A stretch of DNA of 64,000 nucleotides, from positions 1 to 64,000 of IMG/VR virus record IMGVR_UViG_3300036770_003728, one strand, 5' to 3'. Below, in pieces: positions 1 to 64,000 of this stretch. Every line of letters starts with the position of its first letter. Position 1 is the stretch's first letter. The DNA comes from a virus. The notes beneath the pieces were generated by a model, which worked only from the letters and a program-made list of their open reading frames with translations, was not told the origin of the DNA and did no database searches. The translations under genes and the position numbers were made by a program.

Positions 1-617
1 AGTGTAAAACTTTCTGTTAAATCACGCACAGAATACATATTTCCAAAATTCTGCACATCTTCAGCCAGACGACGATACTCTTTACTGCTTAGTGGCCCAA
101 ACTGTTTAGTAAAGCCACCAGTGATAACATCACCCATGTCACTGTAGATATGTCCTAGATCACCATTGGCAATATCTGTGTCTTTTAATTGTTCCAACAG
201 GGCTAATGTACGATAACTGGTTTCACAAAACACATTGGCCACTTGCATGATCTGCACCAGGCCAGGTTGTCCTCTAGTTAAGAATTCTTCTACGTGTTTT
301 AGTAATCCGTTAATTATATCAGTGCTAGGAAAAGCAATATAGTCAGGTACGGTTTTTTCTTGACTGATACTACATATTCCAGTGATAAACGGCGGCAATC
401 TGCGTATAGATTCGCGTACTGCCGGACCGCAAGAATCTAAACAGCTTTTAGCAAGCCCACTGAGACTGCCGCTATTGTACCGTTCAACGGCTGCAATTAA
501 AGCAGGTGAAATAGCAAATGCATCTAGATTGGAATTTACATTAAGAAAACCATTGGTACTAGTTGGGCGTTTTGTGATCCCAGCCAGTACCAATGTTTGT
601 GTGGGAGTAAGTTTCAT
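1..617 (-). CDS. Hypothetical protein, runs off the window start; possible baseplate/virion protein
   Basis: Open frame from ATG at 617 (MKLTPTQTLVLAGITKRP...) to the edge; ATGA overlap with the PAAR stop; absent from the ORF track. Confidence 0.7.
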   Translation of the reverse strand, partial: MKLTPTQTLVLAGITKRPTSTNGFLNVNSNLDAFAISPALIAAVERYNSGSLSGLAKSCLDSCGPAVRESIRRLPPFITGICSISQEKTVPDYIAFPSTDIINGLLKHVEEFLTRGQPGLVQIMQVANVFCETSYRTLALLEQLKDTDIANGDLGHIYSDMGDVITGGFTKQFGPLSSKEYRRLAEDVQNFGNMYSVRDLTESFT

Positions 618-865
618 CCGATTTTAACCTTAGGATCACCAGACACTATAATAGTTTTATCACCAACTTGATCATCTTGTCTAGCAGCCGGTTTACGGTC
701 TATAAAAACCTTGTCACTGGCTTTGCTTACTGGCACACCTTCATCATCACAGTCGCCAAGGCGCACTAATGGTTTTTTATTAACCTTTACACGATCACTG
801 CCTTCTACTAGTGTGTTTTTTCCGGCGCGATCTTCGGTGGCTCTGGCAGCTGGTTTAGATGTCAT
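614..865 (-). CDS. PAAR-repeat spike-tip protein (T4 gp5.4-like)
   Basis: KPAARATED, KPLVRLGD, KPAARQDD repeats; ends IVSGDPKVKIG. Confidence 0.85.
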   Translation of the reverse strand: MTSKPAARATEDRAGKNTLVEGSDRVKVNKKPLVRLGDCDDEGVPVSKASDKVFIDRKPAARQDDQVGDKTIIVSGDPKVKIG

Positions 866-1155
866 TCGGGTTGAGCTGTGGTAATAGTAATATAGTGATC
901 ACGCATGCGTTCATGTGTATGGCAAGCAGTGATAATATGATTTTCTTTGTAGCTCAAATTTTCTACATCAGGATCAAGGCCAAACATGGCCTGTATTAAT
1001 CCGATACCATCTGAGCTGGTTACCACAATACAGGGTTTACGTAACTCATAGAGATTATTGCTATGATCAACTAGTTCTCCTACAATTTCATCGCCGGAGA
1101 CTAGTTTAAGATTAATAATTTCTCCTACTTGAATTTTTGAGCGTTCAATTAACAT
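862..1155 (-). CDS. Sm-like fold phage protein
   Basis: IINLKLVSGDEIVGEL pattern typical of phage Sm-like proteins. Confidence 0.55.
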   Translation of the reverse strand: MLIERSKIQVGEIINLKLVSGDEIVGELVDHSNNLYELRKPCIVVTSSDGIGLIQAMFGLDPDVENLSYKENHIITACHTHERMRDHYITITTAQPE

Positions 1156-1405
1156 TGGTGCGTTCCTTTAGTTGTTGAAAATCATTTTCAGTTAAACGAC
1201 TTAATCCTGTGTAGCCGTTTTCTACATATAGTTCGTCATTGAGATATATTTGTGGAACTGTTCTATGTCCACGTTCTATAATAAACTCTCGAGCTGATGT
1301 ATCAAGATCTACTCGGACTTCTTCAAACTCAATGCCTTTGAGTTTTAATAAATTTTTAGCTCGATCGCAAAATGGACACTGTGCTTTACTGTAGACTTTT
1401 AGCAT
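1145..1405 (-). CDS. Glutaredoxin
   Basis: CPFC active site, TVPQIY motif; near nrdAB. Confidence 0.92.
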   Translation of the reverse strand: MLKVYSKAQCPFCDRAKNLLKLKGIEFEEVRVDLDTSAREFIIERGHRTVPQIYLNDELYVENGYTGLSRLTENDFQQLKERTNVN

Positions 1406-1569
1406 TAGGCACGCTCCACTTCTACAATAACACCGGGGCCGGCTAATTCTTCTACCACGCTGGCAATGGCATTTTCAATTTCTTGATTTACTACCACTGC
1501 GGGTAGTTCATCGTTTCTAATCATTTTGCAGACTTTGACTACAATTAGTTCTTCGTATATTTTAGGCAT
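1405..1569 (-). CDS. 54-aa hypothetical protein, paralog of the two ORFs upstream
   Basis: MPKIYEELIVVKVCKMIRND...GVIVEVERA; TAATG coupling to glutaredoxin; below the ORF-track cutoff. Confidence 0.75.
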   Translation of the reverse strand: MPKIYEELIVVKVCKMIRNDELPAVVVNQEIENAIASVVEELAGPGVIVEVERA

Positions 1570-1578
1570 AGTTGATCC

Positions 1579-1779
1579 TTAGAGTATTTCGACTATCACT
1601 GTGACTTGACCAGTGGGATAGGTGTATGAATAATTTGCTGTAATATAATTAGTTATCCCAACCTGCAGCGCGATTTGAAGATTACTGGTTACCAATTGGT
1701 AACCAGTAATGTTAGCACCATCTTTGGCTAACCTACTTACTCTAACTAACAGATTGGCTGTTAAAGTTACATCAGCCAT
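1579..1779 (-). CDS. Hypothetical protein (small paralog family)
   Basis: LLVRVSRLAKD...VIVEIL shared with neighbours. Confidence 0.65.
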   Translation of the reverse strand: MADVTLTANLLVRVSRLAKDGANITGYQLVTSNLQIALQVGITNYITANYSYTYPTGQVTVIVEIL

Positions 1780-1787
1780 TGATCAGG

Positions 1788-2117
1788 TTAAGGTGTAGGT
1801 ACTGGAGTAGGCACCGGAACCGGAGTAGGTGTAGGTGTTGGGGTCGGTGGTACCGGAGTAGGTGTAGGTGTTGGGGTCGGTGTTGGAGTAGGCGTTGGTA
1901 CCGGAGTAGGTGTTGGGATGGGAATCTGTAATCCACTATTGGTTAGATCGTCAACCTCAACTACTACACCCTCAATACCCGCAAACTGTGACGCAACATA
2001 CGATTCAATATCACTGCGTAAGGTTTCGGTAACAAATGTGGTATTGCTGACGTTTTCGATATCTCTAATCAAATAACTGATTCTTACCAGCAATTTCTCC
2101 TCATCAATTTTTGCCAT
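1788..2117 (-). CDS. Hypothetical protein (small paralog family) with Pro-Thr tail
   Basis: LLVRISYLIRD...VVVEVD then about 45 aa of (PT)n; GGAG SD. Confidence 0.75.
   Translation of the reverse strand: MAKIDEEKLLVRISYLIRDIENVSNTTFVTETLRSDIESYVASQFAGIEGVVVEVDDLTNSGLQIPIPTPTPVPTPTPTPTPTPTPTPVPPTPTPTPTPVPVPTPVPTP
1791..1925 (-). repeat. Coding (Pro-Thr/Val)n low-complexity repeat
   Basis: Repeated ccggagtaggtgtaggtgttggggtcggtg units. Confidence 0.85.
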
Positions 2118-2126
2118 GATTTCTCC

Positions 2127-3230
2127 TTAAATATCGGGCAATTCAGCATGGTTTACAGTCTCTGACATCACACCGATAACGTAGTTGGTACTTTCAGACT
2201 CCTGTAAGGCCGTTTGTTTTTTATTTATGTTAACATGTTTGTTGAACCAAGGGATCGGTGTAGTCTTAGGATGTTCTTCTTGGTATTTGATACCAATATC
2301 ACGTAATCTCGTAAAGGCTGTGTAATCTACAAAGTCACATAAAATCTGGCTGTTTAGGCCAATAACTACGCCTTTTTTGAACAAATAGTTGGCCCAGGCC
2401 TTTTCTTCTCGTATAACATCCATGTACATAGCATAGACTTCTGCACGACAATCTTGGGCAGCTTGAGCAAAACGTGCATCATCCTTTTGTACTTGATTAA
2501 TCAAGTATGCAGTCCAATCAGCATGTAGGATTTCATCCTGCAAGATAAGAGCAATGATATTCCCATTGCCAATGAAAATACGATTTTCTACCATGGCCAA
2601 ACTAGTGGCAAAACTTACCATAAAGCGTAGTGCTTCTAGCGCATAACTGGCATTCAGTGCCATCCATATTGCCCGAATATGATCTCGTTCACTGACCAGC
2701 ATTGCTCCTATTTCTTTTTGGCTGTTGAGTTTATGTAACTCATCATAGTATCTACCTACATTTGCAGCCATATCCACTATTTCTTGGGTTTCATGAATTT
2801 TGTTAAATTCTTCTTTAGGCACACCATATATGTTTCTAATAATATGGCTATAGCTTTTGCTGTGGATGTTGGTTTCGAAAAAACTCCAATTATTAACTAG
2901 GGCTTCTACTTCAGGTACCGAAATCACAGGACTAAAAATTTGGCTAGGAGCTCGACCCTGTATACTGTCTAAGGCAGTTTGCCTAAGCAAGTTACTGGTA
3001 AAAATATGTCGGACTGCTTCACTGGCTTCTTTGAAATCAATCTTGTCTTTAGTTAGTGTGATTTCTTCTGGTACCCAGAAAAAGCCACGAGCAGTTTCTT
3101 CGAATTTAGCAATCTTAGGATATCGAACTTCTTCAAAGCGTTGTACTGTAACTGGACCTTCTGGGTCCAGAAACATGTTACGTTGCAGATAGTTTGTGGG
3201 TTTTTTTAGATTATATTGGGCGATACTCAT
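2127..3230 (-). CDS. nrdB: Ribonucleotide reductase class Ia beta subunit
   Basis: FFWVPEE, LDSIQGR, IHSKSY (radical Tyr), LEALRF, DEILH, C-terminal QESESTNY; start moved to the ATG overlapping the nrdA stop. Confidence 0.95.
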   Translation of the reverse strand: MSIAQYNLKKPTNYLQRNMFLDPEGPVTVQRFEEVRYPKIAKFEETARGFFWVPEEITLTKDKIDFKEASEAVRHIFTSNLLRQTALDSIQGRAPSQIFSPVISVPEVEALVNNWSFFETNIHSKSYSHIIRNIYGVPKEEFNKIHETQEIVDMAANVGRYYDELHKLNSQKEIGAMLVSERDHIRAIWMALNASYALEALRFMVSFATSLAMVENRIFIGNGNIIALILQDEILHADWTAYLINQVQKDDARFAQAAQDCRAEVYAMYMDVIREEKAWANYLFKKGVVIGLNSQILCDFVDYTAFTRLRDIGIKYQEEHPKTTPIPWFNKHVNINKKQTALQESESTNYVIGVMSETVNHAELPDI

Positions 3231-5563
3231 AGTACACAACTTTCACAATTTTCTTGGTCTTCTAATTCAACGAGATTGGTTATGGCGGGTTCAGTAATGG
3301 TATTAGCTGTATTACCCAGTAATCCTTTTGCACCAACTTTGTTAATTAGGCTATAATAGATAGTTTTTAGTCCCCAATGGTGTGCTCGCATTAGGTTACC
3401 AGCAATTACTGTGCCTGGCACTTTGTTATCGGCATAGTAAGCAGGGTTATAAAATGTATTAGTGCTAAGGCTTTGGTCGATATAGGCCGCTAGCACTGCC
3501 GCAGTTTTTAGATAATCGGCACAATCACGCTGATCCCACATTAGTTGATAACGCGACTTGAGGCGGCGATATTCGGGCACAACCTGAACAAAACTACCCG
3601 CTTTAGATTCTTTAACAGAGATTAGCTCCATAGGCATTTCGATACCATTGGTTGAATTCAATACCACAGAGCTAGACTCCACAGGCGCTACTGCCATTAG
3701 GGTAGCATTACGAATACCATGCTGCTTTAACTTAGCACGTAAGGGTTCCCAGTCAAGACTTGGAGTAAAATCCGTTAGTTCATTAACCCCTTTGGCGCGA
3801 CGCTCCCAAGGGAATATGCCCCTACCGTAATAGGTCTGCGCCGACTTACTGCAAGCACCGCGCTGCTCAGCCAATTCTACACTCATTTCGGTTAGGTAAT
3901 AGGCCTGATGTTCCATCCAACGCTTGACTTCCGCCAAGGCAATTGGTTCGCCGTACTTGAGTCCCTTACGGGCGTGCCAATAAGCAAGGTTAGTGATGCC
4001 AACCCCTAGTGGTTCAAAGTCCTTGTTAGCTAGTTCACTTTGTATACTAAGGAAGTCTTGATAGTTTAGCAAGTTGCTGAGGCTGCGTACTAACACGCGA
4101 CACGCTCGACGCATGTCTTGTGGATTACGGAAACTGCCCCAGTTTATGCTGCCAAGAGTACAAAGAGCGATTCTTCCCTCAGAGTCTTCAATCCTCTGGA
4201 AAGGTCTCGTGGGTAATAATATCTCTTGGCAAAGATTTGATTGATATACTGGATCAAGCTCTGTGTCAAACGAGCCTTGACGCTGAACGTTGTCAATGAA
4301 TACAAAGTAGATGCGACCAGTGTCAGTGCGTTCCTTAAGAATGCCATTCTTAAAGATCTCGTCCGCTGGTAATACCTTCTTCTTTTTTGTCGCATCGTGC
4401 TCATATTTTGTATATAGCTTTTCAAATTCTTCTGTGTTGCGATAGAAGGCTTCATACAAGTCTGGCACTTCATGTGGATCAAATAATGTAATATTTTCTT
4501 TATTCTTGAATCTACGCCAAAACATAGCATTGACCACTACTGAGTAATCCATCTGCCTAACACGAGTTTCTTCTGTACCTTGATTGTTCTTTAGTACAAT
4601 AAGGTCTTCAAACTGTGCGTGCCAGATAGGAAATGTCACAGTACATGACGCATTACGAATACCACCTTGGCTACAACTACGCAAGTCACTAAACCATTTC
4701 TTCATAAATGGTACTAGACCCGTGTGTTTGATCTCGCCATTGCGAATCGGAGCACCCAAGGGTCGAATCCTGCCAATTTCCAAGCCAATGCCAGCCCGTT
4801 TACTGGCATACTTGGCCATCATTTCTCCGGCTGCGAAAATGCTGTCAAGTGTATCATCACTACTAATAAGAACACAGCTACTAAACTGCTTGGTTGTAGT
4901 ACCAAGACCGGCAAGCACAGGAGTAGCAAGAGTAAAATGGCCATCGCTTGCACAATCATAATAATCCTTGACATATTTTAATCTCTTTTCACTTGGTTCA
5001 GCATGAAAAGCTGTGGCCGCTGCGATGGCATAACGAACCTGAGGTGTTTCAAATACTTGCCCTGTAGCACGATTTTGTACTAGGTATTTCTCGCACAGTT
5101 GAGCAATAGCTGCATAGGTATATGCTTCGTCTTTATGGTGATCTATAAACAGATCTATAATATTCCATTCATCTTGGGTATACCACTCTAGCAATTCCGG
5201 GGTATACATTCCGGCATCTACGTTCCGCTTTACTATGGTGTAAAGACGGGGTGGGTCGTATTCGCCGTAGACTTCTTTTCTCAACATACTCAGGCGTTGA
5301 CGACCTGCTACATATTGATAATTAACATTATTGATTTCGGGGTTTTCAGTTTCATCTATTAGACCAACCATGGCCTGTAACAACAATCCATCAATGGTAC
5401 GAGTAGTCATACCATCATGAAATTCTAATTGTGCTTTGATTTCGATCATGCTAGGACTAACTCCGTCGATGCCCCTGCATGCGTTTAGTACTTGTCTTTG
5501 TATTTTCGAAATGTCCAGTGGAACACGTTGCCCACTGCGTTTAATAACATTAATCTGCGACAT
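3227..5563 (-). CDS. nrdA: Ribonucleotide reductase class Ia alpha subunit with ATP cone
   Basis: VIKRSG ATP cone, SSCVL, NLCQEI, ALCTL, TIYY, C-terminal CESC. Confidence 0.97.
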   Translation of the reverse strand: MSQINVIKRSGQRVPLDISKIQRQVLNACRGIDGVSPSMIEIKAQLEFHDGMTTRTIDGLLLQAMVGLIDETENPEINNVNYQYVAGRQRLSMLRKEVYGEYDPPRLYTIVKRNVDAGMYTPELLEWYTQDEWNIIDLFIDHHKDEAYTYAAIAQLCEKYLVQNRATGQVFETPQVRYAIAAATAFHAEPSEKRLKYVKDYYDCASDGHFTLATPVLAGLGTTTKQFSSCVLISSDDTLDSIFAAGEMMAKYASKRAGIGLEIGRIRPLGAPIRNGEIKHTGLVPFMKKWFSDLRSCSQGGIRNASCTVTFPIWHAQFEDLIVLKNNQGTEETRVRQMDYSVVVNAMFWRRFKNKENITLFDPHEVPDLYEAFYRNTEEFEKLYTKYEHDATKKKKVLPADEIFKNGILKERTDTGRIYFVFIDNVQRQGSFDTELDPVYQSNLCQEILLPTRPFQRIEDSEGRIALCTLGSINWGSFRNPQDMRRACRVLVRSLSNLLNYQDFLSIQSELANKDFEPLGVGITNLAYWHARKGLKYGEPIALAEVKRWMEHQAYYLTEMSVELAEQRGACSKSAQTYYGRGIFPWERRAKGVNELTDFTPSLDWEPLRAKLKQHGIRNATLMAVAPVESSSVVLNSTNGIEMPMELISVKESKAGSFVQVVPEYRRLKSRYQLMWDQRDCADYLKTAAVLAAYIDQSLSTNTFYNPAYYADNKVPGTVIAGNLMRAHHWGLKTIYYSLINKVGAKGLLGNTANTITEPAITNLVELEDQENCESCVL

Positions 5564-5583
5564 TATTTTGATTCCTTATTATT

Positions 5584-6036
5584 CTAGTATAGGTCAAGAT
5601 TCAAATCATTAACTGTGTATCTATACCTTAGTTCGTAATTCTCATCTACTGAAGTCTTATTTACTACAGAGTCAAAAACCAAATTAAGTATATATTTTCC
5701 ATCATTGACCCAAACCGTATTCACTATGTCTCTGGTGCCGGTATGCCGGTATATGCGTAATTCTAAATTTGTAATGGTGCTGTAATGAGCACAAAGATAT
5801 AGAGTATAAAACATTCCTAGACTTTTTGCAAGATCACAATACATGTTTTCATGCACTAAAGTCCATGGATCTGGCCAATCTTCAACTAAATCAGCACAAA
5901 GGTAATGTGTGACATATGGAGCATAACTCCATAGCCTTGAGGTGTCTTTTACAGCTAATTCTAATTCTTTTTGACCAATTTCTTCGCGAAATCGGCGCCA
6001 CTCACGCAGCCTTTCTTCGGGCCTTAGGTTCCACAT
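5584..6036 (-). CDS. Hypothetical protein, possible transglutaminase-like fold
   Basis: DWPDPWTL...YCDLAKSLGMFYTL. Confidence 0.6.
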   Translation of the reverse strand: MWNLRPEERLREWRRFREEIGQKELELAVKDTSRLWSYAPYVTHYLCADLVEDWPDPWTLVHENMYCDLAKSLGMFYTLYLCAHYSTITNLELRIYRHTGTRDIVNTVWVNDGKYILNLVFDSVVNKTSVDENYELRYRYTVNDLNLDLY

Positions 6037-6051
6037 AGCGCAGTGGTCTAA

Positions 6052-7764
6052 TTAAAATGACAAACTAGCAACTGGATTTATCACAGTGGAGTCAACCAGT
6101 TGTTTATAATCTTGTGATTTAACATCAAAGGTTAGTACTGTTGGACCTAACACGGGCAACAGAGTTTGAACTACCAGATAGGGTTTTTTCATATATCCCT
6201 CTATTTGTCGATATTCCATATTAATTCGAATTCCTGCATCAAAAACTTGTGTATAGCTGTCCCTGAAGCAAACCACTTCATTGATAGGATCCACTGCGTA
6301 TACCAAAGTTCCACTTCTATATCGTTGATCACGTTCTAGGTTATAATGAATAACACCACTAAGAAACCTAGCATGTATGGGTATATAATTTACACTGCTA
6401 ACAGGCAACAAATAACTTTTTCCAATGGTTTGGTATCGTGATCCCAAACGCAATCCTACTTGTGCGTCTATGCTGACAATTTCAGGCGCTGCATGTTCCA
6501 CCGTGGGAAAAGTAAATTCTGTGTCGCTGGGTCTTAAAAATACATCGCCCAGGCTATGGCTATTATTTCCACTGAATTTTAATACTGATGTCACAGGTGT
6601 CACAGAATTCAAAGATGCGATGTTAGCTATGTTACTAAGGTAATTAGTGCCTACATTAAAATAACTGTTGGTGCTGCTGATCACATCGGTTACACCACTG
6701 CCGGTGATTAATGCATGTTCTTTGATATTGTTAAACACATTACTGATTAACTTTACTGCCATTGGAGCATGCGTCCTAACTGTGTTGACTGCGACTCCAC
6801 GTAAAAGATCTGTAAACACGCAGCGATTAAACACTACTACACTGGTACCAACTGTATCGGTAACATTGGCTGCTGTGCTCATATTAACAAAATCACATTC
6901 TGTGAAATAGACATTGTTAGTAGCAAGATGCGTACTTTTGATTTCTACGCAGCTAGCAGCATTGTCTACGGTAGGTCGTTGTTCGTAACCTAAGAATTTA
7001 CATCTATTAAATAGAACATTTTTGGTATTATCAACGAGGCCAATTTTTCGACCTTGAGCCAATGGCATTTCCCAAGTAATATTATGTAACTCAATGGGAC
7101 CTGGTTGTGCTCCATTGGCAGCCACCGAGCTGCCAAAGTCTCCCAAGCTGTTAGTGCATCTAAATACATAACTGGCTGCTGTACTAGCTTGTCTTATAAT
7201 AACACTGTCTTTGCCTGCACCACGTAATACACAGTAGGGAGGTAGATAAATTTCTCCGTAGACTACATAAGTGCCAGGATGAAAGTTAATTACACGACGA
7301 GAGGGCACTGGTACAGTAGCAGTGCGTTGTCCATAAATTTGATCTATAGCACGTTGTATAGCATTGTAATCATCGGTAACACCATCCCCAACTGCACCAA
7401 AATCCTGTACATTAACCACATCGTCGAGTTTGTTCTGTAGCGTTCGTACACTAGGATCTCCATAGCTGGTTCCAGTTTGTGTTTCATAACCACCCAATAG
7501 GCCTTTGAATCTGTAACTAAACTCTAACAGCCCTGCTAGGTTATTACCTGAACCAGGTGTGCTGCCTGTGTAAAATTCTAACAATGACTTTTGAGTCATT
7601 ATTTCGGTGTTTCCTTCGTAAGGAGCACCTTCAGCAATGGTACCATTGCCAATGAATAATCTTAACTGATCTTGTGCCCAGCCAAATTCACCGCCGGCTA
7701 ATTGTCCTAGGTCTTGTAATAACCCAGTGCGTACTCGAATTTGACTGATCTGTTGAACTGCCAT
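6052..7764 (-). CDS. Tail spike/fibre-like virion protein with pectate-lyase-like beta-helix
   Basis: N-terminal IRVRTG...GEFGWAQDQLRLFIGNG (MTD-N-like); NVQDFGAVGDGVTDD; repeated FxxCxF rungs; TAAATA upstream. Confidence 0.8.
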   Translation of the reverse strand: MAVQQISQIRVRTGLLQDLGQLAGGEFGWAQDQLRLFIGNGTIAEGAPYEGNTEIMTQKSLLEFYTGSTPGSGNNLAGLLEFSYRFKGLLGGYETQTGTSYGDPSVRTLQNKLDDVVNVQDFGAVGDGVTDDYNAIQRAIDQIYGQRTATVPVPSRRVINFHPGTYVVYGEIYLPPYCVLRGAGKDSVIIRQASTAASYVFRCTNSLGDFGSSVAANGAQPGPIELHNITWEMPLAQGRKIGLVDNTKNVLFNRCKFLGYEQRPTVDNAASCVEIKSTHLATNNVYFTECDFVNMSTAANVTDTVGTSVVVFNRCVFTDLLRGVAVNTVRTHAPMAVKLISNVFNNIKEHALITGSGVTDVISSTNSYFNVGTNYLSNIANIASLNSVTPVTSVLKFSGNNSHSLGDVFLRPSDTEFTFPTVEHAAPEIVSIDAQVGLRLGSRYQTIGKSYLLPVSSVNYIPIHARFLSGVIHYNLERDQRYRSGTLVYAVDPINEVVCFRDSYTQVFDAGIRINMEYRQIEGYMKKPYLVVQTLLPVLGPTVLTFDVKSQDYKQLVDSTVINPVASLSF

Positions 7765-7786
7765 CTAGTTGTCCTGTATTGAATAT

Positions 7787-8482
7787 TTACCGAATACGGT
7801 AATACTCACCAACACGATCACACCAACGATTAGTCCACATATCAAAATCTTCAGGCTCCAGCACAAACTCTTGATACTCAGGTTCAGCACCTTCTTCTGG
7901 GCGCACACACATCATTACTACACCTTTACGAATATTGGTGCCATAAACTTCATTGTGTGCTAGTGCATAAGCAGTAAGTTGTAGGAAATAGTCATCAATC
8001 CACTCACGACGTTTAGGCTTGTTGCTTTGCTTAAAGTCTAGTATGGCTTCTGCGCCATTGTGTACTCCTACACAGTCTGTGGTGCCAGCATATAGTTCAG
8101 GAAAGTATAACCCAACTTCATTGCCCCAGACTTCGTCGACGTTTTTGAAACCTTGTTCAATGATAGTTTGTGCCATACGAAAACTACGTTGGCTTTCTGG
8201 ATGAGTACCCGGAGTACCTGCATTACCGGTTTGTACATAGTTTTCTAACCATTTGTGCATGCGAGTACCTCTACTTGCAGCTTCTGTGGTTATAGCTTGC
8301 GCTCGTTGTTCACCTACTCGTTTTCGCCATTCTTGTAGTGCTTGTTTAGCTTCTTCGGGTTTGGTACGATCAAGTATGGTAGTCACTGATGGAACACGAT
8401 GACCCAATGGAGTCACATAATAACGTGCCCCATTTAGGTTTTCTCTATTGATTTGTTTATAGTTGTATTTTTGTATAAGCAT
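7787..8482 (-). CDS. PD-(D/E)XK exonuclease (Cas4/MGME1-like phage exonuclease)
   Basis: PSVTTIL, RGTRMH, AGTTD, ILDFKQS, QLTAY. Confidence 0.88.
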   Translation of the reverse strand: MLIQKYNYKQINRENLNGARYYVTPLGHRVPSVTTILDRTKPEEAKQALQEWRKRVGEQRAQAITTEAASRGTRMHKWLENYVQTGNAGTPGTHPESQRSFRMAQTIIEQGFKNVDEVWGNEVGLYFPELYAGTTDCVGVHNGAEAILDFKQSNKPKRREWIDDYFLQLTAYALAHNEVYGTNIRKGVVMMCVRPEEGAEPEYQEFVLEPEDFDMWTNRWCDRVGEYYRIR

Positions 8483-8488
8483 ACTAGG

Positions 8489-8517
8489 ATAATAACAGAA
8501 TAATCCTAGAAACTCAA
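8489..8517 (-). promoter_or_regulatory. Sigma70-like promoter, leaderless arrangement
   Basis: TTGAGT-17-TATTAT, 6 nt before the exonuclease ATG; overlapped by a CTAGGAT...ATCCTAG inverted repeat. Confidence 0.55.
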
Positions 8518-8521
8518 ATGA

Positions 8522-8905
8522 TTAAGTGCGTTTTGTTGCTGCTCGTTTTGCCATTGATTTCACAGTGGCTTGAGGATTATGAGCGCCACCGGGTTGATCC
8601 ATAACATCGTCGTTGGGTAGTGCATCATCCATATTATCAACTAACCCTTTGAGATATACATACTTGACACCGCTGTCATCGTCGCTGATATTTCGAATCA
8701 TATTCTTTACCGCAGAATTGTCTTTGACTAAATCTGCTAAGATATCCACATTGAACATTTCGCTGCCAGGCTTTTTCCTAACCAAATTTACTAGACTATC
8801 CACACGAATCTGATCAGTGCGCTCACGCAGTGTTTCTAATACACTGACCAAATTGGTAGCCGAGGGAGAAAATTCTCCCTCAAATGTAAACTCTCTGGCT
8901 CGCAT
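8522..8905 (-). CDS. Hypothetical protein (probable internal head protein)
   Basis: MRAREFTFE N-terminus. Confidence 0.65.
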   Translation of the reverse strand: MRAREFTFEGEFSPSATNLVSVLETLRERTDQIRVDSLVNLVRKKPGSEMFNVDILADLVKDNSAVKNMIRNISDDDSGVKYVYLKGLVDNMDDALPNDDVMDQPGGAHNPQATVKSMAKRAATKRT

Positions 8906-9624
8906 TAACGCTTTTCTCTGCCTACTGGAGCTTCACCGCCTGCGGCTGCATCTGTGCCGGCAAACGAATCAATGTCAGCATCTAGATCACTGCCCATGTC
9001 GCCCATGCCACCAGCATCAAGGCCACCTGGCGTAGGAGCACCTAATGTATCGCTGCCCATACCACCTGCCATGCCCATACCACCTAATCCACCACCGGCC
9101 ATATCTTCTCCGGCTAGTTGGCGAGCTGATGTGTCGGCAGTTTCGCGTGCTGTGGCTAATTCTTGACTGATGTTAGTTAGCAATTGCCCCATGGCATTCT
9201 TGAAACTGTCAGCTTCAGCCATGCCAATTTGGTCACGAATGGTGTCGATTAGTGCAGGTAGCTGTTCTACTTGCATCTTACTGACTTTTTCAACCATGTC
9301 TTGTATACTGTCTACCATGTCTTTGGCAGCTAGGATAGCTTCACTCTTGCCCATTTCGCTTTCCATCAACTGCTGGTTTTCATTCATCCAACGGCCTAGG
9401 CTTTCGCGAACCATTAGCAATTCCATGTATCTTGGATTGCGCTCGGCTTTGTGTATGCCAAAACTATGGCGGATACGTGCTATGTTTTCATTCACTAAGG
9501 AATGTAAATGCTGTGCTTTGGCATAGGTTAAACGATTATAATCTAATGCAAACCCGAAACGGCTTTCCATTAAATTATTCATTCTACGACTGCTTGCTAC
9601 AGGATTTAGTTCAGAGATATTCAT
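8905..9624 (-). CDS. Hypothetical protein, helical with Gly/Met/Asp-rich tail (probable head protein)
   Basis: Long ORF with TAAATA upstream. Confidence 0.7.
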   Translation of the reverse strand: MNISELNPVASSRRMNNLMESRFGFALDYNRLTYAKAQHLHSLVNENIARIRHSFGIHKAERNPRYMELLMVRESLGRWMNENQQLMESEMGKSEAILAAKDMVDSIQDMVEKVSKMQVEQLPALIDTIRDQIGMAEADSFKNAMGQLLTNISQELATARETADTSARQLAGEDMAGGGLGGMGMAGGMGSDTLGAPTPGGLDAGGMGDMGSDLDADIDSFAGTDAAAGGEAPVGREKR

Positions 9625-9636
9625 AATAGGTAATTC

Positions 9637-10149
9637 CTAAAAGTTAATGTATTTAGCCATTTTCAGACTTTTTTCCAATAAGAATTGGTTGTACTGTAAT
9701 CGGGTCATGCTTTCCTGGTGACGATTAGTATAAAGATCATAAGCTGCAAAATTTTTCTTACGTGCTGATTGTGTCATCCTAGTACGAAATCGTTCTACCT
9801 CAATTGTAAGTCTATTTATGTTTGTATCGTATTCGAGAATTCTTGCTGCTAGATCATGTTGATTAATCTGCTGCAAAATTACATAAAACATAGCAGTGCG
9901 CTTAGTTGAAAAACACTGCTCGGTGTCATTGTATCTATAGACCGCATGCCATTGCCCATTCATGGGTTTTATAGCGTAATTGCCTATGATAAAGCCTTGT
10001 CCTACTGGAATAATCAGTGGGTGGTTATTTGAATTGGGGTTGCTAAGTATGGATTTTAGTTCTTGACGAGTCCAACTACGAACTTCGTTGACTGCAATTT
10101 TTACTGCTCGCTCAATCGCCGATTTGTTTGCGATATTGGATCTGTCCAT
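9637..10149 (-). CDS. Hypothetical protein
   Basis: ORF in a dense operon; start uncertain. Confidence 0.65.
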   Translation of the reverse strand: MDRSNIANKSAIERAVKIAVNEVRSWTRQELKSILSNPNSNNHPLIIPVGQGFIIGNYAIKPMNGQWHAVYRYNDTEQCFSTKRTAMFYVILQQINQHDLAARILEYDTNINRLTIEVERFRTRMTQSARKKNFAAYDLYTNRHQESMTRLQYNQFLLEKSLKMAKYINF

Positions 10150-10327
10150 TTTGATTTTTTCTAACAAGTACACCTTTGTTAACTAGTTGATTGGCAATCA
10201 CTTGCTCTCTTTCGGTTAGAGATTGTTTATTGATTTCTGTGTCGGAACTGTCAAATTTATTCAACACATCCGACTCTTCATTAGTAATGGGCAGTTGTAT
10301 ACCACCCATGAATTCGACTACTCGCAT
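10112..10327 (-). CDS. Hypothetical protein (possible winged-helix)
   Basis: LTEREQVIANQLVNKGVLVR. Confidence 0.6.
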   Translation of the reverse strand: MRVVEFMGGIQLPITNEESDVLNKFDSSDTEINKQSLTEREQVIANQLVNKGVLVRKNQNGQIQYRKQIGD

Positions 10328-10329
10328 GC

Positions 10330-10593
10330 TTATCCTATTTTATTTAAGGCCACTAATAACGTAATAATGGCACCTATTAGGCTAAGAATAATACCAGTGC
10401 CAATGGTAATTAGTTGTCTGTTATGTTTGTCATTGGCTTCCGATAATGAATTTTTGATTTCTGATATCATACCTTCCATGACACTTACCTTAGAATCTAC
10501 ACTGTCCAACTTCATGTTCAGCTGTTTATAACGCTCGGCGCATAATTCCACATGGGCCTCCAAATTCTCTTTTTCAATATCACTTGCGGACAT
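10330..10593 (-). CDS. Coiled-coil protein with C-terminal transmembrane helix (XhlA/holin-like architecture)
   Basis: Heptad region followed by LITIGTGIILSLIGAIITLLVAL. Confidence 0.6.
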   Translation of the reverse strand: MSASDIEKENLEAHVELCAERYKQLNMKLDSVDSKVSVMEGMISEIKNSLSEANDKHNRQLITIGTGIILSLIGAIITLLVALNKIG

Positions 10594-10659
10594 TTTATTT
10601 AGGTTCCTAGCAAAAAAGAATACTACTAAAAAGTAGTATATTAAGAGTATTTAACCCAA

Positions 10660-11076
10660 CTAGTCCAGAATCTTAAAGTAGGTGTTTTTCAAAATACCTT
10701 CTGTGTAAAATACTGGGTCTGGTAAATCCGCAGTTTCGTCTAAATGTTTAATTACAGGCACATTATTCACATCATAGTGCAAGCGTTCTAACTCATTGTT
10801 TTCAAATTTGAACACAGATATATCACTGATTTCAAAGATAAATTTCCAACATCTATGCGAATCACGATAATAAGTGCCAAAATTATGATGCTCCATGGCT
10901 ACCATCTTAGGGCTAGCAGGCACCGCTGCTATTTTTGCATGCGTCCTTAAATTAATAATTTGATGTATGGTTTCCCAGTTTCTTTGCTGGTTCCTGGGTT
11001 TACGCATATCATCTTGGTTACTTATAACCCCAGTGGCAGTGATATCTACTAGAGTATAAACAGCAATTGATTTCAT
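10660..11076 (-). CDS. Hypothetical protein
   Basis: ORF with TAAATA 5 nt before the ATG. Confidence 0.7.
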   Translation of the reverse strand: MKSIAVYTLVDITATGVISNQDDMRKPRNQQRNWETIHQIINLRTHAKIAAVPASPKMVAMEHHNFGTYYRDSHRCWKFIFEISDISVFKFENNELERLHYDVNNVPVIKHLDETADLPDPVFYTEGILKNTYFKILD

Positions 11077-11108
11077 AAAAATATTTATTGACTGGTTTTG
11101 GAGCCAAT

Positions 11109-11132
11109 AAAAAAGCCTGCCGAAGCAGGCTT
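11109..11132 (-). terminator. Rho-independent terminator
   Basis: GCCTGC-TTCG-GCAGGC-TTTTTT. Confidence 0.9.
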
Positions 11133-11149
11133 GTGTGTAGCGTGATTAA

Positions 11150-11500
11150 TTAAGCTACTGTGATGCTGGTACCTAGTGCAACTGTGGTGTTAGCATCTAG
11201 GAATTGATGTAAACGACGCTGAATAACAGCAGCGTCAACATTGTGACCATGCATAACAACGTGGATTTGACCACTGGTGTTGCTTGGGCTCATGTACATT
11301 AGAGGATTTAATTCGCTAACCACACGCTCAACAATTTGACCTGCTTCGTTAGCAGCATCGCCGTCTTCGTTTTGTAGGTTAACGGCTGTGTTGGTAGCAT
11401 CTTTTACAGTGATCAAAAATGCTTTATAATCAGCTGTACTAAACAATGTACCAGTGTTGAAATTGCCTAAATAACCATTAATTCTTGTAAATGTTGCCAT
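11150..11500 (-). CDS. Probable abundant virion protein (monocistronic late gene)
   Basis: Own TAAATA, 5' TACGC-GAAA-GCGTA hairpin, AAGGA SD and own terminator. Confidence 0.65.
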   Translation of the reverse strand: MATFTRINGYLGNFNTGTLFSTADYKAFLITVKDATNTAVNLQNEDGDAANEAGQIVERVVSELNPLMYMSPSNTSGQIHVVMHGHNVDAAVIQRRLHQFLDANTTVALGTSITVA

Positions 11501-11556
11501 TTTATTTTTCCTTTATTATGTTACGCTTTCGCGTATGTAATTATTTATCACAGTCT

Positions 11557-12627
11557 TTATTTTTTCGCATTGAAGCCGGCAAAATGCGCCGCAGTGAATC
11601 CACCACGTTGTACTAATTTTACTAATCCATGTTTACTGGGAAATACAAAACCTTCACCTTGGGGTTGGCCGTTTACAAACTGTTGAAACCCTTGTACTTG
11701 TTTTTCTAACTGTTGGGCAATATTTTCTTTGAAGTTGCTGATAGCGTTCCAGGTCTTAAACAAGGCTGTTAGTGCTGCTCTATTTTGTATAAGATAACCA
11801 TTGTTGTCATCGCCTATTAGTGCTTGAAATTGCTTGGCACTAACATTTGTACGTAGCCATTCACTAAGCGGCAAATTGGTTTTACCGATTTTGGTATGAA
11901 CCAAGTATTTGCTTAGTGCATCCTGTGCGGTCTTGGTCATGCCATGCAAAAATACATCTATGGCATTGCCATACTGACTAACTGCGCCTGCTGCTTGTTG
12001 TGCTAGATTACCTACTGCACGTACTCGGAATTTTACACCAGCACTGGGAGGAATAATAGCCACTTGGTTGTTGCTGCTTAATCCTTGACCATTCCATGGT
12101 GATTGGTTAAATTCGTGTACCACTATCAGTGCCCGGCGCCCAGAGATTAATTGTCCTAGTTCGCTGTCTACAGGGACATGATATTCTACTGTGACAGGTT
12201 TGAAAACAAATTGTCCTTGTACAGGTTTCAACGGTCCTACAAACATTAAGTCGCCTTTGAATACACCGGCTGTGTCGCCTACTGCGGCTTCTAATCCGGG
12301 CCATATCAGATTAATCTTAGCATAAAGGTCGGCTCGATTAGATCCGCGACTTTGGTCATACTGTATCCATTCGTTTGGACTATGCGGAAATACTCCTTTG
12401 GCAGGCATGTACTTGTCTGCAATAAAAAATTGCCCAGTTGCATCACGTCCAAAATATAAAGCAATCATACCATCCCATTTAATACTGATACTTTGTGGAT
12501 TAGTTGCTATACTTTGCAAGGCCTGTACTGATTGTGCTGCGGCTGCACTGCCGGCAAATATACTGTCCTCAGGGTGAGGAATGCGAGGACCTTCAGCTTC
12601 AATAAGATAATCTGTTAAGGGCTTCAT
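11557..12627 (-). CDS. ATP-dependent ligase-superfamily (RNA-ligase-like) protein
   Basis: Motif I SIKWDG, III FKGDL, IV GEGFV, V LVKLV. Confidence 0.7.
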   Translation of the reverse strand: MKPLTDYLIEAEGPRIPHPEDSIFAGSAAAAQSVQALQSIATNPQSISIKWDGMIALYFGRDATGQFFIADKYMPAKGVFPHSPNEWIQYDQSRGSNRADLYAKINLIWPGLEAAVGDTAGVFKGDLMFVGPLKPVQGQFVFKPVTVEYHVPVDSELGQLISGRRALIVVHEFNQSPWNGQGLSSNNQVAIIPPSAGVKFRVRAVGNLAQQAAGAVSQYGNAIDVFLHGMTKTAQDALSKYLVHTKIGKTNLPLSEWLRTNVSAKQFQALIGDDNNGYLIQNRAALTALFKTWNAISNFKENIAQQLEKQVQGFQQFVNGQPQGEGFVFPSKHGLVKLVQRGGFTAAHFAGFNAKK

Positions 12628-13418
12628 TGTATACGATCCGTTAGATTTCTAAACCAAGCGGCTGTACCAGCTTGAGCAGTTTCCGGCAATCTAAATAATC
12701 CACGAGCAGCATCCTGTCTAGCCTGTGCTAGTTTGCCGTCGCGGTCTGGGTCTGTGGCCAATGCTGCCATAATGCTTTTAACACTGTTAAGGTCGCTTTC
12801 TTTAGCTTTGGGATTAAGCAAAATCTTCGCTACTTCTTTTCTAGTTCTTCCCACTACCTGATCGGTATCTCTAGTAACCAGTCGTCCTCCAAAAGCATCA
12901 AATTTCAAATTCTTAAATTTGGCCAAGCTGCTCATTAGCATAAAAACTTCTCTGCCCTTGAACTCGGGCTCATCATACATACCACGCGGGCCATGCTGAT
13001 GCCATGGTGCTACTACTGAAGCATCTTGTATGACCATTACATCAACTTGAGCCATGCCACGGCCGCCGGCAGCTGGTTTATAAGGAATTCCGATATGTAC
13101 ATTACGTCCACTGACCACGCTGGTGATACCCTGTTGTTCAAAATGCTGCTTGAGTAATTGTTTAGCTTCTTTTACAGGATCTTTGCTGTCTTGAGTTTTG
13201 AAAAACTCAACACAATCACTGGCTTCTACCATGATATCAATGTCGCCGCTTTCCACTTTGAACCCAGCACTGCCTATGTCTACCTGTAGTCCACGAGCGA
13301 TAGGTTTTGGCAACAGACCTTTGGCAACTGCTACTACTCCACGCACATCATCTCGTGCCACTGGATTAGAGTTGGGTATGGCGTTACCGCCTTCATATAT
13401 TTTAAGCAAGTTACTCAT
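12624..13418 (-). CDS. DNA polymerase beta-superfamily nucleotidyltransferase
   Basis: IGSAG...SGDIDI and QVDVM catalytic aspartates; start moved to MSNLLKIYE. Confidence 0.75.
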   Translation of the reverse strand: MSNLLKIYEGGNAIPNSNPVARDDVRGVVAVAKGLLPKPIARGLQVDIGSAGFKVESGDIDIMVEASDCVEFFKTQDSKDPVKEAKQLLKQHFEQQGITSVVSGRNVHIGIPYKPAAGGRGMAQVDVMVIQDASVVAPWHQHGPRGMYDEPEFKGREVFMLMSSLAKFKNLKFDAFGGRLVTRDTDQVVGRTRKEVAKILLNPKAKESDLNSVKSIMAALATDPDRDGKLAQARQDAARGLFRLPETAQAGTAAWFRNLTDRIQ

Positions 13419-13656
13419 CGCGCAATTTCCTAATGCCACGAGCAAATTTTGCTGAATCACCACTGCGTATGCTGTTGAGTAATCTACGTTCTAGTTCAGC
13501 AGCTACCTCAGGTTGGTAATTTTCTTTAATGAACTGTAGAAGATTAATTGCACCTTGTATGACATTAGCGGCTCGAGTTTCCACAAAATTTTCTTTGTCT
13601 TTTCTCAGTCGCAAACTATCTAACTCAGCTAATATACTTCTAGTATGTTTTTGCAA
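13411..13656 (-). CDS. Hypothetical protein
   Basis: TTG start with AGGAG SD and TAAATA upstream. Confidence 0.7.
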   Translation of the reverse strand: MQKHTRSILAELDSLRLRKDKENFVETRAANVIQGAINLLQFIKENYQPEVAAELERRLLNSIRSGDSAKFARGIRKLRDE

Positions 13657-13691
13657 AACCTACTCCTAATGCAATATTTAGCCGTGAATTG

Positions 13692-15077
13692 TTAAACTTC
13701 TTTACGTTTGAGTCCAGCCAACATTTGCTTGAGATCTCGACTTTGAGCAGTAACCTGTACAGGAGCACTAGGTTCAGATTCAGAACTCACCGAACTGCGT
13801 GTTTTAATTTGATCCATGATACTACTAGTACTGCGTTTAGCAGTATCATCTGGAATTCCTGGGTCGCTGATACGCATGGTTTCCATGTTATAGTCCAAGT
13901 CCACTTTCATACCGACCCCAGTACTGGATCGTGACTTCATACACTGTATTTGATACTTGCCACGTTCACGCATGTTGCGACTGGTGAAGATACCAAACAC
14001 ATTATCTGCGGTATTGATCTTACTAATACCACCCGAGATATGACTATGGTCGAACTCAACTTCTTCCACTGCTGAACGATTCAGCTGCGACGCTGTGATC
14101 ATAAGCACTGCTAATTCTTTACTTAAATTACGCAGTTCTTCTGATACATACTTGTCTTTAACAAACAAGTCATTGGGACTTACCTTGGCTGACACTGGCA
14201 TTAATAAATCTAAATAATCAATCATAACAAAATCTACGCGATGTCCTGTCTGTATCTGATACTCTTTTAAGAAACTGCGTATGTCATTGATAGTACTTTG
14301 TGCCGGCAAATACTTGATACGATAACTACCTGCACGTTTACTGGCTACACGTATTTTTAGTGCAGTATCATCAATACTGCGCCTAATTTCTTTGGTACTA
14401 ATATCATTCAACATAGCATCAGTTCTTAAACTACAGAGTTCTTCACTGAGTTCTAGTGTAACATACACACCATGTAAGCCTTGTTGTAGCCAGTTTAAGG
14501 CTATGTTCATCATAACCAAGCTCTTACCAGATCCAGATCCACCTGCAAAGATATTAAGTTCGCCACGACTGAATCCACCGTACATGATCTTATCCATTTG
14601 TGGCCAACCTGTGCTGACTTGTCCACCCGAATTAAAATAACGATTGATTCGAGCTGCTGGATCGGCCCAGTAATCTGTGCCTAGGTCTTTGGTCAAGCTA
14701 ATCTGTACAGCATCCTTGATTAGCTTTTCAACAGGATTATAATCCCCTTTTTCTAGTAAATCTGCACTTTTAAGAATAGCACGTTCTAGTTCTTGCCTAC
14801 GAGTAAAACTTTCAAACTCCTCTAAAAACCAAACCTGATGTTCTGCACTTAGTTCTGTATGACGCAGCTCAATACCAGTTACCGCTGTGATTTGTTCTAG
14901 TGTAGGTAACACACTGTATTTGGCAGAATGTTGACTGATAAACTTGGCTGCTTCTCTCAGGCTGCGATCAAAGTTTTCGGGGTTGTAGATGTTTTGAACT
15001 CGCACAAAACACTGAGCATCACTTAGCATGATCTCCAAAAATAATTTCTGGAGTTCCACAGGATAATTTTTTTCCAT
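13692..15077 (-). CDS. DnaB/gp41-like replicative helicase
   Basis: GGSGSGKS Walker A, VTLELSE, MIDYLD, TASQLNR, MKSR. Confidence 0.95.
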   Translation of the reverse strand: MEKNYPVELQKLFLEIMLSDAQCFVRVQNIYNPENFDRSLREAAKFISQHSAKYSVLPTLEQITAVTGIELRHTELSAEHQVWFLEEFESFTRRQELERAILKSADLLEKGDYNPVEKLIKDAVQISLTKDLGTDYWADPAARINRYFNSGGQVSTGWPQMDKIMYGGFSRGELNIFAGGSGSGKSLVMMNIALNWLQQGLHGVYVTLELSEELCSLRTDAMLNDISTKEIRRSIDDTALKIRVASKRAGSYRIKYLPAQSTINDIRSFLKEYQIQTGHRVDFVMIDYLDLLMPVSAKVSPNDLFVKDKYVSEELRNLSKELAVLMITASQLNRSAVEEVEFDHSHISGGISKINTADNVFGIFTSRNMRERGKYQIQCMKSRSSTGVGMKVDLDYNMETMRISDPGIPDDTAKRSTSSIMDQIKTRSSVSSESEPSAPVQVTAQSRDLKQMLAGLKRKEV

Positions 15078-15078
15078 A

Positions 15079-16056
15079 TCAGTTATATAGTCGCTTGCGT
15101 TTTAGCTCGATTTTAAGACGACCTTTTTCTTTGCCCATTAAAATAGTTTTTATTACAAATAATTTACCATAACGTACCACTGCTTCATTGATGTCTTTAC
15201 AAGTTTCATGCCAAACCGGAAAGCTCACTGACCAACCATATTCAATGGCATTAGTGATTAATCGATCACCGGCACGATCGCTGTCAGGTACCAAAATTAC
15301 TTCACGTCCTAAACTGTCAATAAAATCAGCTTGAACTTCATTACACTCATTGCTAAGTACTGCTACTCCATCTACACTGATAGCATCAAAAGGTCCTTCA
15401 CTGACAATAACGAATTGTGCTTGCGGCAGTTGACGATCCAAATTAAACACATAGTTGGGTTCATACTGACTGTAGTACTTGGGTTTTACTGTAGGATCCC
15501 AAGATCTACTGGTGTACCCAATTAATTTATTTTTCCAAGTAAATGGAATAATTACTCGACGATTAAGATTATGATCAGTTTTGGCACTGACTAACAAAGG
15601 ATAACGATCCAAATCAATAGCTCTTTGTTGACAATATCGTAATGCCGTAGCATCTTGGTCCGCTAACTGAACATCATCTGGCAAGGCACGTGGCCGAAAT
15701 TCATAGGTTTCTGCTTCGGTACGTTCTGCAACATGCCCTACTATTTCTCTTACTCGAACTGCTTCAATGACTAATCTATTAATAGTAGACTCGTCGGCTC
15801 CTAGCCAAGATAATAATTTTCGAAATCGATACCCAAGATGCCATCCGGGACGGTAGCTGATTTTGAATTGGCAATTAAAACAATGATAGCTGATACCACC
15901 CTGGGTATCTGTAATTACTCCACCACGGCTACGTGTATCTGCTCTTTCTCCGCGATGTTGGCAACAAGGAGCGTTAAAACTGATCCAGCCGTTGGCAGCA
16001 CGACGTCGTCGCGCCGGCAATAGTTGTATAACAGCATCTTGAACAGAAGTTTGCAT
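15079..16056 (-). CDS. DNA primase (gp61-like; Zn ribbon + TOPRIM)
   Basis: APCC...YHCFNC; VSEGPFD; VPDSDRAG; KDINE. Confidence 0.9.
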   Translation of the reverse strand: MQTSVQDAVIQLLPARRRRAANGWISFNAPCCQHRGERADTRSRGGVITDTQGGISYHCFNCQFKISYRPGWHLGYRFRKLLSWLGADESTINRLVIEAVRVREIVGHVAERTEAETYEFRPRALPDDVQLADQDATALRYCQQRAIDLDRYPLLVSAKTDHNLNRRVIIPFTWKNKLIGYTSRSWDPTVKPKYYSQYEPNYVFNLDRQLPQAQFVIVSEGPFDAISVDGVAVLSNECNEVQADFIDSLGREVILVPDSDRAGDRLITNAIEYGWSVSFPVWHETCKDINEAVVRYGKLFVIKTILMGKEKGRLKIELKRKRLYN

Positions 16057-16063
16057 TCCTAAC

Positions 16064-16092
16064 AGTATATATTAATACTGTCAAGAATGCAA
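16064..16092 (-). promoter_or_regulatory. Sigma70-like promoter of primase-helicase
   Basis: TTGCAT-17-TATACT, 7 nt before the ATG. Confidence 0.6.
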
Positions 16093-16160
16093 GAATTTAG
16101 ATCAACCCGGTGGGCGCATGGCCCCTAGTGCTCTTGGTGGTGCTGTATTATCGATTACAC

Positions 16161-19100
16161 TCATTCGTACATTCTCCAAGTAGTTCCTGTCCAAAATAAT
16201 CCAATGCTGTCGCCATTGGTATTAATAACCAATGTACCACTGCTGGAATTACTGGTATTGGTAATTGTGGTTCCACTACCAGCTAAAATCACAAAACTGT
16301 TAGCAGTGTAAGCACCCCCGGCATCGGCAAAAAATACTGCATCTCCTGGGGCCACTGCTGGTGGGACCGGTAAGGTAGCTGTAATTGATCCGTTGTTGGT
16401 GTTAATACCATATCTACGGTTGGGTATCACTGCAAAATTAGCTGTCCTGATTTCAAATTTTTGTTCTAGGTTATTGGCTGGTGGCTGGACTCGCTCATTA
16501 CCGTCAACATTGATTGCCCCAGACATCGCTGCATGCACTGTACAACGATAACGCAGTCTGGCTGGTGCATTCATTGGCACAGTGAATATGATTTCGCCTG
16601 AAGCTGCACCATTATTGGTTACACCAACGGTGTATGCAGTTAGTGTTGGCCCATCTTCGCTGCCAGTCTCTTCCACAATCTGGAATGGATGTCCTCCGCC
16701 ACTGTTGTTAATGAATCTATAGGTTTCACCACGACGTAAATTCAATGTTGGATTGTTAGTGGCTGTGGCAAAGAATCTGCCATCAGCAGCAAAAACATAT
16801 GCGCTGCTGCCATTGGCCGTGATTGTAAACACTGCCGGACGATTAATACCGGGGTTATTTTGTACCTTGACATTGGCTGTAGCAAAGTTTACATTGCCGG
16901 CTACAGTGTCGACTGGTACCATCTGTCCTTCAGGAGTAAACACAATTGCCTGCGGATTTGGTCTTGATGGTGCTGGCGGTGGAACAAAAGCAATTAACCC
17001 AGTGTCAGCATCAGTCTTGATCAAGGCATTGCCAAAATTAATGGTACTGCCGCTTAAGTACAAGTCTCTCCAACGTCGTGTGTCTGATCCTAAGTCATAG
17101 GTTACATTACTGGATGGAATCAAATTGGCTGAAATATTACCATCTAGATAATTAGGTACATCAGTATAAGCAGGTATAGTAGGTGTACCAGTTAGATCAG
17201 CATAAGCACCAGTTCTTGCCACATCAGCAAATCCAGTTAAACCTGCACCGCTGCCATTGATATTGCCACTGAAACTGATATTGCCTGCTGCTACGTTTCC
17301 TGTATTGGTTAACAAGTAGTCGGCCACATTAGCATTAGCATATACCTGAGACTGTAGTGTAACTATAGCAGATTGCTGTGACGCTGCATTGGCACTTAAA
17401 CTATCTATAGTGGTCTGCTGGCTTTCACTATTGGCTGTTAATGTAGCCAATGATGTTGCTTGAGCAGCAGCATTAGCCACCAAATCGGTAATTTCTGTGG
17501 CTTGAGCAGCGGCATTAGCACTTAAACTATCTATAGTGGTTTGCTGGCTTTCACTATTGGCTGTTAATGTAGCCAATGATGTTGTTTGAGCAGAAGCATT
17601 AGCCCACAAATTATTAATTTCTGTGGCCTGAGCAGCAGCATTAGCTGTCAATGTATCTATAGTGGTTTGCTGGCTTTCACTATTGGCTGTTAATGTAGCC
17701 AATGATGTTGTTTGAGCAGCAGCATTAGCCCACAAATTAGTAATTTCTGTGGCTTGAGCAGCAGCATTAGCTATCCATGCTACATTGGCTGCTATAACAT
17801 TAGCAGCAATATTACCTTCAGCAGCAGTAGCACGCACTGTTTCAGTACTAACCGCAGCATTGATAATGGTATCAACGCTTTGATAGTTGGCAATAATTTC
17901 TGCCAAACTGTTTAGTGCCGTAGCATCAACATTATTTAGAATACTATCAATTTGAGTTTGTAGATTGGCTGTATTGGCTTGCCAGGCTGTGTTGGCTGCG
18001 GTAAATGTAGCATTAACTGAAGTTATCACTGCCGATATGTTACTGGTGCGTGCCACATTGGCAGCATCAATATTGGCTTGTAACTGAGTAATAAACTCTG
18101 GCCAAAACGCAGTGGTTTGAACACGACCATCTAAGAATTTAACATTGCCCACATAAGGCAAATTAGCACCTGCACTAGTGGTAACTTGTAAGCCATTACC
18201 AAAATCAGAGCTAACTACAGTGTTACCCATATTAATGGTATTGCCTACGTATGCAGTACGGAACGCTGCTACACTAGATCCTAAGTCGTGCGCTGCTGTG
18301 GTTTTGGGTATAACATTACCAGGTACATTAACATTACCTGTGCGCTCTAAATCCATACTCAACAGTGTGTTAGTCAACTTACTAACAATGCTTTGAGCCT
18401 TGAATCGTAGTTTGTAGGTATACAAGTATTGATAGGTAAACACAGTGCCTGGTACATTAACCAATGGGCCCGGCATGGCTTGATCTACAGCAAATGTTAT
18501 AGGACGATAAAACACTGCTGGGCTGCTGCCTGCTACCTGTGTTAAGCTACCAATGCTGCCTTGGCTACGAATTACCAGGCTATTAACAAACGGAGTTAAT
18601 ACTTCGATAACTTCACCACCGCTGAATGTAACCAATAAGTTATACAGTTCAGTATTTTCGTAAGCATAGAAAATCACAGTACTACTGGTAGTCCATTCAA
18701 TGGCTTCTGCACCAATTTGGTCGGCTAGTTCTCTGGTAACTATATCTACATTACCATAATCACCGACTCTAACAGTAGCGTTACCCATGTGCAGACCAGT
18801 GTTGGCAATATAAATATTGCTCCAACGCAGACTTTCACTACCCAAATCAAATTGATCTGTGCTTAGTGGTGTAACATTGCCTGGAAGTGTAAGATTGCCA
18901 GTGGCTGTTAGGTTAGCATAGAAACTGCCGTTAACAAGATTGTTTTCAGTATTGTTGCCCAGCTGGCTTATAACCGAGTTAATGTTACTGCGTAGGTTGC
19001 CTTCTTCGGAGATAGCACGAGCTGTTTCTGCTGCTATACTGGTTGCAAGAGCAGCAGCATTACTAAGTCTAGTGCTTTCATTGGCTAATATACTAGTAAC

Positions 19101-22055
19101 TATAGCACTGGCATTGGCTACACGAGCTGCACTTTCACTATTAATAGCACTTTGTAAACTGCTGGCATTGGCAATACTTGCTACATTAGCAGCATCGATG
19201 TTGGCCTGTAGTGCTATGTCTGCTGCTAATCTTGTAGCAGCTTCAGCATTGATATTAGCAGTGATTGCCGAAGTGGTTCCTGAACCTAAGCTGGTAATTT
19301 GAGCTTGGAGTGCAGTTTCAGCAGCAGTGGCTCTTGTAGTTTCTGTGATTACGCTTTGAGCTAGGGCTGCTGCATTGGCAGTTCTATTAGCGGTCTCGGT
19401 AGTAATAAAGCTAGGCAAGAACGCCGTGGTCTGTACAGTACTGTCCGGGAATGTTACATTACCTTTTACAGCAATTGGTGTACCACCACTGGTCTCAGCA
19501 CGTAGTCCATTTACTGGATCAACTGTTAAACTGGCTGTGCCAAAGTATACAGTACTGCTACTAATAAACAAACTACGGAAGGCCTGGCTAGCACTACCTA
19601 AATCTTGAGTTAAATGATTTTTTGGTAGTATATGACCTGGTACTTCGAATGTACCACCAACTGCATTAAGATTAGCACTGTATCCACCAGCCAGTAACTG
19701 ATGTTCTGTACCTTGTAGAACAGTAACATTAGCATGTATGGCTGCTTCAGCAGCAGTAGCTCTAGCTGTTTCAGCTGTGACACTGGCAGCAAGAGCGCTG
19801 GCATTGGCGATTCGGTTCGCCGATTCAGTGTTGAGATTATTGGTTATTGTGGTATCAGCCAGTATACGTGCTGATTCTTCTGTGTTGACATCATTGACAC
19901 GGTTGGTAATTTCCAAAGCAATGTTGGCAAATATGGCAGCAACGTTATTAGTCAATGCTGTGTTGGTATTTGTAACTTGTGTTTGTAAGCTGGTTTCGGT
20001 TGTGGTAGCACGAGTTACTTCAGCAGTGATATTACTTTGTAGATTAACGTCTGCTGCTGCACGAGTAGCTGCTTCTGCATTAATAGCAGCAGTTAATGCA
20101 ATATTAGCTGCATTCAAACTACCTGTCAGTACACTGGTATTGCTGATTCGTGTAGCAGTTTCAGTGTTTAGGTTGGCCTGTACAGCTGATTCAGCAGCTT
20201 GAGCACGACTACGCTCTAAATTAATGTCCGTATTGAGCTGTGTGCTCAGTGCTGTGATAGCACCTTGCAGCGTATTATCCGATGCTTGGAAAGCGGCTAC
20301 CACTTCAACCAAACTGTTTAGCGCCGTGGCATCTACGTTAACCAAAACATTGTTGATTTGCGTTTGAAGATTAGTAACATTAGCTACACGTTGTACGATT
20401 TCATTGTCTAACGCGGCTGTTAATACACTAACATTTGCAATTCTAGCAATATTAGCAGCATCTAACGAAGCCTGTAGTGCTGTATCACCAGCTGCTCTAG
20501 CAATGTTAGCTGCGGTTAAGGCCTGTAAAGTTGTAGCACTGTTGGCTTGCCATGCTGTATTAGTTGTATTAATGTTGTTCTGCAACGAAGTAATCACTGC
20601 GCTGACATTGCTTTCTCTGGCTGTGTTAGCAGCAGCGAAAGTGTTATTCATATTAGTGATCACTGCACTGATGTTACTGATTCGATCAATGTTGGCCGCA
20701 GTGAACGTATTATTCATACTGGTAATAACTGCGCTGATATTGCTAACACGATCAATGTTAGCTTGGTTAAATGTGTTATTAACCGAAGTAATCACTGCGC
20801 TGATGTTAGTGGTACGATCCAAATTGGCCTGCGTAAAGGTACTATTAACCAAAGTGATCACGCTGCTGATGTTGCTGATTCTGGCTACATTAGCACTGTC
20901 TAAGTTATTCTGTAATAATGTTTCAGCAGCGACGGCACGAGTTCGTTCTACAATAACATTGGCTATACGAGCACTGCTTTCAGCTGCCAAGTTAGCAGTA
21001 TGACTAATATTAGCAGCAATCAGGCTGGCTGCTAATGCACTGGTATTGGCTACCCTGGCCACGCTCTCAGCAGTGATATTAGCTCTGAGATTACCTTCTT
21101 CGCTAATAGCACGACTGGTTTCAATGGTCAAGTTACTCTTGATATTGTTATCTTCAACAATACGTTGAGCACGTTCGGTATTAATGTCTAGTTGTAAGTT
21201 ACCCTCGGCGCTGATCGCACGATTGGCTTCCACAATCACATTAGCTATTCTAGCTGCACTTTCTGCTGCCAAGTTGGCAGTCATACTTACATTAGCAGCC
21301 TGCAAACTAGCGGCCAATGCACTAGCATTGGCTGTACGAGCAGCGGTTTCAGCTGCAATATTAGCCTGTAAATTAACATCACCGGTTATTCTAGCACTGA
21401 TTTCGACGGACAAATTGGCTGCGTTTTGAGCTGCCACTACACGAATTGCAGTATCTTCTGCCAATCTTATATTAGCTTCAGCTACTACTGCATTAGCAGT
21501 AGCACTAATATTGCTGTTGATTAGGTTATCATTGGCTAAACGAATATTAGCTTCATTATTAATAGCTGTTTGTAGAGCTGCTTCGGCAGCATAGGCTCTA
21601 ACTGTTTCTGCACCGATATTACTTTGAAGAGCCGAAACTGAATTTGCTACAAATCCGTAAAAGTCAGGATCATTGTTGATACTTGTTGCAATGCCTTCAA
21701 GGGTACTAAGCTCAATAGGATAAACAGCACCAATGGTAGCCACTAAATTACTATTGACTTCTTCTACTCTGCCTAAGGTATTGGCCAAGTTGGCCAATAT
21801 AACTACCAGACCTTGTTGCACATACAGGTTACTATAGAACTCGCTATAGGAATTGGCCTGCATGTCGACCACACCGTCGGTGGGAATTGGGGCACCGCCC
21901 GGCGTTACTCCATCATGTATACGCAAGGTTTTAAGCGTGGTATCCACTGTGATCTCTCCCAGTGGGCCTACATAGGTGCTGCTTGTAGCTAGATTACCTC
22001 TTTTTAATAGAATCTGTCTAGCATCAAGGCTGATAACTTGGTTGTTAATAGTCAT
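16161..22055 (-). CDS. Long tail fibre (MTD-N-like anchor, coiled-coil shaft, knob repeats, cupredoxin-like domain)
   Basis: ILLKRG...GEITVDT...RIHDGVTPGG; Ala/Asn/Thr coiled coils; four IP-x5-DLGS-type motifs; HPF...YRCTVHAAM. Confidence 0.85.
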   Translation of the reverse strand: MTINNQVISLDARQILLKRGNLATSSTYVGPLGEITVDTTLKTLRIHDGVTPGGAPIPTDGVVDMQANSYSEFYSNLYVQQGLVVILANLANTLGRVEEVNSNLVATIGAVYPIELSTLEGIATSINNDPDFYGFVANSVSALQSNIGAETVRAYAAEAALQTAINNEANIRLANDNLINSNISATANAVVAEANIRLAEDTAIRVVAAQNAANLSVEISARITGDVNLQANIAAETAARTANASALAASLQAANVSMTANLAAESAARIANVIVEANRAISAEGNLQLDINTERAQRIVEDNNIKSNLTIETSRAISEEGNLRANITAESVARVANTSALAASLIAANISHTANLAAESSARIANVIVERTRAVAAETLLQNNLDSANVARISNISSVITLVNSTFTQANLDRTTNISAVITSVNNTFNQANIDRVSNISAVITSMNNTFTAANIDRISNISAVITNMNNTFAAANTARESNVSAVITSLQNNINTTNTAWQANSATTLQALTAANIARAAGDTALQASLDAANIARIANVSVLTAALDNEIVQRVANVTNLQTQINNVLVNVDATALNSLVEVVAAFQASDNTLQGAITALSTQLNTDINLERSRAQAAESAVQANLNTETATRISNTSVLTGSLNAANIALTAAINAEAATRAAADVNLQSNITAEVTRATTTETSLQTQVTNTNTALTNNVAAIFANIALEITNRVNDVNTEESARILADTTITNNLNTESANRIANASALAASVTAETARATAAEAAIHANVTVLQGTEHQLLAGGYSANLNAVGGTFEVPGHILPKNHLTQDLGSASQAFRSLFISSSTVYFGTASLTVDPVNGLRAETSGGTPIAVKGNVTFPDSTVQTTAFLPSFITTETANRTANAAALAQSVITETTRATAAETALQAQITSLGSGTTSAITANINAEAATRLAADIALQANIDAANVASIANASSLQSAINSESAARVANASAIVTSILANESTRLSNAAALATSIAAETARAISEEGNLRSNINSVISQLGNNTENNLVNGSFYANLTATGNLTLPGNVTPLSTDQFDLGSESLRWSNIYIANTGLHMGNATVRVGDYGNVDIVTRELADQIGAEAIEWTTSSTVIFYAYENTELYNLLVTFSGGEVIEVLTPFVNSLVIRSQGSIGSLTQVAGSSPAVFYRPITFAVDQAMPGPLVNVPGTVFTYQYLYTYKLRFKAQSIVSKLTNTLLSMDLERTGNVNVPGNVIPKTTAAHDLGSSVAAFRTAYVGNTINMGNTVVSSDFGNGLQVTTSAGANLPYVGNVKFLDGRVQTTAFWPEFITQLQANIDAANVARTSNISAVITSVNATFTAANTAWQANTANLQTQIDSILNNVDATALNSLAEIIANYQSVDTIINAAVSTETVRATAAEGNIAANVIAANVAWIANAAAQATEITNLWANAAAQTTSLATLTANSESQQTTIDTLTANAAAQATEINNLWANASAQTTSLATLTANSESQQTTIDSLSANAAAQATEITDLVANAAAQATSLATLTANSESQQTTIDSLSANAASQQSAIVTLQSQVYANANVADYLLTNTGNVAAGNISFSGNINGSGAGLTGFADVARTGAYADLTGTPTIPAYTDVPNYLDGNISANLIPSSNVTYDLGSDTRRWRDLYLSGSTINFGNALIKTDADTGLIAFVPPPAPSRPNPQAIVFTPEGQMVPVDTVAGNVNFATANVKVQNNPGINRPAVFTITANGSSAYVFAADGRFFATATNNPTLNLRRGETYRFINNSGGGHPFQIVEETGSEDGPTLTAYTVGVTNNGAASGEIIFTVPMNAPARLRYRCTVHAAMSGAINVDGNERVQPPANNLEQKFEIRTANFAVIPNRRYGINTNNGSITATLPVPPAVAPGDAVFFADAGGAYTANSFVILAGSGTTITNTSNSSSGTLVINTNGDSIGLFWTGTTWRMYE
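17386..17770 (-). repeat. About 3 x 126-bp near-identical coding tandem repeat (14-aa subunits)
   Basis: tatctatagtgg...tggctttcactattggctgttaatgtagccaatgatgttg recurs at 17402, 17528 and 17654. Confidence 0.9.
20570..20900 (-). repeat. About 5 x 66-bp (22-aa) coding tandem repeat
   Basis: ANIDRISNISAVITxMNNTFxA-type units. Confidence 0.8.
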
Positions 22056-22561
22056 TGTATAGTCCCGCCGTCAATTATTGTGAAATCATTACCTTCTGGT
22101 TCGCCTTCTTGCGGAGGCATGTCTGCGTAGTACGCAGGAATTACGTACAAATCCAATGGTACATTATAGTTATTGTCTGTAAATGCTGGCTGTTCGCGAT
22201 CATCTTCTCGACGTATAGCACGGAAAGTTAATTTATACTGTCTTTGTGTCAGCGAATTAACTATATCCTTGGTTATAACAAATGTACCGATCCCATTGTT
22301 TTCGTTGATAAAGTTTACACCAAAACTTTGTACAGTTAATTGATTCAATGGATCTTGAATGTCTATACGCATGGTATACCCAGCCATATTCACTGGCTTT
22401 TGATCTTGATTTCTTACTCGTACTTGTACAGGGTTATCAATTCCCTGATATACTGTTACCGGCTTAGTGTACACGTCTCGGTTCCTTGTGGCAAAAATCG
22501 TAGGATCCCATATTGTTGCTGTCATTTTAATAGGATATAAATAAGTTTGGATTGTAATCAT
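22052..22561 (-). CDS. Virion protein, probable fibre attachment/baseplate Ig-like domain
   Basis: TVYQGIDNPVQVRVRNQDQKPVNM; ends IIDGGTI; start moved to the ATG after TAAATA; coupled to the fibre gene. Confidence 0.6.
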   Translation of the reverse strand: MITIQTYLYPIKMTATIWDPTIFATRNRDVYTKPVTVYQGIDNPVQVRVRNQDQKPVNMAGYTMRIDIQDPLNQLTVQSFGVNFINENNGIGTFVITKDIVNSLTQRQYKLTFRAIRREDDREQPAFTDNNYNVPLDLYVIPAYYADMPPQEGEPEGNDFTIIDGGTIQ

Positions 22562-22582
22562 TATTTTACTATTTATTGCAAA

Positions 22583-22951
22583 GTGGAAGAAATTAAAAAG
22601 CTGCTCGAACAGTATCCGTTCATAACTTATCTTATTTACGGCGGCAACGAATACATCGGAATCATACAAAATTCCGACGAACTTATCACAACGATTTATG
22701 ATTTTGGCAGCTTGAAAGACCCTGATCAAAAACAAAAGTTCTTGGACCTAGGTGAACAATGGTGGTGGGAGTCAAATCGCATGATCCCTATCAACGTTTT
22801 TCTCAAACGTGATTGGTCAGAATTCAAGGCCTGCGTAAAGACCATGAACAGCAAAGACGTAGATATACGCTTTGGTCCTCAGGTTAATCTTAAAGAAATG
22901 GCTGCTAAACGCAGCAAACGCAGATCAATTACTTTGGTTCGTAAGCTCTAA
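22583..22951 (+). CDS. Hypothetical protein (divergent orientation)
   Basis: YPFITY...WWWESNRMIPINVFLK; likely GTG start; TATAAATA upstream. Confidence 0.7.
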   Translation: MEEIKKLLEQYPFITYLIYGGNEYIGIIQNSDELITTIYDFGSLKDPDQKQKFLDLGEQWWWESNRMIPINVFLKRDWSEFKACVKTMNSKDVDIRFGPQVNLKEMAAKRSKRRSITLVRKL

Positions 22952-23500
22952 CAAATTCATGTGCACTGCTACTAGATGAGCATAGCTCACAGCATGCGCT
23001 TTTTTGAAATAATACCCAGATTCTGGCTTTTGCCATATGGTCTCAGCTACTTCACGCCATGGACGACCTATTAGGTGTCTTTTACCCGGCCTTATAATAG
23101 CCAAGAACATGGCCAACCTGGCTATAGAATCCACTGGCTCAGGCATACGACCTAAGGTATCCCAATGATTACCAATATGAATTAACTGTGCACAGAATTC
23201 TTGATCCAACAGTTTGTGCCAATTCGGTTTTTGTTGCATCAGTTCCGTTAACTGTTGTTCACTGTGAATTTGATTATATACTGATACATTCAAAAAATCT
23301 AGTTTAATATACCCACGTTGTTCAGCACTGCGAAAGTCAATAGTAGCAGTGTTGGTTATAGGATCATGTGGAATCTCAGTGACATAAACACCAGTATTAT
23401 GTGGAACATTGCCATCCAGGCTAGCACGCCTATACTGAATATGGCGTAAGATACTGGCACGATCACCAAAGTCAATGTCTACATCGCTGGTAAATTTCAT
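22925..23500 (-). CDS. Miniature DnaE (family C polymerase) catalytic core
   Basis: SDVDIDF, HNTGVYV, IKLDFL, LAIIRPG, YFKKAHAVSY in DnaE order. Confidence 0.85.
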   Translation of the reverse strand: MKFTSDVDIDFGDRASILRHIQYRRASLDGNVPHNTGVYVTEIPHDPITNTATIDFRSAEQRGYIKLDFLNVSVYNQIHSEQQLTELMQQKPNWHKLLDQEFCAQLIHIGNHWDTLGRMPEPVDSIARLAMFLAIIRPGKRHLIGRPWREVAETIWQKPESGYYFKKAHAVSYAHLVAVHMNLLELTNQSN

Positions 23501-24177
23501 AGTCCACCTAATTCTAAAATTTGTCTAGCGAATGCAACATCATCACTTAGATCTTTGAACTTGGATTGCCAGTGTGCAGGATCAATGAACTCAATCACAG
23601 TGGCTACTTGATCAGTATTTAATCGACTTAAAAAGTCAATCCCACTGTCACAGTTGTACACAGCCCAAGCACTAATACGACCAGTGGTGATATGATAGCA
23701 TATACGATTTTCGTTAACCAGTCTAAAGTAATCCCTATACCCATTCTTGTACTCAGGGTGTTGATACATATAGTCTACCATGGTTTCCATACTACGTTCA
23801 AGAGCATCTTTAACTGATTCTTTACGTAAGTATTCTACTAACCAACTAGTGTAAAACGTATCTGAAGTCCAACGATCTAACGGACGATTATTTTTGAGCA
23901 GCCAACGAGTGTACGCAGCAAGATTTACACAGTGTACACTATGACAGTACCTACCAAACTTTACAAAGGCTGTGTAATAACTACTAGCTACGAAATCTTG
24001 GTAATCACGTTTACGTCCACTTTGTGTGGTTTCATAAAAGATCCTGTAGGCTTGCAGTGCCCATTGTACCCCAATTTCGTTCTGCTGTTGATGTCTGCGC
24101 TTGGGTTCACAACTGTGACTGGTCAGCGTGGTTTCTTTAGCATAGGTTTTATGACAGTATTGGCATTCAAAAGGCAT
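23497..24177 (-). CDS. Hypothetical protein with N-terminal zinc finger
   Basis: CQYCHKTY...SHSC. Confidence 0.7.
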   Translation of the reverse strand: MPFECQYCHKTYAKETTLTSHSCEPKRRHQQQNEIGVQWALQAYRIFYETTQSGRKRDYQDFVASSYYTAFVKFGRYCHSVHCVNLAAYTRWLLKNNRPLDRWTSDTFYTSWLVEYLRKESVKDALERSMETMVDYMYQHPEYKNGYRDYFRLVNENRICYHITTGRISAWAVYNCDSGIDFLSRLNTDQVATVIEFIDPAHWQSKFKDLSDDVAFARQILELGGL

Positions 24178-24622
24178 TTCTTATTTCTTTGTCGTCCCAA
24201 CCCAATGATTGTAGATAGGCTTCTAGATCTTTACGATTAGTGTTATTGACCAATATAGCCAATTCTTCTCTATTAAGATCTGGAAACTGTTCGGCTAGAA
24301 CTTTTTGTATAGGATTAGTCTTGTGCCGACTACCCATCCAATAGTGCTTTTGACGACCCATGTCTGGGCTCACTGACGTACACAGTAACCACTGCAACTT
24401 AGGATGGCGCCCAATGGCAAAAAAGTCTTGATTAACACGATCGTTTTGAGCTCGCAAATACCATTCTTGTAAATCTCTGTTGCCTTCTACACTGGCAGCA
24501 TACTTCATCATTAAGTACGTACTAAACTTTTTACGTTCTTCGTCAGTGAGTTCATCATAGAACCCACGGTCTTTGGTATCCAGTGCTGCCAGCTCTTGTG
24601 CTAGTGTTAGCTTGGCGCTCAT
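24167..24622 (-). CDS. Probable clamp-loader small subunit (gp62-like)
   Basis: FSTYLMMKY...VN...HPKLQWLL...HYW pattern; replication context. Confidence 0.45.
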   Translation of the reverse strand: MSAKLTLAQELAALDTKDRGFYDELTDEERKKFSTYLMMKYAASVEGNRDLQEWYLRAQNDRVNQDFFAIGRHPKLQWLLCTSVSPDMGRQKHYWMGSRHKTNPIQKVLAEQFPDLNREELAILVNNTNRKDLEAYLQSLGWDDKEIRNAF

Positions 24623-25131
24623 TACCAGGCCCTTCCAAAATCAATGACTTCGCTAACTCTACTGATATCTTTAACAAAGTATGCACACAGTGGACTATCG
24701 GTATCAGTTTCCAAAGGCACAGCCAATAATTGGCCGGCTTTGAGTTTAGGAAAATACCACTTGACATCTTGATAAATGTCCACTATTTCAACTTGATGAA
24801 ACTCGGGCCTGTAACTTTTAATAGGGTTAAAACAAAACGCTGAAAAGCCACGATCATTAATGGAAGTCAATGGCACCACTTCAAGATCACCGATATCGGT
24901 TTCACCAATTAGTAATTGCCAATCCACTGGCATTTTTACTGTGTGCTCACCTATGCGTAGCACTAGAGCCGGGCTATTAAAACTTTCTAAGAAGATTAAA
25001 GGTATAAAGAAATAATCCGGAGTTTTAGGATCTGAATTATCCAATATACAAAAACGTAGATCTTCGATTTCATCGGGGATCTCATTAAGGTCGTAACTAC
25101 GATTGGTATCTAGGTTTAGTATTCTTGACAT
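24622..25131 (-). CDS. Hypothetical beta-rich protein
   Basis: Full ORF, TAATG-coupled to the next gene. Confidence 0.7.
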   Translation of the reverse strand: MSRILNLDTNRSYDLNEIPDEIEDLRFCILDNSDPKTPDYFFIPLIFLESFNSPALVLRIGEHTVKMPVDWQLLIGETDIGDLEVVPLTSINDRGFSAFCFNPIKSYRPEFHQVEIVDIYQDVKWYFPKLKAGQLLAVPLETDTDSPLCAYFVKDISRVSEVIDFGRAW

Positions 25132-25139
25132 AATTGTTA

Positions 25140-26597
25140 TTATAGATAATTTACACGCTCAAGGTCAAATGGATAATTTGCCTCTCGATAAAAATTCTTA
25201 CGCTGTGTTAGGTGCCGCTTGGCAAATTTGCAACTACTGGTTATGTCCCAGATTTGGACGAAGTCTTTGTCTGACGCTCGCCTAATACCACGCCCAATGC
25301 TTTGTATAACACGTACAAAACTTTTACCAGGCTCAACAAGCACAAGATTAAAAATCCTAGGAATATTGATGCCAACTGCTGCCACACCGTAGGTTGCGAC
25401 AATAACTTTATCTGCTGACGTTGCCACTTCGTCATATTCTTCCTGCCTATCAGTGCTTTTGGTAGCACCATTTACAAACACAGCATCACGGATGCCGGCA
25501 ACTAGTGCCTGCCCGGCGGCCACACGATCAATTAGGATTAATGTATTGCCAGTACCACGTATACGTTCTACTAAACTACTGATATAGTCTAGTCTATCTG
25601 CATTTTCTAACAGATATTTAAGCTCGCTTTGATAATTTGTAAACTCTTTGTGATCTTGTAATTGTACAATGTTTACATGACAATTGGCCAGCACACCTTG
25701 TTCTTGTAACTCGCTGGCGCTGAGTTGTCCTACCACTGGACCCAAAGTACAGGTTAAAGCCAGTCGATTATAATCTTCTTTGGGTACTGTACCTGTCAAG
25801 CCCCAACGTATAGGCACATGACTCATTACACCTGTTAACAATGTTTTAAGGGCATCAGCTTTGGCCATATGCACTTCGTCGACAATCACGCATATCACAT
25901 CTTGTAAAAATTCTTCTATGCTGATTTCAACTTCGTGACTTTTGGTATTTTTAAGTAGTATATTAAGACTTTGCCATGTGCAGATAGTATGCTGCCGGCC
26001 AAATTCTTTACGATCACCAAAGTATACACCAACATCTAATCCCATGTTCACGTAGTCACGCTCGGTTTGGGTAACCAAGCTCTTGTTAGGCACTATGACC
26101 ACGCTGCGTCCATAAGGTTGCACACTTGTGCTAAGAGCAGCGGTCATGATGGTCTTGCCTGCTCCTGTGGCTACTTCCTGTATACACTGTGGTGTGGATA
26201 AGAATCTGTTGACGATCTCAACTTGGTAATCTCTCAGTAAGATAGGTTCATGTTGATTAGGATGACCCGTAGGCCAAGCACGACTGGCGAAACTTTGCTC
26301 ATTGACCTGTGGGAATTCAAAACTGGTACGATACGACCTAAGATCTTCTAAATCTATGTCATATCCGTGTGCTTCTATCACAGGAATAATTTCTGGCAAC
26401 AGATTAATATAAGTAGCACCAGCCAAACTAAAATAGCTGACTTTACCATCCCATCTCCCAAGTCGCACTGCTGGCAAATATCGAGCACCTGGTATTTCAA
26501 ATTTGAATTGATTGGTTAATGTACGTCGTAGGTTAACATCCAAGCCTTCAACTTTAACATTAACTTCGTCACGTATGAATAATTTACATTCCGGCAT
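25140..26597 (-). CDS. uvsW: UvsW-like SF2 helicase
   Basis: LRDYQ, ATGAGKT, DEVH, GLTGT, QSIGRGIR. Confidence 0.9.
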   Translation of the reverse strand: MPECKLFIRDEVNVKVEGLDVNLRRTLTNQFKFEIPGARYLPAVRLGRWDGKVSYFSLAGATYINLLPEIIPVIEAHGYDIDLEDLRSYRTSFEFPQVNEQSFASRAWPTGHPNQHEPILLRDYQVEIVNRFLSTPQCIQEVATGAGKTIMTAALSTSVQPYGRSVVIVPNKSLVTQTERDYVNMGLDVGVYFGDRKEFGRQHTICTWQSLNILLKNTKSHEVEISIEEFLQDVICVIVDEVHMAKADALKTLLTGVMSHVPIRWGLTGTVPKEDYNRLALTCTLGPVVGQLSASELQEQGVLANCHVNIVQLQDHKEFTNYQSELKYLLENADRLDYISSLVERIRGTGNTLILIDRVAAGQALVAGIRDAVFVNGATKSTDRQEEYDEVATSADKVIVATYGVAAVGINIPRIFNLVLVEPGKSFVRVIQSIGRGIRRASDKDFVQIWDITSSCKFAKRHLTQRKNFYREANYPFDLERVNYL

Positions 26598-27684
26598 CTT
26601 GTGTCTGCTGTGTGTAATAGATAATTTTATCTGCTGATTGTAACATTTGTTGCCTGCGGTTTCCTATCATTAAGGTGTGGGTGGTTACTAATAAGGGCAT
26701 GTTTTTGTCTGCACTGCGCCAATGGTTAAAATATATCACTGGTGCAGAATGCCCGCTATTGTCTGTACGCCTGTCTATAATATCTTCTTTTGGTACATGA
26801 CGTACCATTTCTTTGCGTAATACGCTGGCTCCTGATTCGTAGATATAAATGGGATATCGATTAGTAACACGAGCATAATCAAATATTGGTTCGAGATCTA
26901 TGCTGCCGCTGTATTCTAAGTTTATGCTTTTTGGTCCCAGTAAACTGGCTGCTGAATCGTTAATACTGGTGTCTACCAGACCATATACGTCAGGGTGTAC
27001 TGTATAGTCTAGCTGACCAGATAAATCAATCAAGTTGATTAAATTGCCTAAGCTGAATCCACCATGCTCATTGATATAGTCAATGAGACTGTTGGCAGCA
27101 TTGGTTATGCTTAATTCTTGGTTTTGATAAATTAATTCTATAGCATGGTTTCGATAAGGTGCCATGTCTTGCTGTAGTTGCAAAAGATCGGCGCTGATAG
27201 AAAAATTATGTTTTATACCGAACTCTATGACCCAATCTATCCTAGGCTCAGTTAATGTACATACCCAAGCTCGCAGATCTCGATCAAATTGTAGCGTTCC
27301 AGGATACTCAGAGACAGCAGCACGTATCACACTAATTAAATTTTGGTCATAAGGAAAGCGTATACATATTTTGTTATCTTGTATACTAATAGAATTAGTA
27401 CGATCTATGTTACGTATAGGCAACTTAAAAACAGCATTATCAATCAGTCCGCTGACATCATATCCATTGGCCGCCCACTGTTTACGATATTTGACTACTA
27501 TTTTGTGTGCTAACAATGCCTGTCTATCAGTGAACCCTAGTTGTCTTTGAATTTGTTCTGCCATGCTGTTGACTATGGGCTCATCATACCGTGCCAACTT
27601 GATCGGCGGATCCACAGGAGGCCAGCTAAATGTATCGGTAGCCATCAGCTCAATGTAATCTTCAATATAGGAAAGAGTTTTCAT
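26584..27684 (-). CDS. Hypothetical protein
   Basis: Start moved to MKTLSYIEDY directly behind a consensus promoter. Confidence 0.75.
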   Translation of the reverse strand: MKTLSYIEDYIELMATDTFSWPPVDPPIKLARYDEPIVNSMAEQIQRQLGFTDRQALLAHKIVVKYRKQWAANGYDVSGLIDNAVFKLPIRNIDRTNSISIQDNKICIRFPYDQNLISVIRAAVSEYPGTLQFDRDLRAWVCTLTEPRIDWVIEFGIKHNFSISADLLQLQQDMAPYRNHAIELIYQNQELSITNAANSLIDYINEHGGFSLGNLINLIDLSGQLDYTVHPDVYGLVDTSINDSAASLLGPKSINLEYSGSIDLEPIFDYARVTNRYPIYIYESGASVLRKEMVRHVPKEDIIDRRTDNSGHSAPVIYFNHWRSADKNMPLLVTTHTLMIGNRRQQMLQSADKIIYYTQQTQDAGM

Positions 27685-27690
27685 TGTATT

Positions 27691-27719
27691 ATTATAACTT
27701 ATATATTTAGATAAGTCAA
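27691..27719 (-). promoter_or_regulatory. Sigma70 promoter, leaderless arrangement
   Basis: TTGACT-17-TATAAT, 6 nt before the ATG; TAAATA inside the spacer. Confidence 0.8.
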
Positions 27720-27741
27720 AAAAAAGTGCCCCTAAGGGCAC
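27718..27741 (-). terminator. Rho-independent terminator
   Basis: GTGCCC-TTAG-GGGCAC-T-tract. Confidence 0.85.
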
Positions 27742-27770
27742 CAAAATAGAGAGGCTTATGATAAACTGGT

Positions 27771-28283
27771 TTAGGCGTGGCGTTGAATTTCCTCACGTAG
27801 AATATGTTCTACCATTTGATTAAACGTGATATCTCTGTCATGTGCTAATTTAGCGATCCGAGCAAAGTCCTCATCAGAGATATCAATGGGCATGGTCACA
27901 CGCTGATCGTAGTCTCTGCCATCCCTAATGGCTTCGGCTTTGGCAATGAAGTCTTCTAAGACTTCTAAGTCAACGAAGTTGACATCGTCCCAGGCTTGAT
28001 TCTTTTGGTCGCCACTGTTGGCAACTGCTGACTTCATGTAAGCATCACGAGCACCGGTGTCGGGGTTGAACCAACGATACGCACGATTGCCAGCATAGTC
28101 GCACACTTCTAATACCTCAACCGTCATGCCGTCTAAGCGTACAATGGTATTGATACTGAACCCATCATGATCTTCATTCCAATAACTGAAATGATGTGCG
28201 TTCTCACCAAAGCAGGGCCACAGAAAGTGGCTGACTTCGGTAAGTCTATGTTGGGTCAATTCACAAAATCTAGCAAAGTTCAT
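27771..28283 (-). CDS. Hypothetical protein with C-terminal ribbon-helix-helix-like segment
   Basis: AGGAG SD before MNFARF; TMPIDISDEDFARIAKLAHDRDITFNQMVEHIL. Confidence 0.65.
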   Translation of the reverse strand: MNFARFCELTQHRLTEVSHFLWPCFGENAHHFSYWNEDHDGFSINTIVRLDGMTVEVLEVCDYAGNRAYRWFNPDTGARDAYMKSAVANSGDQKNQAWDDVNFVDLEVLEDFIAKAEAIRDGRDYDQRVTMPIDISDEDFARIAKLAHDRDITFNQMVEHILREEIQRHA

Positions 28284-28291
28284 GTTAACTC

Positions 28292-28672
28292 CTAAGCAAT
28301 AATTAAACCAAGTTCGGCCATGGAATATGTACTGATTTCCTGACCACGCTGTAATTCTAACACAACCTTCTGCCCTTGGGCAAGTTGTTCGAGTTGGGCC
28401 ATGGCATCTTTCAAGCCACAACCAGTAAGGCGTCGTATTTCCCGCACACACCCAACTCGATCATATCCGGCATTGACACCCCGAACTGTAATCCTACCAC
28501 GAGTCTGCCCTTCCAACATTTTGAAGAATACTCTCTGTCCAAGGTCCGGACAAACATCCTCACAGAGATGAGTAAACATACGTATACCTGCTTCGGCACC
28601 ATAAACTTCTGTGATACTAACATAGAAGTTCATGGCGTCACGTAGTAGAAGTTCTTCAGCTTGACTTGTCAA
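28292..28672 (-). CDS. Protein with ribosomal L7/L12 C-terminal-like domain
   Basis: RVGCVREIRRLTGCGLKDAMAQLE vs bL12 [24 protein letters not shown]. Confidence 0.65.
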   Translation of the reverse strand: MTSQAEELLLRDAMNFYVSITEVYGAEAGIRMFTHLCEDVCPDLGQRVFFKMLEGQTRGRITVRGVNAGYDRVGCVREIRRLTGCGLKDAMAQLEQLAQGQKVVLELQRGQEISTYSMAELGLIIA

Positions 28673-29015
28673 GTGATTTCTCCAACTTACCAGTTTCGAT
28701 CCGTTTTAACAATACTTCGTTCCTATAGTCTTGTTCCCTACGATCGCGTTTGGCGTCATGCCGAGTGCCCATGATCATGCTCTCGTATTTCCTAGCAAAT
28801 TGAAAGCCTTGTATCCAACGCTCTAGCTCTTGTATAGTACCGATAAACACTTCAGCATCTCTACTATAGATGGGAAGGCAGTCATCTCTTGGCTTGAGTG
28901 CTACAACATCACCAAACTCTTGATGGTAATGACTGGCGTGGCACATTTGGAAGCCTAGTTTATGGCATTCTTCCTCGAGGTATCGAATCTTGCGTATTAG
29001 ATTATAGCCGCTCAT
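28656..29015 (-). CDS. Hypothetical protein
   Basis: ORF in coupled early operon. Confidence 0.65.
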   Translation of the reverse strand: MSGYNLIRKIRYLEEECHKLGFQMCHASHYHQEFGDVVALKPRDDCLPIYSRDAEVFIGTIQELERWIQGFQFARKYESMIMGTRHDAKRDRREQDYRNEVLLKRIETGKLEKSLDKSS

Positions 29016-29475
29016 TGTAGTCCTTGACTAGTTTTGACACAGTGATAAAATGCTCATATGCTGAACGCACTGAGGGATGAGTCAATAGTCGTTCCGCTTC
29101 TGCTACCATAGCATCAACACCAGCCTGAGTGACTTCCATCACACTTGGATGTTCTAGTTGTCTAGCGTCAGGGCCAAATGCCTTGACCAAGTTTTCCCAT
29201 GCCTGACTTTGTTCTTTGGTCATGGGTAGACGACCTTTACACATCCTCACTTCAGCAGCCTTGATCATGACCCGGGCCATGGCTTCACGAGCTACAATAC
29301 CAGCAGCAATCATAGGAGCATAGGCAGGGTCAACGGTATGCCTGCTGATACTATGGCCTGGTTTTACCACTGTGACATAGGCACCATGCGGTTCAGCGTT
29401 TCGCAGCATGTCATCATACTCGCGCACTGGTATATAACGCCGACCACGTCGAACATAAAAGGTTTCAGTTACCAT
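29002..29475 (-). CDS. Hypothetical protein
   Basis: ORF in coupled early operon. Confidence 0.65.
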   Translation of the reverse strand: MVTETFYVRRGRRYIPVREYDDMLRNAEPHGAYVTVVKPGHSISRHTVDPAYAPMIAAGIVAREAMARVMIKAAEVRMCKGRLPMTKEQSQAWENLVKAFGPDARQLEHPSVMEVTQAGVDAMVAEAERLLTHPSVRSAYEHFITVSKLVKDYNERL

Positions 29476-29894
29476 GATGAATTATAAAATACTTTAAGGC
29501 CCATAAACAATTCTGCTTTGGCACGACGACAAAACTCTAAGTCTTGTTCACGATAATACTCGTCACTATCGTTACCAAAAAAGAATCCCTGTGTAGGTGG
29601 AAGTCGTCCTGCTAGTATATCCTGCTCTAGTCGATCAACATCTTCCCAGGTAAGTTCAACTTCGACACCATTGAATGAGTCACACTCGCCACCTTTCTCA
29701 GCAAACAACTGTTCCATCCACCCCTGCAAATTTGGGTGCTTTCTCCAGTATGCGATTTCTATAGGTTCCTGCACACTTGGGTTCTCATAGTGAAGTTCGC
29801 CCAACTTGGTATCTTTCTTTGGCACAACACCGGCCCAGTAATCGTGGCGTTGATTTTCACGAGCTGCAATATAAGCGTATTGATCTAATCCCAT
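29469..29894 (-). CDS. Hypothetical phage protein (MGLDQY/YWRK type)
   Basis: MGLDQY...IAYWRKHPNLQGWM...GFFFG...YNSSW. Confidence 0.75.
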   Translation of the reverse strand: MGLDQYAYIAARENQRHDYWAGVVPKKDTKLGELHYENPSVQEPIEIAYWRKHPNLQGWMEQLFAEKGGECDSFNGVEVELTWEDVDRLEQDILAGRLPPTQGFFFGNDSDEYYREQDLEFCRRAKAELFMGLKVFYNSSW

Positions 29895-29898
29895 GTCC

Positions 29899-30111
29899 TC
29901 ATCCCAAAAACCGTTTTTGTAAATCTGTCTGAATAGTTTTGACTGCTTGATTCCACCCATCGTCGTCGCCAATCCATTTAACCTTGTTTAATTCTAACAC
30001 ATAGTCTTCAACAAGTCTACGGACGATGGCATTTGGGTAAGCATCCCCGGGATATGACAAGTCCACATCCCGGGCAGCCTGTTGAGCAATACGTCTAGTT
30101 AAGTCGTTCAT
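29899..30111 (-). CDS. Hypothetical protein
   Basis: ATGA overlap with the ATPase stop. Confidence 0.6.
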   Translation of the reverse strand: MNDLTRRIAQQAARDVDLSYPGDAYPNAIVRRLVEDYVLELNKVKWIGDDDGWNQAVKTIQTDLQKRFLG

Positions 30112-31142
30112 GCCATTTTCATGCAAGTCGACTGAGCAAGAGCTTGCCACTTTGCAGGGAACGTCTTACGCAAGTCAGCAATCTTAGTTGCCATACGCAA
30201 GCTCATTTCGCGCAAGCGATTTTGGTGACGCTCCATGAACGCAATAACTTCTTGCTCCTCACCGTTCTCAAACTCGTAGTCGCCGAACAAGTCACCAGTG
30301 GCAGCAATTTGGCGAATACGTAGCAACTTGTCACGCATGGTGTCAAGTGTCAAGTCCAGGTAATGGCAGCGACTTTGCAGTGCGTCTAAGTGATCACGCA
30401 ACTTCTGTGACTTCATTGCGTCAAACTTGAGGTTAGTAATAAAAATTACTGAACCGCGGAACTCAAAGCTGTCGGGAATGCCTTCACGCTTGAGAGCAGC
30501 ACTTTCGCTGAGCCAGCTAATCTTACGCTTCTTGCCTGAGTCAAGAGCACCTTTCAGCAAGTTCAACGAAACGTCGTCAAGCAAAATACTGTCGCAGTCA
30601 TCAAACACCAGCACACAGTTCTTGTCTGAGTACTTGTACAGAGTCTGATACAAACCAATTGGAGTGGCGCTGCCTTTAACAACTTCTGCACGAAGTCTGG
30701 TACCTGCAATTTGATCCAGCAATTGTGCTTTCTCAACTTCGCGCTCAACTGTAAAGCTCTTGCCTACTCCTGGAGGACCAGACACAATCATAGCACGAAT
30801 GTCGCCTGCGATACAGGCTTTAGCCATGTCATTAAGTATGGCAAAGCGTTCTGCAATCTCTGCAATACGCTCTTCATCAGTTTGAGTAATGGCTTGAGCT
30901 TGAGCAACTACTTCGCTTACTGCGGGAGCAGCGTCTTCGCCCACAAACTCGTAGTCGGTGAATGCTGCGACTTTGATACGAATGGTCTCAGGCATACCAG
31001 CAAAAGTACCACCATTCTTAACAGTGACATAGCCACCAACATTGGGGTTGCCACTTGGCTGAAACTGCTTGACTAGCTCAAACACCTTACCGTCTGCTAC
31101 AAAGTTACGATAGCTACCTGACTTAATACGTACTTGAGACAT
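30108..31142 (-). CDS. AAA+ ATPase
   Basis: GPPGVGKS, LVFDDCD, FITN sensor, ALQSR arginine finger. Confidence 0.85.
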   Translation of the reverse strand: MSQVRIKSGSYRNFVADGKVFELVKQFQPSGNPNVGGYVTVKNGGTFAGMPETIRIKVAAFTDYEFVGEDAAPAVSEVVAQAQAITQTDEERIAEIAERFAILNDMAKACIAGDIRAMIVSGPPGVGKSFTVEREVEKAQLLDQIAGTRLRAEVVKGSATPIGLYQTLYKYSDKNCVLVFDDCDSILLDDVSLNLLKGALDSGKKRKISWLSESAALKREGIPDSFEFRGSVIFITNLKFDAMKSQKLRDHLDALQSRCHYLDLTLDTMRDKLLRIRQIAATGDLFGDYEFENGEEQEVIAFMERHQNRLREMSLRMATKIADLRKTFPAKWQALAQSTCMKMA

Positions 31143-31161
31143 GTGTGTCGCTCCGTGTTGT

Positions 31162-31407
31162 TTACTGTACCACTATTATAGCTGAAATCAATACCCAAGT
31201 CAAATAAAGGGTTATTACTAGCAGCACCAAAAGCTCAATTACAGTGAATCGAGTACCACTGTAGATGTTGCTAATATGCCGCAGAATGTTGTATTCGTGC
31301 CACACTTTTGTGTCAATCAAGGGCGGGTGCCCAGGACATCTCCCTTGCTGCCAGTCGCAATCTGGGCTATACACCTGCCCACAAACCTTACACTTTGCTG
31401 GCAGCAT
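31162..31407 (-). CDS. Possible small Cys-rich membrane protein
   Basis: CKVC...CDW...CPGH and a hydrophobic C-terminus; overlaps the promoter. Confidence 0.35.
   Translation of the reverse strand: MLPAKCKVCGQVYSPDCDWQQGRCPGHPPLIDTKVWHEYNILRHISNIYSGTRFTVIELLVLLVITLYLTWVLISAIIVVQ
31175..31215 (-). promoter_or_regulatory. Sigma70 promoter with palindromic operator-like site
   Basis: TTGACT-17-TATAAT; ATAACCC-N12-GGGTATT around the -35. Confidence 0.8.
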
Positions 31408-31714
31408 GACGGCAATTACCCCTATAAGTATAGCCCGGGCAAGTACATGCCCAAGTGCCATTTGCGCGAGTTAGGGTGTACTTTTGCCCTTTTGACCCTT
31501 CTACAATCACTGTATTAGGGTCATTTTCTGCTATCTCGCGCAGGATTTTGAATGTACGCCCACGTGAATCCCAGCGAATCGGCTTACGAAAACGTTGAGC
31601 TACGCGAGCACCTTCGGGCACATAAGCAATAATATACTCCATATTGTCAGAGACAAGATAGAGATTATTAGCAGTGCTATCTGCCCATTTAGTTGTTTCA
31701 TGTACAATTTTCAT
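31388..31714 (-). CDS. SWIM zinc-finger protein
   Basis: GSKGQKY...WACTCPGYTYRGNCRH. Confidence 0.8.
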   Translation of the reverse strand: MKIVHETTKWADSTANNLYLVSDNMEYIIAYVPEGARVAQRFRKPIRWDSRGRTFKILREIAENDPNTVIVEGSKGQKYTLTRANGTWACTCPGYTYRGNCRHAASKV

Positions 31715-31720
31715 GCTCTA

Positions 31721-31765
31721 AGTATAGCTGAAAACAAATACCCTGTCAATTCACAGGGTATTTGT
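31721..31765 (-). promoter_or_regulatory. Sigma70 promoter with palindromic operator-like site, leaderless
   Basis: TTGACA-17-TATACT, 6 nt before the ATG; ACAAATACCCTGT...ACAGGGTATTTGT. Confidence 0.85.
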
Positions 31766-32080
31766 GGTATTTTCGCCACAGAGCTGAATAGGCAAGTGTC
31801 TTACAGCAATGATTTCCTGCACCAAATCCAATAACTGTTGGGAGTCCCATCCATTATCCAACCATTCGGTTTGCCATTCATCTACACACCACAGCATGTC
31901 TCTGTGGTGTGTTTTGATGATATTTTCCAAACGTTTGATATGAGGAGTAGGACCCGTAAACACATGACTGAATTTGGCCAAACCACCCCAAGCTCCGGTG
32001 TAGTCTTTTTGCCTACGCTCCACGTCTGAAGTAATCCCGAACCCCAATCTGTAGGGTCCGGGTAGTATGTAAAAATACAT
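31751..32080 (-). CDS. Small GIY-YIG/T5orf172-like protein
   Basis: YFYIL...LGFGITSDVERRQKDY...LE...TEW. Confidence 0.55.
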   Translation of the reverse strand: MYFYILPGPYRLGFGITSDVERRQKDYTGAWGGLAKFSHVFTGPTPHIKRLENIIKTHHRDMLWCVDEWQTEWLDNGWDSQQLLDLVQEIIAVRHLPIQLCGENTTNTL

Positions 32081-33231
32081 TAGGCAGCTTTACGTACAGT
32101 AAAAAGGTCTTTGATATCCTCGTCAAGGAAATCAATGATACGATCACATCTGTCCAACAGCGGTTGGGGGATACGCTGACGTCCACCTAGTCGTTGGTAG
32201 AGCTGCATGAGCACACAGGCAATAGCGTCGTCCTGCCAAGGAATTTCGTAGCCATAAACATGCTTGCCCCATTTAGTGTGAGCGCGATGTACAGCCTCAT
32301 GAAACTGCGACAGTCCGGCAAAGAACTGCTGTAGGATACCGGCTAGCTCCTCTAAGAATTCATCGGTGAGACTGATCTTAGCAGCATTAAACGATTTACA
32401 AACATCATTCATAAAAAACCACAAGCTACCGTCGATCTCATCGTAGTGAAAATATTCATTGTGCCAACGACATGCAGTCTCTAGAGTCTTATTGTCTAGA
32501 CTTAGAGCTTGCATATGAGTAAACGTACCAGGCAAACCTACAAAAGAACTTTCCTTGTCTACTGGGTAGCAGTCGTATTTTTCACAAATACTTTGCTTGA
32601 CTTCTGCTGCAATATCTTCGGGATCCAAGCTACCATCAATACGCTTGCTCAAGACCTTGGTACGGTGCTCATACCAATTTGAAATCTTTTTCTTGCCCTT
32701 GCCATTGATCAAAGCAAATGCCTTACGAGCAAATGCGCGATTGGCAGTTTCGATATACAGCACTGCTACCTCAACTTCACGCCAATCCGATTCACCGGAA
32801 AACAAGCCAGCATTTACCAATGCTGCTAATAACGTTACAGAATGTTGACCATCTACTGCATGGTATTCTTCTTTACCAGGAATCTTAATACAGTAAACCA
32901 CTTGAAGCAATTGTGGCTTAAAATTAGCAATTTCACTGATACGAGTACAGTGCTTGCTATCAAGAGCTCGCTGAATATCCTCATCAATAAACAGCAGACC
33001 CAACTTGACCATTTTAACCAATGGTCGCAGGTTGGGGTTCAACATCACACCTTGAGCACGGTACTCAGCAACTAACTTTTGCCATTGCTTGTAGTTTTCC
33101 AACTCATCTAACCTGTTCTGCAGGTTTACAATCTTGCTCTTGCTTTGCTTGAGCGGATTGCGTGTTTGCATTACATTGGGACGACGCACTACGGGTTGGT
33201 ATGTCGGGATCATAATTTCCTCAGTTTCCAT
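32080..33231 (-). CDS. ParB-like/DGQHR-domain protein
   Basis: IQRALD, AVDGQH, FALINGKGKK. Confidence 0.65.
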   Translation of the reverse strand: METEEIMIPTYQPVVRRPNVMQTRNPLKQSKSKIVNLQNRLDELENYKQWQKLVAEYRAQGVMLNPNLRPLVKMVKLGLLFIDEDIQRALDSKHCTRISEIANFKPQLLQVVYCIKIPGKEEYHAVDGQHSVTLLAALVNAGLFSGESDWREVEVAVLYIETANRAFARKAFALINGKGKKKISNWYEHRTKVLSKRIDGSLDPEDIAAEVKQSICEKYDCYPVDKESSFVGLPGTFTHMQALSLDNKTLETACRWHNEYFHYDEIDGSLWFFMNDVCKSFNAAKISLTDEFLEELAGILQQFFAGLSQFHEAVHRAHTKWGKHVYGYEIPWQDDAIACVLMQLYQRLGGRQRIPQPLLDRCDRIIDFLDEDIKDLFTVRKAA

Positions 33232-33236
33232 GGTGG

Positions 33237-33494
33237 TTAAGAACAGTTAAGTTTCAAAATATACAGGGTAATTAAAGATTCGTCAAGCCTAATACAATCA
33301 CTCGGATAACGGGTAGTGGCCTTGGATTCATAGACACTACGACGTATCAAGTGCACAACTTTGACCATCTTAGGTGTTAATGCCACTATTTTACCTATTT
33401 TAAGCTGGTTACGTCCTAGGCCAGAGCTACTGGGGTAAGCAACAAAATTATCAATTTTGAGCTCTTGTCCAAGTATATCCAAGTGGTTTTCCAT
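33237..33494 (-). CDS. Hypothetical protein
   Basis: DILGQELKIDNFVAY; own promoter. Confidence 0.7.
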   Translation of the reverse strand: MENHLDILGQELKIDNFVAYPSSSGLGRNQLKIGKIVALTPKMVKVVHLIRRSVYESKATTRYPSDCIRLDESLITLYILKLNCS

Positions 33495-33503
33495 AACAAA
33501 GTT

Positions 33504-33532
33504 ATAGTAACAGGAATTCGTCTAGCTGTCAA
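33504..33532 (-). promoter_or_regulatory. Sigma70-like promoter
   Basis: TTGACA-17-TACTAT. Confidence 0.55.
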
Positions 33533-33702
33533 ATGTTGTAAAACTGCAACAACTCGCTTTGAGCAGCAAGTTCATCTAAGTAGATCTCACGCAGTACGCG
33601 ATTAATCTCATCAAATTCCATGCTGGAATCAAGATCAAAACGAGCCATGTCTAACTCAAATTCAGCTATATCTTCTAAGGTCATGTAGTCAGGGTAGATC
33701 AC
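33529..33702 (-). CDS. 57-aa highly acidic early protein
   Basis: GTG start with AAAGGAG SD; MIYPDYMTLEDIAEFELDMARFDLDSSMEFDEINRVLREIYLDELAAQSELLQFYNI. Confidence 0.7.
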   Translation of the reverse strand: MIYPDYMTLEDIAEFELDMARFDLDSSMEFDEINRVLREIYLDELAAQSELLQFYNI

Positions 33703-33730
33703 AATCAACTCCTTTAGTTACAATAAACCT

Positions 33731-33771
33731 AGTATAGCAGCGATCAATACCCTTGTCAAATACTGGGTTTT
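33731..33771 (-). promoter_or_regulatory. Sigma70 promoter with palindromic operator-like site
   Basis: TTGACA-17-TATACT; AAAACCC-N12-GGGTATT. Confidence 0.85.
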
Positions 33772-33773
33772 AA

Positions 33774-34922
33774 CTACTTTTTCGGTGCTTGCGGAAGAAT
33801 TTTTCTCATATAATCCAGGTCTGTGCGTTCTGGATGGGGTTGATACCAGCCATTGCCTGTGTAAACATCCAATACCGAAGTAAAGTATTCCTCATACATT
33901 TTGGCCACACGATCCAGGCTAAAGTTGTTTACTGCCCACTGTCTGCAAGCATGCGGATCTATGTTGTTGATATTTTCGGCTGCCCATTTGAATTGTTCAA
34001 AAGTTCTGCAACGATAGCCAGTCATACCGTGTATATTGTTTTCCACAAAACTACCCCAGTCTGTGCTGATAGTAGGTGTGCCAGATAACAGCATTTCAAT
34101 CTGCACGCCACCAAATGGTTCAATATACATGCTGGGTACAAAAGCAGCACGAGCGCGACTCATCAGATGTCTGCGTGTTTCAACATCAGCGTAGCCTACG
34201 TACTCAACATGGTCGGGCGTGGTTTTATAGCCCATGTCTGCCAAACTACCTTGACCAGCAATCTTTAATCTTGCACCAATTGCTTCGGTGGCTTGAATAG
34301 CCACGTTTACTCCTTTACCATCATAGATTCTGCCCACAAACAAAAAATAATCTTCTTTGTTGTTGGGATCAAAAGTAAAGTCATCTACATCAAAATAGTT
34401 TGGTATAACTACGTCATACCAATCTTGTTTACAAGTACCTACCGCAGTTAGACCATAGTAAGCATGATAAATGGCATAGCTTTCAAAAATTTTGAATCTA
34501 GCAAAATGCCCGCCAGCATAGCCGATGCCTGGCTCAACCACAATCATGTCTCCGTGAGCATCACAGATAGGTTTATGACCCCAACCCCAAAATGGCAATA
34601 AGAAATCATGCCGCTGTTTACGAGCAGCAATTTCGCGTATGGCATTAGCATAAAAGGTTTGATAAGCATGATCATTGACATCAAACTTAAAAAAGTTACG
34701 ACGCCAGTCATAGTCACCGTAGGCTTTTTCCAAATCACTATTGGTGATGACATCAACATGTTCATCACAATCCACATCTGAATCCGGGTGCCCGTAGTGT
34801 ATGATTTCGTGCCCACGAGCTCGCATCATCTTGCCAAACTTCCAGACCTTTTGTGTATAGGCACAGGCATTGTATTCTTTGTTGGTAACAGTATGTGGTA
34901 ATCCTAGTATATGAAAACGCAT
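33774..34922 (-). CDS. GT-B glycosyltransferase (GT4-like)
   Basis: [11 protein letters not shown]; [16 protein letters not shown]. Confidence 0.9.
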
Positions 34923-34923
34923 G

Positions 34924-35682
34924 TTATTCTCTGGTTAAAACTGCATAAAATTCATTGCTGCCTCTAGCAGTGGTATAAACTTGATCGCAGCGCCATGGCT
35001 GTAGATCTAGCTGATACAGCAGTTCAATGATTAAATCAAAACTCTCTGGGGTAAATCTCCAAGCATGACTGTCAATATATCTTTGTTGTAATTCACGTGC
35101 ATTGCTTATACATTCACGTATCCTATCCAGGGTCAAAGTAGTCAAAGGATGAGGCCCATGATCTTGGTTCCAATGTCTGTACTCATTGTTATGGCAACCA
35201 AAAAGTTCATTTTGTAACAATGTACTAGGCAACAACCTACGTCGCTGTTCTATATGGGCTCCAATAACTTCTGCTATAGTAGACTCTGGTTGAAAATGAT
35301 CAAAACAGTAACGACGATCCGGAATAGCCACATAGTATTGTTTAACCGACAAATCGGCTATTTCATGTAAATGCCTGATTAGGTCAGGTTGATGTTCTAC
35401 TACATGACTGCTGAATACTGTATCAAATTTGAGATCAGTTTGAATAGTTGGAGTCTGGTCAAGGTTGATAATAATATCAATATGATCGGGGGTTCCCGAC
35501 GGGTTGTATCCATGCCGTCCGGCTTGAACACGAATTTCCTCAGCTGTGCAAATGTCTGCATAGTAGACATCATAGTCTGGACGACGAAATTGTGGTTTGG
35601 CATATGGTCCTATTTCTAGTAACCTCAGACCGGGATCGATTTGAGCACAAAATTGCGCTCTATGAATAGGTGGATTGATCAT
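34924..35682 (-). CDS. SAM-dependent methyltransferase
   Basis: [27 protein letters not shown]. Confidence 0.75.
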
Positions 35683-36545
35683 GAACAGTGTTGAATGACT
35701 GATTCTGCAATAGTGCGTACATCAAATCTATTTACACATTCTAGGTCGCCACGATGACAAATAAATTGTGTGCAGGGTGCAGGATACTCTGTGTGACATC
35801 CATAGCAATCAATATCAGCCGCAATAGGAATATAGGGTTTGTCACGCAGGGGTTGTCTATACTCAGATCGTACACTGGTGTACAAAACTACCATGGGTGT
35901 GGCAGTGGTGCCAGCTACGTGCGCTGGTGCAGAATCAGTACCTAAATAGCATTTAGCATTGGCAATAACTTCTCGTAATTCGTGTACAGTGAAATGGCCA
36001 CGGGTATCTATTAATCTTTTACCAGCAAAAAATGGTTCGTTTTGACTACCAACCTGTACTATGGTTACATCAGACTTGGCATGTATGTAATCAATTATTT
36101 GTCGCCAAAAGTTTTCTGGCAAGTTCCTACTAGGCCATGGCCAACGACGCATGTGCAGCACTATGTATTTTGGTCCACTCACAGTGTACTTGAATTGCCT
36201 GGCTAGTTCTTGATCTTGGGCAGTAGTGAACAACTCAAGTCCGAGATCAAAATCTCGGTGTTGAAAAACTGAATCAGCATAGGCATGAACTGCGTGTTTT
36301 TTTGGATCACGTTCGTATACCAAGTCTAAATCATAGTACTGATCATAATCAGCAATCATAGCCGAATTAGGCAATACACGATGTATAGCGTTGATGTTAG
36401 GGTTATTAACCACGTAATCTGCATGCTGCTGATTTACTGCAAAGTCAATTACCGCATCAGGATTTAGTGCTCGAAGTTGTCTAATAATAGGTGTGGTCAT
36501 TAGTACGTCACCGCCTGCACCTTGTCTGTTTACTAAAATTTTCAT
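35679..36545 (-). CDS. GT9 (heptosyltransferase-like) glycosyltransferase
   Basis: GGDVLMTTPIIRQLR; LGTDSAPAHVAG. Confidence 0.88.
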   Translation of the reverse strand: MKILVNRQGAGGDVLMTTPIIRQLRALNPDAVIDFAVNQQHADYVVNNPNINAIHRVLPNSAMIADYDQYYDLDLVYERDPKKHAVHAYADSVFQHRDFDLGLELFTTAQDQELARQFKYTVSGPKYIVLHMRRWPWPSRNLPENFWRQIIDYIHAKSDVTIVQVGSQNEPFFAGKRLIDTRGHFTVHELREVIANAKCYLGTDSAPAHVAGTTATPMVVLYTSVRSEYRQPLRDKPYIPIAADIDCYGCHTEYPAPCTQFICHRGDLECVNRFDVRTIAESVIQHCS

Positions 36546-37312
36546 GTTAATCTGGCTACCTGTTGTAATTTTGTTACGTAGTCTGGATCTTGTGCTGTGC
36601 CCAAATCAATGGCACGCTGGGCTAGATCTGTGTGACCCAGTGATATTAAATTACAGACCATACGTAATGCTGCTTCGGTGGACCTACTAGGTAATAACTC
36701 AACAAAATCAGCCACCGCGTCCTGATCTAAGTAATAGGGCACATTAAAACTTCCATGAAACCCAAATGTGTGTTTATGGTCAGCTGGGTGCTCATGACTA
36801 AAACGTTGGGCAGTTTGTTGATCTGCATAGCGTATACCACGCTGTTCTAAATAATCTCTATACACAATACCAATGGTTTGGTCTTCGTTGTGCTGACATT
36901 GTACAGCAGGATCACGTAGCAGATCTAGTAATCTTCTACTGCGTAGACTAAATCCACCATTGCCTACACGATAACCATTGGGATGATGCGCCCATGGCCA
37001 CCAGGCACCAATGTAATCATAGTTAAGAAAATCATCAGTCCAACAATCTGCATTGACTGCCATGCCATCGTATTGCACAACCAATACATGTTCTGTGGTA
37101 ATCAAAGGCCACAGATTCTTGATCATGATTTGGTTATAATCCTGTACTGTAACAGGCCTGGTCTGTATCCATTCAGCACCGGGATACACTGGTTCGGCAG
37201 TTAACGTAACAATTCGACGACAACTAATACAATCAAGAGTTCTAGCTATACTGCGCCCAAGTAACTGAGGAGCATGCGTATCAACCGCCAACAAAGTAAT
37301 ATCTAAGGCCAT
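36542..37312 (-). CDS. DUF5672-like putative glycosyltransferase
   Basis: VQYDG, YDYIGAWW, VGNGGFSLRS, NED, FGFHG. Confidence 0.8.
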   Translation of the reverse strand: MALDITLLAVDTHAPQLLGRSIARTLDCISCRRIVTLTAEPVYPGAEWIQTRPVTVQDYNQIMIKNLWPLITTEHVLVVQYDGMAVNADCWTDDFLNYDYIGAWWPWAHHPNGYRVGNGGFSLRSRRLLDLLRDPAVQCQHNEDQTIGIVYRDYLEQRGIRYADQQTAQRFSHEHPADHKHTFGFHGSFNVPYYLDQDAVADFVELLPSRSTEAALRMVCNLISLGHTDLAQRAIDLGTAQDPDYVTKLQQVARLT

Positions 37313-37313
37313 G

Positions 37314-38033
37314 TTAATCCTGTACTGCGACCCCATTGGGGCCTATGCGACCTTGTATACCCACTGCATCCAATTCAATAATCTTGTCAGGGTCTAAAAA
37401 ATGAAATAATACATGCTCAATGTCAGCATAGCCTCCTTGAGCAAGACGTTCAAACATATACTCAAGACCATTTTGATAGGTTAGTATAATTTCAGCGGTT
37501 AAAGCCGTGGGCCAAGACCAAAGTCGACTCATATACTGATTAACAATGCCCCCAGTGATGGCAGCAGGAAACTGACTGTTTCTGCGTCGAGCTAGTACAA
37601 TGGCATTCTGCACCAAGTGTTGATCATAGTAAGCAGCACGAAATTGATCATTTAATGTATAACGTCCGCTAATCTTAAAGCAGCGTTGGTAAGCATCAAG
37701 TTGCTGACTGTTTACTAGGTTAGTTAGTATGCGTTGAAAGCACTGTACTTCGTTGACATTTTTTACTATGTCCCAGTTGTCTGAGCTATGATATAATTGT
37801 CTAACAGTGGCGTCTTGTGTAAAGTCAATGAGTTTGTCTACTGAGTTGGTAATTTGGTTGCGCTGCTGATCAGTCAGTGGTTCAGCACTCATTTCTAACC
37901 AATAGATATCGGCACTGGCCGCATGGCGACGTATACTGGCCACTGTGGCCATGGTTTGGCTGAGTCGTTGTTCGGAATCAAATATTCCAAATTTAGTGTT
38001 GATAGCACTGGTTATAAAAAATACTGATTTCAT
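37314..38033 (-). CDS. Hypothetical protein, probable GT-A-like
   Basis: FITSAI, FKISGRY, DIEH; inside the glycan cluster. Confidence 0.6.
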   Translation of the reverse strand: MKSVFFITSAINTKFGIFDSEQRLSQTMATVASIRRHAASADIYWLEMSAEPLTDQQRNQITNSVDKLIDFTQDATVRQLYHSSDNWDIVKNVNEVQCFQRILTNLVNSQQLDAYQRCFKISGRYTLNDQFRAAYYDQHLVQNAIVLARRRNSQFPAAITGGIVNQYMSRLWSWPTALTAEIILTYQNGLEYMFERLAQGGYADIEHVLFHFLDPDKIIELDAVGIQGRIGPNGVAVQD

Positions 38034-38731
38034 TGTTTGCTTACGGCCTCTATGTCATGATAACAGGTAATACGATTAACACAAATACCACGTAGACCAT
38101 GTTGTCTCATATAGTCATTGGTCCGTTCCCAAAGATTAGCATCTGAGGGATAAGCACGACCCATCATTTTTACTAGATCCCAATAACGCAATGGTATTCG
38201 TGCAAAATTCATACATGTTGTACTATGTATCAATCTACAGGGCTCAGGTCTATAATTATGATATTGATCATTGTTAGGCAAGGGAGGTAAAATTTCACCT
38301 GTTACATGTCGTGCTCTTGTACAGACAAAATCAGCTTGGAATTGTTCTATAGCCAAGTTAATTTCTGCCAGATGATTGTCTGCCCAATAGTCATCATGAT
38401 CTAATTTAGCCACATAATCATACCCATGTTGTCGTATAACATCCAGCCCATGATTGGCTGCTGCTACTCCGCCCGAGCACCATAATGCTTCACCACGATA
38501 ACCAGCATCACGTTCAGCTGCCACTGGTAAGTTTTCTAAATAGATTTTTTCTTTAGGATATTTACCGACTATGTCACGCAGTTCTTGATCTGGATCATAC
38601 CGATCACCAATGACAAATACATGAAAATCTTGATGAGTTTGAGCAAATACACTATCCAGGGTGCGCGGCAGTATGGTAGTCATTGCTCCGTCGGGGCGGC
38701 GGTATGTGTTGAGAAGAATGGCTATTTTCAT
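38030..38731 (-). CDS. GT2 glycosyltransferase
   Basis: LDSVFAQT, AKLDHDDYW. Confidence 0.85.
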   Translation of the reverse strand: MKIAILLNTYRRPDGAMTTILPRTLDSVFAQTHQDFHVFVIGDRYDPDQELRDIVGKYPKEKIYLENLPVAAERDAGYRGEALWCSGGVAAANHGLDVIRQHGYDYVAKLDHDDYWADNHLAEINLAIEQFQADFVCTRARHVTGEILPPLPNNDQYHNYRPEPCRLIHSTTCMNFARIPLRYWDLVKMMGRAYPSDANLWERTNDYMRQHGLRGICVNRITCYHDIEAVSKQ

Positions 38732-39348
38732 GCCAGGCGCCGAATTACATAACAATTGCCTTCAACATAGTCAGGCAAAAATCCTCGAGCACAATGAGTA
38801 TTAGGCACAGTACCATAAGCATGATAACGCCGGGGATCTAGGTTCTTGACTATGGCATCTACCGCAGGTCCTACCTCTGGACTATGCTCTCTGTCGTTAT
38901 AGTCATCAAATACTATCCAGCCATTGGGTACCACTAATTCACTATACCATTTCCAATCTTGCTCAACCCCTGCACCAGTATGGTCTCCATCTATAAACAG
39001 TAGGTCTACACTTAGGTCTTTAACACGATCAAAAACAGATTGTTCGTGACTGCTGCCTAGTACATACCTGAAATTGTTACCCAATGGGTTATTGGCTTCG
39101 ATGTTAAACTTTACAATACTAGGATGTACCGGACTGCCTAGATCAATACTTACCACACTGACATCAGGTCGTTGTAGCATTAGAATAGCACTGGCTCCAG
39201 CGTAACAACCGATTTCTAAATAAGTAGGTTTAGCACTTGGTAAAGGTAAATCATATAATATATGAAAATGATGGTGAAATGTTTGCCCACCGATGCGTTC
39301 AGTAATGTCTTCTAGAATTTTAAGAGATTGTGCAGTAGTTGTAATCAT
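38728..39348 (-). CDS. Class I SAM methyltransferase (Methyltransf_24-like)
   Basis: LEIGCYAGAS, LFIDGDH, VFDDY. Confidence 0.88.
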   Translation of the reverse strand: MITTTAQSLKILEDITERIGGQTFHHHFHILYDLPLPSAKPTYLEIGCYAGASAILMLQRPDVSVVSIDLGSPVHPSIVKFNIEANNPLGNNFRYVLGSSHEQSVFDRVKDLSVDLLFIDGDHTGAGVEQDWKWYSELVVPNGWIVFDDYNDREHSPEVGPAVDAIVKNLDPRRYHAYGTVPNTHCARGFLPDYVEGNCYVIRRLA

Positions 39349-39965
39349 TGTCTTGGTCTCGCAGGATTACCCTGTAATATAATCCCAGCATGTTCTGAAT
39401 TTTGATAGCTGTGGCGCACGATAGATCCGGCTGATACTTGTACCCCGGCAGCTAGATGTCTGTTAGGCAGTACATAACTACCAATCCCAAAAATACAACC
39501 AGGACCAATTTGGCAATCACCGCAGATTTCTGTGTTAGGAAACATAGTGGTCCATTGACCTACGCAGGCATCATGCCCCACAGTGGCGTTGGTATTCATA
39601 AAAACAAAATCCTCTACCACTGCATCACCAACTACAATACATTGAGCAGCTAACACACAACCGCGACCAATTCGAGAAAATGGGCTTACTTCACAACTTG
39701 GGTGTATGTATGTTCCCCAGCGGTCCTCGTTCTTACTGACTATAGCACGTTTAACATCAGGTTGTGCTACTGCTAGTAAGAATTCACAGTCAGCGAATTC
39801 ACCTGGTTCTATATTGTCACGCACTGGAAAATGCTTGGTGTATTCTGGATTGTTAAAGGGTTCTGTGCTGACTACGGCTGCAATAGCACCTAGTCCTCGG
39901 TCGTTGGCGATATAACCAATTAATTCTTTGGCTAATCCCCCAGACCCAAATATTACATATTTCAT
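39345..39965 (-). CDS. PglD/NeuD-family sugar acetyltransferase
   Basis: IFGSGGLAKE, IHPS, NTNATVGHD hexapeptide repeats, GNPAR. Confidence 0.9.
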   Translation of the reverse strand: MKYVIFGSGGLAKELIGYIANDRGLGAIAAVVSTEPFNNPEYTKHFPVRDNIEPGEFADCEFLLAVAQPDVKRAIVSKNEDRWGTYIHPSCEVSPFSRIGRGCVLAAQCIVVGDAVVEDFVFMNTNATVGHDACVGQWTTMFPNTEICGDCQIGPGCIFGIGSYVLPNRHLAAGVQVSAGSIVRHSYQNSEHAGIILQGNPARPRQ

Positions 39966-40594
39966 TGTTGATAAACCTTGTATTTGCTAAGATCCGGATA
40001 TGCATGTTCTATGTCCGGTAAGTGTCGTTTGCTACCATCTTCAGTATTGTAAAACTGATTCATTAATAACAATCCTCGTGCTGCTAGTTCGGGCATCATG
40101 TAAAAATTCCAACCCAACATATCAAAATGATCATCGTGATAGCTACACTCGCGGCGACCACTGAACCTAGCACGTTTGAACCATAGCATAGCTTCGTAGT
40201 TGTCAGTGAGTATAGCACCACCTTTGCTGAGTTTGAAATGTTTGTAAGGACCAGTGAAACTCACACACTGATATTGTCCAGGCACATACATGTCTGCGGT
40301 GAATCTCAAAGCACTATCCCAAACCGGTGTAGGATCAAGTTGATATGCACCGCGTATGGTACGTCCTTCAACTGGTAGGAATTCTACTCGTGCCCCAGCA
40401 TGAATTATTTCACAGGGTACACTGGGATAGGTTCTAGCAGGTATGCGTATAGTTTGATCTTTTACTCCAAGATACATCAAGCAAAGAAATAGTGCATTGC
40501 TTTGATTATCAACAGTAATTGCATATGGTGCTCCGGTATAATCTGCTAGGGCAGATTCGAAGTCTTCAGTGACTTTGTAGACGCCTTGTGCCAT
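39962..40594 (-). CDS. Short DegT/DnrJ/EryC1/StrS aminotransferase
   Basis: FESALADYTG, NALFLCL, WDSA, SFTGPYKH..KGGAIL, GWNFYM. Confidence 0.82.
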   Translation of the reverse strand: MAQGVYKVTEDFESALADYTGAPYAITVDNQSNALFLCLMYLGVKDQTIRIPARTYPSVPCEIIHAGARVEFLPVEGRTIRGAYQLDPTPVWDSALRFTADMYVPGQYQCVSFTGPYKHFKLSKGGAILTDNYEAMLWFKRARFSGRRECSYHDDHFDMLGWNFYMMPELAARGLLLMNQFYNTEDGSKRHLPDIEHAYPDLSKYKVYQQ

Positions 40595-40597
40595 TGC

Positions 40598-40756
40598 TTA
40601 CTCTTTGGCTTTAGGACGATCATTTTCCAACAAGTCTTTGATTACACGGATTGCTTTACGACTAGTGTCGTACACATACTCTTTGGTTTCTTCTTCGGTT
40701 GCGATAACCAAAATGAAACCATTGGCAGCTCGACGGATTTCGATTGATTCAAACAT
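40598..40756 (-). CDS. 52-aa hypothetical protein
   Basis: MFESIEIRRAANGFILVIAT...; GAGGA SD; below the ORF-track cutoff. Confidence 0.65.
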   Translation of the reverse strand: MFESIEIRRAANGFILVIATEEETKEYVYDTSRKAIRVIKDLLENDRPKAKE

Positions 40757-40773
40757 AATTGATCCTCAAGTTA

Positions 40774-40813
40774 TAGATAATGCAAGTATAGCATTATCTA
40801 GATAGATTGTCTA
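40774..40813 (-). promoter_or_regulatory. Sigma70-like promoter of the glycan operon, with inverted repeat around the -10
   Basis: TAGACA-17-TATACT; TAGATAATGC-N7-GCATTATCTA. Confidence 0.6.
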
Positions 40814-42379
40814 GCGTTTTTGCCTAACAGCGTTGTCTTTTTTGGGCCTATTTGTGCCAGAATCGGCGCCAGGAGGTTTAATACTAACACGCCGGCCGGT
40901 AACCACATTAGGTGCAGCCACTGGCTGTTTTTTCTTACCAGCGGTGTGGGCCGGTTGACTATCTTGTTGAGCAGGATCGTCAACGTCATTGGGCTCAGGC
41001 AACTGCTCGGGACGAGTTCCTGGAGGACGTAGCTTGAAACTAAAACCACCTTTGGTGGGATCACTGCCACCGCTTTTGGTTTCAATGGTAACAATGCCGT
41101 CTAGTTGAGCAGGCCACTGAGTAACAAACTTCATTATGCCAGTTTTATTGTCTACTTCGGCATACTGTTGAATAAAATTCATACCCAGTGTTTCTAATAT
41201 AGCACTTTGAAATTCTGGTACTTCTCCGCTGTTGATAATATTCATTACAGCTTTTTTAGTTTCATAAGTTAACTTACCACCATCACTGCCACTGCTACGA
41301 AGATTGGCAAATAGTTTACTAAATTTACTTGGCAATGGTGCGCTGCCTTTTTGTTTGATATTGTCAATGACCATAGCTATAACTTGATCACTCCACGGCA
41401 AAAACGGCTTAAACATTCCAGGAATCTTATCGCCATGTGTTTCTGCTAACACATTCATCACATAAAACACCTGGCTCACGCTGGTTGGTTTCATTAATGA
41501 CTTGTTTGAACAAATATCTAATATTCTTACCACAGTACTGTAGTCTGGGTTGTCTCGGACCGAATCTGGTATCTTAAGTCCGCTCATACTGGGTGCTGCA
41601 CCACCACCTGTGCCTTTGCTACTGATATTAACTGTGTGCCCAGTGGTACGATTGGTTACTTGAGCAAAACTATCTGCTAAAGGAGTATTGGCTTTGCTAG
41701 GAAAATTCAAAGTAAGGCTTTTAACATCTCCACCTAACCATTTCGTAAATGCGGCCTGTTTTCCTGGCCCACCGGCCCATTCTGATCTGCCAGTTACCAT
41801 GGCCAGCACACCAAGATATTCACCAGCATAATCAACTATACTAGTTTTAAGACCTTTGTCCTTGAGTAACTCGGGTGGGATTACAACAGGTTGCCCTGAC
41901 ACAATCTGCTTGGCCATTTGTATAACTGCTTGTCCATACGGAGTACTATTAAGCACTTCATTACTGGCCAACATCGAACCTAACTGCTTGCCAGCAATAG
42001 GTTGGTCTGTGATATTAATCTGACTGGGCTTAAGCAAGGCACTTTCTTTGCTGACTTCTTGTTCACCGTCTTGTCCGGGCACAGCACTGGCTCCACCAAA
42101 ATCACTGGTTTTTAAGAAGCTGCTCATGAGCCAAGATTGACCATTCACGTCCTGTACTGAATAAGATCCTTTGAAATTGTTTTTTTCGTGATCGGCTACA
42201 ATACGAGCCGCTTCCCTGGGATCAACTTGAACTTGGTCACCGTTTTGAGTATAGAAAGGCTGTCCAGCTTGGATACGTTGTATGACTTTTTCAAAGCGGC
42301 CAGGACGTTTGAGAATTTCACCAGGAGTAAGGAATTTGCCTTCTTGTAGTAGGTCAAGTTTGTTAAGTAAATCGCGCAT
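40811..42379 (-). CDS. Probable internal head protein, possible PD-(D/E)XK-like fold
   Basis: MRDLLNKLDLLQE N-terminus; GEYLG...PLADS...NISSK; TAAATA upstream. Confidence 0.55.
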   Translation of the reverse strand: MRDLLNKLDLLQEGKFLTPGEILKRPGRFEKVIQRIQAGQPFYTQNGDQVQVDPREAARIVADHEKNNFKGSYSVQDVNGQSWLMSSFLKTSDFGGASAVPGQDGEQEVSKESALLKPSQINITDQPIAGKQLGSMLASNEVLNSTPYGQAVIQMAKQIVSGQPVVIPPELLKDKGLKTSIVDYAGEYLGVLAMVTGRSEWAGGPGKQAAFTKWLGGDVKSLTLNFPSKANTPLADSFAQVTNRTTGHTVNISSKGTGGGAAPSMSGLKIPDSVRDNPDYSTVVRILDICSNKSLMKPTSVSQVFYVMNVLAETHGDKIPGMFKPFLPWSDQVIAMVIDNIKQKGSAPLPSKFSKLFANLRSSGSDGGKLTYETKKAVMNIINSGEVPEFQSAILETLGMNFIQQYAEVDNKTGIMKFVTQWPAQLDGIVTIETKSGGSDPTKGGFSFKLRPPGTRPEQLPEPNDVDDPAQQDSQPAHTAGKKKQPVAAPNVVTGRRVSIKPPGADSGTNRPKKDNAVRQKR

Positions 42380-42382
42380 ATT

Positions 42383-42643
42383 CTATTTATTACGTAAGCC
42401 ATCTATCAAGTCATTGTGTAATTTGTGTTTGACTTTTAAGTATTCTAATTCAAACTCGTTACAGGCTGCTTCTAAGGTGTCTAGTCGATACTCGGCATAA
42501 AGACCTAGCCTAATTATAGTAGCCAAGCTATTTAGGTTATCTTTGTGTTCTTGAATATCAACTACATGGCGGCAACTGCGACTAGTTTTTAGTGCGTCCC
42601 ATTGATCTAGTAGTTCTTGTGCTCGAGTTTCTGTTGTGGCCAT
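42383..42643 (-). CDS. Hypothetical protein
   Basis: ORF only. Confidence 0.55.
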   Translation of the reverse strand: MATTETRAQELLDQWDALKTSRSCRHVVDIQEHKDNLNSLATIIRLGLYAEYRLDTLEAACNEFELEYLKVKHKLHNDLIDGLRNK

Positions 42644-42706
42644 AAATAAATGTAGTTCACGGGACTGCCATCCCCAACTACTCTAACGCCTAAGGGAGCA
42701 TCAGCA

Positions 42707-43426
42707 ATGTTATTTAGTTCCATCAACATCCCTAGTGGATTTTATGTTTATGCATACATCAGAAAATCCGGTACTCCGTATTATATCGGTAAAGGGAAAA
42801 ATAAAAGAGCATGGACTAAGCATCATATTCAAATTCCAAAAGATAAATCGAGAATAATTATTCTCGAATCAAATTTAACAGAAATAGGAGCGTTTGCTCT
42901 TGAACGACGGTACATTAAATGGTGGGGTCGTAAAAACAACTCTACTGGCATTTTAATTAACGAATCAGAAGGAGGAGAAGGTTCAACTGGTAGATTTAAT
43001 TGGTATAAAGGTAAGACAGAAATAGAAAGATTTGGCAAAGAAAGGGCGAAAGAAATTAGCGAAAAAAGGGTCAGATCAAACAAAGGAAAGTTGAGCCGAC
43101 CTGGTATGAAAAATGGAATGTTTGGTCGGAGTGCTTTGAAAGAAAAAAATTATAAATTTTATACCAACGGTTTAATAGACATTTGTGTTATAGAAGGAAA
43201 TCAACCAATTGGTTTTGTAAGAGGTGTAAGTAGAACTAATTCAAATGCCAAATCTTATACTGTAATAGACCCTGTTGGAGCAAAGTATTGTTTACCCAAA
43301 GGAGATCTTGAAATTTTTTGCCTTAATCATAATGTATCTCTCAGTGGACTTAGACAATTGGCTAGAACAAATAAAATTGGTAAAAGAATGTCTGTTAAAG
43401 GATGGCGATGTTTTTACACAGAGTAA
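42707..43426 (+). mobile_element. Free-standing GIY-YIG homing endonuclease gene
   Basis: FYVYAY...PYYIGKG...R...E...LIN...GGEG; NUMOD-like NGMFGR and YTNG; AT-rich and antisense to neighbours. Confidence 0.85.
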
Positions 43427-43866
43427 TCCTCCATTCCCGCAGTCTTTAATCTTACTAAATGTCCTTGCATATAATTTTTTGACTCTAATCCCTTCATGAT
43501 TCCGAGGTACTTATTTCTTAAAAGTGCAACTTCATTTATGATTGTTTCATAATCAATGACTTCATCAGTACCATCTACATATTTTTCAGCATCTCTGCTA
43601 CTCAATGCCCTATTATAGTTTTCGAGATATTTCTGAAAATGGACTTTTCGTATTTTACGGAGTTGTATATTAAGGAAGTTAAGCACCGCTTCAATCTCTT
43701 GTAGTTGATTAAAACGATGCTCGGTAATCCCAGGCAACTGACTAATGCTCTTTTCTACACTACCGCGTATATGACATTCAGTTCTTGCTGTGTCTAATTC
43801 ACGTTCGTAATAAGCTATAAAGTCCGGAATATTGGCTATATCCTGTACTACACGATTGTACCACAT
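43414..43866 (-). CDS. uvsY: Recombination mediator UvsY-like
   Basis: Helical; [13 protein letters not shown]...KGLESK; downstream of uvsX. Confidence 0.7.
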
Positions 43867-44093
43867 TATTCGTCATAGTCTTCGTCATAGTCATCTTCGG
43901 CTGGGCCGGCGTATTCCTTAAACGCACGACCCAGGGCTGCATCTGTTCGCCCAAATTCTTTAAGCTCTGCATCGTCAAGATAGTCTACCATGATACTCAT
44001 AACATTATCGGCTGCTTCTTGGCGATCTTTAACAGGTATGTACTGCTTTAGAATTGAATATGCTTCACTGAGCACTTCTACATCAATGGTCAT
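43866..44093 (-). CDS. Hypothetical acidic protein
   Basis: Coupled ORF. Confidence 0.7.
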   Translation of the reverse strand: MTIDVEVLSEAYSILKQYIPVKDRQEAADNVMSIMVDYLDDAELKEFGRTDAALGRAFKEYAGPAEDDYDEDYDE

Positions 44094-44272
44094 TTGGTCT
44101 TCCTTGATTTCAATGAACGAGCTAAACGTAACACAATATTCTCTACTTTGTCAAGCTCATGTCTGATTTCAATTTGCTCTTTCAAATCTCGCAAACTGTT
44201 GTCAATTAGCTCTATGTATCTTATTAATTTATCTACTCTAGCTTCAAGCTCATCAAATCTATCTGGCATCAC
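44090..44272 (-). CDS. Hypothetical coiled-coil protein
   Basis: Coupled ORF. Confidence 0.6.
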   Translation of the reverse strand: MMPDRFDELEARVDKLIRYIELIDNSLRDLKEQIEIRHELDKVENIVLRLARSLKSRKTK

Positions 44273-45342
44273 TCGGCTTCGGCACTATCTCCCGAAGGCT
44301 CCTCTTTCGTTACCTGGTGTGGATTAGCCACAAAATCGGCCATAACCCTGTCCAGACTCGAATCCTCATTGCGCTCCCAGGCTTTACGAAACTGCTTAAT
44401 CACAGTGCCGTCTGCCAATGTATATTTAAGACTATTGCCATCTTTTTGAAGTAAGCCTTTTCCTTCAAACAAGTCTACCAAGCCTGAGTAGGGATTCATC
44501 CCAGTCTCATACGGAATTTTGACTTGTACACTTTCAAAAGGTTTGGCATATCGTGTTTTCATAATCTTACAGGCTGATCGAATGCCTTTGACTTCGGATA
44601 TCTTATTGCCATCCTCATCCTCTTTGAGCTTGAGTTTACGCATGGCTACTACAATCGAACTAGCATAGATAAAGCCTTGCCCACCTGAGATCTTGTCATC
44701 CGGATCAAACATGTCTTGGCTGGCATAGGTATGATTAGTTGCTACTAGGCCAATGTTAAGACTGCCAAACATATTCACACAGTTTCTAACCAATGCTGTT
44801 AGTGCTTTGGGCTTTCGTCCTAGGTCACCTTTAAGGTCGCCTGCGTCAAACTGATTCACATCAGTGGGAGTCAACAACATGCCCAAGCTATCTAATACAA
44901 ACAAGACTTTGGGACGTGACTCTTCAGGTAATGTTTTGTACTCTTTTACGAACTCACTAATCATTTTAGCCACATCATCAATCATGGCCATGTTGAGTTT
45001 GAGTAATTTACTTTCATCAGTATCAACGCCTAGTGCTTTAAGCCAGTCTTCGTCTAGTGCGTTTTCAGTATCAATAAGGATAGGATAGATACCTTGTTGT
45101 TGGGCGTGCCTAATCAAATTACCACTACAGATAAAACTCTTACCGGCACCAGATTCGCCAGCAAATACCGTTACTTTACCAAGAGGCACTCCCCTGTCAA
45201 AAGCACCGGAAATTAGGTAGTTTAAGGCGTAATTTCCGGTGGAAATCCAGTCTGTAGGGTCGTTAAATCCAATGCTAACGCCTTCAATGCTCTTAGTTAT
45301 GCTTTTGCGAAATTTCGACAAATCAAAAGGTCTTTGTGCCAT
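44269..45342 (-). CDS. uvsX: RecA/UvsX recombinase
   Basis: ISTGNYALN, GESGAGKS, IDTENA, VLDSLG, SGGQG, KTR. Confidence 0.95.
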   Translation of the reverse strand: MAQRPFDLSKFRKSITKSIEGVSIGFNDPTDWISTGNYALNYLISGAFDRGVPLGKVTVFAGESGAGKSFICSGNLIRHAQQQGIYPILIDTENALDEDWLKALGVDTDESKLLKLNMAMIDDVAKMISEFVKEYKTLPEESRPKVLFVLDSLGMLLTPTDVNQFDAGDLKGDLGRKPKALTALVRNCVNMFGSLNIGLVATNHTYASQDMFDPDDKISGGQGFIYASSIVVAMRKLKLKEDEDGNKISEVKGIRSACKIMKTRYAKPFESVQVKIPYETGMNPYSGLVDLFEGKGLLQKDGNSLKYTLADGTVIKQFRKAWERNEDSSLDRVMADFVANPHQVTKEEPSGDSAEAE

Positions 45343-45554
45343 TATTTTATTCCCTTTGGATATTCTCGAGGTTGGACTATAATGTCAGTCCTACCAATGG
45401 CTTGTAGCCAAGTATTCAGTCTGTGAATGATAGTAGAATCGTCACGTGGGTTATCAAAGTTTATATTACAGTCCATAACTGTGTCTCCGGTGCTGTCTTC
45501 TCGACTGGAAAAATTGAGAGAATAGCTCTCATTAATCTTTGTAGATTTTGCCAT
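45342..45554 (-). CDS. Hypothetical protein
   Basis: TAATG coupling to uvsX. Confidence 0.65.
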   Translation of the reverse strand: MAKSTKINESYSLNFSSREDSTGDTVMDCNINFDNPRDDSTIIHRLNTWLQAIGRTDIIVQPREYPKGIK

Positions 45555-45577
45555 ATTTTTGTCCTAGCAGATGGGAT

Positions 45578-45600
45578 GGACAAGGGCCTGGCCCTTGTCC
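45578..45600. other. Strong stem-loop downstream of the SSB gene (no U-tract)
   Basis: GGACAAGGGC-N3-GCCCTTGTCC. Confidence 0.7.
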
Positions 45601-45613
45601 TAGTACTACATTA

Positions 45614-46606
45614 TTACTTTTGACGGTTGCGAATCATCGCAAGAATATCTTCGGCACGTTGGCTAGAACTCTTGGAGTCTGCTGCTGGTGCCGGAGTTTT
45701 CACTGGGGCAGTAGGTGCCACATCATCTTCATCTGCATCCATGTCCTCTACAGAGGCACGGGCTGGGGCAGCAGGTGCAGGCGAAGCTGCTTCAGTGGGC
45801 GCGGTTCCAACATCCAAACCAGGTGGCTTGTAATATTGCCCCCAACGCTCTGCATCATATTCCTTCCCGTCTACAGAAGCTTCAAACATTTCCTTGATGA
45901 TCCTAAGTTCAACATCACCAGGTTTCTTGGGTAAGAACTCACTGAGATTGAACAGTCCATATTTTTCGATTGCCGCTAAATCGTCTGAAGCCAGCGCCGT
46001 CTCACGACGTGCCCATTTACTAGTGCTGTAATCAGCATAACCACCTTTGCTGGTTTTACTTACAGTAAAATCCAAACCATTCTCATAATCTGTAGGAAGA
46101 TTCTCAAGCTCAGGATCCATTAATGAACCTTTAATAAGGTTAAAGATCTGCGGGCTAATAATAAACCTGCGGATGGGATTTTCAGGAACCCTGTCCTCTT
46201 TCAGCGGATTATCGCGCACAAACCCTTGAAAAAGATATGACTTTTTCTTCCAATACTTACGACCCATTTCTTCCATACTTGGATCTTTGAACCAGGTACG
46301 AACTTCGGCCAGGATCGGGCAAGGAGTATCCTTACCATACATTTCCATACAGGGCACTTGAACAATCACTGGACGGCTATCTGCCTGTCCTTTGATGCCA
46401 GCAAACGGCAATTTAATCATTGCACGTTCAACCCAAAAGAAAGTATTTTTGGAGTCGGCGTCTGGGAGGAAACGAATTTTGGCCGAGGAACCTTCTTCGA
46501 TGTTCCAGTGTGGGTAGATCCCACCGTCGCCATTTGTTGAACCGGATGAGCCACGGTTCTCGGCTGCTGCTAATTTTGCGCGAATTTCTGCTAGTGTAGT
46601 TGCCAT
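45614..46606 (-). CDS. gp32-like single-stranded DNA-binding protein
   Basis: IRFLPD, C...CP, YWKKKSY, GLDF..K...GGYADYSTSKW, acidic linker. Confidence 0.88.
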   Translation of the reverse strand: MATTLAEIRAKLAAAENRGSSGSTNGDGGIYPHWNIEEGSSAKIRFLPDADSKNTFFWVERAMIKLPFAGIKGQADSRPVIVQVPCMEMYGKDTPCPILAEVRTWFKDPSMEEMGRKYWKKKSYLFQGFVRDNPLKEDRVPENPIRRFIISPQIFNLIKGSLMDPELENLPTDYENGLDFTVSKTSKGGYADYSTSKWARRETALASDDLAAIEKYGLFNLSEFLPKKPGDVELRIIKEMFEASVDGKEYDAERWGQYYKPPGLDVGTAPTEAASPAPAAPARASVEDMDADEDDVAPTAPVKTPAPAADSKSSSQRAEDILAMIRNRQK

Positions 46607-46671
46607 GATGAATGTCCTTTATATTAAGATGGTCTTACAAAAAGTGCTTAGATATACTCTGCACAATGCAT

Positions 46672-46699
46672 AGTATAACATTTGTATTTAGCTTGTCAA
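46672..46699 (-). promoter_or_regulatory. Sigma70-like promoter with nested TAAATA, for the SSB-uvsX operon
   Basis: TTGACA-16-TATACT. Confidence 0.65.
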
Positions 46700-46700
46700 C

Positions 46701-46723
46701 AAAAAAGACAGAATAAATCTGTC
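46701..46723 (-). terminator. Rho-independent terminator
   Basis: GACAGA-TTTAT-TCTGTC-TTTTTT. Confidence 0.75.
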
Positions 46724-46741
46724 CGTTATAAACTTAGTAGT

Positions 46742-48115
46742 TTATCGTATCCCTGCTAATCGACGTATGTCGCCTACGTCGTCAGTGTTTTGAGCCTGTG
46801 TGGCTCTAGGATTGTTTTGATCTTGGTTTGGTACCACGCTGCCTATTTCTGGCATCATGCTTTGATACTCAGGATAGTTTTCTACAAACCAATCATCAAT
46901 AATTTTTCTAACATCGGCTTGTTCGCCTTGCGTTTGAGCAGCTTGGCTGATCAAATCAACCAGTTCTTCATTGTCGGTAACTGAGCTAATTGCTGCAATT
47001 GCATCCTGCCCATCACGTCCGGCCTTGATAGGCTCTTTCATAATGGTTTGTAACTGTTCTAAATCCGCTTCGCCTAGTTCTTCGTTGACCTGTTCGGCCC
47101 AATTACTAAATTGTTCTACGTATTTGGCTTCTCCGACTTGACGCTGTTGATAGGCCCGATATACATAGGGCAACGCTGTGGTAAGACGATCATCAAACAT
47201 CTTTTTCACAAAGCGTTCTTTAAGCTCATCAATGTCATAGTCATCTTCGATATTGGACTCTGGTATAAATGTTTCTGCAAACTCTTGATAATGACGAGTT
47301 TTTCCTAGTTTACCCAAATTGGATTTCAAACCACGATAACGCTCAATCGCGCTTTCAACCATACCGGTGGTTTCTGTATCTTCAAATTGACGATGGCGAG
47401 TGCTGCGTACAAAAAAAGCCAAATTATTCATTTCTTCGGCTATGCCTTGAATATGCTGCCCTGCTTCATCATAGATTTTACCGCCATGTGCTAAATGCTG
47501 TGCCATAGCACGACCCAGGCTTAGTTTATTGTAAGGCATACGAAAACGTTCGCCCTCAGCAGTTTCTACAAACATGCTTTCAATTTTTCGACTGCGGGCG
47601 CCCGGTTTGCTTTCATCAACTGCTTCACTATGGCGTACTATCAAACGAGTAGCACCAAACTCTTGTATACTGGTTCTTGTGGTACCATGCCATTGTACGC
47701 TTTCTACCACTGGACTATTGGCACTAGAATAGTTACTTTGCTGGCGTGCAGTGGTTTCCACATCTCTTTTGGTCAAACTGCTGCGATTAATATCGCGTAT
47801 ATCAAAGTTTAACATATTACGTCGAGCAAACTGTCGAAGATTACGAAGGAACTGTTGCCATTCTGATTCTTGCTCAGGTGTAAAATCCAGTGCCATACCT
47901 TTGCTGAACGTAGCTTTTAGGCTTTTGCCATCCAATATGTTTAATGTAATTGTTCCATGTTTTACACCATCACGACTTTTATAATCAAAGTTATAAAACT
48001 TTGCCTGCTGCGGGTCGTCAATAGTCTTGCCATTTTCGTCGCCAATGGTCACATTGTCGAATCTGCTGCGTATTTTATTAAAAAGCTCGTCGGCTATGGA
48101 TTCAATATTGTTCAT
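46742..48115 (-). CDS. Hypothetical late protein (probable head-associated)
   Basis: TAAATA upstream; ends DIRRLAGIR. Confidence 0.7.
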   Translation of the reverse strand: MNNIESIADELFNKIRSRFDNVTIGDENGKTIDDPQQAKFYNFDYKSRDGVKHGTITLNILDGKSLKATFSKGMALDFTPEQESEWQQFLRNLRQFARRNMLNFDIRDINRSSLTKRDVETTARQQSNYSSANSPVVESVQWHGTTRTSIQEFGATRLIVRHSEAVDESKPGARSRKIESMFVETAEGERFRMPYNKLSLGRAMAQHLAHGGKIYDEAGQHIQGIAEEMNNLAFFVRSTRHRQFEDTETTGMVESAIERYRGLKSNLGKLGKTRHYQEFAETFIPESNIEDDYDIDELKERFVKKMFDDRLTTALPYVYRAYQQRQVGEAKYVEQFSNWAEQVNEELGEADLEQLQTIMKEPIKAGRDGQDAIAAISSVTDNEELVDLISQAAQTQGEQADVRKIIDDWFVENYPEYQSMMPEIGSVVPNQDQNNPRATQAQNTDDVGDIRRLAGIR

Positions 48116-48129
48116 AATACTATATTTAG

Positions 48130-49695
48130 TTATATCATAATGAATGGCATGGGTTCGATGATTTCATCAAAACTGTCTTTTAATTTACTGTCGATGTCGG
48201 GATCAAAACTCTGCAATACCTGAGTCATCCGCACAGCCAATAACATACTCAATACTAGATCATCTGTTTCACCAATCTTAGCAGCAAAACTACCAGCTGA
48301 TGCTACAAAGTTTTTAAGTTCACTAATCAAGTTTCTGCTGTTTACAGTCATTTTTTTAGACTCAATCATGGTCTTAAGTTTGGCGCAAGCAGCTAGTTTA
48401 CTTTTGTTGGTGGTAGTGAAGCCTTTGCGATATCTACGACTTTGTCCAATTTTATGCGGTTCGCTCAAAAATAAACCACGAATATTTTCTTCGCCCAACT
48501 CACTTATGGTAATAAGTGCTGCTTCACCTAAGGTATTGTTTTCTACACTATAATAGATATTATTTTCAGATCCAGTGCATTCATTGATATAGTTACAGAT
48601 TTCTTTTAACACATTGATTTGACCTGGCACTGGTGTACGATTATGCTGCCATTCCGCCACTTGCTGACAACTAGGTAACTCTAGAACCTGAATAGCTGCC
48701 GGATCGCCGCCGGTGCCCAAGCTAGGATCAAGAGCCACAATATAGGTATTTTCCCTTGAAGGCTTTTTGTACCAGCGTATTTGCCCTTGACGTTCGATGG
48801 GTTCACGTCCTTCGAGGTCAATCAAGGTAGTTGGAGCAATTAGTGTTTCATCAAAAATCAAAAATTCACAACCAATCTCACGACGGAAACGATCGTCACC
48901 TAACTGTGCTCGCTGCTCTGCTGCCCATGTTTCATCTCTGTCAGGATGTTCGTTCCAGTGTGCTTGATATGCTTTGAACCCATTTATACCGAGCTCAGTG
49001 GGATTACCATAGCTATCTACACACTTATTGGCACCTTTCCATAGCTCAGCAAACTTGTCCTCATCGCTATTTGGCGTCGATGTGATAATAGCTTTACCAC
49101 CAGTGCTTAATGTTGGTGAGATGGATGTCCAGAATTCTTTGGCAATAGTAGGACGCACATAGGCAAACTCATCAGCATATAGTAAGGAGATACTCATACC
49201 ACGACCAGTTGTTTCTGTAGTTGTTTGTGCTACTATGCGTGATCCGTTGTCAAATTCTAAACTGCCTTTATTATAACTAGTAACACCGGCACGTATATGA
49301 TCTGGCACACTTTCGTAAGCATACCTAACACGCTGCATGATTTCTTGTGCGCCTGTATATTTGTGTGCGGCCACTAGAACTGTACTGTCTGGTATAAACA
49401 TAGCGTACCACAGTAGGTAGCCTGCTGCCGATGTAGTTTTACCAGTCTGGCGCGGCATTAGGCTGATACTAAATCTATAGTTGTGATATGTATTAATTAA
49501 TCGCGTTTGATATCCATATGGCTGGTATAACATTCTTCCACGCACAGGATGCTGTATGTAGAAAAAGTTACTCATAAAATATTCTGGCCCCGAATCGGGA
49601 TCTGCACAGGCCATAAACTCTCGAATCTGCTGTTCAGTAAATGATTCAGCAGTGTGAGGTTTTTTGATTAAGGTATAATCTAAGGGCTTGCTCAT
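48130..49695 (-). CDS. Terminase large subunit (gp17-like)
   Basis: PRQTGKTT, YADEFA, ITSTPN, ALDPSLG, VENN, DDLV. Confidence 0.95.
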   Translation of the reverse strand: MSKPLDYTLIKKPHTAESFTEQQIREFMACADPDSGPEYFMSNFFYIQHPVRGRMLYQPYGYQTRLINTYHNYRFSISLMPRQTGKTTSAAGYLLWYAMFIPDSTVLVAAHKYTGAQEIMQRVRYAYESVPDHIRAGVTSYNKGSLEFDNGSRIVAQTTTETTGRGMSISLLYADEFAYVRPTIAKEFWTSISPTLSTGGKAIITSTPNSDEDKFAELWKGANKCVDSYGNPTELGINGFKAYQAHWNEHPDRDETWAAEQRAQLGDDRFRREIGCEFLIFDETLIAPTTLIDLEGREPIERQGQIRWYKKPSRENTYIVALDPSLGTGGDPAAIQVLELPSCQQVAEWQHNRTPVPGQINVLKEICNYINECTGSENNIYYSVENNTLGEAALITISELGEENIRGLFLSEPHKIGQSRRYRKGFTTTNKSKLAACAKLKTMIESKKMTVNSRNLISELKNFVASAGSFAAKIGETDDLVLSMLLAVRMTQVLQSFDPDIDSKLKDSFDEIIEPMPFIMI

Positions 49696-49713
49696 ACTTT
49701 TACTTAGTAGAGC

Positions 49714-49983
49714 TTATTTTTTGTCTACTGGTTTTTCGCCCGTCAAATATGGTCTCGAGAACCAAAGTTTGAACCATTCAGGTGTACCTGGTTGAATATT
49801 ATGTTCTCGTTCTAACCGTTGTTTTTCCATACCAGTTTTGCTGATGTTTATGCCTGTCATAGATTCAACTCGAGGTTCTACACCGGCAAGACGTTGTAGT
49901 TCACGCAAATCTTGTTCGCTTAAGAAAGCATCAGGGACTTGTTCTTGTGGAACAAAGTCTCCTGATTTAAAGTATTTTTGCAC
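49714..49983 (-). CDS. Hypothetical protein
   Basis: LQRLAGV; IQPGTPEWFKLWF. Confidence 0.7.
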   Translation of the reverse strand: MQKYFKSGDFVPQEQVPDAFLSEQDLRELQRLAGVEPRVESMTGINISKTGMEKQRLEREHNIQPGTPEWFKLWFSRPYLTGEKPVDKK

Positions 49984-51851
49984 TATTGTTGATTTAAATT
50001 TGGGGAAGAAACAGCTCGCTGGAAACCAAACTTCCTTGCGTCATGACTACCAAATGCCATAGATTTATTTTTATTACCACTACTAGGAACATAAGCTACC
50101 GCCTTAGTTCCATTAATATCAAGCATTACTTTAGTAAAATTAGGATCTTTTTCAAATCTCTTATCCAAATCGTACTCTTTAAAATTAACCGCCACCTGCA
50201 TATTTTCTGCACCCGGAAAACCATCGACATCAACATAAAGATTCTGACCTCGAACTGTGTGCCCAATAGTCTTAACTTTAACAGCAGGCAACGAGGCATT
50301 TGCGGCCATTTTTTGCTGCTGTGCTTGTGCGACAGTCGGAAGCGGTGTATCTGGCGCAGCTCGTGCATCTCCGCCCATAGCACCTAGAGCTAGTGCTCCA
50401 CCTAAGGCAGCAGCACCTGCATACTTTTTACCTTTGGCTACCCAATCACGCCAGCCTGCTTCTAATAACGCTTCAGTGGGCCTAATTCCTTTAGACTCTA
50501 GTAAGGCACCAAACTGTCGCTTGAATTCAGCTTCACTTATTTTTTTTTTAGGTGGAGCTTTTTTATCAGCTACGGCCTTTTTCATTGGCTCTTTACGATC
50601 ACCATCTTTATCCATGTCTAGAAAATCTGGCTTGCCACCTTTTTTAGCTTCCGCCACACCTTGCTCTGGCAAATTAGGTTTACGATGTTTTCCATGTGCA
50701 TTTTTTATACTGCCTTTGAGACTGGTTATTTGATCTCTTGATGGAAGACCTTTTCTTGGTCCTCTTGATACTGGTTCACCTGTACCTAGGCGGCCAACTC
50801 CCTTTTCCAATGGATCTAGGCGATCATATTTGTCACCTACACCGCCCATTCTACGCTTTTGCCCCGGATCGTTTTCTGGACGCTCAGGAAAATCGTAGCC
50901 GTATCCGATGTCGTCATAATCGTCGCTGTCCCCGGGTTCTTGGGTATACAATTTGTCTTTGTACTTAGGATCACGCCATTTGGCCACTTCCGCTACATCT
51001 TTGCTGACTTTAAACTCAGCAAGAGCCTCGGTTAACTGTTTTTCTAACGCAGCCAACTCTTGGGCTTCACGCATGTTCATGGGATTGTCGCCACCTGAAA
51101 CCTTAGGGTAACTATTCTTGGGACGATTTAAGTCGTTGCCCTGTTGCATTTGAACTTCAACACCCTGTACTTCAGGTGCTGGTTCATTAGCATAAGCAGC
51201 TTCTTCCATTTCAGCATCATGGCTGGCACTTGCGGGTCCAGCAATACCACTGAGCTTGAGTAACTGTGCTAGTTGTTCAGCAGCTTGACCTTGCGCCGTT
51301 ACGGTTAGACTCTTGCTGCCTGTGCGTGTATCGGTGCTGGCATTGATGTTCATGCCCGACTCTTGTTCTTGCTGACCGCCCATCATTGCTTGATCATAGC
51401 ATTCACCTAGGCGCTCAATGCTTTCATTTTTCTTACTGCGTTTCCAGCTGGTAGCATAAAGCACTTCCATGCCTTTCTTTTTACCATACTGTTTAATAAA
51501 CTTGTCTTTGTTGCTCTTAACCCAATCTTCTTGACCAGGTGCAGCTTTTTCTTTTAATTCGCTTTCTTCGATGGTTTCTTTGTCATCGTCATCTTTTTCT
51601 TCGTCCTCAGACTCTTCTAAGTCATCTTCTTTTTCTTCATCTTTGTCATCGGACTCTTTGACTTGATACTTTTTACCATCGACTTCAAAATCTTTTTTAC
51701 CGGCGGCTTTGGCTTTGGCTAACTCACCAGAGAACTCATTGCCTTCTTGAGTATCTTCTTCGTCTACTTTCTTTTCTTTCTTACTACTTTCAGTGAGAGT
51801 TTGCTTTTTTTCAAGTTGACTCAACGTGGCTAGTATTTTAGCGAAATCCAT
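49983..51851 (-). CDS. Modular acidic prohead core/internal polyprotein
   Basis: Many (L/I/V)-x-E sites, acidic tracts, DMDKDGD, LLKLSGI. Confidence 0.6.
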   Translation of the reverse strand: MDFAKILATLSQLEKKQTLTESSKKEKKVDEEDTQEGNEFSGELAKAKAAGKKDFEVDGKKYQVKESDDKDEEKEDDLEESEDEEKDDDDKETIEESELKEKAAPGQEDWVKSNKDKFIKQYGKKKGMEVLYATSWKRSKKNESIERLGECYDQAMMGGQQEQESGMNINASTDTRTGSKSLTVTAQGQAAEQLAQLLKLSGIAGPASASHDAEMEEAAYANEPAPEVQGVEVQMQQGNDLNRPKNSYPKVSGGDNPMNMREAQELAALEKQLTEALAEFKVSKDVAEVAKWRDPKYKDKLYTQEPGDSDDYDDIGYGYDFPERPENDPGQKRRMGGVGDKYDRLDPLEKGVGRLGTGEPVSRGPRKGLPSRDQITSLKGSIKNAHGKHRKPNLPEQGVAEAKKGGKPDFLDMDKDGDRKEPMKKAVADKKAPPKKKISEAEFKRQFGALLESKGIRPTEALLEAGWRDWVAKGKKYAGAAALGGALALGAMGGDARAAPDTPLPTVAQAQQQKMAANASLPAVKVKTIGHTVRGQNLYVDVDGFPGAENMQVAVNFKEYDLDKRFEKDPNFTKVMLDINGTKAVAYVPSSGNKNKSMAFGSHDARKFGFQRAVSSPNLNQQ

Positions 51852-51852
51852 A

Positions 51853-52434
51853 TTATTTTCCTTTGGGACTTGGTTTAGAAATTTTAGTTGAGCCCACCGG
51901 ACTCAAACGACCTTGCGGCATGTCAATTGACTTTGAAGTTTCACCTTTGGCGGCTATGTCATACTTTCTAGTCAAAGTCTGTAGTTCTTTAAGCATACTG
52001 TCAGATCTTTGGTCACCTACTAGGTCTTGTGCGCTTTCTGTTTCTAGATCAGGATTGGTTAATATGCTGCCATCTTTACCTTTAACTGGTTCAGCTGGAC
52101 GATATTCATGTAACATTTCTTCGCGGCGAGTACGTACACAAACTTGTTTAGCAGCAATGCCTGCATGCTCAGCTACAAGATGTCTAATTTGTTCACCAAT
52201 GGTAGGATAAGTTAACTGGACTTCGAAGACCTGAACTTCACATGGCCCCATTCCTAAGAAATCAGCATGTTCTTGCACAGGTAATCTACGCCCTGCACGT
52301 ACTTCAACAACTTTGTACATGGCCAGAGCAGACTCAATTTGCTCACGCAATTTATCAGCTTGACAGTTGGCCACACGAATACTAAATTCGTAGATGGGAT
52401 TAATGTCAGCAAGATATTCTGTAAATGGCTTCAT
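51853..52434 (-). CDS. Hypothetical head-associated protein
   Basis: MKPFTEYLAD N-terminus; TAAATA upstream. Confidence 0.65.
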   Translation of the reverse strand: MKPFTEYLADINPIYEFSIRVANCQADKLREQIESALAMYKVVEVRAGRRLPVQEHADFLGMGPCEVQVFEVQLTYPTIGEQIRHLVAEHAGIAAKQVCVRTRREEMLHEYRPAEPVKGKDGSILTNPDLETESAQDLVGDQRSDSMLKELQTLTRKYDIAAKGETSKSIDMPQGRLSPVGSTKISKPSPKGK

Positions 52435-52472
52435 TTATTACAATCCTAATATGTTATATTTATATCTTTTGT

Positions 52473-52976
52473 TTACTTTTGTTCTTTGTTAGCTAAGATC
52501 TGTTTTAGTAACTCATTGCGATCTACTACAACTGCATGCCCATCAATTGCACTAACCGGTGACGACTCAGCTGTTTTAGCTGCTGCCTGATCTAACCGCA
52601 GTTTCTTTAATTGTAGGTCAATGGTTTTTAATTTTTTATCTATCTTAGCTTGTTTGGCAGTGATAGCATGCCCTAGTAATACTCCAGCAGTCTGTAGTAT
52701 TTGACCACTGAACCTAGCTTCTACATTCATACCTAAATTCATTAGTTCTTCAAACTTGTCCCGAGCCATGTCACTTAATTCGTCTAGCTCATCATCGGCG
52801 CTGTCTAATTCTCGAACCTGAGGAAGTGCTTGATCTATACGATCAACCAATTCTGTAGCACTAGCTAGTTGTTGATTGCGCTCAGCAAATAATTCTTTGG
52901 GGTCTATTATCTCAGGTGTGGGTTCGCCCTCTGGCATGTCAGGCAAATCAAATAGTTCTTCTAGTCGCTTGGTCAT
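52473..52976 (-). CDS. Probable terminase small subunit
   Basis: Helical hairpin plus C-terminal VVVDRNELLKQI; near terL and the gp4-like gene. Confidence 0.5.
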   Translation of the reverse strand: MTKRLEELFDLPDMPEGEPTPEIIDPKELFAERNQQLASATELVDRIDQALPQVRELDSADDELDELSDMARDKFEELMNLGMNVEARFSGQILQTAGVLLGHAITAKQAKIDKKLKTIDLQLKKLRLDQAAAKTAESSPVSAIDGHAVVVDRNELLKQILANKEQK

Positions 52977-52984
52977 ACCACTAT

Positions 52985-53422
52985 TTAGCGACGGCGAGCA
53001 GTGTTGGTATAGATTTGGTCTTCTGTTACTACTCTGAAGCGCATGCCGTACTGTTTACAAAATTCATTGGCAGCAGCCCATTTAGCTAAATTCAATGCCA
53101 CCGCAGCACGATCTCTGGTACTACGAGCTTCATCTAAATTTGTTTCTTTACGTGGCTTAACTTCAATTACTTCTGCATGTTTTTGTTGACTGCGATCTAC
53201 GTAAACCATCATAAAGTCTGGTACATAGATAGTATTACGTCCTGTAAATGGATTGCGATAAGGAACCATAAAAGGTTCACTAGCCCATTGTAGCACACTG
53301 GGATTATTGTCGCAAAACAACATAAAACTAAATTCCCAACTGCTACGATAAGTTGGTTCTTTGCGTCCTACATACTTTTCACGATTTTTTACAGTGTACT
53401 TGCCTTGGGCATACTTGCTCAT
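52985..53422 (-). CDS. Head completion nuclease (T4 gp4/TnsA-like)
   Basis: YRSSWE, WASE, YVPDF, IEVKP, KWAAA, VVTED. Confidence 0.9.
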   Translation of the reverse strand: MSKYAQGKYTVKNREKYVGRKEPTYRSSWEFSFMLFCDNNPSVLQWASEPFMVPYRNPFTGRNTIYVPDFMMVYVDRSQQKHAEVIEVKPRKETNLDEARSTRDRAAVALNLAKWAAANEFCKQYGMRFRVVTEDQIYTNTARRR

Positions 53423-53796
53423 GGCCTAATTAACCTCGACACATATTTGCTGGTCCTTGGTTTATTGTGTAAACCAAGAAAGCTACTGCCTACACGATTC
53501 AAATTCAAAAACATGGTAATATAAGCCAATGCCTCAGTGTCCTCTAAATTACGTAGACGTTCTATAATTTGCAAAGGATCCGAATTTTGCACTAAGCTGG
53601 TATAGATCACACTACTAGCAAGAAGTTCTGCACTAGCACGATTATTAGTGATTTTTTCAAAATAACCAATTACTATTTCGTTATCTGTACCACTAACAAC
53701 AAATCCAGGTTGATAGTAGTTATTAAAAAATGTCGCTGAACTTGAGGTAAGATCTGATCTTACACTGGTTTTATTGAGGTTACTGGGTATTGCCAT
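53419..53796 (-). CDS. Hypothetical virion protein
   Basis: Coupled ORF in the tail module. Confidence 0.65.
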   Translation of the reverse strand: MAIPSNLNKTSVRSDLTSSSATFFNNYYQPGFVVSGTDNEIVIGYFEKITNNRASAELLASSVIYTSLVQNSDPLQIIERLRNLEDTEALAYITMFLNLNRVGSSFLGLHNKPRTSKYVSRLIRP

Positions 53797-53797
53797 A

Positions 53798-55456
53798 TCA
53801 TCCTACAAAACGTTGGTTACTTACAGCTTGATTAAGTTGCTGTGTTTGTTCTGCTAATTGCTGACTTTGAGCAGCATATTCTGCTTGATTTTGCGATACA
53901 AGAGAGTTAGTCAACGATATTTGTCCTTGTAAATCCTTAATCACTGCATTCTTATTGTTTTGCCATTCAGTTAAATTAAAGCCTGGGGGAGGTACCATTG
54001 GAGGCGTAGCAGATGCAGCATTAGTTAATCGAGAATTCAAATTAGACAATTGGTTATTTAGAGCTTGTGTCTGCTGCTGAGTAGTATAAAGTTGTGCACT
54101 AGTCTCAGTGACTTGCTGCTGATATATATTAACTAGCTTTTGACTTTCTACAGCATTAGTAAAGGTGTTTATAGTTCGATTCTGTACGCCAGTAGGTCTT
54201 AATCCAGGTTGATTATTAATTAAATTCAAATCTGCACTGGCCTGATCAGGAACCACTGCGCCAGGATTAGCAGGTAGTCTAGAATTAACATTAGTCAAAG
54301 CTGGTACTGAACGTGCTTGTACATTTTGTGCCGGGCGACGCTGAGTGCGAGTCCCACCGCTGCCTACATATGGCAAGGATCCTGCGTTACGAATTCCAGT
54401 GTACTGACTGCTTACTATGCCATCTACACTAGACAACGTTGGCACAGTATATCCTGTACCGTTGTTTTGTTTCATATATTGATTTATGCTGTCAGTAATG
54501 ACTTCACCTGCGGTTTGTTCAATAAACCCGTTTAATTCACTAATAGCAGCACGTTTAACATTCATGTTCCTAGCTGTGTTTGCAGCTCTGGCTGTTTTGA
54601 ATATGGCACTAAGATAATCTTGCTCATTGATATCTGTTAAAATACTTTGACTCATATCTACTAAACCACCAGGACCAAATACACGATGTGTGCCGCCTGC
54701 GGTTACCAATGGGCTAGCTTGTGTATCGTAATGCAGATCAGCGAAACCCGGAGGGTTTCCAAAAGTCACTGACCCGTCGCTGTATAAAACATTTTCAAAT
54801 TCTATTACCATATCATGCTGCATGAGATTGGCATCACCACTGGCTTGATGTTGTCCATGTCTAAACGATTTAATAATAGGATTTAATAAAATGTATTCAC
54901 TGAATCTTTTTTGATGTAGACTATATAATCTCACACTGCGTAGATAAGGTTTATATGTGTCCGAGCGTCTGGTAAAACCAAAATTTCCAGTGGTTTGAGG
55001 TCTATACTTGTATTCTTGACTGTAAGTGGCATTACTGTGATCGCTGTCTCTAAAATAATACCTATAGTAGTCATACCAAAAATTACGAACTACGTTAGCA
55101 CTGTCATCGTGGAACTGTATGCTAATGCTTTCAAACTTAATTTTACTTTGAACTAAATTAGGTCTATTGTAACTATTATAAGTTTTAGTTTCAATGTTAA
55201 ATCTAGGTAAATCTGCTTGCTTGACCATCAAGCCAATTTCGCTTAGACTATTACGATTAATCATACTGAGATTACCAAGATCAGGATTTATGTCAAAGAA
55301 AACATGAAATAGAAATCCTTGCTTGGGTAATAGCCTATAGTTACTATCAACAAATAACCTGGTGGCGTGAGCATAATCACGCATGATATCGTCAATGGCT
55401 ATCTGCTTAAGACTACCAGCAATAGCTTGAATAGCAGGGTCAAATATACTAGGCAT
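53798..55456 (-). CDS. Tail-tube-fold baseplate protein with Gln-rich coiled-coil extension
   Basis: VKQADLPRF...YNR...ISIQFHDD...NPII...IEFE resembles gp19/gp48/gp54. Confidence 0.6.
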   Translation of the reverse strand: MPSIFDPAIQAIAGSLKQIAIDDIMRDYAHATRLFVDSNYRLLPKQGFLFHVFFDINPDLGNLSMINRNSLSEIGLMVKQADLPRFNIETKTYNSYNRPNLVQSKIKFESISIQFHDDSANVVRNFWYDYYRYYFRDSDHSNATYSQEYKYRPQTTGNFGFTRRSDTYKPYLRSVRLYSLHQKRFSEYILLNPIIKSFRHGQHQASGDANLMQHDMVIEFENVLYSDGSVTFGNPPGFADLHYDTQASPLVTAGGTHRVFGPGGLVDMSQSILTDINEQDYLSAIFKTARAANTARNMNVKRAAISELNGFIEQTAGEVITDSINQYMKQNNGTGYTVPTLSSVDGIVSSQYTGIRNAGSLPYVGSGGTRTQRRPAQNVQARSVPALTNVNSRLPANPGAVVPDQASADLNLINNQPGLRPTGVQNRTINTFTNAVESQKLVNIYQQQVTETSAQLYTTQQQTQALNNQLSNLNSRLTNAASATPPMVPPPGFNLTEWQNNKNAVIKDLQGQISLTNSLVSQNQAEYAAQSQQLAEQTQQLNQAVSNQRFVG

Positions 55457-55484
55457 TAATTGGTCCGTTTATGATATTTATCAT

Positions 55485-55510
55485 AAAAAAAGGGACCCTA
55501 AGGTCCCTTT
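55485..55510 (-). terminator. Rho-independent terminator after the tail tube gene
   Basis: AAAGGGACC-TTAG-GGTCCC-T-tract. Confidence 0.88.
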
Positions 55511-55527
55511 CTACTAGGCCAAACTAT

Positions 55528-56154
55528 TTATAGTGTGACGTTATCGCCTAGCGTACGACCAACGTCCATACCAACACCAAGTGGTTGGCCTGACTCATTG
55601 GTTTGGATAGCATTATCAAAACGCAGTGTAAGCTGAATTGTCACTGGGTCATTGTTAGCATAATTTAGTTCCTGATAGTTGGCTTCTTTGATATAGCAAC
55701 CATACAGCATCCATGTTTCTAATACTGTGGGCTCATACGCACCGTTACCACCATCTAACATTTCGCAACGTGTAACAAACTTATAATCACTACCAGAACT
55801 AGCACTGGCTTGTTCCATAAAGTCAAACTGTTTCTGTAGTTGCTCACCAACGATACGTGTAACATTGCCACCAGCATCGTCACGTATGGTGCAACTTACA
55901 TCGCCCCAGGTGTGCTTGCCAGCAATACGAACCACACTGTTATAAACATGTAGGTCAGTATCAGCAAAACTCAGTGTTGGACGATTGAAGCTGGCAACTT
56001 GTTTAGTTAACTCAACTACGTCTGCACTGACGCCAATGCCTTCAAAACTCACGCGAAAACGATATTGTAATTTGGGCATTAACAAACCTTGTGTGCTGGC
56101 TGTTTGGTTTGTTTTTAGCGGTACTGTAAATCTACTTAGAGAGGCAAGTGCCAT
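55528..56154 (-). CDS. Tail tube protein (gp19-like)
   Basis: PKLQYRFRV, AGKHTW, LYGC, LTLRFD; follows the sheath gene. Confidence 0.88.
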   Translation of the reverse strand: MALASLSRFTVPLKTNQTASTQGLLMPKLQYRFRVSFEGIGVSADVVELTKQVASFNRPTLSFADTDLHVYNSVVRIAGKHTWGDVSCTIRDDAGGNVTRIVGEQLQKQFDFMEQASASSGSDYKFVTRCEMLDGGNGAYEPTVLETWMLYGCYIKEANYQELNYANNDPVTIQLTLRFDNAIQTNESGQPLGVGMDVGRTLGDNVTL

Positions 56155-56230
56155 TTCAATCTCCTAATTCTATAAAGATATTTATCATTTTCGGTCCGAA
56201 ATTTTCAGGCCATTATATACTAGTTTAATC

Positions 56231-56258
56231 AAAAACAGGCACTATAGTGCCTGTTTTT
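56231..56258. terminator. Bidirectional terminator after the sheath gene
   Basis: AAAAACAGGCAC-TATA-GTGCCTGTTTTT. Confidence 0.88.
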
Positions 56259-56276
56259 GTCTACCAGCTAGACCAC

Positions 56277-59200
56277 TTATTGTGTTCCTGCTGTTAATGA
56301 ACTACCACTGATTGTACCTGGGTTACGTATACGAATCGGTATGTAAATAAATTCAATTGCACGCATTGGTTCAATTGCTACATCAACATAGAGTTCGTTA
56401 CGAGCAATACGATCGCTGGTATTGTTGGTTTCGTCGCAAACCACAACATAATCATAGATACCACGTTTAGCAATCAAGTCATTGAGTAGACTTTCAACTG
56501 CTTGCTTGACTTGGTCTCTGGTGATCTTGTCATTTGGTTCAAACAAGAACTGCTGAATCGCACCAGTAAACACACTACGCAAGTAGTTAGTTAATCTAGC
56601 TACGTTGATACGATCTAGTGCACTTCCTGATGTATAACGTGTCTTTTGACCATATGCTACGATACCTGTACCTGGCAGACTAGCGATTGGATTGATGCGG
56701 TTTTCATACAGCACATCACGTAGTCCGTTGTTCAGACCAGTTTTAACAAATACATTGCTAACTGGATCGACATATCCAATGCTGTTGACGTTGTCAATAG
56801 CACCACGACGTACACCAGCTGGTGCAAACCATGGATAACTAACTTGGTCACTGTACAAGAATGTACGCAACATCATATGGCTAGCAGGAACAGCAATTTC
56901 ATTACCGTCTAGATCGTTGGTCAATCCTGATGGATAGTAAAGTCCTAGGTAAGCACTACTGGTCAACGCTTCAGTGTCACTGTGCGTGATAAACTCTGTT
57001 GGCTGATTCTTCATTGTCATTGGTGTGTCGCCAATGACAAAACCAGTCTGTCCACGATCATTGTTTAGAGCTACTAGATTTTGTGCTAGCTCAGGGTAAC
57101 CTGGGCAGGTTAGTAGATTAAAGTTATAACCTTCTTCGCGGATATCAGGTACGCTGTCTACTGTGCTCTTAAGTGCTTGTACCACTTCGTTGCGCTGTGC
57201 ACGACGACCCATGTATGGATGATTGTTTACATCAAACGCCACTGTACTGATCCATGTACTCTTTTGAGTCATGGTGTTGCCAGGGAAGGCTAGTTCATTA
57301 AAGTAATCTTTAACAAATTTCTTCACTGTGTAACCACTGCGACGTGTGTTAAACAAAATACTTCCACGTGGATACAGTCTTGCATCTGGACAATCTGGAT
57401 CAATATGGTTACTGGTTAACATAGCAGCAGTATTAGGCATAGTCCCAGTGGTTGGGCTTAGTGAACTACCATTGCTCCAACGTGCATCTGCAAACACAAT
57501 ACCGTTTTGTGTAATACGATCTGCATTGTTGATCAATGTCCAGTCTTGGATTACTTCGTCATAACGCCATAACTTTGGATAGTTTACTAGATCACTACTG
57601 TCTAGCCAAATATCTCCGCTGCGTAATGGGTATGAAGGACCACCACTTTGGTGTTCTGGTTCTGTTGGACTGATAATTACACCATTGACATCAGTCTTGT
57701 CTAGGTCGTAACCGCGAGCATCAGCTGTTAGTGTACGATAACCTACCCAAGTTGTGCCATTGTTTACCATAATATCCACTGCGGTTGGATCACTGTAGTA
57801 CCATAGTGTGCCATTTGCAGGATCTTCAGTTGGTGTTACGTCACTGTAGGTATAAGGCGCTGCATAAAAGTTACTTAACGTTATACTGTTAGAACTGGCT
57901 GGTACTAGTCCAGTGGTTACACCAGGTGTCGCAGTTGAAAATCCAGCTGTGGTTAATGCACTACCAGTAACATGTGTAAACACTATAATACCACCTAATA
58001 GGTGTTTGATAGTGATTGCACCAGTTGATGTTACTTCAGCACTTAGACCAGGAACATTAGCACCCAACACTGCCTGTACGAAATCAGCAGGAGTAGTTCC
58101 ACCTAATGCTACCGGACTGCTGGTAGTAAATGGTGTTTGTCCTGGACGACTTACAGTGATGTTAAAGGTTTCTGTGCCGGCAAATGTAGGGTTGTTTACT
58201 GTACCAGTTACACTAGTAATACCTTTAACACGCTGTGTAAAGATCTTAAAGCCTACATGGTCTGTGGCTCCGCTTACACCAGTTCTATACACACCTCCAC
58301 TGGCAAATGGTTGTGTGATATTAGATGGTGCATAGCGTACAAATACTGTACCCGAATCGATATTGATACCACCGCTCAGGTCTAGACGATCAAGAGCTTC
58401 GTAACCATCCCATAGTGTCGGTGTAGCAAGAGCTCTCCATGAATCACTAAAGGCATTGTAACGCTTGTAGTCAATGTTTACACCACTGCCCTCGGCTGTG
58501 GTCTTGATCCAAACTGACCCTTTTGGATAACCGTCTGCTGAACTAGCAACACGACGGAATGAAGGAATCTGTGTAAACGAACTAAATTGTGCGCTAGCTC
58601 TATTATAGGTCTGAGCATTACTGATCCAAACAGCAGGTGTTGTAGGCGGATTACCGGTCCATGTATAAGTTACACTAGTTCCAGGAATAACCACTTGATC
58701 TCCAACATTGGTGCCGGCCACGCCGGGCTCTGGAGGAAGAATGCCTAGTCTTTGTAAAGGTTTACCAGTGCCATCGTCTAAGATTAATTTGCCATCAGCT
58801 GGAGCAAGAGATCCACCACTCTTGGCTGCGGTTGTTACCTTAAATTGTAAAAATCCAAATTGGTCTGCACTGACAGCAATACCACTAGCTCCACCAAACC
58901 CTGCATCAACAGCAGTTTGAATTGTGCCGGCCAAGCTGGTCATATCTGCTGGGGCAATGGTAATGTTTACTGTAACACCGTTAACAGTAAATGTGCTTGG
59001 TACAGTCATACCACTTAGTAGTGTATTACCTGCGCCTGCTGCATTTTTACTGCTAACTACTACCGGAATATCATTGGCCCAATCTTCCGAACCTAGACGT
59101 ACCCATGCATTAGCACTATTCTTAAACCAAACATTAATTATATCTGTACCTAAAATAGCAGCATAATCACCTTTTAATCCTACACTTTGTGCAGGCTTAG

Positions 59201-59753
59201 GATTGTTTGCTACACTAGTATCAATTTGATTAGCCTGCGTTGTATTTTGTAGATCTATTAAAATAACAGACTTGCCCACAAACTGACTGGCAGGTGGACG
59301 TATACTAGGATCAAATTCAAATATACCAAAACGGCTAGTACCTAGGTTGAACCAATTTACACCATTGGCTACTTTACCACGTGGACGAATTACTGTGCCT
59401 TCTAGGCTGTCAAGATCAATGTCAGCACGAATAACATAAGCACGATTGCCGATTCCCAACGCACTATAAGCGGCCATCAAGCCATATTCGTTCATTTCAT
59501 CGCCATGCAATGGCGTATCGGCTGCACTGCGACGAAACTTGGGTAGACCAAATGTAGTCGACAACTCACGCTGACTGGTGATGCCGTAGACTTTGTTGGC
59601 ATTTACTTTGGTTGTGCCTGAAGCGATTACTCCATTGATTGTTTTGTTTTGTGCTGTTGCCATTACCACTAATGGTATGGTAGAAACAGCCGATGGTAAG
59701 TATTGACTTTCGTCAATTACTGTAAGTTCTACACCTGGTGATACTAGTGCCAT
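56277..59753 (-). CDS. Tail sheath protein (gp18-like) with large insertions
   Basis: LVSPGV..ID.S, WFAPAG.RRG, INPI, GQKT, RINVARL, LFEPND, VVCDETNN, EFIYIP. Confidence 0.95.
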   Translation of the reverse strand: MALVSPGVELTVIDESQYLPSAVSTIPLVVMATAQNKTINGVIASGTTKVNANKVYGITSQRELSTTFGLPKFRRSAADTPLHGDEMNEYGLMAAYSALGIGNRAYVIRADIDLDSLEGTVIRPRGKVANGVNWFNLGTSRFGIFEFDPSIRPPASQFVGKSVILIDLQNTTQANQIDTSVANNPKPAQSVGLKGDYAAILGTDIINVWFKNSANAWVRLGSEDWANDIPVVVSSKNAAGAGNTLLSGMTVPSTFTVNGVTVNITIAPADMTSLAGTIQTAVDAGFGGASGIAVSADQFGFLQFKVTTAAKSGGSLAPADGKLILDDGTGKPLQRLGILPPEPGVAGTNVGDQVVIPGTSVTYTWTGNPPTTPAVWISNAQTYNRASAQFSSFTQIPSFRRVASSADGYPKGSVWIKTTAEGSGVNIDYKRYNAFSDSWRALATPTLWDGYEALDRLDLSGGINIDSGTVFVRYAPSNITQPFASGGVYRTGVSGATDHVGFKIFTQRVKGITSVTGTVNNPTFAGTETFNITVSRPGQTPFTTSSPVALGGTTPADFVQAVLGANVPGLSAEVTSTGAITIKHLLGGIIVFTHVTGSALTTAGFSTATPGVTTGLVPASSNSITLSNFYAAPYTYSDVTPTEDPANGTLWYYSDPTAVDIMVNNGTTWVGYRTLTADARGYDLDKTDVNGVIISPTEPEHQSGGPSYPLRSGDIWLDSSDLVNYPKLWRYDEVIQDWTLINNADRITQNGIVFADARWSNGSSLSPTTGTMPNTAAMLTSNHIDPDCPDARLYPRGSILFNTRRSGYTVKKFVKDYFNELAFPGNTMTQKSTWISTVAFDVNNHPYMGRRAQRNEVVQALKSTVDSVPDIREEGYNFNLLTCPGYPELAQNLVALNNDRGQTGFVIGDTPMTMKNQPTEFITHSDTEALTSSAYLGLYYPSGLTNDLDGNEIAVPASHMMLRTFLYSDQVSYPWFAPAGVRRGAIDNVNSIGYVDPVSNVFVKTGLNNGLRDVLYENRINPIASLPGTGIVAYGQKTRYTSGSALDRINVARLTNYLRSVFTGAIQQFLFEPNDKITRDQVKQAVESLLNDLIAKRGIYDYVVVCDETNNTSDRIARNELYVDVAIEPMRAIEFIYIPIRIRNPGTISGSSLTAGTQ

Positions 59754-59863
59754 GATTTCTTCCTTATAATAGGTTTCATTACCCTTGCTTGTATTTATTT
59801 TATGGGCCCAAATTTACCAGGTTACCAGGTCCTTTCCTAGGTCCTTTCCAAATAAATATGTTT

Positions 59864-60205
59864 ATGGACAGACCAATGTGCCCAATTTGCCGAAGACATC
59901 CTGTTGCGTTGAACTATTACAGGAAAGAACGTGCCTATTATCGTACGGCCTGCACAGGTTGTATACATCGTAAACGCACTCTTAAGCCCGAACCACCGGC
60001 CTGGGTTAAAAGTGGGTATAAGAAAAACGATCGTTGCGACCGCTGTGGGTATAAGCTACGATATCCTGAACAGAGCAATGTCTATTATGCTGACGGAAAT
60101 GTTAATAATAACAATTGGCTTAACTTAAAAACTGTTTGTCTTAATTGCCAAATCGATGTAGGCAAGACTAGATGGCGTCCTAGCAATTTGACACCAGATT
60201 TTTAA
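59864..60205 (+). CDS. Zinc-finger protein with degenerate HNH motif
   Basis: Four CxxC pairs; VYYADGNVNNN..LNLKTVCLNCQ; start placed after TAAATA. Confidence 0.65.
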   Translation: MDRPMCPICRRHPVALNYYRKERAYYRTACTGCIHRKRTLKPEPPAWVKSGYKKNDRCDRCGYKLRYPEQSNVYYADGNVNNNNWLNLKTVCLNCQIDVGKTRWRPSNLTPDF

Positions 60206-60833
60206 TCTGGTGATATAATTGATCTACCGTACCGTTGTTATCAACGACACGATCAAACTTTGTGCCCAACCAAGCCCATTCACTGGGATGAACATCTGGA
60301 TACTGGGATGCCATATCACGCTGCTGATCTGATATGATCCATTGATCATCTGCTGATGTATGTATAGTTTGTAGGGCACAAGCCAACCATTCTGGTGGGG
60401 CACCACGTTCTACCAGTATCATTATACCCTCAACACCACGTATAGCAGCAACTTCATTGGGGAAACGCACATCAGATATAACAATGTTGTCTGTGGTATT
60501 ACGCAGTTTATTTTCTAAACTAGCTATCCAGATGTCATCGTGGAATCCATGGCGGCAAACTTCGGTGCCCCAATGCTGTAGAATCCAGCGTGGAGTAAGA
60601 AAAGGAATGTTTAGACGTTTGCTCCACCAAGGATCTACTTGCTCACGCCAGGCACGACTAGCAGCAGTTCGCCCTTCTAACATGATTCTATCCCAACCAA
60701 ACACACATGCTACAGCATCTTTCAGAGTATTAGCAAAACTTTCTCTACGAAAGCCGTGATAGTTGACTAAGTAATCGGCCACAGTGTCTTTGCCTGAACC
60801 GATAAATCCTGATATACCAATGATTTGTGTCAT
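60180..60833 (-). CDS. Deoxynucleoside monophosphate kinase (T4 gp1-like)
   Basis: GFIGSGKDT, SFANTLK, PRWILQHWGTE, SDVRFPNE, HPSE. Confidence 0.93.
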   Translation of the reverse strand: MTQIIGISGFIGSGKDTVADYLVNYHGFRRESFANTLKDAVACVFGWDRIMLEGRTAASRAWREQVDPWWSKRLNIPFLTPRWILQHWGTEVCRHGFHDDIWIASLENKLRNTTDNIVISDVRFPNEVAAIRGVEGIMILVERGAPPEWLACALQTIHTSADDQWIISDQQRDMASQYPDVHPSEWAWLGTKFDRVVDNNGTVDQLYHQIKNLVSNC

Positions 60834-60839
60834 AGCAAC

Positions 60840-60868
60840 ATATTATTAGTTTATGATAGCTATGTCAA
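60840..60868 (-). promoter_or_regulatory. Sigma70 promoter, leaderless arrangement
   Basis: TTGACA-17-TAATAT, 6 nt before the ATG. Confidence 0.7.
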
Positions 60869-60873
60869 CCTCC

Positions 60874-61263
60874 TTAGATACCAAAACGATTAGGACGATA
60901 TCGAGGAACAATGCTTTGTTTATTGGTTTCTTTGGGTTCTAAGCTACGCTCGTGCCTATTAGGTTTTAAGGCATCGTCCCAATCTGTTCCGGCTGCTTGA
61001 TAAGCCTGCTTTAACATATCACTTTCTAACTTAGTATATGGCGCCGCTACATTATTGCGCCCTGCCCAACTTTGTTTAGGAATAGACACTGGCTTAGAGC
61101 CATCAGCAGTAGCAGCAGCCATCATTACTCTATTTAGGTCATAATGTCTATCTGCGGTGCCTGCTACTCTATGCAAGCTAGGGATGGCTTGCTCTTGTTC
61201 CTTTTCTAAACGAACATTGGTTTTAACATATCTGTCTTCTTGAATAATTTCATACGCTCGCAT
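60874..61263 (-). CDS. Hypothetical internal head protein, paralog A
   Basis: MRAYEIIQE; YDLNRVMMAAATADG; PYT; NRFGI. Confidence 0.75.
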   Translation of the reverse strand: MRAYEIIQEDRYVKTNVRLEKEQEQAIPSLHRVAGTADRHYDLNRVMMAAATADGSKPVSIPKQSWAGRNNVAAPYTKLESDMLKQAYQAAGTDWDDALKPNRHERSLEPKETNKQSIVPRYRPNRFGI

Positions 61264-61330
61264 GCAATTATTTAGAACATAAAATGCTCCATTGTTCTGT
61301 ACACAAGTACAGGTTTAAGGACAAAAAAAA

Positions 61331-61708
61331 TCAAACCCCGTAACGGTTTCTTTTCTTACTGGCAGTAGGACTCTTTTTGTTTACCGAATTAGATTCACGG
61401 CTTTTTTGATCTTGTACTACATGATCAACATCGCTGTTGATTACATTAAATGCTTGATGCATCATGTCATGCTCTAGTTCTGTGTAGGGTACCGCTACAT
61501 TTTTACTATGAAACCAAGTACGGTCATCTATAGGCAGTTTATCCTTACTGCCATCGGCCATTGCAGCCGCCATACCTACACGATAAAAGTTATAGGTTCC
61601 ATTAGTTTTATAGCCATCTCCATAGGCATGAGTACGATGCATAGCTTTACTATGTGACTTAGGCAATTTACCTTTATGCCCTTCTAATATAATTTCATTG
61701 ATTTTCAT
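61331..61708 (-). CDS. Hypothetical internal head protein, paralog B
   Basis: MKINEIILE; YNFYRVGMAAAMADG; PYT; NRYGV. Confidence 0.75.
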   Translation of the reverse strand: MKINEIILEGHKGKLPKSHSKAMHRTHAYGDGYKTNGTYNFYRVGMAAAMADGSKDKLPIDDRTWFHSKNVAVPYTELEHDMMHQAFNVINSDVDHVVQDQKSRESNSVNKKSPTASKKRNRYGV

Positions 61709-61711
61709 TGT

Positions 61712-62845
61712 TTACCCTATTACCCAAGTCAACGGCATGCTACCATCTATCATATTTTTAAGATCTTCTTCTAATTTGGTCATTTCTTCACGACTTTCAG
61801 TGATCAAAGCTGTACCGTTTAATGTTGTACCACCTTGCGGCCCAGCCATAGTAGAGAATTTACTACGTGCTTCGCCTAGTATACCCTTGGCAAAACTATA
61901 AGCATAGTCTTGAATCCAAGGAAACGTCTGTGGATCATTAAAAATCATTATATCAGGCTTGTAATTGTAAGTATGCAATAGCACTACTTCAGCAGGATCG
62001 TCGGTGATAGGACTACTAACTTCAGTTTTACGCAGATCAAATCCAGTAACAGAAGTGGCCTGTAGCACTGAAGTAGCTAGTATGGTAACAGTTTGTGTTC
62101 CTGGATTCACTGTGGCTGCTGTATATACTCCATTGTATCCTGCTATAGGACAGTTTCTAATGTGTATACTGTCTCCTACTTTAATTGACCATACATCATG
62201 TGTTACAATACTGATTACGCTACCTGCCGCTGTACCGCTAGCGGTCATTGACGTCAATCTAACAAACTTTCTTCCAGTTTCTGGTATCTTGCGTACTAAT
62301 GTTAGTTTACGAGTAGCGGCGTTCCAAGTAAAATTCATGTGGCCGCCGAACATTTTCATGGCTTGTTCTTGATATTGTGTGAACATTTCATAGTTAGCCA
62401 ACCCACCTACACGCCCGGCTACCAACATGTAAGTATTCAAATAGCCACTGGCAAAAGGCTCAAATTGACTAGCTGTAGTTCCTGTCACTGATCCTATGCC
62501 CCTGCGATAGATTTGGCGCACTTGAACAACTTCTTGTGGCAGTATGTATTCCTGTGTTTCTGGCAACAGCTCAAGAAATGCATAGCTTTCCTCTACACTG
62601 TTTTGAGCACGTTGACGATATCGCTGTAAGGCATTTTTAATAGCTAGATCATAATGAACTTGATCTAGTTCAACATCAACTATACCGTCGGCAAGACGTA
62701 ATCTTATGTAGTCTTTGATTTCATTGCGTTTATAGTCTAAACTGAACTCAACTTGGGAATCTTCAAATGCAATCGGCCCTGGGCCGCCCAAACTGTCAGC
62801 TTGTAAACTTAGTCTATAATTTAATCCGGTTTTTAATGTGGCCAT
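61712..62845 (-). CDS. Neck protein (gp13-like) with inserted beta domain
   Basis: YIRLRL..IVDVELD, WIQDYA, GEARSKF, PQGGTTLNG, ends WVIG. Confidence 0.85.
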   Translation of the reverse strand: MATLKTGLNYRLSLQADSLGGPGPIAFEDSQVEFSLDYKRNEIKDYIRLRLADGIVDVELDQVHYDLAIKNALQRYRQRAQNSVEESYAFLELLPETQEYILPQEVVQVRQIYRRGIGSVTGTTASQFEPFASGYLNTYMLVAGRVGGLANYEMFTQYQEQAMKMFGGHMNFTWNAATRKLTLVRKIPETGRKFVRLTSMTASGTAAGSVISIVTHDVWSIKVGDSIHIRNCPIAGYNGVYTAATVNPGTQTVTILATSVLQATSVTGFDLRKTEVSSPITDDPAEVVLLHTYNYKPDIMIFNDPQTFPWIQDYAYSFAKGILGEARSKFSTMAGPQGGTTLNGTALITESREEMTKLEEDLKNMIDGSMPLTWVIG

Positions 62846-62850
62846 AAAGT

Positions 62851-62881
62851 AGTCCTACGATAAGGTATTTATCGTAGGACT
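62851..62881 (-). promoter_or_regulatory. Late promoter inside an SD-sequestering 13-bp hairpin
   Basis: AGTCCTACGATAA-ATACC-TTATCGTAGGACT; TAAATA at 62866-62871. Confidence 0.75.
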
Positions 62882-62886
62882 CGCAG

Positions 62887-63999
62887 TTAGCTGACCTTGA
62901 GCAGCAAGGTCTCCTCGTTAATACGTCCATTCATACGCACTTCTACAGCCTTAATATCCTTGAGAAAGGTGCGTAGTGCTACCTTACCAGCCTTAGCAAA
63001 CTCTTTTAGCTGTTCATCTGGTTTACGCAGTGTCTTAGCTAGACTTTTAGCTTCATCGTAGCCTGTAATTGACGTACCTTTAACACCAAGTTGGCCCATG
63101 GCTTCTGCCACATAGCGTCCCAACTTGCGAGTTTTGGTGTTGAATATCCAGAGCTCTTGGGCTCCAATGATATCTGTGGGATTGATACTAACAACTTTGA
63201 GGCTACGATCTTCTCTGGCGAACTTGAGCTTGGCCACAACTTTTTCTTTGGCTGGCGCTTTACGGACTCTGGCTTTCTTAACTGCTTTTTTAACGCCGCG
63301 GTACTGCTCGATTCCAGCCAAAAGATCAGCAAGAAAGGCAAACAGACGTTTGTAATCACCAGCCCGATAGTGACGATAAGACTCCACCAATTGTGCATCT
63401 GATTTGTCCTGAGCAGTCATAAGTTCTTGAACACGTTTTTGGAACACTTGTTCATATTTACTTAATTGACTCTGCGGAGCCTTGTGTGCAGTAAGAAAAT
63501 CATAGATCTTAAAGTCAATCTTGTTACCGCGCAAAACTTCGTCGTAATGACCTTCGATCTCACCAATTAGTTCCGCAGTACGCTCTTGCAGTCGATCTTG
63601 AATAGTAATCTTGCGCTCTACCACTGCGTCAGGTGCAACAGGCTCATCACCATGATCTCCGCTGCGAGCAGCCAGAGTTAGGCTATAATTAACTTGATCG
63701 TGAATATACTTGACATGACGATCTTTTAAGGGCATACCACGACGATGTGCCATAACCAAACTACAAGGCGTCATTAGCACATAACGATCACTGATACGCT
63801 CAAACTTGTCCATTACCTTCTTGTCAAGTTTACTATTACGGCGCAGCCAATCATTCAGGTGTTTGCGACACTGCTTGACTGAATAGTGATAGTTGTAGTA
63901 CTGAAAGCTCTTACGTAGGTGATGATCAAAAGTAGCGTCATCGAATCCCAGTGCTCGTTCGGTGTCCCACTGCGGTTCCGGGCCAGTGGCCTTTTCGTC
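62887..63999 (-). CDS. Hypothetical phage protein, start lies beyond the window end
   Basis: Frame stays open upstream of the annotated ATG (...GPEPQW...FQYYNYHY); C-terminal LWIFNTKTRKLGRY, VKGTSI, KTLRKP. Confidence 0.8.
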   Translation of the reverse strand, partial: DEKATGPEPQWDTERALGFDDATFDHHLRKSFQYYNYHYSVKQCRKHLNDWLRRNSKLDKKVMDKFERISDRYVLMTPCSLVMAHRRGMPLKDRHVKYIHDQVNYSLTLAARSGDHGDEPVAPDAVVERKITIQDRLQERTAELIGEIEGHYDEVLRGNKIDFKIYDFLTAHKAPQSQLSKYEQVFQKRVQELMTAQDKSDAQLVESYRHYRAGDYKRLFAFLADLLAGIEQYRGVKKAVKKARVRKAPAKEKVVAKLKFAREDRSLKVVSINPTDIIGAQELWIFNTKTRKLGRYVAEAMGQLGVKGTSITGYDEAKSLAKTLRKPDEQLKEFAKAGKVALRTFLKDIKAVEVRMNGRINEETLLLKVS

Positions 64000-64000
64000 G

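Follow-up and report, generated by a model that had tools for sequence, protein, structure and literature searches.

The locus lies in the IMG/VR virus record IMGVR_UViG_3300036770_003728, a 76-kb record covering about 22% of its genome, of which a 64,000-nt stretch (the window) was analyzed. Three genes on the minus strand, here named C, A and B in the order in which they are read, form one unit behind a TAAATA motif (Table 1). The initial annotation had described A and B as an ATGA-coupled pair, and both open reading frames are present on the minus strand with this 4-nt overlap. It had also placed the pair downstream of a late TAAATA; the motif is there, but directly upstream of the third gene, C, whose 3' end shares 8 nt with the start of A. 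Within C-A-B no sequence stood out as a convincing terminator, and a terminator-like hairpin further downstream likely marks the end of the unit.

Table 1. Features of the C-A-B locus and related leader-bearing reading frames (window coordinates; a slash marks a putative cut site).
Feature	Position	Strand	Description
Gene C, 81 aa	13411-13656	minus	phrog_11854 'virion structural protein', E 6e-15 (PHROG search)
Gene A, 264 aa	12624-13418	minus	translation opens MSNLLKIYEGGN
Gene B, 356 aa	11557-12627	minus	translation opens MKPLTDYLIEAEGPR
ATGA, 4-nt stop/start overlap of A and B	12624-12627	minus	sequence
TAAATA, late-promoter-like motif	13675-13680	minus	24 nt upstream of C; sequence, function putative
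Terminator-like hairpin	11113-11132	minus	8-bp stem and T run, after the gene at 11150-11500
First 9 codons of A (MSNLLKIYE)	13392-13418	minus	putative propeptide and cut site; [LI]xE before invariant GGN
First 10 codons of B (MKPLTDYLIE, then A)	12598-12627	minus	capsid-targeting-sequence-like leader, [LI]xE/A site
127-aa ORF	8522-8905	minus	similar leader MRAREFTFE/G; regex scan of all window ORFs
125-aa ORF	61331-61708	minus	starts MKINEIILE/G, the leader type of variable genes beside A and B in relatives

On the coding strand, TAAATA is over-represented in intergenic DNA: 17 of 36 copies fall in the non-coding 6.8% of the window. Many copies stand 8-74 nt before gene starts, including those of genes matching tail-tube and virion-protein families. 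The enrichment is confined to this shorter motif; the full T4 late promoter, TATAAATA, was also examined and is not enriched. A and B are placed directly after DnaB helicase and primase genes (Pfam, PHROG). In 64 of 80 related loci, gene C is retained with DnaB on one side and A on the other, and its position is homologous to that of PA5oct gp259 and Atu_ph07 gp068, both annotated as virion structural protein.

Gene A had been read as a Pol-beta-fold nucleotidyltransferase (NTase) with its GS, DID and D residues intact, and the structural model agrees with that reading. The model (pLDDT 85, residues 1-8 below 50) supports A as a minimal family-X-polymerase-like NTase composed of palm and thumb with a C-terminal helical tail. 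Foldseek matched it to Pol lambda with E 1e-7. VIA-align gave ASFV PolX as the best structural match (Z 9.7, rmsd 3.3, 159/176 aligned), with Pol beta, TdT, Pol lambda and Tth PolX at Z 8.7-9.3. The top eight matches are all PolX and extend over model residues 14-216 (Z 8.7-9.7), so that the thumb is covered, whereas other NTases align with the palm only (approximately 100-125 residues, Z ≤7.5). The alignments start at the palm, with only about 16 residues before it, and A is without the 8-kDa dRP-lyase and fingers (HhH) domains. The GS, DxD and third carboxylate of a family-X palm are present as G49 S50, D59, D61 and D126; in 28 aligned sequences, which take in fused forms at about 24% identity, G49 S50, D59, D61 and Q124 D126 M128 are invariant. 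We take the local pattern GSxGxK..SGDIDxM to resemble the PolX signature.

Sequence searches with A yielded little. It has no Pfam or PHROG family match, and none of the 28 family members matched a Pfam profile at E up to 5, DNA_pol_B_palm and DNA_pol_B_thumb included. PDB sequence searches with single proteins and profiles returned nothing significant for either A or B, and in tblastn against cultured phages A found no match and B a single weak one; reaching the phages PA5oct and Atu_ph07 required profile searches. A single Atlas cluster in which 17% of members carry PF14792 is a lead only. RlaP (PF10127) was considered as the family of A and discarded, since the 28 members do not match it at E up to 5. 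Searched with the PF10127 profile, the phage record likewise gave no match at E up to 1, and Atu_ph07 carries a true RlaP separately, at another locus.

The product of gene B belongs to Pfam DUF6267 (PF19782; E 7e-27; score 95.1 bits, curated cut-off 27; profile positions 5-372 of 376), a family of which no mention was found in the literature searched. Its model (pLDDT 89.5, residues 1-14 below 50) consists of an NTase domain, a helical insert (about 206-308) and a terminal helix; there is no OB domain, and the combination of OB domain and motif VI was not found. Among the best 25 VIA-align rows (Z at least 5), 23 are adenylyltransferase domains of RNA or DNA ligases, with Z 5.1-7.0 over 155-193 aligned residues (NgrRnl and TbREL1 7.0, T4 Rnl2 6.3, Lig IV 6.2, T4 Rnl1 6.1), values of 5-7 being modest by VIA-align's own guidance and Foldseek alone giving E 0.08. 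The architecture of B is nearer to RNA ligases, yet DNA and RNA ligases tie in Z.

In an alignment of 28 sequences, K50 W51 D52 G53, D126, E325 G326 V328 and K337 of B do not vary, and at least 90% of the sequences keep G125 and F327. K50 W51 D52 G53, which correspond to motif I (KxDG) with K50 as the predicted nucleophile, stay invariant after cyanophage DUF6267, PA5oct gp256 and Atu_ph07 gp066 are added. Further candidate motifs are G125 D126 (III), F142..Y149 (IIIa), E325 G326 F327 V328 (IV) and K337 (V), assigned by order and spacing rather than by residue-level superposition, at residues that are invariant or at least 90% conserved. Fold and motifs place B with the ATP-dependent RNA/DNA ligases and support its prediction as a ligase-like covalent nucleotidyltransferase, which bears out the earlier assignment to the ligase superfamily from its KWDG, GD, EGFV and KLV motifs. 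The phage record was also searched for a canonical ligase, and no DNA_ligase_A_M domain (PF01068) turned up.

Of 80 related IMG/VR loci, 60 have a homolog of A immediately upstream of B (tblastn), in line with the linkage in relatives that the initial annotation had set as a check. Many proteins of approximately 600-650 aa (about 615 aa) carry the A and B domains fused in the same order, and such fused forms are common among 1630 representative clusters (50% identity). Because of this adjacency and the many fusions, the pairing of A and B is not due to chance; the A-then-B order recurs over very divergent lineages. DUF6267 itself was found in 467 phage records, including most T4-like cyanophages, where it is leaderless and follows the gp41 helicase in the replication block, with gp43, UvsX and nrd genes around it. 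The genes upstream of cyanophage DUF6267 were examined as candidate A homologs and are not A-like.

DUF6267 also has other partners. Atlas clusters fuse it to Sod_Cu or CTP_transf_like, a fusion to NT5C was seen as well, and multidomain relatives carry unrelated extra domains. The Sod_Cu and NT5C fusions point to common packaging, not common chemistry, as the basis of some fusions. From these fusions and extra domains, and from the retention of [LI]xE at domain junctions, one could argue that A and B are functionally independent cargo, adjacent or fused only because head cargo is strung into polyproteins cut at [LI]xE. We consider this very improbable: the A-then-B order recurs in very divergent lineages, Atu_ph07 and PA5oct likewise have a ligase-like gene along with their A-like gene, and known repair systems repeatedly pair an extending NTase functionally with a ligase.

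A HIGH-motif (NMNAT/cytidylyltransferase-like) domain and an NT5C-type phosphatase are recurrent fusion partners or neighbours. They bear on another reading, in which the pair nucleotidylylates a different target (genome-end capping or adenylylation, NAD or nucleotide metabolism, modification of a host molecule) and repairs no polynucleotide break, B acting as a capping enzyme or dedicated adenylyltransferase. The mRNA guanylyltransferases among the best Foldseek rows of B, and its lack of an OB or other known nucleic-acid-clamping domain, would also suit this. However, ligases rather than capping enzymes make up the 23 VIA-align rows given above, and the best matches of A, thumb included, are templated family-X polymerases. 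HAD-type phosphatases and extra NTases are, moreover, typical of end-healing systems (T4 Pnkp). Taken together, we regard a different target as unlikely.

The initial annotation had ascribed capsid-targeting-like leaders to both genes. This stands for the family of B, in consensus and in register, but less well for A, whose leader is short and out of register, and the window's own B has diverged. Unfused B orthologs share the consensus MK[TS][YF]x[DE][YF]LxE/A, against MKTYQEFIAE/A in T4 IPII/IPIII (read from NC_000866), and the family's leaders are identical to the T4 sequence at 3-8 of 11 residues. A 10-residue leader with aromatics at positions 4 and 7, L8, E10 and A11 is present in 40 of 97 unfused orthologs, and a further 30 show the same pattern shifted by one residue. 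In T4, targeting is driven by leader residues 4 and 7 and processing by residues 8 and 10, and gp21 cuts after L/I-x-E (PMC9026906). The leader in the window is identical to that of T4 at 4 of 11 residues (positions 1, 2, 10 and 11), with conservative residues at positions 4, 6, 7 and 8.

The cut motif [LI]xE of B occurs in 88 of 97 N-terminal copies and, where fusion places it at the A-B junction, in 31 of 33 internal copies; in the window, the motifs read IYE/G in A and LIE/A in B. A strict version of the leader pattern was matched by 23 of the 1230 ORFs in the related loci, every one of them B. These comparisons support a leader in the B family strikingly like the T4 capsid targeting sequence and in register with a predicted [LI]xE/A site. 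In the A family, L or I stands two residues before E in 220 of 224 members (motif N-terminal in 182, internal in 42). Its leader is 3-9 residues long, and the E belongs to an invariant EGGN motif, which may have a structural role. The A homologs of PA5oct and Atu_ph07 start exactly after the [LI]xE glutamate (MSGN.. and MGGR..), and fused A+B forms start MIRLFE.., not MKTY. In relatives, variable genes between C, A and B begin MKxNEIIxE/G. The leaders are disordered in the models of both A and B.

PA5oct and Atu_ph07 are the nearest cultured phages, and both encode Peptidase_S77, the gp21-type head protease; a protease of this type was not found in the 76-kb record, about a fifth of the genome. 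PA5oct gp253 is a homolog of A (hhalign probability 94.8%) and is annotated 'structural protein, ESI-MS/MS', as most of its neighbours are also annotated as virion-detected; the virion preparation contained 7 'virion-unrelated enzymes' as well. Candidate ligase-like genes lie next to or near the A-like gene in both phages: PA5oct gp256, with KIDG and EGYV..K motifs and without a virion mass-spectrometry note, and Atu_ph07 gp066, with a weak Pfam RNA_ligase match (E 0.002). Comparison of B with single PA5oct or Atu_ph07 proteins by hhalign was uninformative, and its link to gp256 and gp066 rests on motifs, the weak RNA_ligase match and a MAFFT alignment.

A and B might instead be an ordinary cytoplasmic module that is not packaged, serving gap filling and nick sealing in replication and repair, or RNA-end repair of the RlaP/RNA-ligase kind. 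The conserved N-terminal residues would then be part of a folded domain or an A-B linker. The position after DnaB helicase and primase speaks for this, as do the leaderless cyanophage DUF6267 genes among replication functions, the invariant EGGN motif with L or I ahead of it in every case, also within multidomain proteins, and the missing mass-spectrometry note for gp256. In jumbo phages, Pol-beta NTases are commonly paired with RNA ligases (PMC7824862), which also fits. Against it stand the register of the B leader with the T4 targeting sequence, the specificity of the strict pattern to B, the similar leaders of variable neighbour genes, the modelled disorder of the leaders, the virion annotation of gp253 and most of its neighbours, and the late-type TAAATA upstream. 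We take a purely cytoplasmic role seriously as a possibility without expecting it to hold.

The reading that we prefer is that C-A-B is a late-type unit of a T4-related jumbo phage and that A and B are a capsid-carried extend-and-seal module; in our estimation it stands evenly balanced between right and wrong. The three genes would be expressed as a single late-type transcription unit. A, a stripped-down family-X-type NTase like ASFV PolX, would extend a 3' end by one or a few nucleotides, and B would form lysyl-AMP on K50 and seal a 5'-phosphate/3'-OH break, the pair extending and sealing a DNA or RNA substrate. The N-terminal peptides, most clearly in the family of B, would act as T4-type capsid targeting and cleavage signals, by which A and B are loaded into the prohead core. 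A gp21-type protease would trim them after [LI]xE, a cut that in fused relatives would separate the two domains; A and B would then be carried in the head and probably exit with the DNA.

A more far-reaching version, which we put forward tentatively and would not ourselves expect to prevail, holds for T4-related jumbo phages in general: a PolX-type polymerase and a pre-adenylylated ligase would be head-loaded by a T4-type tag and delivered with the genome. Nicks, gaps, nuclease cuts or genome ends could then be filled and sealed before phage gene expression. To our knowledge, these would be the first injected nucleic-acid repair enzymes known.

DUF6267 and its PolX-like partner make up an enzyme family that is very large, found only in viruses and wholly uncharacterised, and a testable chemistry, extend and seal, fills an annotation gap in jumbo phages and cyanophages. 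If the capsid-targeting reading is true, repair enzymes would enter the cell ready-made, as a new class of early counter-defence, and [LI]xE-delimited leaders would allow head cargo to be read from the genomes of uncultured phages; with head delivery, phage capsid cargo would become partly predictable from sequence. The 264-aa PolX-like A and the OB-less ligase-like B could also serve as minimal enzymes.

Among known systems, the viral base-excision repair pair of ASFV, PolX and an ATP-dependent DNA ligase, resembles A and B in setting a minimal palm-plus-thumb PolX beside a viral ligase. ASFV PolX, like A, is without the 8-kDa and fingers domains, and the ASFV ligase is among the structural matches of B (Z 5.3). 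There is no detectable sequence similarity between the two pairs. A has an additional EGGN N-terminal motif and a C-terminal helical tail, and the ASFV ligase has OB and DNA-binding domains, whereas B lacks these and has a helical insert. The host here is bacterial, and a capsid-targeting-like leader is present.

The RlaP and RNA ligase systems of jumbo phages likewise couple a Pol-beta-superfamily NTase genomically to an OB-less ATP-type ligase, and the predicted logic, restoring a lost nucleotide and then ligating, is the same. In contrast to these systems, A has a PolX-type thumb and no PF10127 match, and B is DUF6267 rather than Rnl1 or Rnl2; capsid-targeting leaders are not reported for them. 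Physical coupling of an end-filling polymerase to an ATP-dependent ligase is also known from the eukaryotic and bacterial end-joining pairs, Pol mu/Pol lambda with Lig IV and the polymerase and ligase domains of LigD, and structural searches with A or B also retrieved Pol lambda, Pol mu and Lig IV. However, A and B are without Ku, BRCT and OB modules, the LigD polymerase is a primase-fold enzyme and not a PolX, and the likeness is not evidence for double-strand-break joining.

The leaders have their closest parallel in T4 IPI, IPII, IPIII and Alt, which share with the B family a 10-residue leader of the same pattern ending [LI]xE/A. As in T4, this leader type is common to otherwise unrelated neighbouring genes, and a gp21-type protease is encoded by the nearest cultured relatives. 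Among these T4 proteins, Alt is an ADP-ribosyltransferase and the internal proteins are small inhibitors or bind DNA, whereas the putative cargo described here consists of two nucleic-acid enzymes, often in one fused chain with an internal cut site.

Protein A, encoded by the PolX-like nucleotidyltransferase gene, gave no match in Pfam, PHROG or PDB sequence searches; more than 500 close homologs were found in metagenomes. Its structure model, built from 28 sequences, is confident (pLDDT 85), and Foldseek related it to Pol lambda (E 1e-7). In a second structural ranking, made with an aligner independent of Foldseek, the top match was ASFV PolX (Z 9.7, rmsd 3.3, 159 of 176 residues), with Pol beta palm-thumb, TdT, Pol lambda and Thermus PolX next (Z 8.7-9.3). 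These PolX-type matches all cover residues 14-216; TUTases, CD-NTases and CCA enzymes align with the palm only (Z <=7.5). Taken with the invariant GS motif, D59/D61 and D126, this ranking identifies the modelled protein as a minimal family-X-like palm plus thumb, extended by a conserved EGGN at the N-terminus and a helical tail at the C-terminus. The Pol-beta-fold nucleotidyltransferase proposed in the initial annotation is thus borne out, with a PolX-type fold and intact GS and Asp residues. RlaP was ruled out as an identity for A: PF10127 gave no match, and the true RlaP of phage Atu_ph07 lies at a separate locus.

Protein B belongs to Pfam DUF6267, of which no mention was found in the literature searched. 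Its model is confident (pLDDT 89.5). The Foldseek matches, to RNA ligases and capping enzymes, were weak (E about 0.08); an exhaustive search of structures gave 25 chains at Z >=5, of which 23 were RNA/DNA ligase adenylyltransferase domains (Z up to 7.0). K50 W51 D52 G53, D126, E325 G326 V328 and K337 are invariant in the B family, and most invariant residues were retained on aligning cyanophage DUF6267 proteins and candidate homologs from PA5oct and Atu_ph07. The predominance of ligase domains and the conserved KWDG, GD, EGFV and K motifs uphold the suggested ligase-superfamily membership. The model contains no OB domain, and ahead of the candidate motifs IV and V it carries an inserted helical bundle (about 206-308). 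DNA and RNA ligases are equal in Z against B, so either substrate class fits.

The two genes were verified as open reading frames joined by an ATGA overlap, and the end of C overlaps the start of A. The late TAAATA motif claimed for the pair is present, but directly precedes C (24 nt upstream), not A. TAAATA, counted on the coding strand across the window, shows about sevenfold enrichment in intergenic DNA and often lies 8-74 nt ahead of gene starts, tail-tube- and virion-protein-family genes included; the full T4 octamer TATAAATA shows no enrichment there. TAAATA is a candidate late-promoter core of this phage clade.

Features of the window and of two cultured relatives
Feature	Record	Position	Strand	Remarks
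Gene A	window	12624-13418	minus	ORF, 264 aa
Gene B	window	11557-12627	minus	ORF, 356 aa
Gene C	window	13411-13656	minus	ORF, 81 aa; phrog_11854 'virion structural protein'
Terminator	window	11113-11132	minus	after gene following B; first good one downstream of C
PD-(D/E)XK nuclease-like gene	window	7787-8482	minus	
RecA/UvsX-like gene	window	44269-45342	minus	
Small gene	window	8522-8905	minus	leader-like start MRAREFTFE, putative cut, G
Small gene	window	61331-61708	minus	leader-like start MKINEIILE, putative cut, G
PA5oct gp256	NC_071039.1	150524-151864		ligase motifs; annotated hypothetical
Atu_ph07 gp066	NC_042013.1	52163-53137		ligase motifs; annotated hypothetical

The source IMG/VR record (76 kb) is judged ~22% complete, so the window is a piece of a jumbo phage genome. 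All of its genes lie on the minus strand, among them those for ribonucleotide reductase, DnaB helicase, primase, terminase, tail sheath and tail tube. The nuclease-like and RecA/UvsX-like genes are further DNA-repair/recombination functions, with no link drawn to A-B. The nearest terminase match is that of Pseudomonas phage PA5oct (54% identity), followed by Atu_ph07-type phages; both are remote relatives within the T4 superfamily.

Gene order is conserved across 80 related viral loci: DnaB, C, (variable genes), A, B. At 60 of these loci tblastn placed A upstream of B. Many relatives encode single chains of ~615 aa, A then B, and among the 1630 representative clusters of a profile search many are fused, some with further domains: a HIGH-motif nucleotidyltransferase (GGFKPPHAGH or GRFQPF..HH type, CTP_transf_like), an NT5C-type phosphatase or a Cu/Zn superoxide dismutase. 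Linkage in relatives, named as a check at the outset, is therefore evident from both gene order and common fusion. PA5oct encodes the A-like gp253 (hhalign probability 94.8%) three genes away from gp256, in which KIDG and EGYV..K..K occur; the A-like gene of Atu_ph07, gp065, comes immediately after gp066, a weak match to Pfam RNA_ligase. With KIDG or KLDG, EGYV or EGVV and then K, each near a PolX-like gene, gp256 and gp066 are probably unrecognised divergent ligase-like proteins. We regard the enzyme identities of A and B and their coupling as well supported, and their catalytic activity as predicted.

T4-like cyanophages carry DUF6267 without A, right behind the gp41 helicase and often adjoining or fused with a HIGH-type domain. 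This domain (NMNAT/cytidylyltransferase-like, PF01467) recurs as a fusion partner or neighbour of DUF6267, the PolX-like domain being present or absent (proteins P0245, P0273, P0311, P0329, P0276, P0270 and P0282; loci L092, S-PM2 p141/p142, and L093, Melnitz gene 18). In S-PM2, DUF6267 is split between p141 and p142, the second half being fused to the HIGH-motif domain and annotated 'cytidyltransferase'. The superoxide dismutase fusion comes from one viral ESM Atlas cluster, and P0256 (1308 aa) joins DUF6267 to DUF5661 and the NT5C-type phosphatase; possible readings of these fusions are cargo polyproteins or end-healing domains. Since DUF6267 is fused with unrelated enzymes, fusion in this clade can mirror shared packaging, not shared chemistry.

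Both proteins had been credited with capsid-targeting-like leaders, a reading that gained strength from the comparisons. T4 internal proteins IPII and IPIII start MKTYQEFIAE then A (T4 record); positions 4 and 7 of this leader serve targeting, positions 8 and 10 serve processing, and the prohead protease gp21 cleaves after L/I-x-E (PMC9026906; PMC3012670). A 10-residue leader M-K-[TS]-[YF]-x-[DE]-[YF]-L-x-E then A occurs in 40 of 97 unfused B orthologs, and with one extra residue in another 30; its conserved positions are those of T4 targeting and processing, and examples such as MKTYREFLIEA and MKTYRDFLVEA reach 8/11 identity to T4. The strict pattern marks 23 of 1230 ORFs in related loci, all 23 being B. 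The B-family leader is thus T4-like and in register, but the window's own B has diverged (4/11), and the A leader, besides being short, is out of register. Leaders are disordered in both models. An [LI]xE site lies ahead of the A domain in 220 of 224 cases, N-terminal or internal, and, followed by a small residue, at the A-B junction of 31 of 33 fused proteins; the PA5oct and Atu_ph07 A-like proteins begin precisely one residue past that glutamate position. The MKTY start is absent from fused A-B forms, and cyanophage DUF6267 proteins carry no leader. EGGN of A is invariant well past cut-site needs and may therefore be structural.

Variable ORFs of 130-1100 aa around C, A and B (loci L003-L077) nearly all start MK-x-N-E-I-I-x-E then G, A or S, and in some relatives (P0246, P0264) such a protein is fused ahead of the A domain. 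Diverse bodies with a shared leader recall T-even internal-protein loci, where varied bodies carry a common tag (PMC3012670), and the region downstream of DnaB resembles a hypervariable internal-protein locus. Two small window genes with leader-like starts are candidates for additional head cargo.

PA5oct and Atu_ph07 encode gp21-type proteases. PA5oct virions contain 93 proteins by ESI-MS/MS, 7 of them 'virion-unrelated enzymes' (PMC7318152); the annotation of gp253 and of most neighbouring genes records virion detection by ESI-MS/MS, and gp256 carries no mass-spectrometry note. The case for the leaders as capsid-addressing signals, with putative packaging and cleavage, is about evenly balanced. 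After entry, the proteins may seal genomic nicks or gaps, protect or join ends, or repair RNA. Within the searchable literature, the systems that come closest to A-B are the PolX-ligase pair of ASFV, RNA repair by RlaP-Rnl and the internal proteins of T4, and none of these three unites all of its features.
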